A stretch of DNA of 64,000 bases from Fimbriosthenelais zetlandica (GCA_977030845.1 OZ365116.1:16864001-16928000); one strand, 5' to 3'; numbered from the stretch's first letter, positions 1 to 64,000 are shown. Notes: generated by a model not told the origin, from the sequence alone. Numbers and translations are program-made.

Positions 1-1508
1 TCGAATTCTGAACATAAAGAACTCTCACAAACTGATACTATCTTCTTGAACTCCTACTTTTTAGCTCTTCGAATCCAGGAATACATCTACAGAATTTGGA
101 GAAGAGGAATTTATGTGTATTCGTCTTGTGTCAGAGAAGGTGCTAAAACTAGAGTGAGTACGGTAGTAACTGAGTACGGTATCATCAATAAACAAAGAGT
201 GTGTTGTGTTTGATCATCTCTCCTATCCTCGGACAGGCAGCCAACCGGGGCAGCCACTGAGACAGGGCGAGACAACGGTGTACAGAAACTATAAACAAAC
301 CAATAATTACTCTTTACACGTTATTTAATAGATATTAGAGAGACTGAGTTTGGAAGAGCTTAGATTTACAGCTGGCCAGTGAGGTTGTTCCCACGCTACT
401 CGCTAAGGTATATTATAGGCCATGTCATGTGCGGAGATCCGCGACACCCGATTGAAAAAGGGACGAAAACCGCATAAAATACAACTGACACATCTCAATA
501 TTGACATGAATCGATACTCTATATGATTCTGCACCCACTGGTAGTATCACAACACATAGTAATGGATACTTGTTAATAATACGAAAGAAAACTTACCGAA
601 GATTTGTAGCGTGGTCTCGAATTGGTGGCGTGGGTCGCCATTTTGGTAACCTCCTCTCCGAACTCGGTTTGTATCCTCTTCTCTGATTGGTCGAATCCAT
701 AGAGCTCTCCCACATCGCACCAATCACAGGTGTTCTTGAATATCTGCGGTGCTACTTCAGATGTAACTGGTTCTGTGGCGATATTTTGCTCTCTTTTTTG
801 CTAGTCCCGCCCAAAATCTGTCTATGAATATACTCATATTGTAAATATTGCTTTTTTTCAGGAAAGAACCCCGAGCGTGTTTTGAAAATGTTGATTTTAA
901 ACTCCTACCTATGGCGATAACCCAATATGCGGTAAGTAGTCTAAATTAATCTTCTGTGATATTTATTAATTAAATATTTATGGTAATAAATAGTTGTAAA
1001 ATACCTAAAGTTAACCTATAATTATAATAGGCCTAGGCAAAACCATTGTGACGTTCACTATTAAATCTAAATTTGTTTTTTTACCCATGAAATTATGTAG
1101 AAGTTATATCAAACTGAAGATCGACAGAACACTGGGCGAATTACAGTGACGTCCATCAGAGACATTCTCTCTAACACCATAAGTGCTTCACTGAAATCTG
1201 GAGACGGAAGCTTCCGCAGGATCTTTAACAGTCTGGCACGAGTAAGCATCCCACTCCTGTGATAATTCAGGATACATTTTCTTGCAAACAATTATTAAAC
1301 AATTCCCACATTTTAATCCTGCATGTATGGATTTGAATCATAGATCTATCAGCTCTGATAACGGGTTACCCATAACCTATAATGTAACAATGGAATAATC
1401 TTTTAATGTTCTGAAAATGCCTATTTTTTTCAGCCCGATGTGAAGGAGGTTACCAAAGTAGATTATATTTCCTGGATTCCGTACTTCACATCACTTGAAC
1501 CAGAATGA
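1..1508 (+). CDS. 3' part of an unidentified multi-exon gene with a degenerate EF-hand-like motif (5' end lies left of the window)
   Basis: Phase-consistent chain: 65..153 (frame also open back to base 1; donor GTGAGT), 332..378 (GTGAGG), 862..931 (GTAAGT), 1101..1241 (GTAAGC), 1434..1508 (TGA). Peptide: ...LRIQEYIYRIWRRGIYVYSSCVREGAKTR/ILERLSLEELRFTAGQ/KEPRACFENVDFKLLPMAITQYA/KLYQTEDRQNTGRITVTSIRDILSNTISASLKSGDGSFRRIFNSLAR/PDVKEVTKVDYISWIPYFTSLEPE*. DRQNTGRITVTS resembles an EF loop but lacks the acidic position 12. AATAAA near 1658 and 1717. Confidence 0.72.
597..641 (-). CDS. Candidate first coding exon of an antisense gene running off the left edge (MATHATNSRPRYKSS)
   Basis: caaaATGGCG start context at 641 and a perfect GTAAGT donor after 15 codons (596-591). 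Promoter-like motifs lie immediately upstream. No downstream exon could be confirmed inside the window. Confidence 0.3.
660..830. promoter_or_regulatory. Promoter-like segment inside intron 379..861 of the left-hand gene
   Basis: ATTGG at 686-690, CCAAT at 720-724 and a GC-box-like CCCGCCC near 806, directly 5' of the minus-strand ATG at 641. Motif evidence only. Confidence 0.35.
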
Positions 1509-4500
1509 GGGAATTAAAGAAGATGGACAACATTATGATGGTATCAGGCCTCCTAATCCCTGATACATTAAAACATTATAATTTATATATAGGAAAAATA
1601 GGCATTTTAGACGTAACATATCAGTTTTCAAATACGTAATAACGATTTTGAACGTGAAATAAAGATATGTGTATATGAATATGTGAAATGTTACTGGCTT
1701 GTAAAGTCACCGATTCTAATAAAAGAGAAATCGCATTATAGTCACATCATTTATACATTCAATTCTATATTACGAAAGAACATAAATTCGTAGATCATTA
1801 ATGAGATTATGGAAATCTAGCTGCAACTTTATAGTTTTATTTTCTGTATAAAACTACCTACTGTACATCCATACCTACAAGTTGATGTTTGCTATGTGGG
1901 GGCCACTCACAGGGTCCCACACAACCACAAGGGCACACAGTGTTCACTTGTCAATGCACGTGTCCTCCCACAAGGCGGACAGTGGATGCTTTACACATCA
2001 CTACAGCAATAAATTATTTTTCTCATTCGTAGCAAATTCATCATACATAATATAAAAACTGACCCTTACTTGTACTGACACTATGCATACTACACATAAT
2101 CTAACAAAAAGGCAATATAATAACAAGTATTCCCAACAAACAAACACTCATGTATTCTCTTCAGGAATTGGGGATAGAGTGGGGGACTGGAAGGTGTTCC
2201 CTCTCATCATTATTTTGGGGGAGGTGTATGTGTATACTCATACATCTTATAATGGTATCACTCATAGAGGGAGCCACTGACGATTCTACTGGGACATGTG
2301 CTCACAAAACAATGAAATGTATTCCAAGGGAATTTGCGATACCTTAGGGAATGAAGCAAAAACAACACTGTATAATTGAGAATATCATATATGAGGGGGA
2401 TTGTCATGACTAAAGAAAGGGAACACTCAACTTAAGCCACTGCAAACAGTAGTACACAAGATTGGAAATTACAGAAAAAATGATGTACAATTAATGCATG
2501 AATGACATGCTAATTGTTGGCTCATCATGAGGGACTGCATAATTATAAAAATAACCTTGTCGGCTAGTGGCTCAAAAATACTTAAAAAAATCAAATAATC
2601 GTACAAAAAATTAATAATGATAACCAAATGGTTTAACTCCCAAAGAAAAGGATACTATAACAAAGGATGCTTGCTTGCTGTGAGGTACTCTGGATTTCGA
2701 ATTGGTTTTCGCAATGCATAAACAAATGACCAAATATTATGTTATAATAAAACAGAAATCGTGAGGAGAAAAAGTAGTAAGTTTAAATTTTTACATCGGA
2801 TATAGCAATCCACTAGCACATCCCAAGCAGAAGTAACCCCCATAACAAAATAAAATCTCAAAGTATGATAGGCTTCTATAAGCCGTCTATAGCACACTTG
2901 ATGAAGTGTGGCTTTAAGTTGGTTTAAAGATGGAGATCTCGTCAATAAGAATGAAAATAAGGTAATAATATAAACAGGGACCTTTTACATCATAAGACTA
3001 AAACTATACAGGTATATACATGACAAAAAATAATCACCTCTAGTAAAATATTCAAAATATTATGTGTGTAGAATACATTAATATTAATAATAATTATTAT
3101 AATAAAAAAATGTACCGATGAAGGCACTGCCGACAGCCGAAGCATTGTGGTTGTCAGCACGCTATATAACTTATGTTCTTGGTTAAATATTTTACTAAAA
3201 AACAAAAATCGCTCAGTTTACTTCAAAAAATCTGCAGGGAAAATAATCGAGAGGAAATAAAATATTCTAAATGTAACATTGGTGGTAACTACATCATATT
3301 TCAGATGTAGAAATGATACATCTTTATGTTTTTTCTGCTTATGTTATCTAAGATACCAAGTATGTGAGAATCGGTATTAATATGGTTTCAGGCAGAAACC
3401 TCGCTCATAATCGATGTATTATTTTTTGCAACGAAAGTCTTTCTCTTGATTGAAAAAGTAGAACAGAAACCCTGGGAACACTGATGGGGCAAGCAGGTGC
3501 TAGAGTTACAAGATCATTTACTTGATCGTGTGGACATGAGATCCTAACAATTGACTGACTCTCAGCCATCTTTACATGCAAACTTTCATCGTTTGAATGT
3601 CACCTGCAACACATCATATAAGAGAGTAACTCTACCACTGGATTTAACCAACTATACCACGCCATATACATTTTAAGAGTAGAATCTTTTTAAAGGCTAC
3701 ACCCATGCTTTCTAAAAACTCCAAACCAGACAAAACACAACAGTAACTCCAAGTGCATCAGACAATTATTACCATATATTAGAGTGATATGAGGGCGAGA
3801 GAAAAATAACATCCATTTACCAACTGGTTTTTCTCAGGGTTGGGGTCTTTGAGGGAGTGGGGAATGAGTAGTGGTGGGTAGTGGGCGTTTTTTGTTCTGA
3901 ATGGCAGACTACTTGTGTACTGTACTCTGACTGTACTCTTTGAATTCTCTACGCCACGATAGTGAGGTATGTAAACCCTACGTTTTTTCAAGGCGAACTT
4001 GCTGCCTCTGATACTAGATTCTGCTGCCTTTATGGGTCCATTTTTTTTTTTACAGTGGATGGTTTTAGAAACAATGTTTTTCTGCTGTTTCAATGGTTTT
4101 GTTTCGGTTATCAGTGAGCAGAACTTTAAAAATTCCATATGTTCCAAACTAATTATCATCTCGGTGCAACAAGACGAATTACAAATGGTAAAACAAGCAA
4201 TGATATGTCAGTGCTTAATGGGTTTTGAAAACATGAAGTTTCTATTGATTCAACAAATCCTAAGGTGCACATAAAGTCCAAATTCTGTCATATTACGACA
4301 TGGAAAACTCAATCATGTTTCTTAACTCCTTTTCTTCACTTTCCGTACATACCTTGGACACATTTTCGCTGAATCTGATATGTCTTCTAAGGTACACAGG
4401 AGCAAACATCGAATAATAATTCAGGTATTCTTTCCTAGAAAGAACAGTGGACTAGACTGTTTCAGCGGACAGTGAGACTTCACAATTTTGCAAAGAATGA

Positions 4501-6595
4501 CCAGTTATGAAGCTGATAATAGGTTGAGAGGAGTGGATAGTCCTGGCAGTTTAATATTTGCATTAATAATGGAGGGGCGTATCACAGCCTTGGTGTATAA
4601 ATTAGGTCTGGGCTACTCCTATATTCAGATAGTTCATCCAGCGGTTTATAGAGGTGCAACTAACACAAAATTGATGTCAGTCAGTCAACATTTTCACTGT
4701 CTGCCGACTCACTTCTCAGGAAATTAAAGAAACAAGTCTAAGCAGTGCAGGGGAAGTATTACAAGATAAAAACATAGAATAGAAGATTAATGTAGTTTCA
4801 CTCTAATAGTATCCGTATAGCACACCAGAGACCACTGTTAATACAGAGAGACAATGATATATATTGTACATATTAGTTTTTTCAGTGTATTTTTTCATTT
4901 GACCCTGATATGGAAAGTACAGGCAATTCATGAACCGTTATGACTAAAGGATCGCACCTCAAGATAGAATAATTCATTAATAGTCTTCCTAACTGTAAGC
5001 CCAGTTCGCTATTCTCATTTCATCTTTCTTTTCCTTGGCTGAATAGACATAAAAATACTTGAGGTTAGAATATATAATATATATGCATACATTTTTAGAT
5101 TCTGTATACATTTTATATACAAGTACACTTTGACGTAGCTGATGTGAGTATCCCTGATGTCAAGAATTTGAATGGAGTCTCTCATTTTCACTGACAAACC
5201 TTGGTAGAAAATGTTTCCCCATCTGACCGAGACTAAACTACAGCTGCTTGTTTTGCATTTAAATTTTTCACACAAATTGCATTGTAAATGGTTAACCAAG
5301 TGCACACACTCACACATACATAAAGATAAGTATGAGGACATAATTCGTCCCATTTCGTTGCTTTTGAGGATTATGAATTCATTAAAATATCCTCAACGTT
5401 CCCTTTATCTTAAATCCCAGAGATATATATTGCACTCCTGCAAAAGTTTCCTTTTCTGAGAACTTGATAAAAATCTGGTATTGATTCGGTACAAATATAA
5501 TGCACTCTATGCACTTGTTCAAATCCCCGGCCGACTTATAAAAGAAGTTTATCTCAGCAATTATGTTCTACAAGTTCAGCTTGACTATTCTCAATGTGAA
5601 CTTCCCTATGAATGCATTTTCATGTTTTGTTCTGAATATACACAAGAACTACAGACACAGACCCTGTTCAAGTTTATGTGCATAAGCTCAAGCCCTCTAT
5701 GGTCATTTAGTCAAGGAGAACAAAATGTCATTTTTCCTCAGGCAATCATTGTGAGATCAATTAGCTCTATATATTAGCCTATGCATATTTTAACCTAAAT
5801 TTCAAAGCCAAGTCTTCGTTCTCAACCCAATGACTTTCGGTTAGCAATTCTAAATTATTCTCAATACATGTTTCTCTCCAGAAAGGAAAAATAGAAATCT
5901 ACTCATCATTTCCACTGACTGAAAGTACTCATTTGCAAGTACAAGTTCCTTCATTAACATATCTCTCAATAGATCTAACTGTGCCACACAATACACGTGT
6001 ATTAATCTAGATCACTAAGGTGCACATCTGTACCTTAGTATCCACCAATCTTAGAACGATTATCTATATATTCCATGGGAATATCTCACTCAGAATTTAA
6101 CACTCAAAAGTTACATATTATGAAGATCCCACAAATGTCTAATTTATCAAAGGCATCAAAAGATTAATTTTTCCTTCTTGTGCCCATAAAGCTGGCCTCG
6201 AACACGGAAAATAGCCCTGAAGATAGTGAGAGAGCCTATGAGGGATATACCTACAAGGCTGAGTACCATTTCAATCCAATATTTACCCACATATTAATAA
6301 TAGTCAACGGTTTCATTCTCAACCATTGTAAAGGTTGAATACCAACCATTCGTTCACTAGGATTCTTACAACTCCATCGTATCAGGTCTAGCTTACTTCA
6401 CTCATGCTCTTCACATTTAACACAATAATACCAGAATACCTGCTTAACTTTTATAATATTCATACACCTGGACCCTAAGCAGTCTGGCCCCCCTATGGTT
6501 TGGTTCTGAGAGGAGGCCTGGGGGTGTTGACCCTGAGATTGTCCTGTGTGTGTGTTATCGGGGACCAGCAGTGTGTCAGTGAGTCGGTGAGTTGC

Positions 6596-9500
6596 TCACT
6601 TCCTCCTGTGTTTTCGGTAGCGATGTCGGGAGTAGATGGAAGGGTGGATTTTGTGCGCGGTTTCGCGAGGTAGACTGGTGAGAGGCACAATCTGCTGGCG
6701 ATACTCTTCAACTTGACTCTCCAAAACCCACGAGTCAGGCAAACTAAAAGAGAGAGATATAAAACAAATTTATACAATTGTATCATTTTGTTTTGAGTGC
6801 TCCCTTCGATTGGTGTTTGAAGATGTCATTTCTAGCAATTATTTAACAGGCTGTCGGGAGTATTTATCATGATTATGGATCATGAATGAAGTTCATGAAT
6901 TAACAAGCTCAGAAGTGAGTTAATGTATTCACAGTGACGTGGGTGGTAATACTTACATATCTTTGGGCGTCCACCGTAACAAAACCTTAACCTTCCCCGA
7001 ACATTCGATTTTACGAGCTATCACCTGCAACAAAGAATAAACTCTTTTAAAACGGTTATAATAAAAATAGTTTTAAACCTTATTAAATCTTATCTAAAAC
7101 TATCTGCCTATTTATGATTTATAGGTGGAGTTTCAAGGACATGAAGGCTCTACAAGAAGTCACCAATAACCTGCCTGTCTGTGGTGTAAGATAGATGTGT
7201 GTTAGAACCATGTAGATCAATGAATCATGTCATATTGTTTCCTCTGTTAGATGAGAGTCAGTAGCCAATGATCTAATGCTTCAATCCACGTCCACATGAG
7301 GCAGATCCGGACTCCCGGCTAATGCCATTACATGCTGGACAAACACCCACAATGATAAAATAGCCTCACATACAAGACAAATCAATACAATGTCAACGCT
7401 GCCTTTCTTTGCCCTCATTGCCTCTTGGCAACAACTTGGGGAGTCAATAGTACTCCCCAGCTGCCCCTACTTCACCATTCATGTTGACAAAGTCTGCCCG
7501 GGCCTGACTTAATTAGCTTCCACAATTAAGCAACCACTACACACAAATAGAATGTTTATTAACCCTTCCCTTTTCTCCATTTTTCTCTGAAAGTTTGCTC
7601 ATGAAGATTCAAAACAGGAAGGGGAACTACAATGAACATCTCCATGGCTTTGAATAAAAGATAAAAAGATAAAAGAAGGCATGGGAAGATAGTTGAGGAG
7701 GTATGGAAATCCATATCATCAAGGGAAACTGGCATCCATGCCTTAAGTGCTCCTTCTTCCTATAATATAACCAGTGAAGCTGAGACGTGAATCCTTCAGG
7801 AGGAGAGCCAGGCACGGCTCCACGAGAGGCGGGCTTCATCCAGGCGCGTAACTAGGGGCAACAAGAGTTGAGGCGGAACCAGCGGCATCAATAATTTGAT
7901 GCCATCGTCACCACCGCGTGCCGCATGAAGAGAAGGCCGGGGGTCCAACTAATCCACTACTACTACCACCTCAGCCAGGGGAGAGGGTAGTGGAGGGGCT
8001 GGCTCACTGTGGATGTGCACTGACTGTGATGGAGAAAATACTTCACCTTCCATACAGGCAGAGTGGAGAGCCATAGGCCTTAATACACCATATAGCTCTT
8101 AATATAGACTACAGCTGTGATTCAAACCAGAAGATACAGATATAGCTCAGACTCATATAGGCAGTTCTGGATACATTGCCAATGTGAACCATTATAGAAA
8201 AAGGGGCTGATACTGATACTGTATATGCAACTTGGAATAACAACATAACAGCACACTCATCTTGTTCAAGGACGGCTTGAATTATTCCCAGGTAAACTAA
8301 GACTCAGCAAGTGACATGCAAGGTTGATTGTGTGAAGCTGGCCTAGGGTAAGTGGAGCTGCCTCTAAAATGGAAACTAAATCCACCACCCTGGCTTTTAA
8401 CACGCAATATCCAACCAATATTCCCTCTCTATACCATACCACTCCATGGTCTACACCAGTTACAATTGTATCTGTTACAAAGGCCCCTTCAGGCCGCAAA
8501 AGGATCAAAGAAGGATAGTTTATTGGTATAGGGAAGAGGAGTAACCATGTCTAGGTTACCTGACGAGGTTCAGACTTTAATAGACTGTCTGGGTGAGACT
8601 CGCACTCTCAGTGACTGGCTCATCTACGGAGATGAGGGGAAGGTGACCCTGGTGCTCCAGTGGGAGGCGGAAGCTGGCAGTGGGAAGGAGAGGAAGTCTA
8701 ATACCACCCCTCAACTCCTCCAGGGAGTAGGTGGGAAACACCTGGAGGGGGAGGGGGGAGGGGAGGAGGGGAAGACAGCATGTGGAGGTTTACAAAACAA
8801 AGCAGCAGCAGCCTTGGTCAGATGTAAAGGCTTGCAGGCAGGTCAGAATCAAGAGGGGAATATAGTGAGACAGAACAATATGACTGGTACTATTACAGGC
8901 ACCACTTCAACATGCACCACCTCGACCACCACCACCACCACCACCCCTAGAATCAATAACTCCATCCTCGCCCACCTTCAGAGAGGCTGCCAATTCTTAT
9001 GTGATGTAGGCATGGCCGATTTTCGGACTAATTCTGATGAGAGTTATTCAGCCTTTGTGTCAAGCAGGCAGCATAACAGAGACAGTGAGCATCTGAGGTC
9101 ACCAGCTGAGCAGCTCACAGATGAGGAAGGTATGACCTCAGGAGCTGAGTCTGTCTACACGGATTGTTCCCCATCTCCCACTCTCTCCCAGTCCTCGGCT
9201 CACAGACCTCAACTGTTGCTCCTTGACAAAGACAAGCGTACCGGTGATCATCTAAATCCTTCACAGACATCTCCTTCTACTTCTAAACCCAGAAAACGTC
9301 AGAGAAGGCATAATAAAGCTCAGATCGATAAACAGACCAGTATCAGCATGCCCAGCCTGCTCACCAGTGGCCTTGATTCAAACTCAAGTGATAACAACAG
9401 CGACCAGGTTAAGAAAGGTAAAACCAAATGGACAGGTACTGTGGTGGCTTTATTGAAGAGGAAAATGTCTCGGTCAAAAGCGTCCGACTCTTCTGGTTCA

Positions 9501-12500
9501 ACGACAGTGCAGAAAACACCCCCTGCTGCAAAAAACGATCCTTGGGTGCAACGATGGAGCACAGCTAGTCGGAGTAGGTCCCCGAAGAGAAAAAGTGTCC
9601 CTAACGTTCAAATATCATCAGATAGTGAAGTTCAACGACCTTTAAGTGAGAAGGACAGGGAGTTGGTGGGAGGTGTGAGTCCCCATACAATGGCCGGGGT
9701 ACCGACTGTGCCTTCATCACCTCGCGTTAAACCATTCATGGATACGAGGAGTGAGCTGGAGGTAAAACGGTCAAGACCTAAGGAGGATTTCCACAGAGGG
9801 AGCATGTCAGTCGGCTCACCGGATGCTGACGGCATGATCACAGTGGTGGCTGATGTACATCGCCAATTCTCCCTGGAGCAGAATAAAGCACTGAGGTCCA
9901 GGACTCCTACCAGAGACAGCAGTCTGACGAGTGGAGGGGGAGGTGGGGGCAGTGGATCCATTGAGAGAGTTTTATCCATAAAAGCTGAACAAGATAAGGA
10001 GACAAGTAACACAGATGGCACTGACTTGATGGGAGGTGATAATGACAGGTCAAAGGCACCTGGTACAGACAGTATTAAGAGCAACTCCGAGCCCCTCAAC
10101 AAAAACCAAGAGCAAGTCAAACCAGAGGCTGGTCCATCACCATCAGGAGCATTATCAACAAAAGGGGTCAACAAGTCCTGTCCTGGCTCAAATGGTTCAC
10201 AGAGATATCTGACCACAGAGACTAATGGAGTGAAGGCAGAAAGCACTGAATCTCTCACGTCCAACAATGACAGAGATAAGAGCAGTGATTCAGCCATAGC
10301 CTACCCCTCACCTACTGATTTATTCGCGGCACAAGAGGATAGTTTAAGTCTGTCTGATATAACAGTGTCTTCAGAAGTGACTACTGGCCCTCCTGTAGAC
10401 TTATTATGTAGGAGCTCGACCTCTGAAGATATTGACCATATGGACAGTGCCAGTAACCACCTCCAGGCTGTCGATGGAGGAGGGGGAGGTGGCGGATCTT
10501 CCTCCAGTGGAAATAACCCTTCCACATCAGAACTGAGTGAGATCAGACATCTCTTAATGGGCGTGATCAAAGACTACCAAACAGAGACGTGGGTGAAGCA
10601 ACACAACACCAACTCCTCTACCAGGCAAGATGTGGTTAAAAGACAGGAGAAAAACGGACCAGAAGCAGGCACTCAAGGTGCTGACGATACAAGTGGTATG
10701 GAATGTACAACTCCAGGGTTAAAGCCTAATAGTGACTGCCAGCCCAGAAATGAGTTTGTCAATAACGTGCATAAAAACACAGAAGGCAATGTTGGTCTGG
10801 ATATTAAAACCAAAGCGCCTAAAACTAACAAGGAAAAAGGGCCTGAAAGATTAATAGTACCCAAAAATACGAGCATTACAGCAAATCCCAAGTTGAAATC
10901 ATCTCCCAACAAGGAGAAGGCACAGGGGAGTAATAACAACTCCATCTTATCTGATAAGACTTCAAAGCCAAGCAGTGCAGGCCCCACCTTGGAGGTTTTA
11001 GACAAGTTTACCTGCTCCCGTGGACGTATGAACGAGCTACGCCCAAAACTGAAACGGTTCTGGGAGGAGAAGCTGGGGGAAAGGGTGAGAATGTTAACGG
11101 TGTTAGACGCGAAGAGGGCAAATCCTAAAGCCAAGCCGAGACTGTTAGTAGCTGAGATAACGGACTTTAATGTGGTCACTCAGGATGATCCCGTTAACAA
11201 GGATAACAGCACGGCTCACTGCGTGGTCAAGGTACATTTCATGGGTCAGGATCATTGTTATGATCGCTGGCTTCGTCCCTCTGAATTAGCCAAAGCAGCT
11301 TTTTCCCAAAGAACCTTTTAAAAGGCTTGTTGACTCCCACCATTCAGCTCCATCGACCCGTGTGTGCTTATTGATTATTTCATTTCCTCGTGCTGCATCG
11401 ATTGTGTTTTGTCTAGAAATATTGATTATATCCCCACCACAGAGCCGCTACATATATAACCATTTCTGATCAACACAGTTTTTAAAGTGTCTGCTTTCAA
11501 AGTAGGAAACTATCAAAATATAGAGCGGGAGGGGATGAATGCAGTCTATTGTAAGCAGCTTTATTTATATTGCCCCGACATAACAGGTCCCCGCATACAT
11601 CCACATGCGATTCCTGGAGGAAATGAAGACTGATGAATTATGCATAGTGAACTGGTGCTAGTGGCTTATTAGGCTGCAAACTGATATCAAATTTCACAAA
11701 CGAGCCACCTTCCTTTCCTCCTTTGCGTTTTTATATGTGAAGAAAGCTTTAATTATATAGAATAATAAATGTAAAATTCTGGATGGAAGGAACTAGTGCC
11801 ATAAATCGTCTAAGACCAGTCATTGTCGAGGGACTAATCCCTGGAATAAAAGCCACGTAACAAAGGCCTGGTCGCTTCAATGTGATAAAAGCAAGGCTTC
11901 CTTCTTCAGATCAATGTCTGGCGAGGCAGATTTACCAGCCTTTCCTATCCCTTAATACATTCCATCACGAGAGCTACCGTGTCACCATTTTATGTCATTA
12001 ATTCCCCATCTCTGTCCCGGAAAACCAATGTCAGTTCTCTTGTTATTGCGGAGTAAGGAAGCAATGAATAAAACAGGACATCTATATCAACTCAAACTTA
12101 ATCATTAAAATATTCTGTTGCAGCGCACGTATATCAGGTGCAATTAATTATTTCTGTAGCCATTCAATTTTCATCCTCATATGATATCCCTACTAAGAGC
12201 ACCTTTAAGGAAGATTTTATCTTCCTTTTCAAAATTGTAATCAAAATTATGGAGTTGTCGGACTTCAGATGAAACACAATAAACCTCAAAGTGTCAATTA
12301 TGGAATGAAAAGATTGCTGGGATTTTTAAGAGCTCTGTTGACGCCAACAGTCATGGACATCCACCTATCTAATTCACGATCCTAAACAGAGGATCCCAAT
12401 AGGACGGCATCGATGGCAAGTAATTGGTAATGCAAGACTTTGGAGTGTCATCAGAATGCGTTGAGAAAGCTACTTATTATCGCAGTCAGCTTCAAAATTA

Positions 12501-15500
12501 TCCATGAACAGGAATAGTGTGAGCAAATAAATAATTCCTTGACCAATTTCCACGTTTCTTAGAATAATAAAAAAGAAATCTGACTAAATATTGTCATGAT
12601 AAAGTCTATATCAAATAAATAATAAAGATTAAGGAGAATAAACTTACAGAACTGTGGAATGTGATGTTGGGCAGCGCACCTGGGGAGGCGTCATGCTTGG
12701 TTTTCTCACTGAAAACGACAAGCTGATGTCGTAGCGTCTCCATTATCCGAGAATCAAAAAAGTCTTCTGTTTTCACTAAAAGGGAAAAAACACGGAAGTG
12801 AGTTGAAGAAAAACGTTTTAACAAGGAAGATAAGTAAAGACAGATGGTGACCCGGCTTAAAGACATCAGACAACAGATAAAAATATAGTTATTTTGGTAA
12901 AAACCAGAACCCTTTGAAATATTTTAAAACACCTCTATATTCCAGAATAATATGATTACTTTCCACACCATATTGAAAGATTTATTTAAAGAATCGTTTA
13001 GTATGACGTATATATATTATGTACAATAATTCGTTTCCAACAATAAAAGTACCAGTAAATAAAGGTCCCTTGAGTAAATAGCACATCATATATTGTGGCA
13101 AGAAAAGGCGTTAGGAAAATGAAAGAAATCTGAAGATTTAAACAAAATGTCGTTGTGAATATTCTACAATTCCCAGATGGGAATTATTTACTTCAATAAA
13201 GGCGATAAATTTCAAGAAACTAATCTACAAAGATTTTATGGTGGAAAAAACGAATCCAAGAAAAAATCCACAAAGAAACTTGACAGGCTATAAACTGGAT
13301 GACATAATTGCGTATATCTGGTTTAAAATCGATAGTGACAAGTAACATCGATGGTATGATGATAGGCATTGAGGGAGCAGAGACGTGACTGCCTCCTGGT
13401 GCTGCACCTACTGCACCAGGCACCAGAATGACACGGGCTGCACTCAACAGGCCTGAATAGGAAGAGGAGAAGGGTACAAGCGATAGGATGAAAGAGAATG
13501 AGAGTAAAAGAGCGAGGGAGAGAAAAAAAGAAGTAGAAAAAAAAGAGGTGGAAGGGGAGATGGAGACGGAGTTAGGTAGATTTAGTCATGAAGTACAGAT
13601 CTATACAGAGAGGAATATAGATAAAATGAAAGTGATGGGATGAAGGTAATGTGGGATGTGAGTATTGCATGTGTGGACGTTGCATGTGTTACATGTGTGT
13701 AGGAGTGAGTAACAGGGTGAAGGACCAGGTAAAAGCACCAGACAGACACAGATGATTGTTTTAGGTTGTGCCTGAGGACGAAGGTCGGTGGGAGGGAGGG
13801 AGGCGGGGGTATAAAGAGAGAGGTATGGCTGGTTGCCACTATCATACTGTTCTACCGTTCTGGTGATGTATGACCGGACCAGCCTCCAACCAAAGTCACC
13901 AGCACCGCTAGGCTAATTGAATACCTCGTCAATGTAACAAAGCCCTGCGGCACAATACCATTCATTTTATAGCCGTCATCAAGTCTTATCTCAAAAAGAA
14001 CATGGACATCTTTATCCTAATAACAGGAATCCACACGGCCTATGGCCCGCCAACCCGGGGCCAGAATAAGGTTATACTGGGCCACTGAACCCTTTAAGCA
14101 ACTGGGCCAGTTGATCTTCAACGCTATTTTCCCTGTATAGCCTACTAGTTTAGCCCAGTGATTTTAAAATTAGGGCTGGCCAGTGATTATTATCACAACT
14201 GGCCCGACATAGACAGTTAAAAACTTCGTTTGGAGCCATGACTAATATCGTTTTTCAGTATTTTTAGATAAGGAACAATGGGAAGGTATATGATTTTTTT
14301 CTTTTGATTCATTTCGTTATGTTTTACTGGATGTTATTTGATGTAATATTACTATAGAGCTATATCTATAGTCCAGGAGGGAGGTGAAGAATGCTGGAAG
14401 GAGAGACTGGGGAGGACTTAACATACAATCGCTGTGTATGCTTAATGGAATGTATGCTACCAGCTAGCATCAGTTCCAGGTGTCACCTTCAACACTCCAC
14501 CTACAAGCTCTACATGCACTGATTCTTACTGCATATTAAAGAATTTCCAATTATCTCATTGATTTTTTAAACATCATTCCCTTGTATTACTGGTAGTCTA
14601 CTTACTACCAGAACAGTATTTATCATTTAAATCATCTACATTTCTTGTTCTCGATTATTCCACCGAATATTCTTATTATCCTTTAACTAAAACATCAAAT
14701 ATATCTGGAAAAATGTGTCTAACGTCCAACAGAAAATCGCTGATATCTATTCACATTGTTTAAATTATTAGCACCTTTGTCTCCGAAGCACTTCAGTGGA
14801 TATATCTGGTAATACAGAAAGTCTTGATAGATTTCTTTACGGAAAAGTGAATAGTCCATGCATGGATGCACTTGGGTGCTTCTGCACCTGACGACTCGGC
14901 GTGACAAGGACAAATTACCTAAAAACTACCTCTCATACACCCAATAAACTGGTGACTCCCCACCTGGTCATTTGCCAGCTGACAATTATAAATCCCGAGA
15001 TAATGAAGATAATAAAAGATAAGGCATATATTGTGTGATTAGTTCCCTTCTTAAAATAGTTCTATCTAGTGATGATTTAAATAACGTCATTGTGTTTAAT
15101 AACAGTAATTAGTTGTCATATATGATGCAAATGAGAAATGTGCGTGAAGGTATTGGTGAGAGGATTATTGGCAGATGAAGCAGGATTTAACACCGCTTTG
15201 TGGTTTAGTGCAGTCAATGTAACATCTGTTACCCCACTGGCAATGGAACAATAACCATAAATACGTCATAACGCTTTGTGGTGATTTACCGTGCATTATA
15301 TTGTCTCAGACCTGATAGGAATACTAGACAGCAATGTGGGCCAAACTGCCATGAAAATAGCAAAATCATAACAGAAAAAAAAAGATTATATTCTGGGTGC
15401 AAAGTGCTATGATTTCTTCTGGATAAATATTAGGGAACCAACTTAAAGAAACAAAACCAAGAAAAACTTCAGTTTTCCCTAGATTTTCTACCAAGAGAGA

Positions 15501-18500
15501 GTCTCTATTTTCTTATCAAATTGCATTATTTGTATTTGGGTGGGTGGATGTTTGAATGTGTAGGCGTGCAGGGGGAGGTGGAGCGGGAGGGATAGAGTTA
15601 CATATCACAAGAAAATTCAGGCTAAGGACAACGCTGACCGCAGAAATACCAGACTGGTATCGCAGTGCAAGCGTGCAATATTTGAACAAGGCAAGCTGAG
15701 GCACGTAATACACATAGAGAAATGACCTTGATTTGACGCCCTTATCATAGGTGCCTGTCCTGATAGAAGATAACATGAGAGAATTAAGACACGTGACCTC
15801 AACAAGTACATAATGATACAGGCACGTGCTCACCATAAAGTGTCCATTACAAGAATAAAAGGTTAAACTGATGCCATTATTATAGTGTAATGCACCCATT
15901 AACTTCCTTTCTTTACATAAACGTTTCAATCCATCTTCTTGGTTTTGGAAAAATGTGACGCAGTAGGCCTATGAAAGGAAGATTCTTAATTATAACCATA
16001 GATATCATATCTTGCTATATGTCTATGTTATAACTGCTTCAAGTCTTAAAATCTGAAATAGGTTTTCAGCAATTTTAAAGCCTTTAAGACTGAATTTGTT
16101 CCTTTAAAATATTTCACATTTGCTCTTCCATTTTATAGAGAGAATACAAGTATTATACTCTACTTATAAACGTGTCTTTACGAGGAAGAGAAACACTGTG
16201 GATCGGGATCTTTATAAGGATTGTGCTCATGCATAAATATTAAATGGAGCTAAAGGGATTAACATCCTTTTTCTCATCCCATTTATTCATTTTGCACCAG
16301 TGTTGGCATTTATCACTGAGAGTACTTCCACACACCAAACTAAATCATGCAGGAATATGACATTTTCGGGGACTCTGGGACTTTCTCTTCCTGATATCAT
16401 GTTGAACACAAACTTCCCACTCTTCTAAACCACAATATTAGTCATCACATATATGAGAGTTAGAGCACAATGCATTCACACTTTGGTCGACCTCAAGAAT
16501 TCAAAATCAAAGAGTATAAAAAATTCCTGGTTTGCACACCTTCCACAGGGATCTACCATTTACCGTTAGTCAAACATGCTTCTTCTTTACTAGGGATGTA
16601 GGGCATATAATACTTTTTTTGCTTACTCATCAATTATATTTAAAAAAAGACTGAACCTACCTAGCCATGACTTTCTCCTACGTAATAGCTTCTTCTTCTT
16701 CAGCAACTTGGATGGGGTATCCTCCCTTGACTTGGATGAACATGACTTGACTGGGTGGCAGACATTGAAGTGACTATTGACATGACGTGCTAGTCCACCT
16801 TGAGTGGTGAAGCGTTGACCACAGCCGTGGACAATACACTGGAAGGGTTTATCTCCAGCGTGAGCCACAATATGACGCTCTATCCAGGACTGAGATGACG
16901 ATGGTCTGTTGTAAACTTTACAAGTTTTCCACAAGCACACATACTTGACGTCCTTGTCTTTATTATCACTGGTATTAGTGCCCGTCTTGATTTGTGGGTC
17001 AACATGTCGTGTACGGATATGATCCATGAGATCACCAGCAGGTAGACTCAGTCCACACTCACTCCAGTCACACCTGGCCGTGCTCACCTGCTCACCTGAG
17101 CCACTCGCTGCTTGAGACGAGCTGGAGGACGAGGAAGAAGAGGACGAGGACGAGGTACTCGTGGCTCGAGCAAAAATACCACTGGCACTGGTGCTAGCTT
17201 TACACAAGGCTGTCCTTGCCTTGCCAGTGGAGGGACCACTGTGTGGCACTTTACATATATTATTACTGCCATATTTAATGGTAGAAATACTCCATTCACA
17301 CTTGACCCTGTCACTCGTCACTGAGGTAGCTGTACTAATATTGGTTTTACTATTATCAATACTGAAGTTTGTGCCGTTGGTTATTAAGGGACAGCCGTCC
17401 TGGATCCCGGGCTCCGTCTTAATGTCAATGATCCTATCTGTTGGGGTGTTGGTACCTGATGAGTTTGAGGAGATACTGTAGGGCTGGTTACTATGAGATG
17501 AGCTGCTCAGAGGAGGTGTACATGAGCGGGAGGTGTCCGGGGAGATGGGACCTAGTAAGGTGGACTGTACAGTACTACATACATCCGTGTGCTGGTTACA
17601 TAAGGCACTGGCGGTCGGACAGTCCTCCACATGATTATCATGCTCATCTCCTGATTTACTGCAATACAAAAGAAGAGAAAATAAAGTAATTGGCGCTCAA
17701 CGGTTACAAGACATCTGGAAATAAAACACTATGAGAATGCTGAATACCAGTACGTGCTTGGATATAATATATGCATAAAAGATCACGCTACTAATAAGTT
17801 CTTTTAGGCATTTTAAATCTTGTAGAATTGAAAGGAAACAGTGGGACATTAATATAAAATCTTGGCAGTACAATTGCACCAGGGATCTTTGTCAGTTGTC
17901 CAATACACATCTCTCTCAGACTCAATACACAACTCAACACCCCAAACATTTATAGACTGATTTACAAAGCCGGTTGGAATATGATCACATTAAGAAGATT
18001 TTGATCCCTGATCAGAGATAGAATGATTTTTGAGGTTGAATAAAAGGTAACACATCCATCAACTGGAGATGGAGCAGACTGAGCTTTTATCTACTGGGAG
18101 ACCATGATGTTATTGTTCTGCCTCCGCTCGCAGCCCTGTGCCTGTGGAGAATGCAGCGAGTCCAGTTTCACCGTGCAATACTGAATACACAACCAAGCCA
18201 CAGACAAAAAAAGACACACACCTCTCTTCAACACTCTGTTTATCCTTCCTAGTGGATCTTCTCTTCTTAGGAGGCGACTCTAGACGACTCGATGACTTTT
18301 CTGTTCGCGTTCTATTGTTATTGTTCAAAGATCGCGATCGGAGAGTGGGTATGGATAGGGACAGGGTGGCTGGGATTCTGGTCGACACCCCATTTACTCG
18401 ACTGTCTTTAGATGTTTTACACCGTTTTACGTCCATAGGTCGGCATGGTTTTCCATTACAGCGACAACCTTGTATCATGCCATTTTTCTTGCATGTCCCG

Positions 18501-18586
18501 TTCGGCGGAGATTGAGTAACATCTGTGATATCTTGGCTATCCTTCGAGCTATTATCGTCTTCTCTCATGCCTCTGTCCGCCGCCAT
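6596..18586 (-). CDS. AEBP2: Zinc finger protein AEBP2/jing ortholog (PRC2 accessory subunit), 568 aa
   Basis: Exons 18222..18586, 16661..17658, 12648..12775, 6957..7024, 6596..6743 total 1707 nt; all introns are GT-AG with compatible phases. Three C2H2 fingers: CDWSEC..HIRTRH, CLWKTC..HIVAH, CIVHGC..HVNSH. A basic KR patch (KKKKLLRRRKS) joins VKTEDFFDSRIMETLRHQL, then [29 protein letters not shown]. This matches my recollection of the AEBP2 C-terminus (RPHDFFD...[29 protein letters not shown]). ATG taken at 18586 because an in-frame stop lies upstream; the ORF-track start at 18595 is GTG. Confidence 0.95.
8547..11321 (+). CDS. 924-aa single-exon protein nested antisense in AEBP2 intron 3; mostly low-complexity, with a C-terminal Tudor-knot/chromo-barrel-like motif
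   Basis: Uninterrupted 2775-nt ORF with aaccATGT context and a plausible 5'UTR acceptor AG at 8530-8531. AATAAA near 11845 and 12066. Ser/Thr/Gly/Lys-rich with poly-T and poly-G runs and NLS-like patches (KPRKRQRR, KRKMSRSK, RSRSPKRKS). C-terminal LVAEIT...VKVHFMGQDHCYDRWLRPSEL resembles the MRG15/KAT8-type IHYxGWNxxWDEWV motif. Confidence 0.87.
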   Translation: MSRLPDEVQTLIDCLGETRTLSDWLIYGDEGKVTLVLQWEAEAGSGKERKSNTTPQLLQGVGGKHLEGEGGGEEGKTACGGLQNKAAAALVRCKGLQAGQNQEGNIVRQNNMTGTITGTTSTCTTSTTTTTTTPRINNSILAHLQRGCQFLCDVGMADFRTNSDESYSAFVSSRQHNRDSEHLRSPAEQLTDEEGMTSGAESVYTDCSPSPTLSQSSAHRPQLLLLDKDKRTGDHLNPSQTSPSTSKPRKRQRRHNKAQIDKQTSISMPSLLTSGLDSNSSDNNSDQVKKGKTKWTGTVVALLKRKMSRSKASDSSGSTTVQKTPPAAKNDPWVQRWSTASRSRSPKRKSVPNVQISSDSEVQRPLSEKDRELVGGVSPHTMAGVPTVPSSPRVKPFMDTRSELEVKRSRPKEDFHRGSMSVGSPDADGMITVVADVHRQFSLEQNKALRSRTPTRDSSLTSGGGGGGSGSIERVLSIKAEQDKETSNTDGTDLMGGDNDRSKAPGTDSIKSNSEPLNKNQEQVKPEAGPSPSGALSTKGVNKSCPGSNGSQRYLTTETNGVKAESTESLTSNNDRDKSSDSAIAYPSPTDLFAAQEDSLSLSDITVSSEVTTGPPVDLLCRSSTSEDIDHMDSASNHLQAVDGGGGGGGSSSSGNNPSTSELSEIRHLLMGVIKDYQTETWVKQHNTNSSTRQDVVKRQEKNGPEAGTQGADDTSGMECTTPGLKPNSDCQPRNEFVNNVHKNTEGNVGLDIKTKAPKTNKEKGPERLIVPKNTSITANPKLKSSPNKEKAQGSNNNSILSDKTSKPSSAGPTLEVLDKFTCSRGRMNELRPKLKRFWEEKLGERVRMLTVLDAKRANPKAKPRLLVAEITDFNVVTQDDPVNKDNSTAHCVVKVHFMGQDHCYDRWLRPSELAKAAFSQRTF
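13460..13570. repeat. Purine-rich low-complexity tract (polypyrimidine on the AEBP2 sense strand)
   Basis: About 110 nt almost entirely A/G on the + strand, ending next to a minus-strand CAG at 13455-13453. Confidence 0.6.
14024..14240. mobile_element. Decayed non-autonomous hAT-type MITE (about 217 bp) in AEBP2 intron 2
   Basis: Degenerate terminal inverted repeats: CAGGAATCCACACG versus the reverse complement of the right end, CATGGCTCCAAACG (10/14). Flanking 8-mers CCTAATAA / ACTAATAT (6/8) look like an 8-bp target-site duplication. About six internal (CT)GGCCAG/CTGGGCC motifs occur in both orientations. Confidence 0.5.
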
Positions 18587-19045
18587 CTTGGGCACTCTGC
18601 CACAGACGTCATCAACATCTGTGCTTGGGATTCCCCTACGTCATCATTTTCAGCGTGGGGGTTTCCTCAAGACCCAGAATCGGCGAATGTCAACATGGTT
18701 CGTGCTGGAAGTGCGATGATAAAAGGTGGGTAAAACATTATTGCGCGTCCTCCGATTGCGAATTTGTGCATAGAGTATATATCAACTATGTCTTTGCTGT
18801 TAAAATGCCGGGAAAGTAATATATTCTGTGCTTTACTTCGTGGAATATACGAGTGCAAAGAAAGTCTAGACCGGCAATGGCCAATGCGGTATACAGCCTA
18901 CAGGCCTGAGTAGGCGCAGGCTAATGTATTTTGGAATGTGTATTCCACTAATTAATCCACCCATTATTTCAGGTGTGACATCTTATTTGGCAGACTGAGG
19001 TCCCCTGGTATTTTTGGATAGGTCTGTTTGTAAATAATCAGAACA
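18587..19045. promoter_or_regulatory. Probable bidirectional promoter and 5'UTRs between AEBP2 and the NEF1-like gene
   Basis: Divergent start codons at 18586 (-) and 19046 (+), 460 nt apart. The interval is CpG-containing with CCAAT near 18881 and CRE-like TGACGT motifs on the minus strand near 18606-18643. Confidence 0.6.
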
Positions 19046-22000
19046 ATGGCTGAGGAAACACTGGGAGCTGGGGCTGAACGCATTCATGAATGGTTGGCTG
19101 AAAGCAGCCTGGCATTTGCAGGTAAGTCACTGAGACTGCTCTATCTCTATTAAATGGTGGTTTAAACCATCATGTCCATCTCCAAAGGAAAATAGTCTAC
19201 ATACATAAATTTTTAGGAAAATACTTGTGAATCTGGAGAACAGGTTTGTTTGTTCCTCTCTGGAATGAATTACAGAATGAGATCATTGAAACTGTTTAGG
19301 CTAGCTTCTCCAAAAGGCAAAAAAAAATATTCACATCCCCCTCATATCACATTTTGATTCCAGCTGCAAGTGAGTTTCCATTCGGCCCATCTCCCCTGGC
19401 TTTACCTGACTTTACCTTTGATGAGGATCCCCCCACTCCACCAAGCTCTAGTGACAATGAAGATGATGGCCACCCAGCCCTCAGATCACACCCACTGGAA
19501 CCTTTACTCACTGACAGATTCAGAGCCAATACCAGCCCGGAGCATGTACCCAGTCCTAAAACGTCAGACAAGTGGGCGCCTGAACAGCCCTTCCTGTATA
19601 ATGGACGCCTGCTATTAGTGTGCTTCCCAGGCCTAATGCTGGTCCTCTCTCTTGGAGGCGATTTGTAAGCCAGCTCTTTTTATATCATCCAAATGATTTC
19701 TGACCATTTCTGACCAAAATATTTATATCTTTCACCATCTTTGTCATTATATTTCTAATAAATCCTGTTAATAATAATTTCAGATTAATAACTGTGGTTA
19801 CAATAGGATCCATGCTGGTGCATCTACTTCACTCAAGTGGAGAACCACGCAAGTAAGTTTCCACTCACCTGTAGACCAAAGTCTTTCGGATATGATTCTA
19901 TAAATAATATCTAATTGAATTTCATTTCTTTCCAGGGCATTCATAACGTATATCTGTACCTTCATGTGTTCCCAAATTATTGTTGTGTACTCTGCCTTCC
20001 CACTGTTATGGTAAGTCTTCTTTGGCATTTCCTTAGCAAAAAGCTGTACACTTTAAATGTGAAATTTTGTCAACTAATAAATACAAAATTCTCTTAATGC
20101 TACACATGATTTTGTAATTACTATTTCAGGCACACCATCCTAAACTTGTTTCTGATAGGAATGCTTAACAGTTTCACTGTGTTGACCGGGGCTTGGGGTC
20201 TGCTGTTTTTCTCTTATTTTAGAGTAGGAGAAGCGGAGCTAACTAAAGTAAGATATATTTCTTGTCTTATTAATTTCTTTTTCTGATCCAATATTATCTG
20301 TTTTTTTAGAACAAAGAAACGTTTCTTTTCAACGTATATTTTCTGATCTATCTACAGATTATAGAGACGTCACTGTTTAGTTTCTATCCTGGAGTGAACG
20401 TCATTCTGCTCACGTGGATCATAGCCGCGGCTCTCTCACCCATCATTGCCCCCTATGCTCTATTGTCTATAGGGTAAGTCACTACTTCATCTTCATCATA
20501 AAATCTTCCACGAATAATAGTTCGGTAGAATTTATTTCATCCTGTTAATATGTTGAGAAGTTCTATTTATGTGACACTTTTTTCCCTCGTAGGTTTATGA
20601 TTCTTCAGCTGTTTATGACCCCGGCTCAATCTTCATTTTGGAAAGTGAAGGGTAAAGATGGCGAGGTGTGTAATGTGTTAGACAGTAATCAGATCGGTGC
20701 CATGGCGCTGGCTTACACAGTCCTACCACCAGGCGTCTACATGTACCTTACATTCATCCATGGTCATCAGTCCGTCATATCTGTGTCATTCATGGTACGT
20801 TCACTTCATTAATATAGAGCATGTTTGATATTAAAAAACTCGACATCCAGTGGAAATCATGCATCTCCATTCTGCATCATTTATACTGCCAAATATCATT
20901 AAAATCATTCATTGTCTTTGCAGGTGGAGTTCATTTTTCTTGGGTCGCTGAGTTCATTTCTTGCCACCTTAATGAACTTGAGAGAGTTTTTGGAAGTAGC
21001 TGGCATGGACTATATGTATCTTGTTCGTGCACGATGGGCTCTTGGTATAACAGCCTTGGTTCTGCTGAACGGAGTTCTCCACAAATACGGTTTCAGTATC
21101 TCATTGTTACCGTGGCTGGCTCTGGGGCTGGCCCTTCATACTGGATATGGATTCATTACCAGTCACAGAAAATACAGGGTGCGTCGCATTTAGTGTTTCC
21201 CACATGTAATGTCATTATTGAAACGTTTCATTTGCACCAAAGAACAATATAAATGTCATCTATTATATTTCAGGCATGGAGTTTAGTTGCTGCTCTGCTC
21301 CTTATAGGCTTGTATGGTCTTATGTTCACACGTCTACCATGGAGACTAGAGTATCCTTTTCAAACAGGGTTCATCCGCTTTGGAAAATCATGGAATTTAT
21401 TTGTTTTCAAGGTCTTTGTAAATGTCAAATCTTGTCTGAATATTTGAATGTTCCTTCCTTTCCTTAATAACAATCAGAATGTATTTGGAGGCCAGTCATT
21501 TGCACATCAACTATCTACTGCTCCTCATGTTTCTCAACACGCTTCTATGTGTTGTGTGTATCTATATCGCTGCCCACGGTCCTCGAGAATCTCTAGGCTT
21601 TACTGTCGTTCTCCAGTCACTTGGTAAGATAGTTCTCAATTTTTTATTTCGTCTCATTCGTGCTGTCTATTCCTTTAGAAAACACTTTCAATATAATGAG
21701 CTTCGATGTACATTGAACATCATTAATCCGTTGTGTCCTCTTTGAATATCTGCACATTTCTCTCATTCATTCAATTTAAATTTCAGTTTTTGTTGCTTGT
21801 GAAAAATTCCTATGGTACGATGGACTCTACTCAAACTCTTTGCTCCTCATATCAACCGTCTTTGCAGTCTATGCACTTCTTCGGTGGGTGTCATTTCCAG
21901 TTTGTATGTTCTCTGCAGCTAAAATTTAATATCATTATGAAGTTTACGTCCTGGAATCACTTCACCACTTCAGATTTTCTCTTTCAGTTTGCAGCATGCT

Positions 22001-24190
22001 CACAAATATTCGTGGACCTCTTCCTGGCTGTCTGTGGCCCTGCACCTCACTAAAGTGAGCACGTGTCTGCGTGCCATCCTACCAGGTCCGCCCGCTGATA
22101 ATCCTCTCTCACATATAGTGTATGAAGAGTCGACCACATTTATACTCGCCTTGGTATTCCTCAAGGGCTTCCTCTTTGAAAACCAAAGTGTCTCCTTCAA
22201 TAGGGTAGGTTTTCTTGATTTTTCCATGTCAAACGTTTTCTACAAAATTATTATATTAAGATCTTGAAATGACTGATGTGATTAGTTTTAAACTATTATT
22301 CTGTATTTTCCAGTGGCTGATCTATATGGCAGCAGCCGTCACTTCCCTCGTTCCTTCCATGTCAGCTTTACTCTCCAATATACTCTTTATAACTATCGGC
22401 CGTACTCCAATATTCTCAGACCTCACAGGTGAGTAACATACTCTCATCTATTACTCAATTTGTCTGTGTTGACTCCTTCCCCTGAGTCCTTATTAATTTA
22501 TTTTCTCTGTTTGACAGCCTTGGGTCTGCTCATGACTGCCTGTCTGTCCATCAAGCTGAGCCTTCAGGGTAGTAAGCAGAGTGCGTGGCTTGGGGTGGGT
22601 CATGTTGGTCCTACAGCTATAGTCACTGCTGTGGTTCTCTTCTTCCTTAAACCTGAGGCTGCTCCGACATGGTTAGTCAATCACTTCACAAGTATATACT
22701 GTTAGATCTGTCTTGTGTCTACCAGACATTCATTTGTGATATATTTTTCAGGGAGGACATCAATAAGTGGGTGCTCATTGCTACTCTGGTTAGTGCTTTT
22801 CTCATGGCTCCTATCATCTCTAAAACCAAGTCCTCCCTTCTCCTCTGTCTCACGGGCTGTGCAGTAGGCCTACCTGTCGGTGCCTCTTGTACTTTTTGGG
22901 TACGTTTCTTCATTTTTTCCCTGATGAATTTCTATTTCCTTGTCAACTTTCATTTACAAAGCGTCCGATATTATCATGTTAGTAATTCCTCTTTACTTTA
23001 CAGTTGTTCCCAGGAGACACTGAAGCAATCGTGTATATCTTGTATGGAGTTATTGTGGCGAGTTTGTCCTGCAAAGCTGTGCTTCTCTGGCGGAACTTAA
23101 AAGGCATGGAAAAGAAGCTCTACGTCCTGTAAGTAAACCAGATTAAATTGACTGATTTTCATGAATATTGGGAGGAAAATTGGTAAAGTCCTAGGCGATG
23201 TGATTTTACATAAATGATTTTGTTTTTTAGGACGGGTTGCAGTATGATGTGCAGTGTGGTGCTCCTATATCAGGATTCTCTATCAGGGATGGATGACTCA
23301 GACCTCCCTCCTGGTCTACTGGCCACCACTGCCTCATCTATCATCACAGCTTTTCTCTTCAAGGTTCATTCACTTCAAGAAAAGGTACAAATATTCCCAT
23401 CCACATGATGATTCTATATCTATACAAGTGAGAATACACTTCCCTCAGGGGAATAAGGGGATCCTTGTGTCACATTTTATTAATTTGTTTCAGCCATTGG
23501 ATCTGACGTCGCCTAACAAGGAGCGGTCATGGCTAGCTCTGGTAGGAAACGTCTCATGTATTACTGGTTTCCTTCTCACCTGTCTCCAGAGCAAGGCTGA
23601 ACCCTGGGAAATCTGGGTAAGATTTACATTCAATAATCCAATTTCCAGTTGCAGCTTTTTCTGCTGGAGTTGTATCCTCTTTCCTGTGATATCTTGATAG
23701 ATAATTGTAGTTGAATGGTTGTTTAGATGTTGAGTTATTTTTATTTGACATTGTTTTAATGTCATTTCAGTACGTCATCGCCTGCTCGTTGCTCCTGCTG
23801 CTGCAGCGTGACAGTGTGTTATTCCGCAGTCTGGGTGGTCATAATAACAGTGCTCCTATGTTAATCATCATAACTCTCATCCTCCTCTTCTCCTCCACTG
23901 CTAACAATGCTCTATTCGCGGATAATGTGTCCATCGTACGTAAGTTGGCAGCCACAGTAGAACTAGTACTGCTATGTGCCACCTTGCCCCTCTACTTTGT
24001 ATTTATCACCACTCTCTGGTCAAACAAATTCTATATATCAGACAGACTGGTTGTGTTCATCACACCACTCAATGTGTTTTTCTTGATATTTGGTTCGAGT
24101 TATCAAGTTTGGGCACTGGCTACTTATGCGTTGGGGGTGGGGTACTGGCTAATGACATACAGGTTACCCCTACAGAGAGATTACATCTAG
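19046..24190 (+). CDS. Multi-pass membrane protein, NO EXINE FORMATION 1 (NEF1)-like, 1001 aa
   Basis: 19 exons: 19046..19121, 19364..19664, 19784..19852, 19936..20010, 20130..20247, 20358..20473, 20593..20794, 20924..21178, 21274..21368, 21478..21623, 21787..21883, 21988..22204, 22314..22428, 22518..22671, 22752..22899, 23004..23128, 23231..23384, 23494..23616, 23771..24190. Total 3006 nt, all GT-AG, phases compatible. Roughly 25-30 hydrophobic stretches by eye. Colinear motifs resemble recalled Arabidopsis NEF1: PFLYNGRLLLVCFPGLMLVLSLGG ~ SFAYNGRIAIALVPCAAFLLDLGG; WLALVGNVS ~ WMPSVGNVA; LLLLLQRDSVLF ~ LLLLNQDSDLL; terminal RDYI* ~ LRYI*. Confidence is for the gene model; the NEF1 assignment is about 0.75. 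Confidence 0.88.
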
Positions 24191-25185
24191 GTGGGTGCAG
24201 TATTTATTGTATAGTTTGTGAGAGCATTGTTGTAAAGACGGTGTATAATAAGATTATTATATTGGTGTCAATAATTGAGTATTCTAACTTATTATAATGT
24301 TTACCTAAATAAATATTTTACTGTAATAAAAAAATATCATAGCCTACATTCTGTCAGCTTTCTTCATACGTACACAATTTCGGGGTAATATTTAATCTTG
24401 TTCCAAAATATGTTTATTTCATCTCCATAGAAGATAAATCCGACGATACATATTGAGCGAGCATGTTCTGACGAGTTACTCAGAGCCTCTCAATCACTCA
24501 GATCTCAATGTTCAGGTGAAGGAAAATGACGCGAGATAAAATATCATCTCTCATTGTCAACATTGTAACACTAAAGTGTCTAACAGTAAATCAATTAAAC
24601 AGAATTTACACAACATTTTTGAAGAAGACGTTTCATGTTGGATTTAACATAAATATTAGGTTTGGTTTTTTCAGTACTTTTCAAAATTTGCAAAGGCTGC
24701 TTTTCAAATCTACAAGACCTTCAATGGTTTCTTGATTATCTGCCCCAGGAAACGTCCTTTCATAACACCTTAATATTAATTTTAAAGAACAAATGCCCAA
24801 CGAGGCACAGAAACATTTTGATTACCTTCATAATTTCCAAGGCAAACCTCTGTTTCGTTAATTTTTTCTTCTATTGCATCCTCGAAAAAATGAGCTGGAC
24901 AATAATGAAAAACAAGCATGAAATAATTCTCAAAATGTGAGGAAATCCTGTGGTTAGAACCGAAATCTCGGCATAGCAAAATGAAGAATAATTCTATCAA
25001 ATTAAAGTATAAATGTATCACAATAACTAACATGTACTTCATAAACGTCAGTTTTTCATCAGAACATCCACAATAAAAACAACACATATTCACCTAGATT
25101 GGACGTATGACACCCAAAATAGAATAGTCATGTCATATAAAGTTAGAGGCAGAAACCACTAGGGAGCAGCCCTAGTCAGCGAGTG

Positions 25186-27035
25186 TTATTCTAAGAAGTC
25201 CACCACCTCTTCCAGCTCTCTCCGCCTCGCTTCTTTGTGAGCCCATCGAGCCTCTTGAAGTTCAGGAGCTACTTTCCACTTCTCGTGAAACAATCTCTGA
25301 CCACACTGCAAACATTTCTTCCCACCTGAAAATATATAAATTGAATCATGTATAAATCAGAATGAAAGCGTCATTCAAATTACAATTGCCTACATGATAA
25401 ATAGATCTAAATTAATGGTAATATAAGGTGAATTCTTTACCAGTGAAAGGAGGTTTCTTCATGTACTCGTTCACGCAGACTTGATGGTATAAATGATTAC
25501 AATACATTCGTTCTATATGTTTGGGTCCCTTTGTACTGTGTTCTACGTCCTACAAAAATAAGGAAAAAACAGCTATGAAACTCACTAGGACATGATTTTT
25601 CACCATAATATATACGGTATATATATTATATTTCAGACAGTTTTTGTTAACCATGAAGCAATCTTTACCTTAGCATCCGTGGGTAGAGCAGGTTCGTTGC
25701 ATACTGGACACATCTGACTTGGAAATGATCTCATGATCTCTAATAAATACTTAGCCACTTTACGGAGCGAAGGTTGTGGTTCAAATGGGGGCGCCCTGTA
25801 AAATTAAAACATCTCACTGAGTGAATTAAAATCTAAATTCAATGATAAGTTTTCATAATCCTACAACTGATGAAATGCAACTCAACTGAGACTTACTTTG
25901 GTTTGGGTTTAAGAGGAGGCTGCACACATCTCCGGGCTATTTCCACAGACTGAGAAGAGAAGTTAACTAACAGGACATCGGGAAAGTTGTGACTTGAGAT
26001 TTCAAACCTGGAAAATAATTAAATAATAGACATATCTATATATATATATCTATATCTATACATATCTACTTTGAGATCCTTGGGTATTTAATGCAACCAA
26101 CAGCACATAAGTATTGATATCTGCAATGACATAGATTCTAGTTGAGATATTAAAGGTGAAGTGGGGTACCTACCCTAACTGTTTTAATGGATATTCATCT
26201 GGTACTAACAGGTTAACTGTCATAAAATAGCTGCCTTCCGCCATTTTGAGGACGACTTGAGAAGTTTTCTGTTTTAGTTTGATTTCATCGTTCGGACCGA
26301 GCAGGTATTTCTTTATATTAGCTATTTCATCACTGCAGACACAGAGTGGGTTCTCGTCAATAAAACGTCGTAAGAACTTGGTAATCTGCAAAACCTAGAT
26401 ATAAAACATGCTACATACGAGACTGAGTCACTTTGGTCAGTAACAGATATTCATCAATCACTGACATTAGGCCTATGGGGCTTATTTTTTCAACTGAATA
26501 AAATAGAATTAAATGGTTGATCGATCAATAATGACAACGGGGCAAGAAATTAAAAAGACTCATTAATTTTATTCACCTGTTTTTCTCCTAGCATTTTCTT
26601 GGCCTCATCCCCTGCGACTTTTACAAGGCCGTCAAGTAGTCTCTCAGACAGATATCGACTTTTAAGTTCGATGGCAATAGGTTCATTTGGATAGCCTTCC
26701 GGAAAATGATAGTTAATGGTAAGCGCCTTGTGTTTTGTTCTCCTGAAATAAATCGCAGAAAAATAAAAATAAGACCCTGGTCTTCATGTTCTTGACTGAT
26801 ACTCAGACGGGCATACCAAAGTGTTTCAATACACATACTGATACTGTCATAAGACATACGTGTATTGACGGATTTTTGGTCCAACTAGAGCCTAAAACTC
26901 TATATAGAAACATGTGCATACTTACGTCATTCTCATTTGAACTAGCGCTGGAACACAGGAGACCAGCTCAGTTCCTTCAATTTTCTGACACCCAATTTTG
27001 ACTCCATCGAGTTCTTCTTTTAAAAATTCGTCCAT
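25186..27035 (-). CDS. Uncharacterised tandem-RWD(UBC-like) plus RING-H2 protein, probable E3 ubiquitin ligase, 327 aa
   Basis: Exons 26926..27035, 26577..26742, 26174..26394, 25897..26007, 25669..25795, 25441..25549, 25186..25325 total 984 nt, phases compatible. Two RWD-type YP motifs (FPEGYPNEP, VPDEYPLKQ). RING-H2 pattern C-x2-C-x26-C-x-H-x2-H-x2-C-x15-C-x2-C. Ends RWAHKEARRRELEEVVDFLE*. An acceptor at 27051-27052 implies a non-coding exon further upstream. Confidence 0.92.
26032..26068. repeat. Imperfect (TA)n/(TATC)n microsatellite in an intron of the RWD-RING gene
   Basis: atatctatatatatatatctatatctatacatatcta read directly. Confidence 0.7.
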
Positions 27036-27599
27036 TTTGTTGAGAATACCCTAAAATAAACAAGAGGCAACACGAATATCATTAACTGTCATGAAGGAGA
27101 ACAAAATTGTGTTTATACTGCTTACATTAATTTAATACCTATACATTTAATGACATGAATCTCACATTTTAGAATAGCCTGCCTATAGTATAATTGGTCT
27201 ACAATACAAATTACAAGTAGCTGTAGCCCTAGGCCTAGGAAAAGGCCCAATAATAAAAATAGGAGAATAGGCCTATTGTATTAGTATTAGAAAGAGCCCA
27301 GGGCCAGGCTTCACACCCCAGACCAAGTCAGCTTCACAGTTACTATAGTCTATACCATAGACCAGTATAGTTACATAGGTAGGCGAACACAGTGAGTGAC
27401 TGAGTGAGTGACACTGGCATGGACAGAACGAAGAAGGGAAACACAGTTTTGACCATGAAAAAAAGACCGTAATGCTTACAAATTAGTTCTGGCACTTCTT
27501 TCAGGTGAAAGTTATCCCTGATTGCTACTTCTACACTGATTTTCACAGAATTAATTAGTAAAACCTCCTTGTATGTCACGTAAACACATCTACTATTAT

Positions 27600-27900
27600 T
27601 TCCATGATGTTCTAGCAGTTAGGTAACTTCCGGTTTTTCAGGTACAGATATCAGCGTGCATTATTCATTCGGAAAATATTAGATTTTGATTCATAATGTC
27701 AGTGATTCGATATATGTGGACATAAAACTGCCAATGCTTTGTATTATTACCAACATATGCCTATTTTGATGAAGTATCTCGATTAATTTGTTTGTAAGTT
27801 AAGTAGAAGGCGAATTCACCATAGTGGCACCTGAATTTACATCAACTTCCGGCCGCGAACTTCCGCCAATGACTCAAAATCTGAAGTAATCACATGAGAT
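27600..27900. promoter_or_regulatory. Probable bidirectional promoter between the RWD-RING gene and CHMP2B
   Basis: ETS-type ACTTCCGG at 27626-27633 and 27845-27852, ACTTCCGC at 27859-27866, and CCAAT at 27866-27870, between divergent genes (ATGs at 27035 and 27971). Confidence 0.65.
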
Positions 27901-27970
27901 TTATTCAAAGATCTGGATATAACAGGGTTTGGTAGACAGGATTTCGTGTATTTCAGACAAAACCCTCAAC

Positions 27971-29619
27971 ATGCCTTTCTTTGGGAAGAAACCAACTCCT
28001 AAAGGTGAGTAGTCTTTGTGTTAAGAACGTGTTTCTTTATGCCCAAGTAACCTCCGATGGCCAATCCTTTGGCCCTGCCCAATGTTTACCATTGCATTGG
28101 CGACATTGTAGAAGCCTTGCTTAGACTTAGAAGCCAACGTAGTCATACGCCCATGACTGTGTCATTGAAATCAGTGGCGTCAGAATTGTCTAATGCCCCG
28201 CAGCTCTCAGACTGGGGTGTCTTTGATTGGGTGGTCGGTGGGGGACGGTGGAAGCTTGTGGTGGGTTCGAGACACAGGCCAGACCCTAGCTTTCATACAA
28301 GCAGCAGAGGCTCAGTTTGTCCATTGGAGTTTGTAGTGGGTCAGTCACAAGCTGTGGTTCAGGGTGAAATCTTCACTAGTTAACTGTATTATAAAATTAT
28401 TCAAGCAAGAATTACAATCGACATTGAATCTAAGTAAATTAAATTTCAGAGCAAGTCCGCCAGACGGAGCGACAAGTTAAACGGACGCAGCGCGATCTAG
28501 AGAGGGAGCGAAATGATTTGAGTAGGCAAGAAAAGAAACTGGTAGGTTGTCAATAGAGAACCCTGTATTATCCGTGGTTAGTCTTAAATTAATAATGAAT
28601 GAATAAAAATAGGGGTCACATTAGACCTCCTATAGACATTTATAGAATATGAATTCTTCTGTCCGGAATCGGAAGCATTAAATAAGTAATAATATACCGT
28701 ATCTATTATTTCAGGAAATGGAAATAAAACAAGCAGCAAAACAAGGAAACAAGCAGGTGGTCACCATTCTCGCAAAACAGCTCGTACAGCTGAGGAAACA
28801 GAAAACCAAAACGTATGCCCTCGGTTCTCAGATACAAGGTATAGGAACTCAGGCTAAAGTCATGCATTCTAATATGAAGATGGCTGACGCTATGGCTACA
28901 ACTACAAAGGTAGGTTCTGTCAAAATAATGGCACTATTGAGGGCATAAATATACACAATTCAATGCATCAAATATGTACATGCGTAACCTAGTATAAGAA
29001 TCACTTTTCCCATTTAATATATCGATGTTTTTTCAGACTATGGGCAATATGAACAAGGTTATGGATCCAATGAAAACAGCAAAAACTATGCACGAGTTTG
29101 AGAGACAATCAGCTAAAATGGAGATGACTGAAGAAATGAGTAAGTATTTTCCTATCTGTATTGATACTCAAATCATAACCTCCTTGTTTTAAAGGAATAT
29201 AAAATTTAAGAAAAGGGTGATTTACCTTTGCAAAGTTGGAGTCCAGTTGATTGAAGATTTCTTCTGGTCACTTTCAGTTAATGACACATTGGATGACATT
29301 CTGAATGAATCGGGAGATAGCGAGGAGGAAGACGCAGTCGTCTCAAAAGTATTGGATGAGATTGGTATCGAGATATCTGGAAAGGTAAGTTTAGAAAGAT
29401 GCTCAAATTAATGATACATTGTATATAAATCTGTGAGACTAACTAAATCTTCAACTATTCTCAGCCGGTTTCACATTACATATACGGGTATATTTTCTTA
29501 ATCTTTCTCAGATGAAAGATGCGCCGTCAGCACATGGTGGGAAGTTGGGAGAGTCGTCGAGAGCCGGTATATCAGATAACGAGCTAGAGAAACAACTGGC
29601 TGCCCTCAAGTCTTTGTAG
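27971..29619 (+). CDS. CHMP2B: Charged multivesicular body protein 2b (ESCRT-III, Snf7 family), 212 aa
   Basis: Exons 27971..28004, 28450..28541, 28715..28909, 29037..29139, 29278..29384, 29512..29619 total 639 nt. Peptides MPFFGKKPTPKEQVRQTERQVKRTQRDLERER, EIKQAAKQGNKQVVTILAKQLVQLRKQK and EEEDAVVSKVLDEIGIEISGK, ending in a MIM1-like NELEKQLAALKSL*. Confidence 0.96.
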
Positions 29620-31398
29620 ATCTAATCTCAATAGCCAAGTATGTCAACTCCTCAACAATTATTTTTCATTATTTTGGCGTTATAAATACATATATCATCC
29701 GTCACAGGTGCCTCGATGGGTAATTACAATTAACATCATGGAGAAGAGACCTTCCATGTTTAATCATTGTTAATTATTATGATTAACTTGTAATTGAATT
29801 ACCTACACACATCCAGTTATATATTGGTGATATGCTGGGGCTCTATCATAGGATTTACTTTAACGTTAGTTGTATCTTTGTTCATGTTCATATTTATGTC
29901 TCCCTTTGCTTCAGTTTGAGAATTAAATTACTATATTCAGCTGTGATACTTTACAGGCTTGAAAATATTTAGTTTAAAGGTTTTAATGGCCAACATTAGT
30001 ATTAATGTCATAGGCCCCGACTTCTGTACATACAAGATAAATAATTACCATAGGAGAAATGCCCATGTGTCACACATGTTAGAATTGACTTCCTATGTAC
30101 TCTTAGATGGAAAACTATCCGAAAAATATGTTTGATATGCAGTTCATTCAAGGGATGTTTATAATATTAATTTCTTATGATTAATGCAGTTATAAGGTGT
30201 TGAAAGTGAGAAATAATGTACGACATTTGATTGTGCTTATGGTGGATGGGGATATCATTGAGAATTGCTTATTATATTGCCATAATGCAGGCAGATGCTT
30301 TGTATGGCTTTGTTATAAAGAGAAGTAGAGGTACATGTATACATGTGTATACATACTGCATGTTGGCCATTGTACATACACTAGACTTGCTTTACACTAT
30401 TACTGGATCAACAGAGCGTGAGAGACTTTTAAATCAAGCTTCGGTGACATTCTATTTAGATTTTGTACTTAGGTTTTGGTTAGAATAAAAAAATCAAAAT
30501 ATCACGTATAAACGCACGTCAGTTCGCATCGTTATCACTGAGATGTAACGCACCTTATCATCAAAAAGTTGGTTCGATGTGATGTTAGTAGATCCGCCAG
30601 CCGCATTACATGGTGCGATAAGGGACAGAAAGTCAACACTCAGAAGCACTACAAAAGCTTTTACTTCACACCTGAAAATTATCTCAATATACATGTATTC
30701 ACATTTACCTTGATTTACATAGGCTAGACATGGCTCACAACTCTATATATTCGAGTCTATTTGAACAGAATAGTTACTGTATATAAAAAGTTTAAGGCAA
30801 GAAACCGTATATATCAATTTGACCAGTTATGAAGTAGGGCTCCATTTCAGATTAGGCCACACACGACAAATGACACAATTCAAATCATTTTAAGTCACAC
30901 CGAATACAAAACATGGACCAACCTATCCCACTAAGTTCTAGACATAATACTCTGAAGATAATCGCAGACAGGATTGAGTTCAAGACTGTGATATAATGCA
31001 TTATCTATGACATAATCACTCCACAATACCTTTCACAATGATACGCACAATGATACTAAACGGAGCTATTTATTCAATACTCTCTAATATTTATTACCGG
31101 TGTCTGAAATATTTTTTAAATGGATTTTTTCTCAATTATTTTGTTTCAAATAAGCTAAAACGTTATTCTTTACAAAATACAATCCATTGAAGATTACACA
31201 GTCAGTCTATACATCAGCATATTTCACCACAAATCCTGACCACACTGATACAATAATTGATAATAAATAGTGGGAATGTGTGTATTAGGCGGCCTCGCCC
31301 GTGGAGGCTCCCAGTGCGATTATCTCTGACAATATATTATGATATAGGTAACATTATTATTATTATGAGACACTGCACTGCCAGGTCCTGCCCTGTCC

Positions 31399-33571
31399 TC
31401 AGTTACCGTAGTAGAGCAGGAAGCCGTAGAAGCTGCCGTAGTTGTGATAGGCAGCGTTATGTATACCGTGCTCTGTGGGCAGCTCGATCCACAGCTGATC
31501 TCCCTCCATGAGGGCCAGGATGCCCACGTTAGATCCCGACCCGGCACACTTAGCTGTCGTCTTCCCGCAACACGAACACCTGAAAACAAGCATCGATAAA
31601 ATACATTTAATCTATTTTCTAATTAATCATTTTGGCATAATGATCATGCGATGATTCAATCATTTTTTGGATCTAACAATGAGGGAGAATAAATATTAAC
31701 TAACCCTGAATTGTCGAAGGCGGAGAGGATTCTCTGGCCGTTACGTATAAGATGGAGTAGGATGTCCTGGCCATGGTAGCTTACTCCCGTAAAGCCTACC
31801 ATGTACGTGCCGTTAATAGGACACACAAACATGCCCGTCTCTGGATCATAGCCCGAACCTGTCAAACAAATATAATCAGTAAAGTTCGGTTTAAATTATC
31901 TATCAATACCAATCATTTATATATAAATGTACAGTGTTTTATAATTCTCATTAGACGCTTAAACATCACGATGGAGATTAGTGGAGGCATTCAATACTGG
32001 GTCTAAATATATATTTACCATGAGTAGTATATGGAAATGAGGGAAAGGTGATGGCGCTCTTCATAGCGCCATGACCTTAATGGATATAATCAAAACTGAA
32101 TAACATAACAATAACGATACTGACCTATATTAGTGGGTCTAAATATATATTTACCATGAGTAGTATATGGAAATGAGGGAAAGGTGATGGCGCTCTTCAT
32201 GGCGCCATGACCTTAATGGATATAATCAAAACTGAATAACATAACAATAACGATACTGACCTATATTAGTGAGGACGATGTTATACTTGACCACTCTGTA
32301 CTCCTCCGTCCGTGGCATGTCCTCGTTCATAGTGACTGACCAGGCCACACGGGGGCGTTCTGGTGATGGTAGCAGGGCCACCCGTCCTGGTGGACCCTGA
32401 TCGCCCGTATCTCCTTTAGGTCCTTTAAATCCACGACGCCCTGTGTACAGCAAATAATTTAGTTAATACATGTTTTAACACAATAATAATTGTAAAATAT
32501 TTATCAATTCTTATAACAAATCCTACCTTTAATTTTGATTTACATTTAACCCTCCTCTCTCTATTAATAATCTTTGATTGATTGATTGATGGATAAACGT
32601 TTTATTGTCTCATCAAGTGACAAAAGGTTGGCTAATTTTTAAAGGAATTCCTATATAGTTTAGGGCATATAGATCTCTAGGCAGCAGTAGACAATACTGT
32701 ATACTTTAGACAAAATTGTATTTAGAATTCGTCGGTCTGCACATGTAACATTATGGTCTAATCAGTCAGTCAATATTGGGTTTCATGACAAGCCCTAAGC
32801 TAACAAATCTCTGGTGAGTCAGACAAAAACTGCGAGCACTGAGGCAAGACAGAAAGACTGCATCTCTCGCCTTGTCTTATTGGATGTTAGGGACACATGC
32901 GCTGCGATTATCTGCTCTAATGGACACCTCTAACTGAGACAACACTGACAAGCCAGGTCATGGACGGTGATCAGGGGAATAAAGGCCCTCACAATATTCA
33001 TTACAGCTTTACCACTCTATATTAACTAACCAAGATAACAAACTCCATCCATATAATATAATTAACTCTGAAGAATGAGAGGACATAGTATTATATTAAT
33101 CCTTATCGTTTATTAGATTATTTTTATGATTATTTATGTCCCGTAAAATGATTATAAATTACATATCTCACCTTTGATGCCGTTGATGCCATCGATTCCC
33201 GAGGTTCCAGGAGAACCAGACAGGCCCTGGACACCTTGTACTCCCTGTACACCTTGAACACCTGGAGGACCAGGTGGTCCCATAGATCCAGGCATACCGG
33301 GGCACCCGCCGCACCCACACCCGCCCTGACTCCAGCAATGTCCTCCTCCTCCTCCCTGTTTGCTTTTGGTTTTGGGGCTTTTCTTCACTGAGCCTTTGAC
33401 TTTATTCGCAGTAGACTGTCGCGTAGAATGGAGGTGTACTTTCTCCTTGGACACATTCTGTTCTGCTTTGACGGTCTTTTTCGTCCCCTCTATGTAGCTG
33501 TTACAGAGCTGCACAATGGCAAGGAGAATGAGCAATGACCAGAATGTGGCCATGGCGTTGTTCATCTGCAT
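31399..33571 (-). CDS. Secreted collagen-domain C1q protein (C1q/C1QTNF-like), about 304 aa
   Basis: Exons 33172..33571, 32261..32440, 31705..31858, 31399..31579 total 915 nt, phases compatible. Signal peptide ([19 protein letters not shown]), basic linker, Cys-rich [13 protein letters not shown], about 22 Gly-X-Y triplets, then a gC1q domain ([61 protein letters not shown]). The true start may be one of the two later ATGs. Confidence 0.93.
31998..32271. repeat. 136-bp tandem duplication spanning the exon 2 donor of the C1q gene
   Basis: Copies start at 31998 and 32134; I see one mismatch (tcatagcgcc vs tcatggcgcc). Each copy contains the minus-strand ACTAATATAG/GTCAGTATCG junction. Confidence 0.95.
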
Positions 33572-34149
33572 TCTTACTTGAAAAAGTCAGTTTTATGATG
33601 TTAATGTGGAGTTAGTGTACCAGGGTTATGTCGTGTCACAGGTAATGTCCAGGAGGTGTAACATTATCCATGAGTTATTAGTATAATTCCAAAGCAGCAT
33701 TTACAGGCAGGAAATGTTAGTAAATGTATCCGCTATAGTGAGAAGTTCAGAAAAGCTTCCTCTCAATGTGAGAGCTACTTTGTTATGAGAACCATTCGTG
33801 ACGTACAAACACGTGACAAAGTAAGGGAAGGTTTTCCGCCGACAGGAAGGATAAGCGATGAAAATGTCGTCTGCTCACAAAGCTGGAGAATGATTCGTTG
33901 TGATGACTCAATTTCCCGCCTTGTCTTCTGGTCGCTTGGAGGCAGAGAGAGGAGAGGCCTGGAACGCCTTGCTTCGTGTCCCCCAGGGATTCCAGAGCCC
34001 GTATAGCCTCAGGGGTATTCCACCCTAGTTCTCCAATGATTTCCTACTCACAGGAATAAACCAAGCTGCCCCGGCAGGTCCAACGGAAAGCATTGTCCAT
34101 AAGGACGCATCTATCTTCCCCGCCCGAAAGAACCGAAAAGAGCGCTGTT

Positions 34150-34350
34150 CAAAGCCTGGCGCGGATCATTGATACGGCGTGCAGCGCGGCCAGGCAGCCA
34201 GCCAGCCCGCCATTCAATGGAAATCTAAACACAAAAGGACCAACAAATCCTCGCTCAATAGTTTGCAAACATGAGCCCGGAAACTGGATATTATTGGAGG
34301 TAAAACTGCGGCTATTGAAGAGGTTGTTGGGGCGTGTTTATCGACGACAA
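34150..34350. promoter_or_regulatory. CpG-rich patch upstream of the C1q gene (candidate promoter)
   Basis: Local GC/CpG enrichment (gcggatc..gcgtgcagcgcggccaggcagccagccagcccgcc) about 600 nt 5' of the C1q ATG on the minus strand. Confidence 0.35.
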
Positions 34351-37300
34351 GCTTGTTTCCCCTGTGTTCATGTCACCACCGATAATTACAGGCAATCTGT
34401 GTACAAGCAGATTTCACTAAAATATCTCGTAAAATATGTATTATGAGATGATGTATGTTAGGAACACAGAGTATTATACACACAGATATATAGATAGCTT
34501 TAGATAGTCAAATAATGTGGTAAAAGATTATAAAAAGGAGTAATATATATTCGAATATATTTATCAATTCTTTACACATGTATATGTACATCAGAGCGCA
34601 CTACTCGGGTTTAATTCATTGTCGGGTACTTAATGTATTCAAAGATAATCAGTGAACCCTTTCCTCTGGTTACCAGCTATGACAGTTCTGACTTGCCCAT
34701 CTGGGGAATTGGCATCATTGCATGGCCATACTGGCTTCCCCAATGATGCCTCCAGTCAACCTGCTGTAATCGCGACAGCCAACATAGTAGACGAGCCCTT
34801 GTCTCTGAGCCAGACACAATCTTCTGGGAATTATATATATATTAAAGCTACTAACCAGAATCCTCAATTCTATCCAGATTTAGATCATTTTGTCTCCACC
34901 TTGAAGACCTACATTGTATATGGCTAGCAGAGTGGCATTTATATAATTAATAAATGCATTGTATGGAATAACATGTCCACTTATTGAAAGGATAAAGCCT
35001 TACTCCAATATTCGTAATATTCTTTATTTTCTATTGTGGAATCTGAAGGCGATCTGAGACCTTGGCATGTCTGTGAGCCTTGCCTTCCTCTAATTGGTCA
35101 CGTAAAGCTTTTCTTCTCAGTGACATCTGACAGGCAGCTCGTCCGTCAGGGATGGACTAGTGGTTGGTTATGTCCCTTCTCTTCAACCTCAGAGACCCTG
35201 AAGACCCCAGCTGAACAGGGGGATTAACTAGACTGTCAGACATAGAGGCCATGTTCATACAGGCTTTAACTAATCAGCCTGCAACATGGCCCTACTTAAA
35301 CCTAAGACATGTGTACATGTATCTAGTTGTTTTGCAGTGGTTCTGGAAAACATATCCATGACTAAAACTGACATGTACACGTGATATAGAACCAACGATA
35401 CAATATAATAGCTTTATATAAAATGTAGTTCTATTCTTATTCAAAAGATTGAGTTCAAGACTTCAAAGGGTGAAGAGTTTCGCACACAGAAACTCGGTGT
35501 AATCTGTCTTAGGTAATGGTTTCCAAGCCTAATCCCTGCAGGGTATAGTATACTATATAGAACATGATAACATCAGTAAATATTGGCAGCAGTTTGCTTG
35601 GATGAAGAGAATAATAGATAGCACAGATATAATGTATAATAAGTCAACGACATGTTTGTGTCGGTGCTAAGTATGGTTTCTGAATCAGATTCAACAAGAT
35701 TAATCTGTACTGTGTCTTAAGCCCATAGCATAATGCGTGGAGGAGTGATGTGAGGATAGAAACCCCAGGACCACCTCCCCTCTATCTCTCTTGTCTGCGG
35801 TATGCAATAGATCACCAAGGCTTTTTTGAGCTCAACACACTCCTACATAGCTCGCCTTCCCTGGGCAGGACCACACACAATCTGACTAATAGATCAGTTA
35901 CTGCCCACACTGAGTTAGGGCCTACCCATATTTCTAAAGTTAAGCAACCTATTGTCACTGGGGAAATCTATGGCCATTTGGTTAAGTATACACATGGGGT
36001 ATTGTTCATTGGAACATAATTGCATTAGCTACAGGTTATTTTTATTTGGTACGAGCTTTACTATTCCCATTTTCTATGATAATTAAGAGAAAATGGCCAA
36101 ATGCAATTATTATAAGCAATGATCCCTGGGAATAAACCTATCTATTCCACCATGTCTTGCCGACATCTAGTTTCCCTATCATCGGTTCACACTGAACTGG
36201 AGCCATTCTGGGGATAAACACATAGTTTATCTTGATGAGCTGCTTTCTCACTAGAGGGCAGTGGAGTGCTTTAAGGTGCGGATAGAAGCAGTAGTCATCT
36301 CACAACCTGTGTCAGCCCTCAACACACACTTATATATGATATGAATTATGTCCCTGTGGAACTTATCATTCTACCTGACCCCTCTTTCACCTGACATTCC
36401 GTCCAGACCCTCACCTGAGGGATGACAAGGTAGGATTTAGCCCTTTTATCACCCTTCTGACGATCGCCATCTTCCGACCCCTAGTGTTTCCAGCCTGAAC
36501 TACTCGGAGCAGCTCCGGGTGGCCCAGCCGAGCAGCTCTTTGAAGCCACCTAGCGGTGGAGGCGCTTGTCAGCCTTGAAGGCATTCCAATGGCTATGAAT
36601 GGGCATTCCTAGAAGGAGCAGGATTCCCCAGTTGCTCTGGCAAGACACAAGATAGGTAGTTACAACGCTGGTGCAATATGCTTCCCGCTGTTATCAATAT
36701 CCATATTTCCAGTCCATCCCTCCCGATAAACCCGAGCCAGCATATCTTGACCCTCCATTTAATTAGGCTAAATCCTATCTCCATGTGTCTTCACACAACA
36801 TTGAGGGGGCTGTGTCTGGGGGCAGCCAGATCCCCTGGAGGCGGTACCTGGAGTTTGACCCATTGGTGACCTTGACATTACTGTATTATCACCTGCTGGA
36901 GGAGGGTTAACTTATATACACTGAGATATGTGGGGCTGGGTGTGTGAGAATGGAAAACAGGACTGTGATGAATGGGACGCAGACATTTCATCTATTTCTC
37001 AATCTCAACATCCGCGGTTACTGAACTCGCGATCACTCCCACCTCAACAAAAACATCCTACAATTAATCGACAATTGTAGGACTATGGACGTTAAAGTCC
37101 GTATCATGACTTTCTACTCTATCTTTAGCTCCTGCAAGCTTTCAAAGTAAGACATTACATGTGGGAGTTTATGATTTTCAATCTAGCAATTGCTCACAAT
37201 TTGTCATATCTGGAGAAGATATGGATAAAATCTTTGAGAGATATTACTTTTTTAAAGCTGAATAACAATGCAAGGAGGACTAAAACCGATCGTGGATTCG

Positions 37301-39735
37301 AACTGCCCTATATTTCATGAATGGTGACAATAATATTTGTAGCTAATGACATGTTTGAAAAGAGGGAGCATGGAAACAAACATCTGTACCGACGTCCATC
37401 ACCAATCCACCGCCAAATGTATAAAGGCGGAGTGAATTTAATGAGGTACACAGGATCACTAAACATGACACTAATTAAAATTATCAGTTAAAAACTCCTA
37501 CTCCAGTAACTCTCAACATGTCCATATGTACAAACTTTTACTAATACAAAGCAAAAGTCTGCTCCATGTATACATGCTCAAAGTCACATGAGAGGCTGGG
37601 GCTGGGAGGCCTATTTGTGAAGAAGAATTAAACAAATGAGGACTTCTTTTAAAGTGAACAGTTCAAAATTAACGAGGGACTGTAGCAATTATAGTCTCCA
37701 CAACTTCCCTCTTTGAAAACCACCACAACTCATCAACGTTTTCCATCAAATCTTGATAATATAACATCTCAACATACCCTTTGAGACGATGCAGCCCCTT
37801 CACTCTAATTCCTCATACCAGTTTTCTTTTTCACAAACACACATTTCACATGTTGCTCAAAAGTTTTTCTCTATGCTTCTTGTTGTGTCTTTCGCCTGGC
37901 AAGTGTCACCTGTCTATACCTGTTGGTAGAGTTTGATAGACTGGGGGTTGGGTGGAGTTGGGAAGGGCTGAGAGGGATAACTGGGAGGCTCGGAATAGCG
38001 AGAAGCATCGGCAAGGCGCTAGGTCCGTGCTCCGGTTCACAAGGGCGGCTGACACTAGTTACCTGTGCCTATGTGAGGATTCCAAGCAATGGCAACAACC
38101 CTCCCCCTTGCTTTTACAGTCACCTACGAGACTATGCGAGTCCTTAACACACTGTCTCCCCAGCCTGAAGCTTGTATATTGGAGAAAACCTAGTACACTG
38201 TTAGAAGTGAGTGGCAATGGGGGAGGTCCAGGTATGTGATGGCGATAGAGCGGAGCATTGCTGGCGCTCTCCACCTTCTCTTCCCCCTCTCTTTATCGGC
38301 TAACACTGGCGAGTTTTACCGCTAAATAGCCGTGTAAATACCGCCGTCTATGTGAGCAATCCCAGCTAGAGCAGGAATCCAATGGAAATTCCGCTAATTT
38401 GTGAATGACACACCAATGCTAGTAATGACAGTCTTTGATAAGACCAGTGCAGGTATTACTATGGAAGACTACATTGTATAGAGCCTCCTACCAGAAAAGA
38501 CCTGGCTTATCTATTAGAGGCTAAAAATATAGAGGTCAGATTAAGCCGAAAAACTGGGACAAGTCAGTATACTAAACATCACTTTATCCATTAATGAAAG
38601 GGGAAGGGACAAAAGGGCCTATATTACTGGAAAGAAGATACAAGCTCTTTCTACAAGAGACAAGATAAAAATAGTTGCTAACCGACAAGGTTGCTTATCT
38701 TCCTCTATAATCAGGACCACTGATCTAGAATTGTGGGGCAGCAATATGGATAATAGATCCACGACACAGATGGGGCGATGAGAAAGGAGAAAATAAGTAA
38801 AGGAGTGAGTAGAGGGCAGGATGGGGAGAGAGATAAGACGCTCACCCCGCCTTGGTCAGTGGACTGGGGGAGGATGAGGGATGGGGTGATCCCCGATCTC
38901 CTGCACCTGTGCTGATCCACGATGGATGGACTGGTCTCCTCCTGTGTGTGGTCCCTGTCTTTATCCTCCACCTTTCATCTAACCCTCATCCATAGTAGAC
39001 AGACAAAGGTACCCACTATTACTAGTTAGCATTAAAAGACCCACTTATGGTATTTATAGAGGCATCCTTTGAAATAGTCCCACCTACAACAACGAGACAT
39101 TTTTGAACATCTTTATCCGCTGATATACCTGAAGCATCTTATGTAAAAGTAGGGATTAATTGAAACACAACTCCGTGGACTTGGGCTGGAGTTTGTTTAC
39201 GCACTTCATTCGAGGTTCTAGGATGTTTCGAGGACATGAATCTGAGCTCGCCACCCATGGGGCAAGCAATCAAGTCATAGCACATGATACTCTGCTATCT
39301 GAAAGAGGGCTTCTCCAGTAACACCGACTTCAGAGAGCCGCATTATGGGAGCCAGCAATCACCAAGTACCCCAAGATACTAGGTAGCAACTACAATATAT
39401 GTAATATATAATATGCATATATATACTTCACATAGATACATATAGCTTTATGAGGCATGCATGAAGAACAAGAGGCGGTGATTAGATACAAATTAATTTA
39501 TTTCTTAATTACAGCAACCGATGAGATGACCATCACTATACAATTATGTACACATAAGGATCACTATGATAATATTATATCAATAGTTTCATAGCTTATA
39601 GGAACCTGTTCAAGACTAGACTCGGGTTACTTCTTACCACAAAATACAACAAATCATCGACTCCATAAAGCTCAAATCTGCTCTGTCATTCCTGTTACAT
39701 CATATAGCTCACTGAAACGTCTTGATTTTCTGACA

Positions 39736-40126
39736 CCAGGGGCGGATCCAGGATCAACTGCGTGGGCTCTAGATTTAATTTAGATCTAAGGAAGTCCCAA
39801 CCTCCAGAAATGTGCAAACGTTTGCCAACATTCTAATGGGATTGTCATTCTATTGGGGTAGGACATTTATGTGGGTATCGCCCTCCAATTGAATTCTATT
39901 GGGATAGGACATTTATGTGGGTATCGCCCTCCAATTGAATTCTATTGGGGTAGGCCATTTATGTGGGTATCGCCCTCCAATTGAATTCTATTGGGGTAGG
40001 CCATTTATGTGGGTATCGCCCTCCAATTGAATTCTATTGGGGTAGGCCATTTATGTGGGTATCGCCCTCCAACTGAATTCTATTGGGGTAGGCCATTTAT
40101 GGAGAGATGTTAGGATCCGCCACTGG
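39736..40126. mobile_element. MITE-like element (391 bp) with 14-bp terminal inverted repeats enclosing a minisatellite
   Basis: Left CCAGGGGCGGATCC (39736-39749) versus the reverse complement of the right end, CCAGTGGCGGATCC (40113-40126): 13/14 match. No coding capacity. No clean target-site duplication visible. Confidence 0.6.
39847..40101. repeat. 46-bp tandem repeat, about 5.5 copies
   Basis: Unit ATTCTATTGGGGTAGG(A/C)CATTTATGTGGGTATCGCCCTCCAATTGA starts at 39847, 39893, 39939, 39985 and 40031, with a partial copy at 40077. Only a few substitutions and no spacers. Confidence 0.97.
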
Positions 40127-41520
40127 AAACCTCTTTCTAGACACTCAAGGCAGAATGAAATTGTAGTTTATAGGTTGATTACTTTAATTTAAACGTAATA
40201 AACTGAGTTTCAGCAGTATAATTAACGGAACCATGTTTTTTCATTCCTCCATGGTGAGATGTCTTACAAGATTTCCATCCCATTCAAGATTTAAATAAAT
40301 TTATTCATGGAAAAATACACATAATATTAGGATAATAAAATATAAATAATTTTATCAATGTTTAAATTAAAAGGGAATTATCTCGTAAGAACCAAACCGA
40401 AGAAGAATTGCAACGGATCTTCTATTCACACTGTCGCACTTCCTCCTGTAGGAAGTGCTCTATATTGAACGTTACAGTAATGTCAGGCTTGATACATTAG
40501 AATCACTCGAATATGAACCGTTTATAAATAGTCTCACAGATGATGATTACGGTCAACAATGTCTGATGAAGAGTTGAATGAATATGAAGGTAGGAGTGTG
40601 ATATGTCTGGATGAATTATGAAAATGATTTAAATTAAGCTGTACATGGCCCTCAACCAAGGCCTTCACACTGGTCAGTCCTCCCACTATTACATGATTAA
40701 TCCATAGCCATCTACATAGCCATCATCTCATTAAATAATCTAATTAAATACTGTACAAAAATAGAGAACATCCATCCCCCCATTCCCACGTGTATAACCC
40801 ACACCTCTTGAGAGAGACTTTCATTGGAATGGCATTGTTTTAAATACAGAGTGAAATGATGTCAAGAGGATATCAAGAGGAATTGGAATTTTAAATAAGA
40901 AATTTCACCTGAATATTTCATCTTACTCGTTGTATGTGATCCTTTGTGTTGGCTATTGACGTATGAGATATGACTGATACAAAATATTCCTGAACAAATT
41001 TACTTTTTTCTGGGGACCCATTTCAACATAGTATACAAAGGTATAGAACTGGGTGTGCCAAGTGTAACTGATGCAAGCATCATATTGGAATCTAAATACC
41101 ATGACCTATTCAATTTTTTTTCGGTATAAAATATCTTAAATCCACCAGTCGGAGCAGACAAAAAGGCCATAGATTACATCAGTGTTAGCCAGAGGTGCCT
41201 GGAGCGATGGTAGATTGCAAAACACGATGCACACCTATAGATCATTACTCAATGTGAGCATTTGATGAAAACAAGTCCAGTAAATCATTTGTCACTCTTA
41301 TTTTTCCTCTCTCCTTCCTCTCCCTCCCTGTTCATCCTTGTCGGGCCCAATTACATTTATCTCTGCTCCCGATATAAATGGTCCCCCTCCGCTTTAATGG
41401 GGTGAATAAATCAGCCTTTACAGGCAGGGCCATCCACACAGGAGGACCACGAGAGCTGCTCCCACTCCTCTTCCCCCTCTTCTCTTGCTCCTCCTGCTCT
41501 TCCCTCTGGGAATGGGATGA

Positions 41521-44500
41521 TCAAAACCAGTATAAGTCCTTGCTTGGTTCTTGTACCGATGGCTCAATACCACCTGAAAAATAGAACAAGATGAAAAGAT
41601 CTTAATTTCATATTTCTAAAACAATATTTGAAGTGAGAATATCTCATGAATCTTTTTTAATAAGAATTGATTTATAATTAAACACATAAACTATTTAGTC
41701 GTGAAAATGTACATATTTCAGTAAAAAAAATATAATAAATTGAAATATTAAAAAGATTATTGATTAGTAGGTCAAACTAGCGTGCTTTAGACTGTGAGAT
41801 TTATCTAGAGAGCCATTCATTTAATGTCATTAAAAAGCACCATACATCGCGTCATCATCCTCAATGCCTTAGAGGTGTTTGCCCTGACTTACTGCACCAT
41901 TGCAATAATAATGATAAACAGTCCATCATTTCACCCCTAGGTTAACTTAAAACTGTGATGCAACCTCGTTACCTGCCGACCCGTCTACCCTCCTTGATGT
42001 CGGCAAGCCATACATTCCCTGAGGGCTTGGGTCCTGACCTTGGCTTCATTTCTCACTCAGATATTTCACTGATATTCCCTGCTACTATAACCCACGCAGG
42101 GTCCTAATACTCTGAGACAGCTAGCCCCAGCAGAGACACTGACTGGTCTGTCCCTGGGGCATGGCATGATACACCGCTGAGATGTATATGCCCTGAGATC
42201 ATTTGGCCTGACACCATGAATGATAAAATTGGGCCGTGAGGAAAGCAATCAGCATCCAGTAAAGTCATATGATTTATGAGAGGAGATATGTACTCAGCGG
42301 TTTAGATGGAGAGCTAGAAAATGTAATTGATTATGGTTGGTTTCATATCACTGAGAGGTTGGTTATGTACGATATTCCTCAAGGCGTATATACATCACCA
42401 TCTATTTTAATAAACAACCTTGCAGGGTACACTAGCCTAGCTTTTGCTTCATTCTATCGGAAATATAGAAATTATTTTCATGATGCGGCTAACTGCATTT
42501 AGAATTTCACAAATATTTCTAAGTAGGCTATATACATGTGTACGTATAGTCTAGAATAGAACGTTTAAAATTCCAGAAAGATTCCAACAACATTCCAGAC
42601 CAACTCGAATAAGCCACGGCATGAAAATCGTGGAATATTTTTGTGATTTCGGACAAGAATGACGACACCTTACAATGATAGGCAACACTACTTAGAAGAA
42701 GAGTGTTATCTGTCAGTTTTGACAGGAGCATGCAGATTCCTGGCATGTTATACAGCCGTGCTTGTCTAGAGTCTAGGTTACATTAGAAAACTGCCAGTCT
42801 ACATTAGAGGCCTCTGATGAGAGTGGTCGGTGTTGTTTGGTGATTACGTGTGGATACTGTGTTTTTGGTCTTTAGCTCGGCTCGGCTTTGGCCCTCTCTC
42901 GGATGAGGCAGCTGTTGGTTGAAGTCATTTGAAAACATGGCTGCTCTAGTCTCCTTCTTCCACAACTATATCTCCTCCCTTACTACCACATACTCCCAAC
43001 TCGCTATTCCTTTTAATCGCTTCCTTTCTTCTCTCTCGACTCAGTCAACTCCTTTGCATACTTTTCTATACCTCCTTCCATCCCTTTAAACTCTTCTATG
43101 CACACCATCCCGTAAAAAGTGTTTTAGTTACTCCTTCTTTACGCCCTTACCGTTTGTTTTATCCCACTCCTGGTACAAGGCTTGTACAGACTTAACAGAG
43201 AATAGCGCGTGTGCTGGTATTTATATACATCTACCGTTGGGAGCAAGTTTTCAGATCATGTACAACTTCCCCGGGTTCATCACCCAGCCAGACTCCACTC
43301 GTTCCTGGCACTGTTTACTAAACCACCTAATTATCAGCCAGAAGCAGAAGGCCAGCTCTGATTTCCCCGCGTCTCCCCCTCATCCTCCCCGGATCATCGC
43401 CTTCTCTCCCTCCTCACACCTGCCGCCGATCAACTCCCACTGCCCCGAGGTACAGTTTTAAAGATCCCATTAAGATTACATGCTTTACTGCTCAGGACAT
43501 CCAGCTTTCACCAGCCCAGTAAAGGTTTTCTGCTGGGTTAAAATATGAGAATCCTGAGATGAGGAGGTAGAAATATACCCCCTCTAATTGGTTAGGGCTT
43601 CTTTGGCATGCCTGAATTAGAGTACTCTTAGATCAAATCGGCTATTTCACACCATTAAGAAAGAGCGCTGGCTTCTAAAATACATTATAGAAGATTGTGG
43701 CTTGCTGGGCATGTGTATAAGAGGAATTCTTGTCATGTTTTGAGTTATCAGCACTGCTGCTCTTTACAGAGATAAGAGCTGGGGCCGAGCTGTCAAATAG
43801 AGGGATGATTGATGGTTACAGGCCTGCTGGTGATCGGGCGAGGGGAGGAGAGGGTGATGGTATAAGTAGTACAGTGAGATGTTGATGGATGGTCTATACA
43901 GTAAGACCCATCTCTGATAACTAGTCTGCTATCAGCTACCTTTCCCTTTCATCTCTCATTCTCATCCCCATCTAACCACTTACAGCGAGCGTGCCGTGAA
44001 GTTAGCGAGAAAAATACATGATGAGAAAAGCTGGTAAATGTAAAGCCCGGTGCAGTGAGGCTGAATCAGAGGGAAGATGTATGTAAAAAGGAGGTGGGTT
44101 TGACTATTGAATATGTCGATTCTGGTGTTGAAGGCTATTCACTGTACCGTACAAGTACCAATCTATAAGAGAGATTATAGAGTCCTAGCCTATGTAACCA
44201 TCAATGTAATAGACCTTTAACACAAAAAAAACATTTCATGTTTTGTGTGGAAGGATGTCTAGACATATCCCCATGGTCTATGTTCTATTATATGTGGAAA
44301 TAGTAGATTAAGAATGAAAGCTATATTGAATGAACGATCAAGAGCCGGAAGTGCAGGAGGCAGCGCATCTCTCTGCTCTCCCATCTTCCTCGCCCCATGA
44401 TCGACTCTCGCCCTAGAGGAGGCCAATAAATTGTGCACTTTATTTAGAGATCGATTTTGTGTTCTTATTAATTTTTCTTGGCGAGTAATCGCAGCAGGTT

Positions 44501-47500
44501 GACGGGCGCACAATAGGGGTTATTGTGCTGGCGCTGCTAGCCGATCGCGTCTCCAGGTATCAGGAATGTTCCAACTAGCAGACGACAATTACCCACGCCC
44601 TAAGTGCGCGTGCGCCGGACTATTATTACTGCCGCCTTCTAACCGCTACCTCATTTATCCTTCCGCTGCTCACACATCACGTGACAAAGCGGAAAATAGG
44701 ACGGACTACAAAAGTTAATATAGTTTAGAAAGCAGGTGATAAGGCAATTTCCCACTCATACTGCCAATGGGCACAGGCGCCTACAGATTAAATGGTAAAA
44801 TCCAGATTTCGAACGCCATATATGCCAACTAAATTGAATCTATGTTTATAAATAACTAAAATTATTTATAATGATTCGACTGCATGAGAGTTGAATGTAC
44901 GTTGAGATAGTGAAAGAGCGGTGGGTATCAAATCTACATGGGCGTCAAATTCACCAGGTGGCTATGATTTTCCATTTGAAATTGGAACAAGATCTTTATC
45001 ACTTCATTTTATAATATCGAGATAACAATGGGAACAAAATATGTTCAGGATACAGAGGAATATCTCATCGATTCCAAACTCAATCTCTTCCTGAGATTTT
45101 CAGATAGCATTTTGCTTCAGGTGTAATTAATGGGGCCAAAACCTCCAATTATACTTCAAAGGCTGGAGGCAGGCGCGGCCGTGGTGGGGGTAGGGACGTC
45201 TTTTGTCCTGTTGTGTATGGCTCATGGGGTGTGGAATAGGAAGGAACAGGAGGACCATGGTTGGAAACAAGCTATAGCGCTTCTTTCTCTCTCTCCATCT
45301 CCCCCTCTCGCTTCCTCGTCTGCCTGCGGTTTATTGCTTGGCCTCAAAGCTAGGGGGCGCGTCGGTGAAAGACGTGAGCGGTAGGCCACCATTCTTATCC
45401 ACAGGAGATGAGCTTCATTCCACCTCCAGCGTCTCCATGGAAACTAGTCCTCCCCATGGCAACCAGTGACAACAAGTTGGTCTTGTAACCCCGTGCTGGC
45501 AGACATAGGGCGGCATTCATTATGTGGAGGCCGGCAGGAGGCGGTAACAACAATTACAATCTCCAGCCACACCTACTCCCTCTCCACCCTCCTATAACTC
45601 ACTCGCTCCATTTTTCTCCTCCACGGACACCCTAAGCCTTTATTTTCCTCCCAACCATCGTCTAGTAATTTATTGATCTACTTCAATGCTGCCCCGTGAC
45701 CTACTATTTGAAGGACCTATCTCTCCAAAAGTATAATTTAATTACCAATAAAAGAAATTATGATGTATAAGGCCTATCCCACCCCTTTCCATTTCCTTTC
45801 AAAACCAAGAAATAGGGGCATACATTTTTAAAGATTATTGCAATATGTTAATTCCCAGATTTATATGAGAATTAACACACTTTTTCATGCGGTAAGTAGG
45901 CCTAAATCACTGTAAAAGTGATTAGGGGCCTAATGTTCAGTGTATGAGGGTGGGTTCTGGTGTCTCCAGTGTCTATCTTCTAAGCCTACAATATAAAGCA
46001 AGCACGCAGATCTAGGTAAAGTAAAGGGAGTACGTACTTACCGGCTGTGATGGCTGAGTGGAGGTGATGTGTGGTGTCATGATGACTAGGTAAACTAGAT
46101 GACAATGTCTCTGGGTGATAACGACTACTCCAGCCATCCACGGTGTGTTTACCAAGGTCACATTGACCGGAGACGCCGCCCAGCCTCCCGGCGGGTCCCA
46201 GTAAGGAGGAATAGTGCGGCTGGAAGCGGCTACTGCCGGCCACGTAGGCCATGTCATGAACGTTAGGGTGGTTATGAGTGTAAGGTACACTGTGTGATTG
46301 TGACGTCAGTGAGTAACGCCATGGGTCACTGCCCAGTGACGACATGGAGTGGAGTTGTGACGTCATGTAAGCGTCACTGGAGGCGGAGTGGAGCGATCCT
46401 AGCGGGTCGTGAGCGAGTGAGGAGGAGGGCTGGTAAGTGGAGTTCCAGAAGGACGCTGGGAAATTTCTTTGGGCCATAGGCGATGTGGCTGTAAGAAATA
46501 CATAATATGATTAGATATGGTTATCAAAATCTTAAATTTAGCATACGCTTATATAACACAAATGAACACAAGATGTAAAATAGCAGACCAAATGGTATAT
46601 TAAAACTCCATGGTTAAAAGATATTCTTGAGGATGTGTGTGTGATACATTAATCGGGCTAATGCCCATCAATCTGTCAAACCTCCACCCCATCACTGGCT
46701 ATATTCTCACTACCTTCAATCAGCGCGACCAAGTCCGCGAGATGAAGAGAATAAATCCAGTACTGGCTTATAACTAGGCCTGAGGGATGGATTCTGTCTG
46801 CGACCACTGATACGTGGATAGTCAGTCTGACTGAGGGGAAGGTAGGAGACCAGGGGCACGTTATATAACTGAAAAACAGATTGATTCTTTTCTGAAACAG
46901 GCCCCGGTACTCCCCTCTTTCTCCAGGTGATAAGGGGAAGTGTTGAGGGGGAGGGGAGATAGAGAGGGATCAGCTGGAGGGCTGATAAGGCTGTGTCTGG
47001 TATCAGAGGGTAGGTATATATCATACAGGATGTGAGAGGTGATGTAGGTGAGGAGGTGCTGGAGGAGGCAGGCTTACACCATATCAACATCCCTATACAT
47101 GTGTATAGTCACAATATGAAATGTCAAATAGGAAGGACTGGCGACAATGACAATATATCTCTCATACTCAGTCCTGGTTTGAATCACAAGACCGTCAGTG
47201 AAAGGAAAGGATGTCCTGTTTGACAATATATTACTGGATCCCTGTGTGGTCGATCTGTGACTCATTAACAGCCTCATATATTGTCTCGCCTTATACGCCT
47301 GGTCAGTAATCACCTGTCGCCATGGACAAATTCCCATTTCGTAAGTGGCCATCACTGTGGCAACAGTGGGTGAATGGCGACAATATGCGTCATAGATAAG
47401 TGTGATTGTCTCACATACAGTGACCACTGCAGTGGTCAGCCATTCACCGTACTTAACACATCCTTTCTGACGGAATATTTCATTAATTTGAAAATATCCA

Positions 47501-50500
47501 TCAATACGGCATATGCTGCCTATATATACCATTCTTTTATGCATAAATTCACGGAAAGTAGCTTTATAGGGGATCTTCATGTATTGCTACTTTTAAATAT
47601 TGGGAATAACCAAATTCTCTATGGTATAACTTCACCAATTAAAGGTGAACATAATTGACTATATTCCTATTTCATTTCTCTTTGCCCATGACGCCCGTGG
47701 GTGAGCGCCGCGAGCCGTGCTGGATCGGGCGGCAGTGAGAGGGATCAAACCCCGCCCTGCAGGATGCGGCGCCGCGTGCTCCCTCACTCACCCCCACAGA
47801 CACGGCACACCTGGAGGAAACTGACCAGTGGTCAATATACAGGTGTATAGGTGGTCTGAAGGGCGCGTGATCGGCGGGTGGCCGGGCGGCGGGCTGGATG
47901 ATGCGGACACGTGTACAGACACGGGCCGCGGGGGCGGGGAACCAAGGAAACAGGAGGGAAACACAAACAGACGTGTAGATCAATTTACACTCTCTAACAA
48001 GGTGACATTGACATTATCTACACATCACCTCCTAGGAGCCTTAATTGTTTCCAAGGAAACCTTTAATTTGGCAACATTATTTTGGAATTGGAACAAAGGA
48101 AATTATAATTTATACATTATATAAATGAATGGTAAAGGACTAGAAGTGTGGGGCAGGTAATGGAGGGATTTTTGCACCTGGTCAATATTCGACTGTCCAT
48201 CACCTGTGGTCAGTTAACCCCCCTTTGCCTGAATGGTCAGGAGCTGCTCGCGCGGGAGAGAGTTGGTCATGTTGATGACCCGTACATCCTGATGGTGGAG
48301 GGCAGACTGTCCATGCTGGTACATATATAGGATGAGCACTGTGAGTGTGTTAAATGAAGCCCGGGGTGGGGAGGTCAGTCAGCGGGTCAGTGTATTAACA
48401 CCACTACCTCTACATCATCAGTATGTTCCTCTCATTAAAGACCTCAAGCAGCTAACTTCTTTGAGCAAACATGCATGGCCTACCATAATTTGGTTCCGCT
48501 TTAAGGTCGAATATATTAATCATAAAAAGGCTAATTATTCAATGATAAAACATTGAATCGGCCAGCTCAGCCATACGAATTCTATAATACCAATAATCAA
48601 AAATGACTTCAAAGCCATGGGTCAGATATAGTTGGGTATCTATATTTCTTCAGAGGAGAGTGCAGGCCTACTTTTTTGTGTGGCTTATGCCCCTAATGAA
48701 GAATCCATGAAATAGAATACATGTAAAGCATATATATAATGCTTGATTTGTAGTCATTTCTAAATCCAATCAGTGTGAATAAATCTCTCACTTCACCTCG
48801 CACTACATGTGAAGCACGTGTTACCACACATGTGAGCGCTTCTCCACGCTCTCTCTACGCTAACTTTAAGACAGTCTGCCATCTATATTCACATCCAAAA
48901 CATGTCAGATTAAACGTCCGAGCTGTTAAACATATTAACATGTTCCTTCAGTGGATCTGCTATACTCCAGCTGGGGGTGTGTATGTGATTGGTTACCCTA
49001 GGTGTGTGTTAATGTGGGTACGTCTGAGAGTGTGCTGGTTAATGGGTAAATGCCTCTGGTACGAGCTGGATGTAATGGGTCCGTTTCATAAAAAGAAATG
49101 TAGATATTTCCATGTTTTAACATGGCTGGGATTTCAGAAGAGGAATGGGTATTCTTTCTGAATATAAAATTTGTATGAAACTATATATACCAATGATGGG
49201 TATATAGCTTTCTCTTGAAGGCGCCTCGAGGCCAGCAGATCCTGGCCATCATTAGCCAGGCAAACTAACACATCATCTCTGTGCTCCCTCACTGACTTCC
49301 ACATGGCCCCGGCTATCTAAACTGACAGCTAATCTATAGCACCTATAGACTCAACCTTCATATATCTATCCTCTTTGACTTTATTATTTTTCCAATCAGC
49401 CTGCTAAAAGCTCACATTAATGTTTAAATATAATTCATATATAATTTTTGCTAATAAATGTAGTATTAATGTAGTATATTCATTTAAATGACCCTATACT
49501 CAAAGAGAGACCTAACTGAGGACTGCATGTAAGGACAGGTGTGAACGTAAAAGGAAACAGTTCTAAGCTGTGTTCACTGGGCGAACAATTCACACTGAGA
49601 TAACCTGGATGAGTCTGGGGGTAAGTGGAGGGCAATGAACAAGATAATCAGAGGGGGCACCATTTCCACTTCCGCTCCTCCAGCACGTGTGTGGTCAACA
49701 CCTATCCCCCAACATCCTCTACTCTTCCCCCATCCCTGAAGACGCATTAACTTTGTGATTCTAATTAGTCCTAAAACCATTTTGCGGCAGTTTTTGATTG
49801 CTGATGTTAAATCAATTTGGGGTTCTGTCACTGTGCATAATCTCTGAGGGGAAAGTGGTAGTAGACTATAGTGGAAGGTGACAGGGTGAAATAGTGTCGA
49901 ACAGCTGAGGGTAATGTAGGCCCGAATGAAGAACGAGATAATAAAAGAGGAGAGAAAGGAAAGTGAATGACATTCGGTGAGGTTAGAGAAAAGAGAGGAG
50001 AAAGGACTATGGAGAGAGGGAGTGGGAGTTTAGGTGGCGGTGAGCTGGCTGGAGCATGTGTGGCTGTGGTCAGTGGTGTGTATAGGAGCGTATAACAAGC
50101 TCTCCTTCACGTGAGCAATCATGGAGCAACTCGGCACATACGGCCATCTCCTCACCCAGACCTCACACTGACAGACACGGCTTCCTGGATGTGGCGACCA
50201 ATCTGTCTACAGATACAACATATAAAGCTACCCTAATATAGCTCACAATCTCAGTGCTTCTTAATCCACATATTAAAAACTTTGTGATCATTTTAAACAT
50301 TGTGGTTTTCTTAAGGAGATGGGGGTGGTCTCTGTTTTTCTTAACTCTTTTCTTCTACACAGTGGAAAGATGGACACGTGGCCAACGTGTAAAGGATCAA
50401 TTTTAGTTTAAACTCACAAAGACACCATAAAAGTGAAGCCATGTGGTCTAACCATACACACACCCATCCTCCACCTTTGATGGCTCTGTAATTTTCCCAG

Positions 50501-53500
50501 GATGCATAAAACGAGACGCGCGTCCAGAACAGATCATTTCCCGGGATTTTCATTTGTAATTCTGGAAGTTCTCGCAAAGATATTCTATTTTAAATAGGTA
50601 GCCCTCCTCCTGTGCTACATAAATTCATTATGTTTCTATTGGCCAGTCGTCTCTGGGGCCGTGTCAGCGTGCTTTTCATTAGGTCCAGATGGCAAGCATT
50701 TGGTGGCGGCAACTGGTGCGAGCACGACAAGTAGACAGGGTGAATTTACAGGGTTACATGATGATTTCAGCGTGTGTCTAACATGTTCTCCTCCTGTCTC
50801 ATCCACGGGGTGTTGGTCTACCAGTAACATCACCCCATCCCTTAATCACATTCTAATCACGCCTTTATTATACACACCGCGGGTCTGTGTAATCAAGGTA
50901 TAGGAACTTCATCATGGTATAGCTAACTTATATTTGATATTTATAGTGGAATATATAGCCAGACTGACTGAAAACCCACGGAGATGTTAAACTAATAAAA
51001 GAAAAGAGATGCGCAACAGTTTCTCATTTTCCTAGAGCTCCCAATAAAGATGCCCCATCTCTCTAGGCCTATAGAAAGGGTTAGAGTAAGAAATTGGTGA
51101 GAATAAGACATTATACATACCTTTCCATGAGACTGTTTTTCCGTCTTGTACAGGACTGGATCCGTCTGTGTGGTAGGGAGAGGACCCAGCAGTACTGGAG
51201 CCCTGGGACAGCGCCCGCGTGAAATGCTCGTCCACGTTAGCCGCTACATCCCCGGCGTAGTACGTGAAGAGCACGCAGTTGTTACTCAGGAACTGGGCGT
51301 TGGTCGGGCCGGAATGGCCGTCTACTCCCCCGTCTTTATCCGCGGACCCTGCCGCGGACGACCCCGCCCCATGGTGCGTCCTGTGCCGGGCGTCCTGTTG
51401 TTGTTGGGGGTGGGAGGATGGAGATGTGGGATCTGATTCCAGTTTGGTGACGACTGAAGAGGCTGTGTTGATGGGACTAGAAGGAGCGGGATGAGATAGA
51501 CTGTGAGAGGCGGGATGATGGGTGGAGGAGGAGGTGGAGGAGGTAGAGGAGGAGGATGAGGTGTGATGGTGATGGTGGTGGTGGTGGTGACTGGAGGAGA
51601 GAGCCGAGGCCATGGAGGGAATGCTGGACGACGCGCTGTATAGACTACTGCCTGCCGTGTCTAAAGGATCCGGCTTCATAGAAGTAAACTTCTGAAACAA
51701 ATCAATGAAATACGTGCTAAATAATGTCCTCCATTAGTTCACTCATATCGCCTACTTTACATGGAAATGTAATTAAATTAACTAATTTATAATGAAGTAA
51801 TTAGCAAGCCTAATGCAATCAATGGGTAATAATTATTCATAACTAATGTAAAGTTCTGTGTAAACATATTAACACTATACCTTTTAACATTCATTTTTAA
51901 CATCAAACTTGAGAAGGGAAATTACAGACGGAATTAGGAAAAAATCATTAGATGTCAGGAAATAGTCCGCATCTTTTCGGCCATCCCTCGCCTGCTCTTG
52001 TACCCCCTCCTTCTATACCATTTTAGGAAATCTTTTGTCTCATGACTCAAGCATCTGTCATCGCGGGTCATTTCCCCCTGTGACAGCCGAGAGCAGAGAG
52101 CAGAAGCCATGAGTTGCTCCTCACAAAGTGGGCCACAAGTCCTCCATGTCCCACATCCCATCCCACAACTGCTCATCCCAATAACTCGCTTGTCAAAACT
52201 TCCGGACCCGCTACATAAAACATATCATTAATATCCCTGGCTGAGGTACACCAAGTGTCCACCATCTTAAACCTGGGCTGCATTTCACAATGCTTTTGAC
52301 TGAAAATTACCCTTATTTCAAAACTTTAAAACAATTACTTTATTCGACCATTAGAACACCGATGGAGGAGTCAGAGGGCAAAGTAAAGTTATCATAAGAA
52401 TATATTTAAATATTAATAATAATCGTATAGGCCTTCTTGGGTTTTTAACACTTTTACCCTAATAATATGTACAGATAACTAACTCGAATGTTGTTATCGG
52501 ATCTTAACATCAGGAGTAAATCTAAACTACTTTGTTTTTTATCCTATAAAATGGGGACGAACATTTGACATTTCAATCTGAGATGCAGTTATTTGTTGTG
52601 GTGCATCTTTTTATACCTGGCCAAGTGGTAGAAGGGACAAAGAAATGTCAATCAGCCAGCAGGGCCCACACAACAGAAGACCGCTCTGGAATCTGGCGGA
52701 ATTTCATGCCACACTCGCCCAGGAATGCCATGGAGGCAAAGAAGTGTGTCAGCAAAGTGCTTAAATATCCCCCAAACCTGGCCAGATGCACTCAGCAAAT
52801 GATCTGTTAATACCTCTAATAACAGATTACTATTTATATATATACTATATAATCCTGAACTTTTTACAATAGTGAATGACAAGCTCTTGTGAATGGCTTT
52901 GATTGCATGGCTGGGGGAGAGAAGAACATTGCTATTTCTTTAAGCCTGGAGCATCTAAATGAGCGACATTCCACCCGACCCACAAGTGTAATCGGATGAT
53001 GCTCTTATCTTTGCCTCTGGATCTCCAGGATCTTCTGGATGCTGGCAGGAAGCATACATGTGTAATGTGTGCTGTTAATATCTGTCATCTCCCCAGCCTC
53101 CGAGTTTTGGATGCCATCAGGGCAGGGCAAATTCCTGACAATTCTGAACAATTTTTCACCTGACATTCCTTTCACCCCCATCTTCCTCAAATAGAGGTGA
53201 TAGGAGGAGCAAGAGCAGCAGAGGCAGTATTCTCCCAAAGGGACAAGGATTGTGTATATACACATAGACTGAGAAGATATATAACATCCCACAGCGAGGT
53301 CCAAACTCCACATTCATATAGAGGTGCTCCATGATATAGTCCCCAAGGTTACACAGACACGAGAATGAAAGATTATCTGATTAATAAAAGATAAGGAGAA
53401 GTTGGAGGTAACCTACCTTGAAAGGATCCACGGGGCTGGCGGCCGAGGGCCGTTGGTAAGGAAAGTAGGAGGCATACGGCTGGTACATTACATCCACACA

Positions 53501-53506
53501 AGTCAT
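41521..53506 (-). CDS. vg: Vestigial / vestigial-like (VGLL1-3 group) TEAD co-activator, 386 aa
   Basis: Exons 53417..53506, 51121..51691, 46042..46488, 41521..41573 total 1161 nt, phases compatible. N-terminal MTCVDVMYQPY, TONDU/Vg domain SNNCVLFTYYAGDVAANVDEHFTRAL, PMAQRNFPASFWNS motif, and C-terminal SKDLYWF*. An in-frame ATG at 53524 could add 6 aa. Confidence 0.95.
44480..44700. promoter_or_regulatory. CpG-rich intronic element in vg intron 3 (candidate enhancer)
   Basis: Many CpGs against an AT-rich background; inverted repeat GCACAATA-n5-TATTGTGC (44508-44528); TEAD-type GGAATG (44563-44568); TCACGTGA E-box near 44678. Confidence 0.4.
47690..47945. promoter_or_regulatory. CpG-rich intronic element in vg intron 2 (candidate enhancer or alternative promoter)
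   Basis: Clearly GC-rich and CpG-dense by eye, with GGCGCC/GCCGCG runs, GC boxes and CACCTG/CACGTG E-boxes. Confidence 0.42.
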
Positions 53507-53579
53507 GTTGCCACTCGCTAACATGTAGACTGTAGCAAGACTTGCCTTGCGTCTGCTCTCTCGCCTATACTCCACAAGA

Positions 53580-53720
53580 GTTTTCTAAACCGCGGTATTC
53601 GAGAGGAGGGCCCGGCGCGCTCGCTATGCCATACGGACGCTTGATGGACGGTAGCCACGCCCAGTGATGGCTACATGACAGGTGCAGGAACCAATAAGAG
53701 AAAGGGTGGGGAGAGGACTA
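53580..53720 (-). promoter_or_regulatory. Candidate vg proximal promoter / 5'UTR
   Basis: CpG cluster (ccgcgg..cccggcgcgctcgc) and CCAAT near 53691, 80-200 nt 5' of the vg ATG. Confidence 0.45.
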
Positions 53721-56700
53721 GCGTTTGTTGGGGGAGTGATGAAGGATGCTGAGGGGTAGGAGAAGAAGGCAGAAAGTAAAGAGCACCCTCGGTTCACTGA
53801 ATCGCATGTAACGTTAACAGAAATGCAGGTAATTGACCGACGATCGGAAAAAGATTGCGCCTAATCCAGAAATTCTGAATATCATATTTCTATAATATAA
53901 TTAATTTTTCATTAGATAATACAAAAGAAAGATAAGATAGTTATCCAATAGATTCATACAAAGTTTTTTGTTCATATCTCAGATTAACTAAGTGTAGGCC
54001 TTGACACATGGTCGGGATACTGGGGAAAGGTGATCATATTTACATTAAAGCCCCCTCTGGGTGTTAGTAGTACATGTTTGAGATATTAAAAGAGATAATA
54101 GTTTTAGACCTACTGCAACTACATGCCAACACGAATACACACATTCTTATGTGTCTCAAGCGATAGACAAGCTAGTATACATTGAAAACACAAACTTTGT
54201 CATTGATCCTAGGTGTGGAATGGTGTTTTTGCTCCTCCAAAAATACCGAGTCTGACTTATGTTTCTGTGTTACCTGAAAATGAGCACAGACTTTGTCCAA
54301 TAAGCCAGGGGGAGTAGAAGGCAAAGGGTTTGTTATTGCCTTCAACCGCCAACCATGTGCAATATGTGGTACATGGTTGCATAGTGTATGTATCTTGGAT
54401 AGGTTTGAGCAAACTATTGGACAGGATTGATTTACCTGGGCTAAAGTGTAGAGTACACATTTGAAAGTATATTCATAACATCCTCAAAAGTATATCCATT
54501 CACCCACACATACCTCCCCAATCTTAACATAATATATACTCATCTCTCTGCTTTTGAGCAATACAACAGCTGAGCCGAGCAATTCCCGCCCTATAGAGAG
54601 CAGCTCGGGAGTATAGATGCTCTCCCTTTCTCTCCACGTTTATTCACCATCTCGCGACATGCATACTTGGAGACGACCCCTTGTCCTTCCCCTAAACCTC
54701 CCTCCCCATAAACATATCCCTTTCCCTAGCCATCTTGGAGACGCGTGCCCAGGGCATTCCTGCTCCTCGATTGGGTCCCTTTGCCCTCGCGCCACTAATA
54801 CTACCCTAGCCCTTGGCATTCCCAGAATATCACACTTGTTATGATTGTGCAAGCAGTGCTGTTTTTTGGCACTGGGAGTGGGAAGCCTGTTTGCAAACGC
54901 ACGCACGTGTTTGCATGTTGGAGGTAGGGGGATATGAACAGAGCAATGAGTGGAGGCATACAGCATGACTACAAACATGACTCCTCCTGCCCGCGGGTCA
55001 CCCCCACAAAAACGCCATGTTGGTATGACTTTCTGTGTAGAAATGAGGGACGTCATCATAGGCGGAAAATACAATCTCAGCAAAATATCACCATTTTATA
55101 TATTCTTTTCAAAATCAGTATATTGGTAATATCGCCGATATAGAAGTATGTGTATGTCAATGTAGAATCTTAAAGGACCCAATCGCAAGACAGACACATT
55201 TTCTAGAGAACTCATTCCACAACAGTTCACCCAGAAACCAAGCCCCCTTTGGTGGAAAGTAGTGGCCCTGTGATGAGATCAATATTTTTAGAAATGAAAA
55301 GAATGCAGTCAATGTGCCGAGAAGAGCCCCCGGGTCATCTGACCCCATAGCGACCAAAGTGAATTAAAGCAACTTATGAGAGAGTTCACATAGAAAGATG
55401 TGTGACTATACTGTCATGTTTTTACGCACTTTCACAATGCTCAATATTGACACATTTATCTTTAAAATGCACTAAAATGAATTAATGGGCAATTCTTATA
55501 AAATTAGTCAAATTGCATATCTGCAGTTGTTTTGTAGTAAGCGACAAGTAGTGCTAATAGCAGGCACTCTATAGTTTCACATTTCAATAGCCAACTTCTC
55601 ACTTGAGTACCTCCTGCATTGCCATGTGCCCTATACATACATGTAAGAGATACAAAAGTCTCTAATGAAAAGTACACGTTACAGGACACTATCAGCACTA
55701 GCTGACCTTGCTTCCCTCAAGCTAAAATCATCATATCAATCTAGACAGGGAGAAGAATGGCTGTCTGATATGAAGCCATCTACACTATCATACAGGGTGT
55801 GGCTTCGTCCATGTACTGTATCAGTTGCCGTATGACCTGTATCAGTTGCCTATAAGTGAGTCAGAATTACAGTGGAGATCGTACAGACAGTCAGGATGAT
55901 CAGGGGGTCTGGCATGGAGCAGAAGCTTGTGTTTATTTGCTGACGGGAAGCAGCAAGAAGATCCGCCGGCCTGGAGGTTCCCTCTGGAGGCCTCCAGGCG
56001 TGGAGTTATTCCAGTCTGACTCCACACAGACAACAACACCATCAACACTCATTCTCCAATGCTAAACAGGCCTCACCCTGCATCCTATAGGTCCTTCAAC
56101 TCTCAGAATATTTTGATAGGTATATATTAGCCGATTATTGTGGGATCGTATATTTCAAAACCCGTTGGTATGAGATATACTATGGTCATTGACAATCTGT
56201 TATAAATTATCCCTCTGTTGTAACTATATTCCCAGCTCGCCCAGCAACATCTATTAATTGCCCATTTTCTGGCAGCAATTTGCCCGCTTAATCTGGCTAA
56301 CCCTGGGGTCGACAAGGAGGTCCCTGATGGGGGAGCAGCTCACTGTGTTATAGGAGCAATTCGCTCATGGCTCGAGTTAACCACCAGACGTCAGCCTCAG
56401 TCAGAGAATCATATCCCTAGAGATTAACCTCCTCACCTGGGTGATTATCACTAATCCTCACCCCCTATAATCTGTGTTTAATTCACCCACAGGGACTGCC
56501 ACACTTGTTTTTCTACATGCGTCATTTCCCGGGCCTGTTATGCTATGACGTAATACCCATTTGTTGCTGGTTATCATACCTATTTGGCATTACCAACTTA
56601 TAATGCGTATAGCTGGAAAAGTCGTACATATGGTTGTATTTATGTAGGGGTTGTATGTGGGTCCTGATAAAAAAAGGAATCATTTGAAGTCAGGAAAATC

Positions 56701-56899
56701 AGGAAAACATTAGCTCTAAAACAATCGAACGTTACCTGCATGTAATCAAGAGTACAGAAGGGATTTATATAACTACTATTTAAACTGTGAGTGTGTCAAA
56801 TCACCGCTTGGCACACGTCTGTACCTTTTGAAGTCCAGTTCAGGAAGTAGCAGCTCTTGCATGTTCATTGTTACCTGGTATTAATATTGATCTTCTGAC

Positions 56900-58340
56900 T
56901 TAGCGCCCGCTGCCTGCTGCCCCATTAGTTTTTCTATTGTAACTACAGGTGAGAGTGTGCGCCTGGCCACATGAAAGCGGCGTTCAATAGCCGCGGCGGG
57001 GCTTCTTTTCACGCCTTTTTATTGGCTTATCGGCCGGGCTGTGGGTCATTCCTTCTGTACTAGCATGCCACAGAGGCTTAAAGCGGAGTAAGGATTGATC
57101 AGTTTCATTTCTGATTCAATTACAGACCCAACATGTTGTTTACTGCTCCAATTATCAGCTCCTTGATGTACGTCTATTGGTTTTATATAAGGTTATGTTA
57201 TAATTACACATAATTGAACTGCGAAGAATCAATTGATACGTTCTAAAGGTTTTGATGCATAATGTTAAAAATAAAGGTTATCAATAAAATCGCAGTGACA
57301 ACCAATTAATACTTAATTAATGAAAATGCCAAGCCAAAACGGTTCAAATTAGTGTTAACTCATATGGTAAACAACTTGATAATGTTCCGCGTCAGCGAGT
57401 TCAATAGTAAGTAGTATAACATTTTGCCTTTGTTCCAGGCACATAATGTATTGCGTATAGCTTACATCAAAATGGTATAAATTAGTCATTGAATGGCGGT
57501 TATCATACGAAATATATCTATATATGCCAAGAAAGAGCTTCATGCAAGACATAATGTACAATTTCCTCATCTCCCTCTTCATTTGCTTTCTCTTTTTAAA
57601 CCATCCTTTTCTCGCCCATCCTATAGTCATTCCTTCTATCCTTTCAGAGAGGGCTCGTATATTAAATGATCGGTTCATATCTTACAGTCAGTCTATATAG
57701 ATTGTATGTGTATAAAGACTAGTGATTATATTCACTCATCTATATCTCATTTTAGAGAAACGTGCCTGGTGCTCGAGTCTTGTAGAGAGGATGGCGGGAG
57801 TTGGCCATGGAGCGGTAGTCCCGCTTCCGTGCCGGCTAATAACCCACGTCCGCGCCCACACAATAAAAATCAGCCCACTCCTCATCATGGACAGGAAATT
57901 GACAACTAGCGGGCCAGGTCGCCTGTCAGCCGGCTCTCCTTGACGCGACAAAAGCTGAAGAGAGCGCTGCATCTCCTCCCAGAGAGGCGGAGGAGGGCAC
58001 CTCACTTATATATATGAAGGGTGCGATTTTCTCTTATAATATTATATATGTATGGTGCGCATTTGATATGAAATGACAAATCTTAAATTATCTAGATTAA
58101 TATTTCTCCGAACTTCAGGGTTTTGTTATTAGTAGAGCTCTACTATATGCCAAAAGGTTAATGGCAAACCCTAGAGATGAATATTATGTACTGAAGTGAC
58201 CCCCATCCCTCCCGCCGCGACAGCCCTAGTGGAATATATGAAACCAGCACCCAGCCCCCTGCCACCAGCGCCCCACCCGGCCATTGTTGAGACCCGCTAT
58301 TTGTCAGGCGCCGCTGGGAAGAGGGGCACATGGACACCTC
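56900..58340. promoter_or_regulatory. Cluster of three CpG-rich patches upstream of vg (about 56900-57050, 57780-58000, 58200-58340)
   Basis: Local CpG/GC enrichment with no credible exon chain. Motifs include TTTTATTGG, CCATTGTT and GGCGCC. Function is inferred. Confidence 0.35.
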
Positions 58341-59379
58341 GCCCCCGCCTCTCAATATTGTCGTTTTGATTCTATAGAGATCATAGGAAAAAAGGGTGCG
58401 GTGAAAACAGCTCACGGGGTTTGGTGATAGATGACTGTGGGAGGTGGGTGCTCGGTTATATTAGAGCACTGCTTACGGCAGGCAGTCCTACTGGCCACGT
58501 GCCCCCACACAGCAATATGATAATTTGGGAACAAGTTGGTGGAAAAAAATGAAGTCCTCACAGTTGGGCAATGATATATTGGCAATCATATTAAATACAT
58601 TTATTCCTGCACAATTATCTGCCTCTCCAATTAGATTGGTCACGGTGGGCACCATTGTAAGGTAAACGTGGCTGTATTATCACATTTATAGTGGCAGGAC
58701 CGAGTGACGGGTCGACGTGGAAAGCCTTCATATGGTCACATTCACATGATTCTAATGGTTCATATTGAGATTGAGAGGTTATCTAGGATCAAAGTTCACT
58801 GACTGAACGAGAAAATATATATCATCTTTGCCAATATATTGTCACTGCATGCATGCACGGAAAATGACTGCGCAACCCAAAGGTATTATATATTCCAACT
58901 ACATGTACTCTTAATTATCCACTCATTAATAAAATACAGGGAAATGTTTATTATGAAGCAGTATAGACAGTGGCTTATTGCATTCAGCGCGTTTTTAGAA
59001 TTGATGTATTGATTGAGGAGGAAGACCCCCCTAGTGATTCCAATCTTCGTGGAAATGCTTCATCAAAGCCGAGTGACGTCATGAGAATGGTCAGTATACT
59101 GCTTTCATCTCACCAGTATCTCTATCACCTGTCCTCTGACCATCGGTCAAGCTGGCTGCTGGTCGTAACACTGACCAAACACCAGCCAACAAAGAACAGC
59201 AATGGTCAGCAGCGGAAGTGAGGACAGTGAGAGGGACAGCGGATCGTGATTAGACGCTTTCCCTTCATTGTTATAATTTCCGACCGACCCCCTTGTTTCG
59301 ATCACAGTTACAGGCAAATAAAATCATGATCAAATTAAGGCCAATTATATTTCTGGCTCACGGCTTCCTGTATGAATTA

Positions 59380-59760
59380 ACGCCTGGGCCGCGCCGCTCT
59401 CGACACGGCCTTTTGTCTGTGGGATTTATCGCGCTGATTTATGACGCGCCGCGTCCCTCCGCACGCGTCACTTCCGCCCGCCACCAAAAAAGCAGAGTGA
59501 ACGTGCGCGCGGCGTCTCATGACATGGCCTCAATATTGCCCGCTAATCACACGTTTAATTCTGGCCTTTCTTGCCGGAGACATGTCAGGGGAATACATTG
59601 TTTCCACGGCCATAATCTCTGGTCATAACACGGTCGAGGAAATCCTCCGCCACTCCCACTTTTCCAATTGAACATTGTGTAATATTATTGACTCAGCGGG
59701 CGGCTGGGGGACCCGCGCCCCTTACAACCCGTCCCTGGCCGGGGTGACATGACAGACACG
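59380..59760. promoter_or_regulatory. Most prominent CpG-rich non-coding island, about 6 kb upstream of vg
   Basis: Dense CGCG/GCCGCGCC runs, TGATTTATGA (59435-59444), ACTTCCG (59470-59476), TGTCAG (59583-59588), TGACTCA (59689-59695), TGACAG (59750-59755). Confidence 0.45.
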
Positions 59761-61119
59761 CCTTGACGGCTAATTGTTTTTACCCCTCACATCTCCTCCA
59801 ACCCCACTATAGTCACATGGCAGGGGGCGGATTGACATACATATCTAAATCACACCCAAGTACCCCTTATTCTCCAGGTGCTAAACCCAAGTGGTACTCA
59901 CACAACTATTTTATACAGACACTTCTATGTGTATATTAGATGCCAACACAGAACTATGTGTTAAATCATGCCAAATCCGCTCACGTCCATCTCCAAAACA
60001 CTTCCCACAAACATCCTTGAAACCAATACACCTGCTTCAACATACGATTCACCTGTACACAACAAACAACAAGGTGCTAACATATCGTGCTTTTTGAACC
60101 TTATTTTTTCTCTTCTGCAAAACACATGAGAGCATTTTAGCAAGGGGAGCGAGAAGCCCCCGATCCTTTGTATACAAACTGTGTATACACCCAAGTCGAC
60201 CTGGCTACACCCTTAGATCCCAAAGTGTATATAGCGTTTGCCATCTGATATTTCTAGCATAATTAAGTTGGTCATGTCTTGGTGTTATCGCTGTACCCCT
60301 CGCTGGGGAGGTGGTTGCATATCAAACATCATCTTGTGTGGTGCCACCCAGCCTCCGCCCTCTGGCCGGGTAATTGGAGAGATACAGCTTATTAACTCTA
60401 TCCCCTGGACATGTTGGAACCTTCCCATGCTGCTCCCCGTGGTAGGAGGAACACGGATGCTGTTTACAAGGTTTTTTCCCAATTTAACACGCCCTTTGTT
60501 TAGGATATATCAAATTGGTACCTTTCATGAATGTGATAGCATCATATATATCCTTAACCAACATCCTGAACGAAAACCGACAGTATGCCTTACATATTTA
60601 GTACATGGGTGTATAAAACACTTTATATGTATCTTAATTCCTCAAAATCAAATATGACCTTCCATATTCTTTCTTTGGTTAAAATCTTTTTACACTTTGT
60701 GTCAAATTACTGGTCTAAACATGAGTGTGAAAAAACATGCATATAGTAATAGTTAGAGGGTTAGTTCTGCTTCATTTTGACCCTATCTGCAGAGCTTGTC
60801 CTACCACTCCAGGTGTTCCAGGTTTAGATAGGATTAATGGCTGCCCCCACTCAGATAGCCGGAACCGGAACCTAAGTCAGGCCATCATCGATCACCACGC
60901 CACCTCGCGCCCTCTGGCCTTGTTAGCCGCTCGTCAAAGTCCAATTCTCAGGGTCAAGTAGTGGGTCAGGTGTAGAGAGATTCAAACTGACCAGTGGTCA
61001 GCTCCTGACTGGCTATGACCTTACTCATCTCACAGAGAGGTTGTCTCAGAGCACGTGTTTTAATGTAAACCATGGATTAGTAAGGCTTTACACATCATGA
61101 TAAATGAAATATGTTCTCT

Positions 61120-61202
61120 GAAACGTTACCTATAGACTTATTGAGGAACTCGAAAAGTTACCTATAGGCCTATTAAGGAACCCTGAAAATTACCTATTGA
61201 GG
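61120..61202. repeat. Degenerate 32-33-bp minisatellite, about 2.5 copies
   Basis: gaaacgttacctatagacttattgaggaactc / gaaaagttacctataggcctattaaggaaccct / gaaaattacctattgagg. Confidence 0.7.
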
Positions 61203-64000
61203 GATCAAATTCTCATTGGGCATGTCAGGAAAAGAAGTGACATCTTGAAATGGAGGTGGATTGGTCAAAATGTAACAGAAGAAGTGGACACGTTCTCTGC
61301 TCGCCAGGACACTGGTGAGTTGTGGGGATTGACCTTGGATTCAGTTCTCCTGGGTGCTAACTCTCCCATATCAGACTCAGCATCCCTCCAGCGTCCCTCC
61401 ATACACGGCCCCAGCAGGTAGGATCTGACTGGTCAGTCTGACAGGCGCAGTCAGGATCCTCCACCTGACACTAATTGTCAAGGTATATGTTACACATGGA
61501 TCTTTTTCTCAGTGGGAGTTGGTGGAAATTGTGGTCAATTGTGGGCTTTAGTAAGTTGATGGTGGACTGACCCAGGGGCTCCTGACACCTCTCCCTGCTG
61601 AACTTTAGGGAAGACAGTGTAAAACGATGCCAGCCATTCCAGCCTGACACGCGTGGTATTAATACTTTTGATAAGCGAATTAAAGACTTTCAGAACTCAC
61701 ATATATCTGACACGTTCGATGAATGAAAGATAAAAAACAAAGATTTAATCCCAGGGATGGTTTCATAAATAGGTTGCAGGGACCCATTTCAAACGGCACC
61801 CATTCATCATTGAATGGGTTCAAATTAATCAATGAATACCTTCCTCCTTACTGGCCTCGTTAGAAGGAGATATAGGTAGGTGAGTGAATATGATTAAGTG
61901 TATCTTAAAACAAGCCCCAACCTGTTCCCGATGGCCACTAATCACTTAGTCATAGATGTCCATTTATCATGGATGAAGCCTAAGTAATTTGGAAAGGTAT
62001 TGGAACACCTTGATCATTGGTCATCTGCCGGTAGCCTCGGACCGCCATAAGTGAGACCAGAAGGATATCAGGTTTTATCTAAGCCACTCAGCCTCGTGGC
62101 CCGGTCAGCTGCCTGGTATACGATCCCTGACCCTATCTTTCAGGTCTGGAGAGGCTAGTTCATGTGGCTATCAGTACAATGTGTAGATAATACCCATATA
62201 GCTCGGGCGGGAGTGGCAAGAGTCTGAGAGATAGTTGGGAGGAGTGAGGTTTCGGCGACATTCCCTCTTCTCAAAGCGTGTAATTGTGAACATCTTTGAG
62301 GGACATGGTTGTTAAGGTCCCCGAGTCACGTCCGTTAACAAATACAGGCGATCAAAGCAAGCCGACCAGGCCTGAACGTGACCACTTGGACTACACATAT
62401 ATACACCCCCTAGAATGATGGGAGGTACCCACACATGCAGGCCTATAGCACTGGACAGATCGAGGTATATCTACTGCACAGTGTGGACAACAACAGAGCA
62501 AGGCAGCTCCATCATACTTGATTAAAGTGACTGAGAATAACAGAATTCCTTTTAGTTATTGTCAATATCAAAATGATAGAAATCCCCCGCCCCCAATATA
62601 TGGACATACTAATTGATATTTTATTGCAGAAAACAATCTAATGTGTTGTCTGCTGTAAAATGAGCTCTAGATATACATATATTTCTGGTAATATAATGGG
62701 AAATTTATCTATTCTAAAATCCACTAACTTGGATCAGATTTACTTAGGAAAGGTGGTCAGAGTGATGGAACAATATTGGATGAAAAATGATCATCCATCT
62801 CTAATTTGCTGAGGGTGTTTTCGAGGTTAAAAAGTATGGCACTTTAACTAAGAGGTGCATTGATAAATACATTCAAGATGTCTGTTCAAGTGATGTGCCA
62901 TCATAAACATATTCAATTGAGCAATGACACGTGAGTTTATAACGTGTGGAAACGTTGAGATCCAGGAAAACCACCATTTGTTTGTATGAGTCTCCACAGG
63001 GGGCTAAAAGTCAGGGGGTTATTTGTCTCAGTTTACTGTCATGCTACAAGATTATCTAATAATAATTCTAATGGTGAGATGATACATTAGAGACTTTATC
63101 CTAAATGTCACTCTTCTAGTTCTGATTACCAAAAACTCAGTGATATCATGAAAAGAGACAGGTTGGAGAGGCACACGTCTATATTTATAATTCTAAGTGA
63201 GACAAGGTGGAGGCAAAGCTTGCAAAGCGGAAGGAAGTCTTCATCATTTGAGTTATGGGAGGTTAGAAATGATGTGACACAGACAGTGCTGCCAATTTCT
63301 ATACAATAACAGTTACCAGGTGTCAATAGTTTCTACCTTCCCAGGTAGTCCTCTACCATAGGGCCCAGCCCCCCAGACGTCAAGCTAGGTCTGCCTCTTC
63401 AACGCCATGCAAGGAGGGCATAACCGAGCAGCATCTGTTAGCTTACAGTTGCTCAACGGAGGGCAATGAGCTCATTTCACTAACGCTTATATTCACGAGA
63501 ACTTACATAAGACATTCCTTTATCATAGAATGTGTACACATAGACAGAACTGCCCTACAGGCAATGCATCTCACCAAAACAGAGTACATGTATAATGTAA
63601 AATCATCAAATGATTCTTAAACTCTCTTGTCTGGAAGGTCTAAAGCGAATTCATTGCCTGGCAAAAAGTCACATAAAATCGGAAATCAACTTTTGTTGAA
63701 ACTGCCCTGAAGACTAAAGTTTGTTTTTGATTATCTTCAATTTGAAAAGCTGCAAATCCCGCCGGTAGAGGCGTGACTGGTCTGCCCCCTGCTCGCTGCA
63801 GCTTTCCCGCGGCGATCGTTCTGCTCCGACACTCGTAACGGAGCAGAGGAAAATGGACACAAATTGAAGTGTCGGGAGGTATAGGAGGGCTAGATGCGTC
63901 ACGAACCACGACATGGTGTGTGGTCACTCTTAATGTCATGTTTTATCATAACTTACTATCACAGTCATTAATAAACAAATGATGACCAATGATAAGTCAC

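What the first reader, a model, noticed from the sequence alone, without database searches (positions are those of the whole stretch)
8547..11321. Large intronless gene with a chromo-barrel-like C-terminus nested antisense within the PRC2 subunit gene AEBP2
Seen: a 924-codon ORF fills about half of the 5.6-kb AEBP2 intron 3 (7025..12647) on the opposite strand, while neighbouring genes have short introns and many exons. The protein is largely low-complexity with NLS-like patches and ends in LVAEIT...VHFMGQDHCYDRWL. Established: Tudor-knot/chromo-barrel domains (MRG15, MSL3, KAT8 types) carry an HYxGWNxxWDEW motif and bind methyl-lysine or nucleic acid. Here H-F-x-G and Y-D-x-W are kept but the first Trp is Gln, so the aromatic cage looks altered. 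Inference: a lineage-specific nuclear reader-like protein physically coupled to a Polycomb gene, possibly regulated with it by transcriptional interference.
Basis: partly seen in the sequence, partly recalled or inferred. Interest (0 to 1): 0.75.

Follow-up and report, generated by a model that had tools for sequence, protein, structure and literature searches.

The report
Orphan chromatin-reader-like gene inside AEBP2
A real, conserved single-exon gene for a mostly disordered, probably nuclear protein sits backwards inside an intron of the Polycomb gene AEBP2; it ends in a chromo-barrel/MBT-type domain with an incomplete methyl-lysine pocket, the same nesting is kept in a distant relative, and its function and expression are untested.

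Summary
A 924-codon ORF (8547-11321, +) fills 49% of AEBP2 intron 3 (7025-12647, AEBP2 on the minus strand, GT/AG sites verified).

It is a genuine gene:
- It is single-copy in its genome.
- Three other species carry full-length, single-ORF homologs (939, 765 and 1044 aa) with the same start and end.
- Synonymous sites are saturated (pS 0.79), while non-synonymous change is 0.30 overall and 0.05-0.15 in six conserved blocks.

In the species of the 765-aa homolog, the gene lies antisense in the same AEBP2 intron (21 kb there). The nesting is therefore old.

The C-terminal about 60 residues match Tudor-knot/chromo-barrel/MBT domains. A profile search of 1.84 billion proteins hit tandem Tudor-knot proteins (E 6.5e-10). 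hhalign gave 95% probability with a score of 45, against at most 19 in 150 shuffles. Of the MBT-type cage F-W-Y, only F is invariant; W is Q or H, and Y is Y or H.

AlphaFold models were low-confidence (pLDDT 67), and fold searches were uninformative. No RNA runs were listed, so expression and any coupling with AEBP2 are untested.

No named relative and no Pfam family exists. This is a lineage-restricted (probably annelid) orphan family with a known kind of domain. Interest is moderate.

The parts
8547..11321 (+). Complete single-exon CDS, 924 aa plus stop
   Evidence: The ORF is single-copy in the genome. Homologs P0001, P0002 and P0003 share the same Met start and C-terminal end. Purifying selection is shown.
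8547..8666 (+). Conserved N-terminal block, aa 1-40 (M..LP.E...L...L......W..YG...VTLV..W)
   Evidence: Conserved in all four family members; pN 0.13 against pS 0.63. ESM features resemble the first part of BTB domains (0.91, low shared count); this is a lead only.
9285..9476 (+). Basic NLS-like patch (RKRQRR, aa 249-254), then the conserved motifs IDKQTSISMPSLLT and W.GTVVALLKRKMS, aa 247-310
   Evidence: pN 0.15-0.19.
9711..9872 (+). Conserved motifs VKPFMDTRSELEVKR and ITVVADVHRQFS, aa 389-442
   Evidence: The VHR[QT][FY]S core is also visible in P0003.
10335..10616 (+). Conserved acidic/Ser block (EDSLSLSD, DIDHMDSAS) and a predicted amphipathic helix ELSEIRxLLMGVIKDYQTExWV, aa 597-690
   Evidence: pN 0.17.
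10992..11318 (+). Conserved C-terminal domain, aa 816-924: a family-specific strand plus long helix, then a royal-family-type beta core
   Evidence: 83% identity to P0001, and 50% and 42% identity to P0002 and P0003 over the domain. pN is 0.05-0.11. AF2 secondary structure is E4-13, H14-32, E37-43, E54-69, E78-88, H100-108 at pLDDT 66.6.
11136..11309 (+). Tudor-knot/chromo-barrel/MBT-like core, aa 864-921 (LLVAEI ... VKVHFMGQDHCYDRWLRPSEL)
   Evidence: - hmmsearch hits to tandem Tudor-knot proteins: E 6.5e-10, 2.7e-4 and 6e-4.
- hhalign: 95% probability, E 3-4e-8, 25-49 columns; 150 column shuffles scored at most 19.3 against 45.0.
- Pfam MSL3_chromo-like below threshold, E 0.0035-0.023.
- PDB: MYST HAT 6if4_B at E 0.18, and L3MBTL3 at E about 2.
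7025..12647 (-). AEBP2 intron 3, the host of the nested gene
   Evidence: GT donor at 12647-12646 and AG acceptor at 7026-7025 on the minus strand.
12648..12775 (-). AEBP2 exon 3 (EDFFDSRIMETLRHQLVVFSE...ITFHSS)
   Evidence: 77% identical to the matching exon in L005.
6957..7024 (-). AEBP2 exon 4 (VIARKIECSGKVKVLLRWTPKD)
   Evidence: 81% identical to L003 2272-2192.
7832..7937 (.). Conserved non-coding element 610-715 nt upstream of the ATG; possibly this gene's promoter or 5' UTR
   Evidence: - 90.6% identity over 106 nt to L001 104-206, with about 78 nt differing at one base. This is more conserved than any part of the CDS.
- It lies at the same distance from the ATG in both species.
- It is unique in the genome.
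- There is no Rfam match, no folding signal and no splice sites around it.

Best explanation
This is a bona fide, single-exon protein-coding gene of a small, unnamed, lineage-restricted animal family (the genome is probably an annelid). It has stayed nested antisense in intron 3 of AEBP2 since before the split of at least two distant species.

Architecture of the product (shown):
- a short conserved N-terminal block;
- about 770 residues of Ser/Thr/Gly/Lys-rich disordered chain carrying a classical basic NLS-like patch and four or five short conserved motifs;
- a conserved C-terminal domain of about 110 residues, whose last about 60 residues belong to the Tudor 'royal family' (Tudor-knot/chromo-barrel/MBT type).

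The methyl-lysine cage is incomplete (shown):
- the Phe of 'HF' is invariant;
- the Trp after the Gly is Gln or His;
- the third cage position is Tyr or His.

Inferred function: a nuclear scaffold that docks on chromatin or nucleic acid through a MOF-like (cage-poor) barrel and recruits partners through its linear motifs. It is not inferred to be a canonical high-affinity methyl-lysine reader.

The nesting is a stable physical linkage. Nothing shows that it is a regulatory or functional link to PRC2.
For: - Gene reality: a 924-aa ORF, single copy. Homologs P0001, P0002 and P0003 have co-linear conserved blocks from Met1 to the C-terminus. P0002 is also one uninterrupted ORF in genomic DNA. pS is 0.79 (saturated) against pN 0.30 overall and 0.05-0.15 in the blocks.
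- Nesting: splice sites of AEBP2 exons 3 and 4 flank the ORF. In the P0002 species, AEBP2 exons 1, 2 and 3 lie at L005 230-673, 2129-3184 and 8378-8533. The ORF is antisense, and exon 4 is at L003 2272-2192. This is the same intron, about 21 kb there.
- Domain: a C-terminal profile searched against 1.84 billion representatives returned only the three family members plus tandem Tudor-knot/MORC2-chromo/MBT repeat proteins. hhalign to those repeats gave 95% probability and a score of 45, against at most 19.3 in 150 shuffles. The same repeats match solved L3MBTL3, MRG2, MRG15, MOF and EAF3 domains. ESM neighbours of the domain are Spin/Ssty, SAWADEE, MSL3-chromo/Tudor-knot and MBT.
- Cage: substitutions are visible in the family alignment. 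Mapping is to L3MBTL1 F379/W382/Y386, and to the MOF-like versus MSL3-like classes described in bioRxiv 10.1101/257485.
- Nuclear location: a basic RKRQRR patch.
Against: - AlphaFold2 gave only pLDDT 66.6 with two and with six sequences. It drew an open alpha/beta sheet, not a barrel.
- Foldseek-PDB, VIA-wide and the Atlas search returned no royal-family match.
- The confident profile alignment covers only 25 columns, or 49 with relaxed settings.
- No Pfam model reaches its threshold.
- No RNA run could be listed, so transcription is not shown.
- Nuclear location, chromatin binding and nucleic-acid binding are all inferred.
Confidence: 0.65

Rival explanations
1. The C-terminal barrel is a working methyl-lysine (or methyl-arginine) reader of MBT type. 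It would use a two-aromatic cage (Phe898 plus Tyr905), with Gln901 and acidic residues completing the pocket. The protein would then be a true histone-mark reader.
For: - The window protein matches L3MBTL3 repeat 3 in V-K-V-H-F-x-G-x-x-x-C-Y-D-x-W.
- Cages of 2-4 aromatic residues can suffice (10.1101/257485).
- F898 is invariant.
Against: - The Tyr is His in P0002 and P0003, and the Trp position is never aromatic in the family. A cage is therefore not a conserved family feature.
- No confident structure is available.
Confidence: 0.15
2. The resemblance to royal-family domains is a short convergent motif. The C-terminal domain would have another fold (for example the alpha/beta sheet drawn by AlphaFold) and serve as a protein-protein or dimerisation module unrelated to chromatin.
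For: - Both AF2 models show a sheet packed against helices.
- The best VIA matches are ferredoxin-like or MscS-type alpha/beta domains at Z of 6.7 or less.
- The confident hhalign region is only 25 columns.
Against: - The models are low-confidence, and the Z values lie in the tool's stated noise range.
- The profile score is about 17 sd above column shuffles.
- The G-x5-aromatic-D-x-W spacing and the upstream 'AE[IV]' strand align as in chromo barrels.
- Independent ESM features point to the same clan.
Confidence: 0.13
3. The gene is functionally tied to its host. Its product would be a lineage-specific PRC2 accessory or antagonist (in the manner of the intronless, disordered EZHIP or EPOP), or its transcription would modulate AEBP2 by interference. 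This link would explain why the nesting is kept.
For: - Nesting in the same AEBP2 intron is kept between species whose orthologs are only 28% identical.
- The product is a disordered, single-exon, chromatin-domain protein.
Against: - Nested genes are generally stable without any functional link.
- No PRC2-binding motif was identified.
- No expression data are available.
- No literature link was found.
Confidence: 0.06
4. The ORF is a dead or never-expressed relic (a chance ORF, pseudogene or transposon remnant).
For: No RNA evidence could be obtained.
Against: - The 924 open codons are kept open in three more species, with dN far below dS.
- The ORF is single-copy with no transposon domains.
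Confidence: 0.01

Closest known systems
Chromo-barrel / Tudor-knot domains of MRG15, MSL3, EAF3 and the MYST acetyltransferases MOF/TIP60 (Pfam PF11717, PF22732)
   Same: - The core motif and spacing are shared: hydrophobic-x-V-H-[FY]-x-G-x(4)-aromatic-D-x-W, followed by a short strand and a helix, with an upstream 'AE[IV]' strand.
- There is a sub-threshold Pfam MSL3_chromo-like match.
- The link is transitive, through tandem Tudor-knot proteins that match solved MRG15, MOF and EAF3.
- The incomplete cage resembles the MOF-like subgroup.
   Different: - The domain sits at the extreme C-terminus of a long disordered protein, not at the N-terminus of an MRG or HAT protein.
- There is no MRG or acetyltransferase domain.
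- The loops between strands 1-2 and 2-3 are long.
- A family-specific strand plus an approximately 20-residue helix precedes the core.
- No Pfam threshold is reached, and the fold is not confirmed by prediction.
MBT repeats (L3MBTL1/3, PF02820)
   Same: In the window protein, the stretch VKVHFMGQDHCYDRW is nearly identical in pattern to L3MBTL3 repeat 3, VKVHFDGWNNCYDYW. The Phe and Tyr correspond to cage residues F379 and Y386 of L3MBTL1. Like an MBT unit, the domain has an N-terminal extension before the barrel.
   Different: - There is a single unit rather than 2-4 interlocked repeats.
- The cage Trp is Gln or His.
- The Tyr is not conserved in the family.
- There is no Pfam MBT hit, and the PDB E-values are about 2.
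Intronless, disordered Polycomb-associated proteins (EZHIP, EPOP)
   Same: The product is a single-exon, largely disordered, fast-evolving protein with short conserved motifs, and it lies in a Polycomb context (here only a genomic one).
   Different: There is no sequence similarity and no evidence of PRC2 binding. Those proteins have no royal-family domain and are not nested in PRC2 genes. The comparison is by analogy only and rests on my own knowledge.

Membership tests
Chromo-barrel / Tudor-knot (royal family) | Significant sequence or profile similarity to family members | tested here: met
   - hmmsearch E 6.5e-10 to a seven-repeat Tudor-knot protein.
- hhalign 95% probability, E 4e-8; 150 shuffles scored at most 19.3 against 45.0.
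- The intermediary profile hits solved MRG15, MOF, EAF3 and L3MBTL.
- Direct Pfam and PDB matches are only sub-threshold.
Chromo-barrel / Tudor-knot (royal family) | Five-strand SH3-like beta-barrel followed by a helix | tested here: inconclusive
   The AF2 secondary structure (four or five strands, then a helix) is compatible, but pLDDT is 66.6 and the model is not a barrel. Foldseek, VIA and Atlas searches gave no royal-family match.
Chromo-barrel / Tudor-knot (royal family) | Aromatic cage of 2-4 residues for methyl-lysine (MSL3-like class) | tested here: not met
Only F898 is invariant. The Trp position is Q/Q/Q/H and the third position is Y/Y/H/H in the four members.
MBT repeat proteins | Two or more tandem MBT repeats that reach the Pfam MBT threshold | tested here: not met
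   There is a single C-terminal unit and no PF02820 hit, even at E of 10 or less. There is only local motif similarity to L3MBTL3.
Nested (intronic, antisense) gene pair with AEBP2 | ORF lies wholly inside a host intron with verified splice sites, on the opposite strand | tested here: met
   The arrangement is conserved in a second species.
Nested (intronic, antisense) gene pair with AEBP2 | Transcription of the nested gene, and its regulatory interaction with the host | not testable with these tools
   No sequencing runs were listed for this locus.
Transposon-derived ORF (e.g. chromovirus integrase chromodomain) | Multiple copies, or RT/integrase/transposase domains | tested here: not met
   Single copy in a 447-Mb genome and no Pfam domains.

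The most novel reading that the evidence does not exclude
The gene would encode a lineage-specific Polycomb-linked chromatin factor: a disordered scaffold whose cage-poor barrel binds nucleic acid or nucleosomes, and whose conserved motifs engage PRC2 or its antagonists. It would have been held inside AEBP2 intron 3 because the two genes are co-regulated (shared chromatin domain or transcriptional interference). The ultraconserved element at 7832-7937 would be the control switch.
Probability: 0.06. Interest if true: 0.75.

Novelty: new variant of a known kind. Interest (0 to 1): 0.38.

Why it matters
- It adds an unannotated, lineage-restricted protein family to the royal-family (Tudor/chromo/MBT) readers. 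The architecture is unusual: a long disordered chain with the barrel at the very C-terminus and a naturally degenerate cage.
- It documents a host-nested gene pair involving a PRC2 subunit that has been stable over deep divergence.
- It offers a clean case for asking whether long-kept nesting reflects function or mere inertia, and what cage-poor barrels bind.
- By itself it is not surprising to a chromatin specialist. Orphan disordered proteins with one reader-like domain, and stable nested genes, are both common.

Tried and rejected
- Pfam on the full protein gave nothing meaningful.
- phmmer against PDB gave only low-complexity noise plus a weak L3MBTL3 motif hit.
- Word-indexed homolog searches found only P0001. 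Low-complexity words filled the candidate list, and the 0.55-1.75x length window applies, so they say little about family size.
- Two AlphaFold2 runs of aa 812-924 (2 and 6 sequences) both gave pLDDT 66.6. Foldseek-PDB twice, VIA-wide and the Atlas shape search gave no usable match. I treat the fold test as inconclusive, not negative.
- The ESM Atlas search on the whole protein gave no usable hit.
- The N-terminal 45 aa resemble BTB starts at 0.91 with a low shared-feature count. I kept this as a lead only, because 40 residues cannot be a BTB domain.
- Rfam on the whole intron gave no match. RNA folding of the conserved non-coding element on either strand gave z of -0.7 to -1.2, which is not significant.
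- I rejected reading the conserved element as a cassette exon of AEBP2. One minus-strand frame is open, but neither species has an AG or GT at its borders, and conservation is at nucleotide level.
- The element was not found in L003, even with 3 mismatches.
- Both sequencing-run searches listed nothing.
- DNA for the P0003 species could not be fetched, so nesting there is unknown.
- Transposon or retrocopy origin was rejected: single copy, no TE domains, same position in two species.
- There are no tandem repeats in introns 2-3.
Full report
**1. Observation**

The ORF listing shows a 924-codon ATG-started ORF at 8547..11321 on the plus strand. The in-frame open stretch begins only five codons upstream. 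The region is richer in G+C (0.46-0.50) than its flanks (0.35-0.43).

AEBP2 lies on the minus strand:
- Its first coding exon starts MAADRGM around 18.1-18.6 kb.
- A large exon inside 16623-17669 carries the C2H2 fingers.
- A short exon reads EDFFDSRIMETLRH...ITFHSS.
- The next exon reads VIARKIECSGKVKVLLRWTPKD.

Reading the minus strand directly gives exon 3 = 12775..12648, followed by GTAAGT, and exon 4 starting at 7024, after TTGCAG.

The protein is Ser/Thr/Gly/Lys-rich, with low hydrophobic content except at both ends. It carries a basic RKRQRR patch at residues 249-254.

**2. Is it a gene?**

The ORF is single-copy in its 447-Mb assembly, and no Pfam family reaches significance.

A 939-aa homolog (P0001, 50-58% identity) was found by the indexed search. 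An exhaustive HMMER search with a C-terminal profile over 1.84 billion representative proteins added P0002 (765 aa, E 2.5e-26) and P0003 (1044 aa, E 7e-19). None carries a name in any source.

All four share the same Met start and the same C-terminal end. They also share six co-linear conserved blocks separated by divergent, indel-rich low-complexity sequence. P0002 is also one uninterrupted ORF in genomic DNA.

A Nei-Gojobori count against the P0001 coding sequence gives pS 0.79 (saturated) and pN 0.30 overall. Within the conserved blocks pN is 0.05-0.15. The ORF is therefore under purifying selection and is a real protein-coding gene.

**3. Nesting is conserved**

In the contig that carries P0002, tblastn with the window's AEBP2 exon translations finds:
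- exon 4 (VIARRTECSGKVKVLLRWTPKD) and exon 5, on the opposite strand, 7.7 kb upstream of the ORF;
- after walking 10 kb further along the contig, AEBP2 exon 1, the zinc-finger exon and exon 3 (EDFFDSRVMETLRH...VTFHSS) on the other side.

In record coordinates, the homologous intron 3 is about 21 kb there, and it contains the P0002 ORF in antisense.

The two orthologs are only 28% identical overall. The arrangement therefore predates a deep split. DNA for the P0003 species could not be fetched, and the P0001 contig is too short (4.6 kb) to tell.

**4. The C-terminal domain**

The family alignment of the last about 115 residues shows these invariant positions: D819, K820, C823, W839, E840, K842, G844, L853, D854, K863, L866, E870, D873, V876, Q879, D886, C892, V894, K895, F898, G900, D906, R907, W908, R910, P911, S912, A917 and A918.

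Besides the family itself, the exhaustive profile search returned three proteins made of 5-7 tandem repeats (E 6.5e-10, 2.7e-4 and 6e-4). Pfam calls these repeats Tudor-knot, MORC2 chromo-like, MSL3 chromo-like and MBT, with E down to 1e-38.

An alignment of 16 such repeats compared with the family profile by hhalign gives:
- 94.9% probability, E 4e-8, over 25 columns;
- 49 columns with relaxed settings, which brings in the 'LLVAEI' strand opposite 'WYAAEIV';
- in controls, 150 column-shuffled versions of the family alignment scored 10.4 +/- 2.0 (max 19.3) against 45.0, and the reversed alignment scored 8.1.

The repeat profile itself hits solved L3MBTL3 (6e-11), plant MRG2, MRG701, MRG15, MOF/KAT8 and EAF3 domains.

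Direct matches of the family are weaker but point the same way:
- Pfam MSL3_chromo-like at E 0.0035-0.023;
- a MYST acetyltransferase chromo domain, 6if4_B, at E 0.18;
- L3MBTL3 repeat 3 at E about 2, with a striking local match VKVHF.G...CYD.W.

The nearest ESM-feature clusters are Spin/Ssty, SAWADEE, MSL3-chromo/Tudor-knot, PTM Tudor and MBT/PHF20L1, at 0.78-0.87; these are leads only.

I conclude that the last about 60 residues are a royal-family barrel-type module. Whether it is nearer to chromo-barrel or to MBT is unresolved.

**5. Fold test**

Two AlphaFold2 runs, with two and with six sequences, both gave mean pLDDT 66.6. The secondary structure is a strand and a long helix, three or four further strands, then a C-terminal helix. 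This is compatible with 'extension + barrel + helix'. The chromo-barrel layout is described in 10.1101/257485. The model, however, is an open sheet.

Foldseek against PDB, VIA-align against 48,161 chains (best Z 6.7, within the tool's stated noise) and the Atlas shape search (TM below 0.5) found no royal-family fold. With so shallow an alignment, this neither confirms nor refutes the fold.

**6. The cage**

Mapping is on the MBT cage F379/W382/Y386 of L3MBTL1, which is equivalent to the H-Y-x-G-W-x(3)-W-D-E-W pattern of MRG15 (from my own knowledge):
- The family keeps the first aromatic residue (F898, invariant).
- It replaces the Trp after Gly by Gln (three members) or His (one member).
- It has Tyr (two members) or His (two members) at the third position.
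- The residue opposite the strand-2 Tyr is aliphatic in most members.
- The structural Trp of D-x-W is invariant.

This is the 'MOF-like' incomplete-cage class. That class is thought to bind nucleic acid rather than methyl-lysine, and includes domains with no measurable histone-peptide binding.

**7. Most likely mechanism**

Shown:
- conserved gene;
- disordered body with short conserved motifs;
- NLS-like basic patch;
- royal-family-type C-terminus with a degenerate cage;
- conserved nesting.

Inferred:
- nuclear location;
- the barrel contacts nucleic acid, nucleosomes or a protein partner;
- the linear motifs (IDKQTSISMPSLLT; W..TVVALLKRK; VKPFMDTRSELEVKR; VHRQFS; DIDHMDSAS; the helix ELSEIRxLLMGVIKDYQTExWV) recruit partners.

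A functional link to PRC2, or transcriptional interference with AEBP2, is possible but unsupported. No runs could be listed for the locus, and the literature search found nothing on a gene nested in AEBP2.

**8. Taxon and novelty**

Earlier notes of this scan call the genome a probable annelid (s1-207641), with lophotrochozoan-type neighbours (s1-207636). I could not test this.

The exhaustive search returned only three unnamed relatives, all from raw assemblies. The family is therefore absent from annotated proteomes at detectable similarity. It is a new, lineage-restricted family built around a known kind of domain.

**9. Side observation**

A non-coding block at 7832-7937, 610-715 nt upstream of the ATG, is 90.6% identical over 106 nt to the P0001 contig, and about 78 nt differ at one base. 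It lies at the same distance from the start codon there. It is better conserved than any part of the coding sequence, although synonymous sites are saturated.

Its other properties:
- It is unique in the genome.
- It has no Rfam match and no significant RNA fold.
- It has no flanking splice sites.
- It is not detectable in the more distant L003.
- It contains an 8-bp inverted repeat (GGCATCAA/TTGATGCC).
- It contains a GTTGCC...AGTTAC arrangement that resembles an RFX X-box (from memory, untested).

It is most simply this gene's core promoter or 5' UTR.

Noticed in passing
window 7832-7937: This is an ultraconserved non-coding element upstream of the nested gene. It is 90.6% identical over 106 nt (about 78 nt with one change) to the P0001 contig, although synonymous sites are saturated. 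It is unique in the genome and has no Rfam or RNA-fold signal. It contains an 8-bp inverted repeat and an RFX X-box-like GTTGCC..AGTTAC. It is probably the promoter or 5' UTR of the nested gene, or an intronic AEBP2 regulator.
   Followed up: partly
window 8520-8546 and L001 770-792: In both species a T-rich tract ending in AG lies just upstream of the ATG (17 nt upstream in the window, directly adjacent in L001). This hints that the gene may have a 5'-UTR intron, so it would be intronless only in its CDS.
   Followed up: no
window 9632-10297 (-) and 10673-11179 (-): Long antisense ORFs of 221 and 168 aa lie inside the gene. They are Leu/Ser/Pro-rich shadow ORFs of the sense frame, not genes.
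   Followed up: no
P0004, P0006, P0008 (proteins): These are unnamed proteins built of 5-7 tandem Tudor-knot/MORC2-chromo-like units joined by Lys/Ala-rich linkers. In them the residue after the cage Gly varies freely (Y/H/Q/W). They form an unusual all-reader repeat architecture of unknown origin.
   Followed up: partly
locus of P0003 (no DNA), 14994-17267 minus strand: A 757-aa ORF lies 1.9 kb downstream of the P0003 gene on the opposite strand. It could be the AEBP2 zinc-finger exon of that species, which would extend the nesting to a third lineage, but the sequence could not be fetched.
   Followed up: no
window 12776-16625: AEBP2 intron 2 is also long (about 3.9 kb). It has a strongly G-over-C skewed stretch at 13.0-14.5 kb (GC skew up to +0.27) and no tandem repeats. 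Its content was not examined.
   Followed up: no

Follow-up and report, generated by a model that had tools for sequence, protein, structure and literature searches.

A 19-exon gene in the window (the whole 64,000-nt stretch of DNA analysed here) is best explained as a vertically inherited member of a protein family that is very probably the animal branch of plant NEF1, with a possible role as a lipid-handling carrier. The probability of this overall reading was put at about 0.72. The preliminary description regarded the gene as the best candidate for an undescribed system, which is not supported in that form because the animal family is already present in public databases as uncharacterised proteins, and the window gene adds one member to it. 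Its value is that of a useful annotation and a lead, and not that of the discovery of a new system.

Gene structure

The gene lies at window positions 19046-24190 on the + strand and is intact. Its 19 exons form a frame without stop from the ATG at 19046 to the TAG at 24188-24190, and the length of the product of the spliced frame is 995 aa. All 18 introns have GT-AG borders with pyrimidine-rich acceptors, and their length is 80-242 nt. The hydropathy profile contains 20 hydrophobic segments when the threshold is strict and 29-30 when it is relaxed, in keeping with the 25-30 first described; the complete 19-exon gene for a protein of ~1000 aa is likewise borne out. The features are the following:

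19046-19121, +, putative exon 1, 76 nt, start codon in the context ACAATGG; donor GTAAGT
19364-19664, +, exon 2, Pro/acidic tail, FLYNGR motif and first TM helix; frame continuous with exon 1
19784-19852, +, exon 3, 69 nt; length and phase as in the corresponding exon of Lingula, Owenia and Lottia
19936-20010, +, exon 4, 75 nt; length equal in Lingula and Lottia; tblastn matches
20130-20247, +, exon 5, 118 nt; length equal in Lingula and Lottia; tblastn matches
20358-20473, +, exon 6, 116 nt, IETSLF..YP motif with invariant E168, L171, F172 and P176; length equal in Lingula, Owenia and Lottia; HMM alignment
20593-20794, +, exon 7, 202 nt, TPAQSSFW, corresponding to the P..SSFK motif of the family, with invariant S218 and F219 present; length equal in Lingula, Owenia and Lottia
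20924-21178, +, exon 8, 255 nt, as long as two Lingula exons together (79 and 176 nt); best tblastn E 7e-19
21274-21350, +, exon 9, 77 nt; length as in Lingula; donor GTATCC; tblastn match from cephalopod protein P0007
21478-21623, +, exon 10, 146 nt; tblastn matches; next intron common with Lingula
21787-21883, +, exon 11, 97 nt, CEKFL motif with invariant E435 and L438; donor GTGGGT; Lingula exon also 97 nt
21988-22204, +, exon 12, 217 nt; acceptor TTTCAG; Owenia tblastn match over 21977-22222
22314-22428, +, exon 13, 115 nt; length as in Lingula
22518-22671, +, exon 14, 154 nt; continuous frame, GT-AG borders; a Lingula intron of equal phase lies 6 alignment columns away
22752-22899, +, exon 15, 148 nt; frame continuity; Owenia tblastn match
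23004-23128, +, exon 16, 125 nt; next intron common with Lingula
23231-23384, +, exon 17, 154 nt, alternative donor at 23363; intron position common with Lingula
23494-23616, +, exon 18, 123 nt, W..LVGNV motif; tblastn matches from four species; next intron common with Lingula
23771-24190, +, exon 19, last 139 codons and TAG; phmmer matches at protein C-termini
24308-24313, +, putative AATAAA polyadenylation signal, the first AATAAA past the stop, 118 nt downstream

In exon 2, tblastn matches from Owenia and Lingula cover 19570-19665, and the intron that follows is common to Lingula, Owenia and Lottia. The counterpart of exon 8 is cut by an extra intron in Lingula and Lottia. Three parts of the model, namely exon 1 with its intron, the exon 11/12 junction and the exon 17 donor, were placed on homology or splice signals only. 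Exon 1 is the least certain exon, since neither it nor its intron has a Lingula counterpart. The exon 11/12 junction was selected on three grounds: its HMM score is higher than that of the alternative (+11 bits), it restores a near-invariant R-L pair and it has the phase of the Lingula intron. The exon 17 donor at 23384 (GTACAA) was preferred to that at 23363 on +16 bits.

Family membership and inheritance

The spliced protein was compared with a family HMM made from 13 full-length uncharacterised proteins of 900-1130 aa from molluscs, Owenia and Lingula. The match, far beyond chance, reaches 736 bits (E 5e-225) and spans residues 88-991 of the protein and positions 38-947 of the HMM. Invariant columns are kept in 25 of 28 cases, with departures at E77D, S128T and S330I, and near-invariant columns in 32 of 37. 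BLASTP against Owenia P0024 gave 31% identity over 962 aa (E 2e-120). In addition, a phmmer search with the last exon against 1.84 billion representatives gave 56 matches (best E 5e-30), which fall at the C-termini of proteins of 900-1130 aa. The named sequence matches are uncharacterized lophotrochozoan proteins throughout (molluscs, one annelid and one brachiopod), and the fold was not found in any reviewed UniProt protein, human, mouse, yeast and Arabidopsis entries included; no characterised relative turned up in either comparison. The window gene is best read as an ortholog within this uncharacterised family, whose 900-1130-aa proteins are known from molluscs, an annelid (Owenia) and a brachiopod (Lingula).

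At least 14 of the 18 introns match those of Lingula in alignment column and phase, and one more is a probable match with the later exon 11/12 junction. The exon lengths of 69, 75, 118, 116, 202, 77 and 115 nt are identical to those of Lingula, as is that of exon 11 (97 nt) under the later junction. Among the mapped introns, 6 of 7 in Lottia and 5 of 5 in Owenia are common with the window gene. The gene also has a recognizable neighbour, placed head-to-head upstream:

16626-17696, -, AEBP2 zinc-finger exon; phmmer against PDB sequences, human AEBP2, E 1.8e-33

The same head-to-head upstream neighbour is present in Lingula and in the scallop Mizuhopecten. It is absent at the Owenia and Lottia loci, the upstream neighbour in Aplysia has no Pfam record, and tblastx of the Lingula flanks against the window gave no common flank sequence. 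We infer that the window gene is a functional animal gene which was vertically inherited, and not a contamination, because an end-to-end profile match and the invariant residues occur together with Lingula-like introns and AEBP2 synteny. Contamination or recent transfer had already been argued against from the introns as such, and the introns common with Lingula and the AEBP2 synteny with Lingula and scallop make that argument stronger.

Probable relation to plant NEF1

For twenty years the literature has referred to NEF1 as a "novel plant protein" required for pollen-wall formation. PMC3220415 calls it an unknown plastid integral membrane protein required for primexine and tapetal plastid lipid, and a homolog in Chlorella is described (PMC4928020). 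Literature searches gave no paper on animal NEF1 homologs or NEF1 biochemistry. The homology between the window gene and NEF1 that the preliminary description proposed is backed only indirectly, by language-model and structure searches, while the sequence searches gave no named plant protein.

In the ESM Atlas (7.7 million clusters), "No exine formation 1" took ranks 1 and 2 for Haliotis P0008 (score 0.88 with 181 features, and 0.75 with 156) and also for Owenia P0024 (0.86 with 173 features, and 0.81 with 165), with a chlorophyte cluster third for the latter. Foldseek against AlphaFold DB cluster representatives gave, besides two mollusc-like top matches, near-full-length matches to unnamed proteins of ~900-1280 aa, with E of 1.5e-20, 8e-18, 2e-13, 3e-11, 9e-11 and 7e-9 and TM of 0.41-0.63; TM of 0.5-0.63 spans 900-1100 aligned columns. 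The AlphaFold DB matches include A4S6I8, A0A6G1C859 and A0A6J0PMZ0, and some of the matches may, judging by their accession ranges, be from green algae or angiosperms. The next Foldseek class (DUF2339) follows at E >0.01 and TM about 0.15.

It could be argued that this is a real animal family unrelated to NEF1, that is, a lophotrochozoan-restricted orphan whose similarities reflect the general look of long all-helical membrane proteins. No named plant protein is present among the 56 phmmer matches of the last exon. Word-index searches were run with a 13-sequence profile, with residues 45-235 of the Haliotis protein and with residues 40-230 of the Owenia protein, and all their matches were animal family members; the search with the profile was flooded with 8000 low-complexity candidates and did not recover even sequences from the query alignment itself. 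The best language-model scores of 0.86-0.88 are under the 0.9 below which the tool treats a score as a lead only. Furthermore, the 139-aa last exon of the window gene alone scored equally high (0.94, 183 features) against small, unrelated-looking bacterial membrane proteins, so feature counts of this size may reflect general membrane-protein character. The identity to the non-animal Foldseek matches in structural alignment is only 12-15%. On the other hand, the family named beforehand came first and second of 7.7 million clusters with two queries whose mutual identity is just 26%, and the structural matches (E 1e-18 to 7e-9, TM 0.5-0.63) are to proteins of NEF1-like length and lie well above the next class. 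An origin unrelated to NEF1 is therefore considered unlikely, and the animal proteins very probably form one branch of a eukaryotic NEF1 (NO EXINE FORMATION 1, At5g13390) family.

A NEF1-related gene could also have entered an early lophotrochozoan or earlier animal ancestor horizontally, with an alga or plant-like eukaryote as donor, instead of coming down from the last eukaryotic common ancestor with later losses. The distribution looks patchy, with named sequence matches in molluscs, an annelid and a brachiopod only, and among reviewed proteins the fold was seen in none from vertebrates, fly, worm or yeast. However, different phyla have the exon-intron structure and the AEBP2 neighbour in common, so any transfer would predate their split, and the 12-15% identity to the non-animal matches fits an old divergence. 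Another AlphaFold DB match, A0A7D9HGE3 (19% identity), may be from a cnidarian. Such a transfer is considered very unlikely, and vertical descent of an animal NEF1 branch is preferred.

Predicted fold and possible function

The first 105 residues form the Pro/acidic N-terminal tail, with 16 Pro and with 19 Asp+Glu but only 6 Lys+Arg. An AlphaFold model has ~30 helices (pLDDT 77, pTM 0.58), and the N-terminal half modelled by itself reached pLDDT 86 and pTM 0.77. The product would thus consist of a disordered Pro/acidic tail of ~100 aa followed by ~30 tightly packed membrane helices with short connecting loops, and it is predicted to lack a soluble domain, an ATP-binding module or a known catalytic module. 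Family-invariant polar or charged residues stand in or beside helices (E/D77, N139, E160, E168, R308, E435, K484, D826 and E874, Haliotis numbering). No internal repeat was detected by hhalign among the four quarters of the family alignment (every probability <1%).

Pfam gave nothing significant on the exon peptides or on 27 full-length relatives. A TgpA_N match in one exon (E 0.005) was far short of its cut-off and was rejected. The preliminary description suggested looking for transporter, flippase or acyltransferase folds with AlphaFold and Foldseek; near-full-length matches were obtained to AlphaFold DB proteins, while no such fold was found in PDB or Swiss-Prot, where the Foldseek matches (TM about 0.1-0.2) amounted to alpha-solenoid noise. 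Shape searches in the ESM Atlas yielded nothing beyond weak DUF2339-like matches. A wide VIA-align search with the whole model and the N-terminal half had best matches to isoprenoid-synthase-fold proteins, the adenylyl cyclase TM domain and DPY19, at Z 9.4-9.8, which is under the noise line of the tool (~13) for helical bundles. The family appears, as far as the models go, to have a large membrane fold without a convincing solved counterpart.

The core job of the family would probably not be plastid-specific, because animals have no plastids. The most likely role would be that of a carrier, scramblase-like or other lipid-handling protein in an internal or surface membrane, because the build is all-membrane, charges are conserved and the Arabidopsis nef1 mutant has a lipid-accumulation defect. 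A hydrophobic precursor would be moved or processed without ATP, a mechanism that is possible but doubtful. The protein might instead be a membrane-embedded enzyme, for example a transferase, with a lipid-linked or polyprenyl substrate. Such an enzyme would suit the invariant acidic and basic residues in or near helices; "Dolichol kinase" is the name given to two AlphaFold DB proteins with the same fold, and model residues 600-800 repeatedly match isoprenoid-synthase-fold proteins with Z of 7-9.8. However, these Z values are within what the tool counts as noise, the "Dolichol kinase" names are automatic, no Pfam enzyme family was matched and no known membrane-enzyme fold was found in PDB. An enzyme is thus regarded as somewhat unlikely, and the lipid-handling carrier is kept as the preferred role.

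In a broader and more tentative form, held at a little less than even odds, we hypothesize that NEF1, instead of being specific to plants or plastids, is one branch of an ancient eukaryotic family of membrane proteins with ~30 helices and a fold without solved counterpart, which would have been kept in lophotrochozoans (perhaps also cnidarians) as well as in green plants, algae and several lineages of protists, and lost in vertebrates and probably ecdysozoans, and which would handle a lipidic or polyprenyl precursor independently of ATP. If the family is that ancient, its conserved job could show in animals that secrete cuticles, shells or tubes. Clear orthologs in plastid-less animals would argue for a core function of NEF1 in some general process of membranes or lipids and against a plastid one, and true animal orthologs would offer animal systems and conservation maps (invariant E, R, K and D) for probing function.

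Comparison with known systems

The closest relatives are Haliotis rufescens LOC124140327 (XP_048239676.1), Owenia fusiformis CAH1798390.1, Lingula anatina LOC106174833 (XP_013411980.1) and Lottia gigantea LOTGIDRAFT_230266, with further ones in Patella, Biomphalaria, Aplysia, Pecten, Ostrea and cuttlefish. They share with the window protein full-length colinear homology at 27-31% pairwise identity, an equal length class and the motifs F.YN.R, E..LF..YP, P..SSFK, CE..L and PLN...GSSY. Compared with them, the window protein is a divergent member (top identity 31%, with Owenia), and its Pro/acidic tail is longer and coded with one additional 5' intron.

The bacterial families DUF2339 (PF10101) and DUF2157 (PF09925) are likewise very long, all-helical, many-pass predicted membrane proteins without assigned function. 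None of the 27 relatives matches their Pfam models, even at E <=1. They are the recurrent nearest Pfam-bearing neighbours in language-model features, Foldseek (E 0.02-0.2) and shape (TM 0.34-0.43, depending on the query), and the likeness is weak throughout (TM <0.5).

NEF1 is described as a plastid integral membrane protein which acts in the tapetum (PMC3220415), whereas animals have neither plastids nor exine, and the animal members are about 100-150 aa shorter. It has in common with them an all-membrane build, at about 1100 aa, and it is the nearest named language-model neighbour of two members of the family.

Gene structure and product

The exons of the NEF1-like gene were assembled by reading frame and splice signals from window positions 18900-24400. 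The following features were placed:

19046-24190, forward strand, predicted gene of 19 exons (start codon ATG at 19046, stop codon TAG at 24188-24190)
24308, forward strand, AATAAA, located 3' of the stop codon

All 18 introns are GT-AG, have pyrimidine-rich acceptors and measure 80-242 nt. Two junctions, exon 11/12 and the exon 17 splice site, were ambiguous by sequence alone. The first was set at 21883/21988, which restores a near-invariant Arg-Leu pair, gives an exon 11 of 97 nt in the final model, equal to the Lingula exon, and gains 11 bits; the exon 17 donor was set at 23384, with a gain of 16 bits. Exon 1 is predicted from its signals only. The product has 995 aa. Its residues 1-105 contain 16 Pro and 19 Asp+Glu against 6 Lys+Arg, and the number of hydrophobic segments in the remainder is 20 with a strict cut-off and 29-30 with a relaxed cut-off. 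The preliminary description had proposed a protein of about 1000 aa encoded by 19 exons, with a tail rich in Pro and acidic residues followed by 25-30 hydrophobic segments, and both this gene and its architecture are borne out by the spliced model and its hydropathy.

Family membership and conservation

Searched with phmmer against 1.84 billion cluster representatives, the last exon of the gene gave 56 matches (best E 5e-30), and many of these are the C-termini of proteins of 900-1130 aa. The named matches are all "uncharacterized" or "hypothetical" proteins from molluscs (Haliotis, Patella, Babylonia, Biomphalaria, Batillaria, Nucella, Ostrea, Mactra and also a cuttlefish), the annelid Owenia and the brachiopod Lingula. 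Six relatives aligned colinearly to the window over 19570-24187 by tblastn. The spliced protein matched an HMM of 13 relatives over essentially its whole length (736 bits, E 5e-225), and it shares 31% identity with the Owenia protein over 962 aa (BLASTP, E 2e-120). In an alignment of 27 sequences, 25 of the 28 invariant and 32 of the 37 near-invariant residues are present in the window protein, and therefore the gene looks functional rather than decayed, judging from its sequence. Invariants of the animal family fall in the motifs E168-x-x-L-F, S-S-F-K and C-E-x-x-L. The window gene is a true animal member of this family, whose proteins were in the databases before as uncharacterised entries.

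Some database names within the family look wrong, namely "Pleckstrin y domain-containing A member 1" for the Mactra antiquata member (KAL4233802.1) and the UniRef name "NADH dehydrogenase subunit 2" for a fragment from Lymnaea stagnalis (CAL1543050.1). The gene is present in two copies in several molluscs: Mizuhopecten (P0085/P0091), Ostrea edulis (P0096/P0027; LOC125674965/LOC125674968) and Babylonia (P0021/P0092). In the scallop and the oyster the two copies share a scaffold or chromosome, which suggests local duplications.

Named sequence matches of the family are lophotrochozoan in every case. No protein with the family fold was found by Foldseek in reviewed UniProt, which includes human, mouse, yeast and Arabidopsis among others, and this model-based absence fits the earlier proposal that the gene was lost from the main model animals. 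The family genes that were mapped have many introns, with 19 exons wherever the mapping is complete, except for the gene of P0104. This protein of 1034 aa is encoded by an intronless single ORF on two marine metagenome contigs (L001, 1477-4581, forward strand; L002, 259-3363, forward strand), one of which is a Tara Oceans scaffold, and it is about equally distant (25-28% identical) from the window protein and all compared animal members.

Introns, neighbourhood and vertical inheritance

Exon mapping of the relatives was exact for Lingula and partial for Lottia and Owenia. The Lingula gene also has 19 exons; exon lengths of 69, 75, 118, 116, 202, 77 and 115 nt are identical in the two genes, and the 255-nt exon of the window gene corresponds to Lingula exons of 79 and 176 nt. 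In the protein alignment, 14 of the 18 introns match Lingula introns in column (within one) and phase, and two more have the same phase with an offset of 2-6 columns in a poorly aligned stretch. The Owenia ortholog (L006) spans 25.7 kb compared with 5.1 kb for the window gene, and a gene of 333 aa that carries no Pfam record (L006 27627-28628, reverse strand) lies, by position, inside one of its introns on the opposite strand.

Upstream of the window gene the following features were located:

16626-17696, reverse strand, AEBP2 exon (human AEBP2 match, E 1.8e-33), on the strand opposite to the NEF1-like gene
18113-18640, reverse strand, Ser/Lys/Arg-rich open frame of 176 aa in the interval that separates the AEBP2 zinc-finger exon from the start of the NEF1-like gene

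AEBP2 is a cofactor of PRC2. The AEBP2 gene (PF26014) is also head-to-head with the family gene in Lingula (L005, 1-9263, reverse strand, against a family gene at 10001, forward strand) and in the scallop Mizuhopecten (L008, 1-8309, reverse strand, against 10001, forward strand). The arrangement is absent at the Owenia and Lottia family genes, and the upstream neighbour of the Aplysia family gene has no Pfam record. The 176-aa frame is probably an AEBP2 5' coding exon, so that the gap between the two genes would be only about 400 nt. The head-to-head pair may represent an old shared bidirectional promoter. Contamination or recent horizontal transfer, against which the preliminary description had already argued, is excluded as the source of the gene by the introns shared with Lingula and the AEBP2 neighbourhood.

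Probable relation to NEF1

The literature calls NEF1 (At5g13390) an "unknown plastid integral membrane protein". It is needed to form the primexine and the exine, and also for tapetal plastids to accumulate lipid; homologs are reported from Physcomitrella and Selaginella (PMC3220415), and a further one from Chlorella (PMC4928020). Our literature search found no paper on animal NEF1 homologs or on NEF1 biochemistry.

Word-index homology searches with family queries returned animal proteins only. The NEF1 motif matches put forward initially are putative. In the ESM Atlas feature search of 7.7 million clusters, the Haliotis member P0008 and the Owenia member P0024, which are 26% identical to each other, each retrieved two "No exine formation 1" clusters at ranks 1 and 2. 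These clusters are eukaryotic, mostly Streptophyta, with representatives of 1111 and 1134 aa, and the third-ranked cluster for P0024 is chlorophyte. Scores and shared features were 0.88 and 181 for P0008 and 0.86 and 173 for P0024, and the tool itself treats anything below 0.9 as "a lead only". As a control, the language-model search was also made with 139 aa of the window protein; this fragment scored 0.94 with 183 shared features against seemingly unrelated membrane proteins of bacteria, and therefore such scores can reflect generic membrane character.

P0008 was modelled with AlphaFold2 from the 27-sequence alignment (pLDDT 77, pTM 0.58), and the model contains about 30 helices. When it was searched with Foldseek against the AlphaFold DB cluster library, the two top matches were mollusc-like. 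Behind them are matches over nearly the full length of proteins of about 720-1280 aa (E 1.5e-20, 8e-18, 2e-13, 3e-11, 9e-11 and 7e-9; TM 0.41-0.63; identity 12-19%), whose organisms are masked. Judged by accession range, A4S6I8 may be from Ostreococcus, and A0A6G1C859 and A0A6J0PMZ0 may be from angiosperms. The following class is bacterial DUF2339, at E > 0.01 and TM of about 0.15.

The ESM Atlas ranking and the Foldseek matches are two independent, indirect tests that favour the link to NEF1. Because NEF1 had been named beforehand and then came twice to the top of 7.7 million clusters, we put the probability that the family is homologous to NEF1 at about 0.8, and this is most probably the NEF1 family. 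Of the original interpretation, a genuine, vertically inherited animal gene stands; the gene is a further member of a functionally uncharacterised family that was already in the databases, which falls short of demonstrating a new system. Its use is as a lead: it points to a core role of NEF1 that is not plastid-specific, and for a large, uncharacterised membrane fold it supplies animal models as well as a map of conserved residues.

Fold and possible role

The 27 family members had no match in Pfam, even at E <= 1, and no internal repeat was detectable in the family. The N-terminal half is modelled confidently (pLDDT 86, pTM 0.77). No convincing structural counterpart was found in PDB, Swiss-Prot or the wide VIA-align search for either the whole model or this half: Foldseek against PDB and Swiss-Prot gave solenoid noise only (TM 0.1-0.2), and the best VIA-align Z of 9.4-9.8 falls within what the tool regards as noise for helical proteins. 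The family is all-membrane, with no soluble, nucleotide-binding or known catalytic module, and has a disordered acidic tail and a small set of invariant residues, polar or charged, that lie within the helices or next to them. Given this anatomy with its invariant charges, and the lipid phenotype of nef1, we tentatively hypothesize that an ATP-independent carrier, scramblase-like or other lipid-handling role would be the likeliest. A membrane-embedded enzyme ranks second and is rather doubtful; the sole pointers to it are matches to isoprenoid-synthase folds, which are at noise level, and two fold-mates automatically named "Dolichol kinase". These are AlphaFold DB A0A6U6IPV7 (1279 aa) and A0A7S0WJN6 (658 aa), and their names could reflect either a fusion hinting at polyprenol metabolism or a misannotation. 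The bacterial many-pass membrane proteins of DUF2339, together with DUF2157, recur as the nearest Pfam-bearing neighbours of the family in language-model features, in Foldseek (E 0.02-0.2) and in shape searches (TM <= 0.43 by query), and they are possibly its very distant bacterial counterpart.
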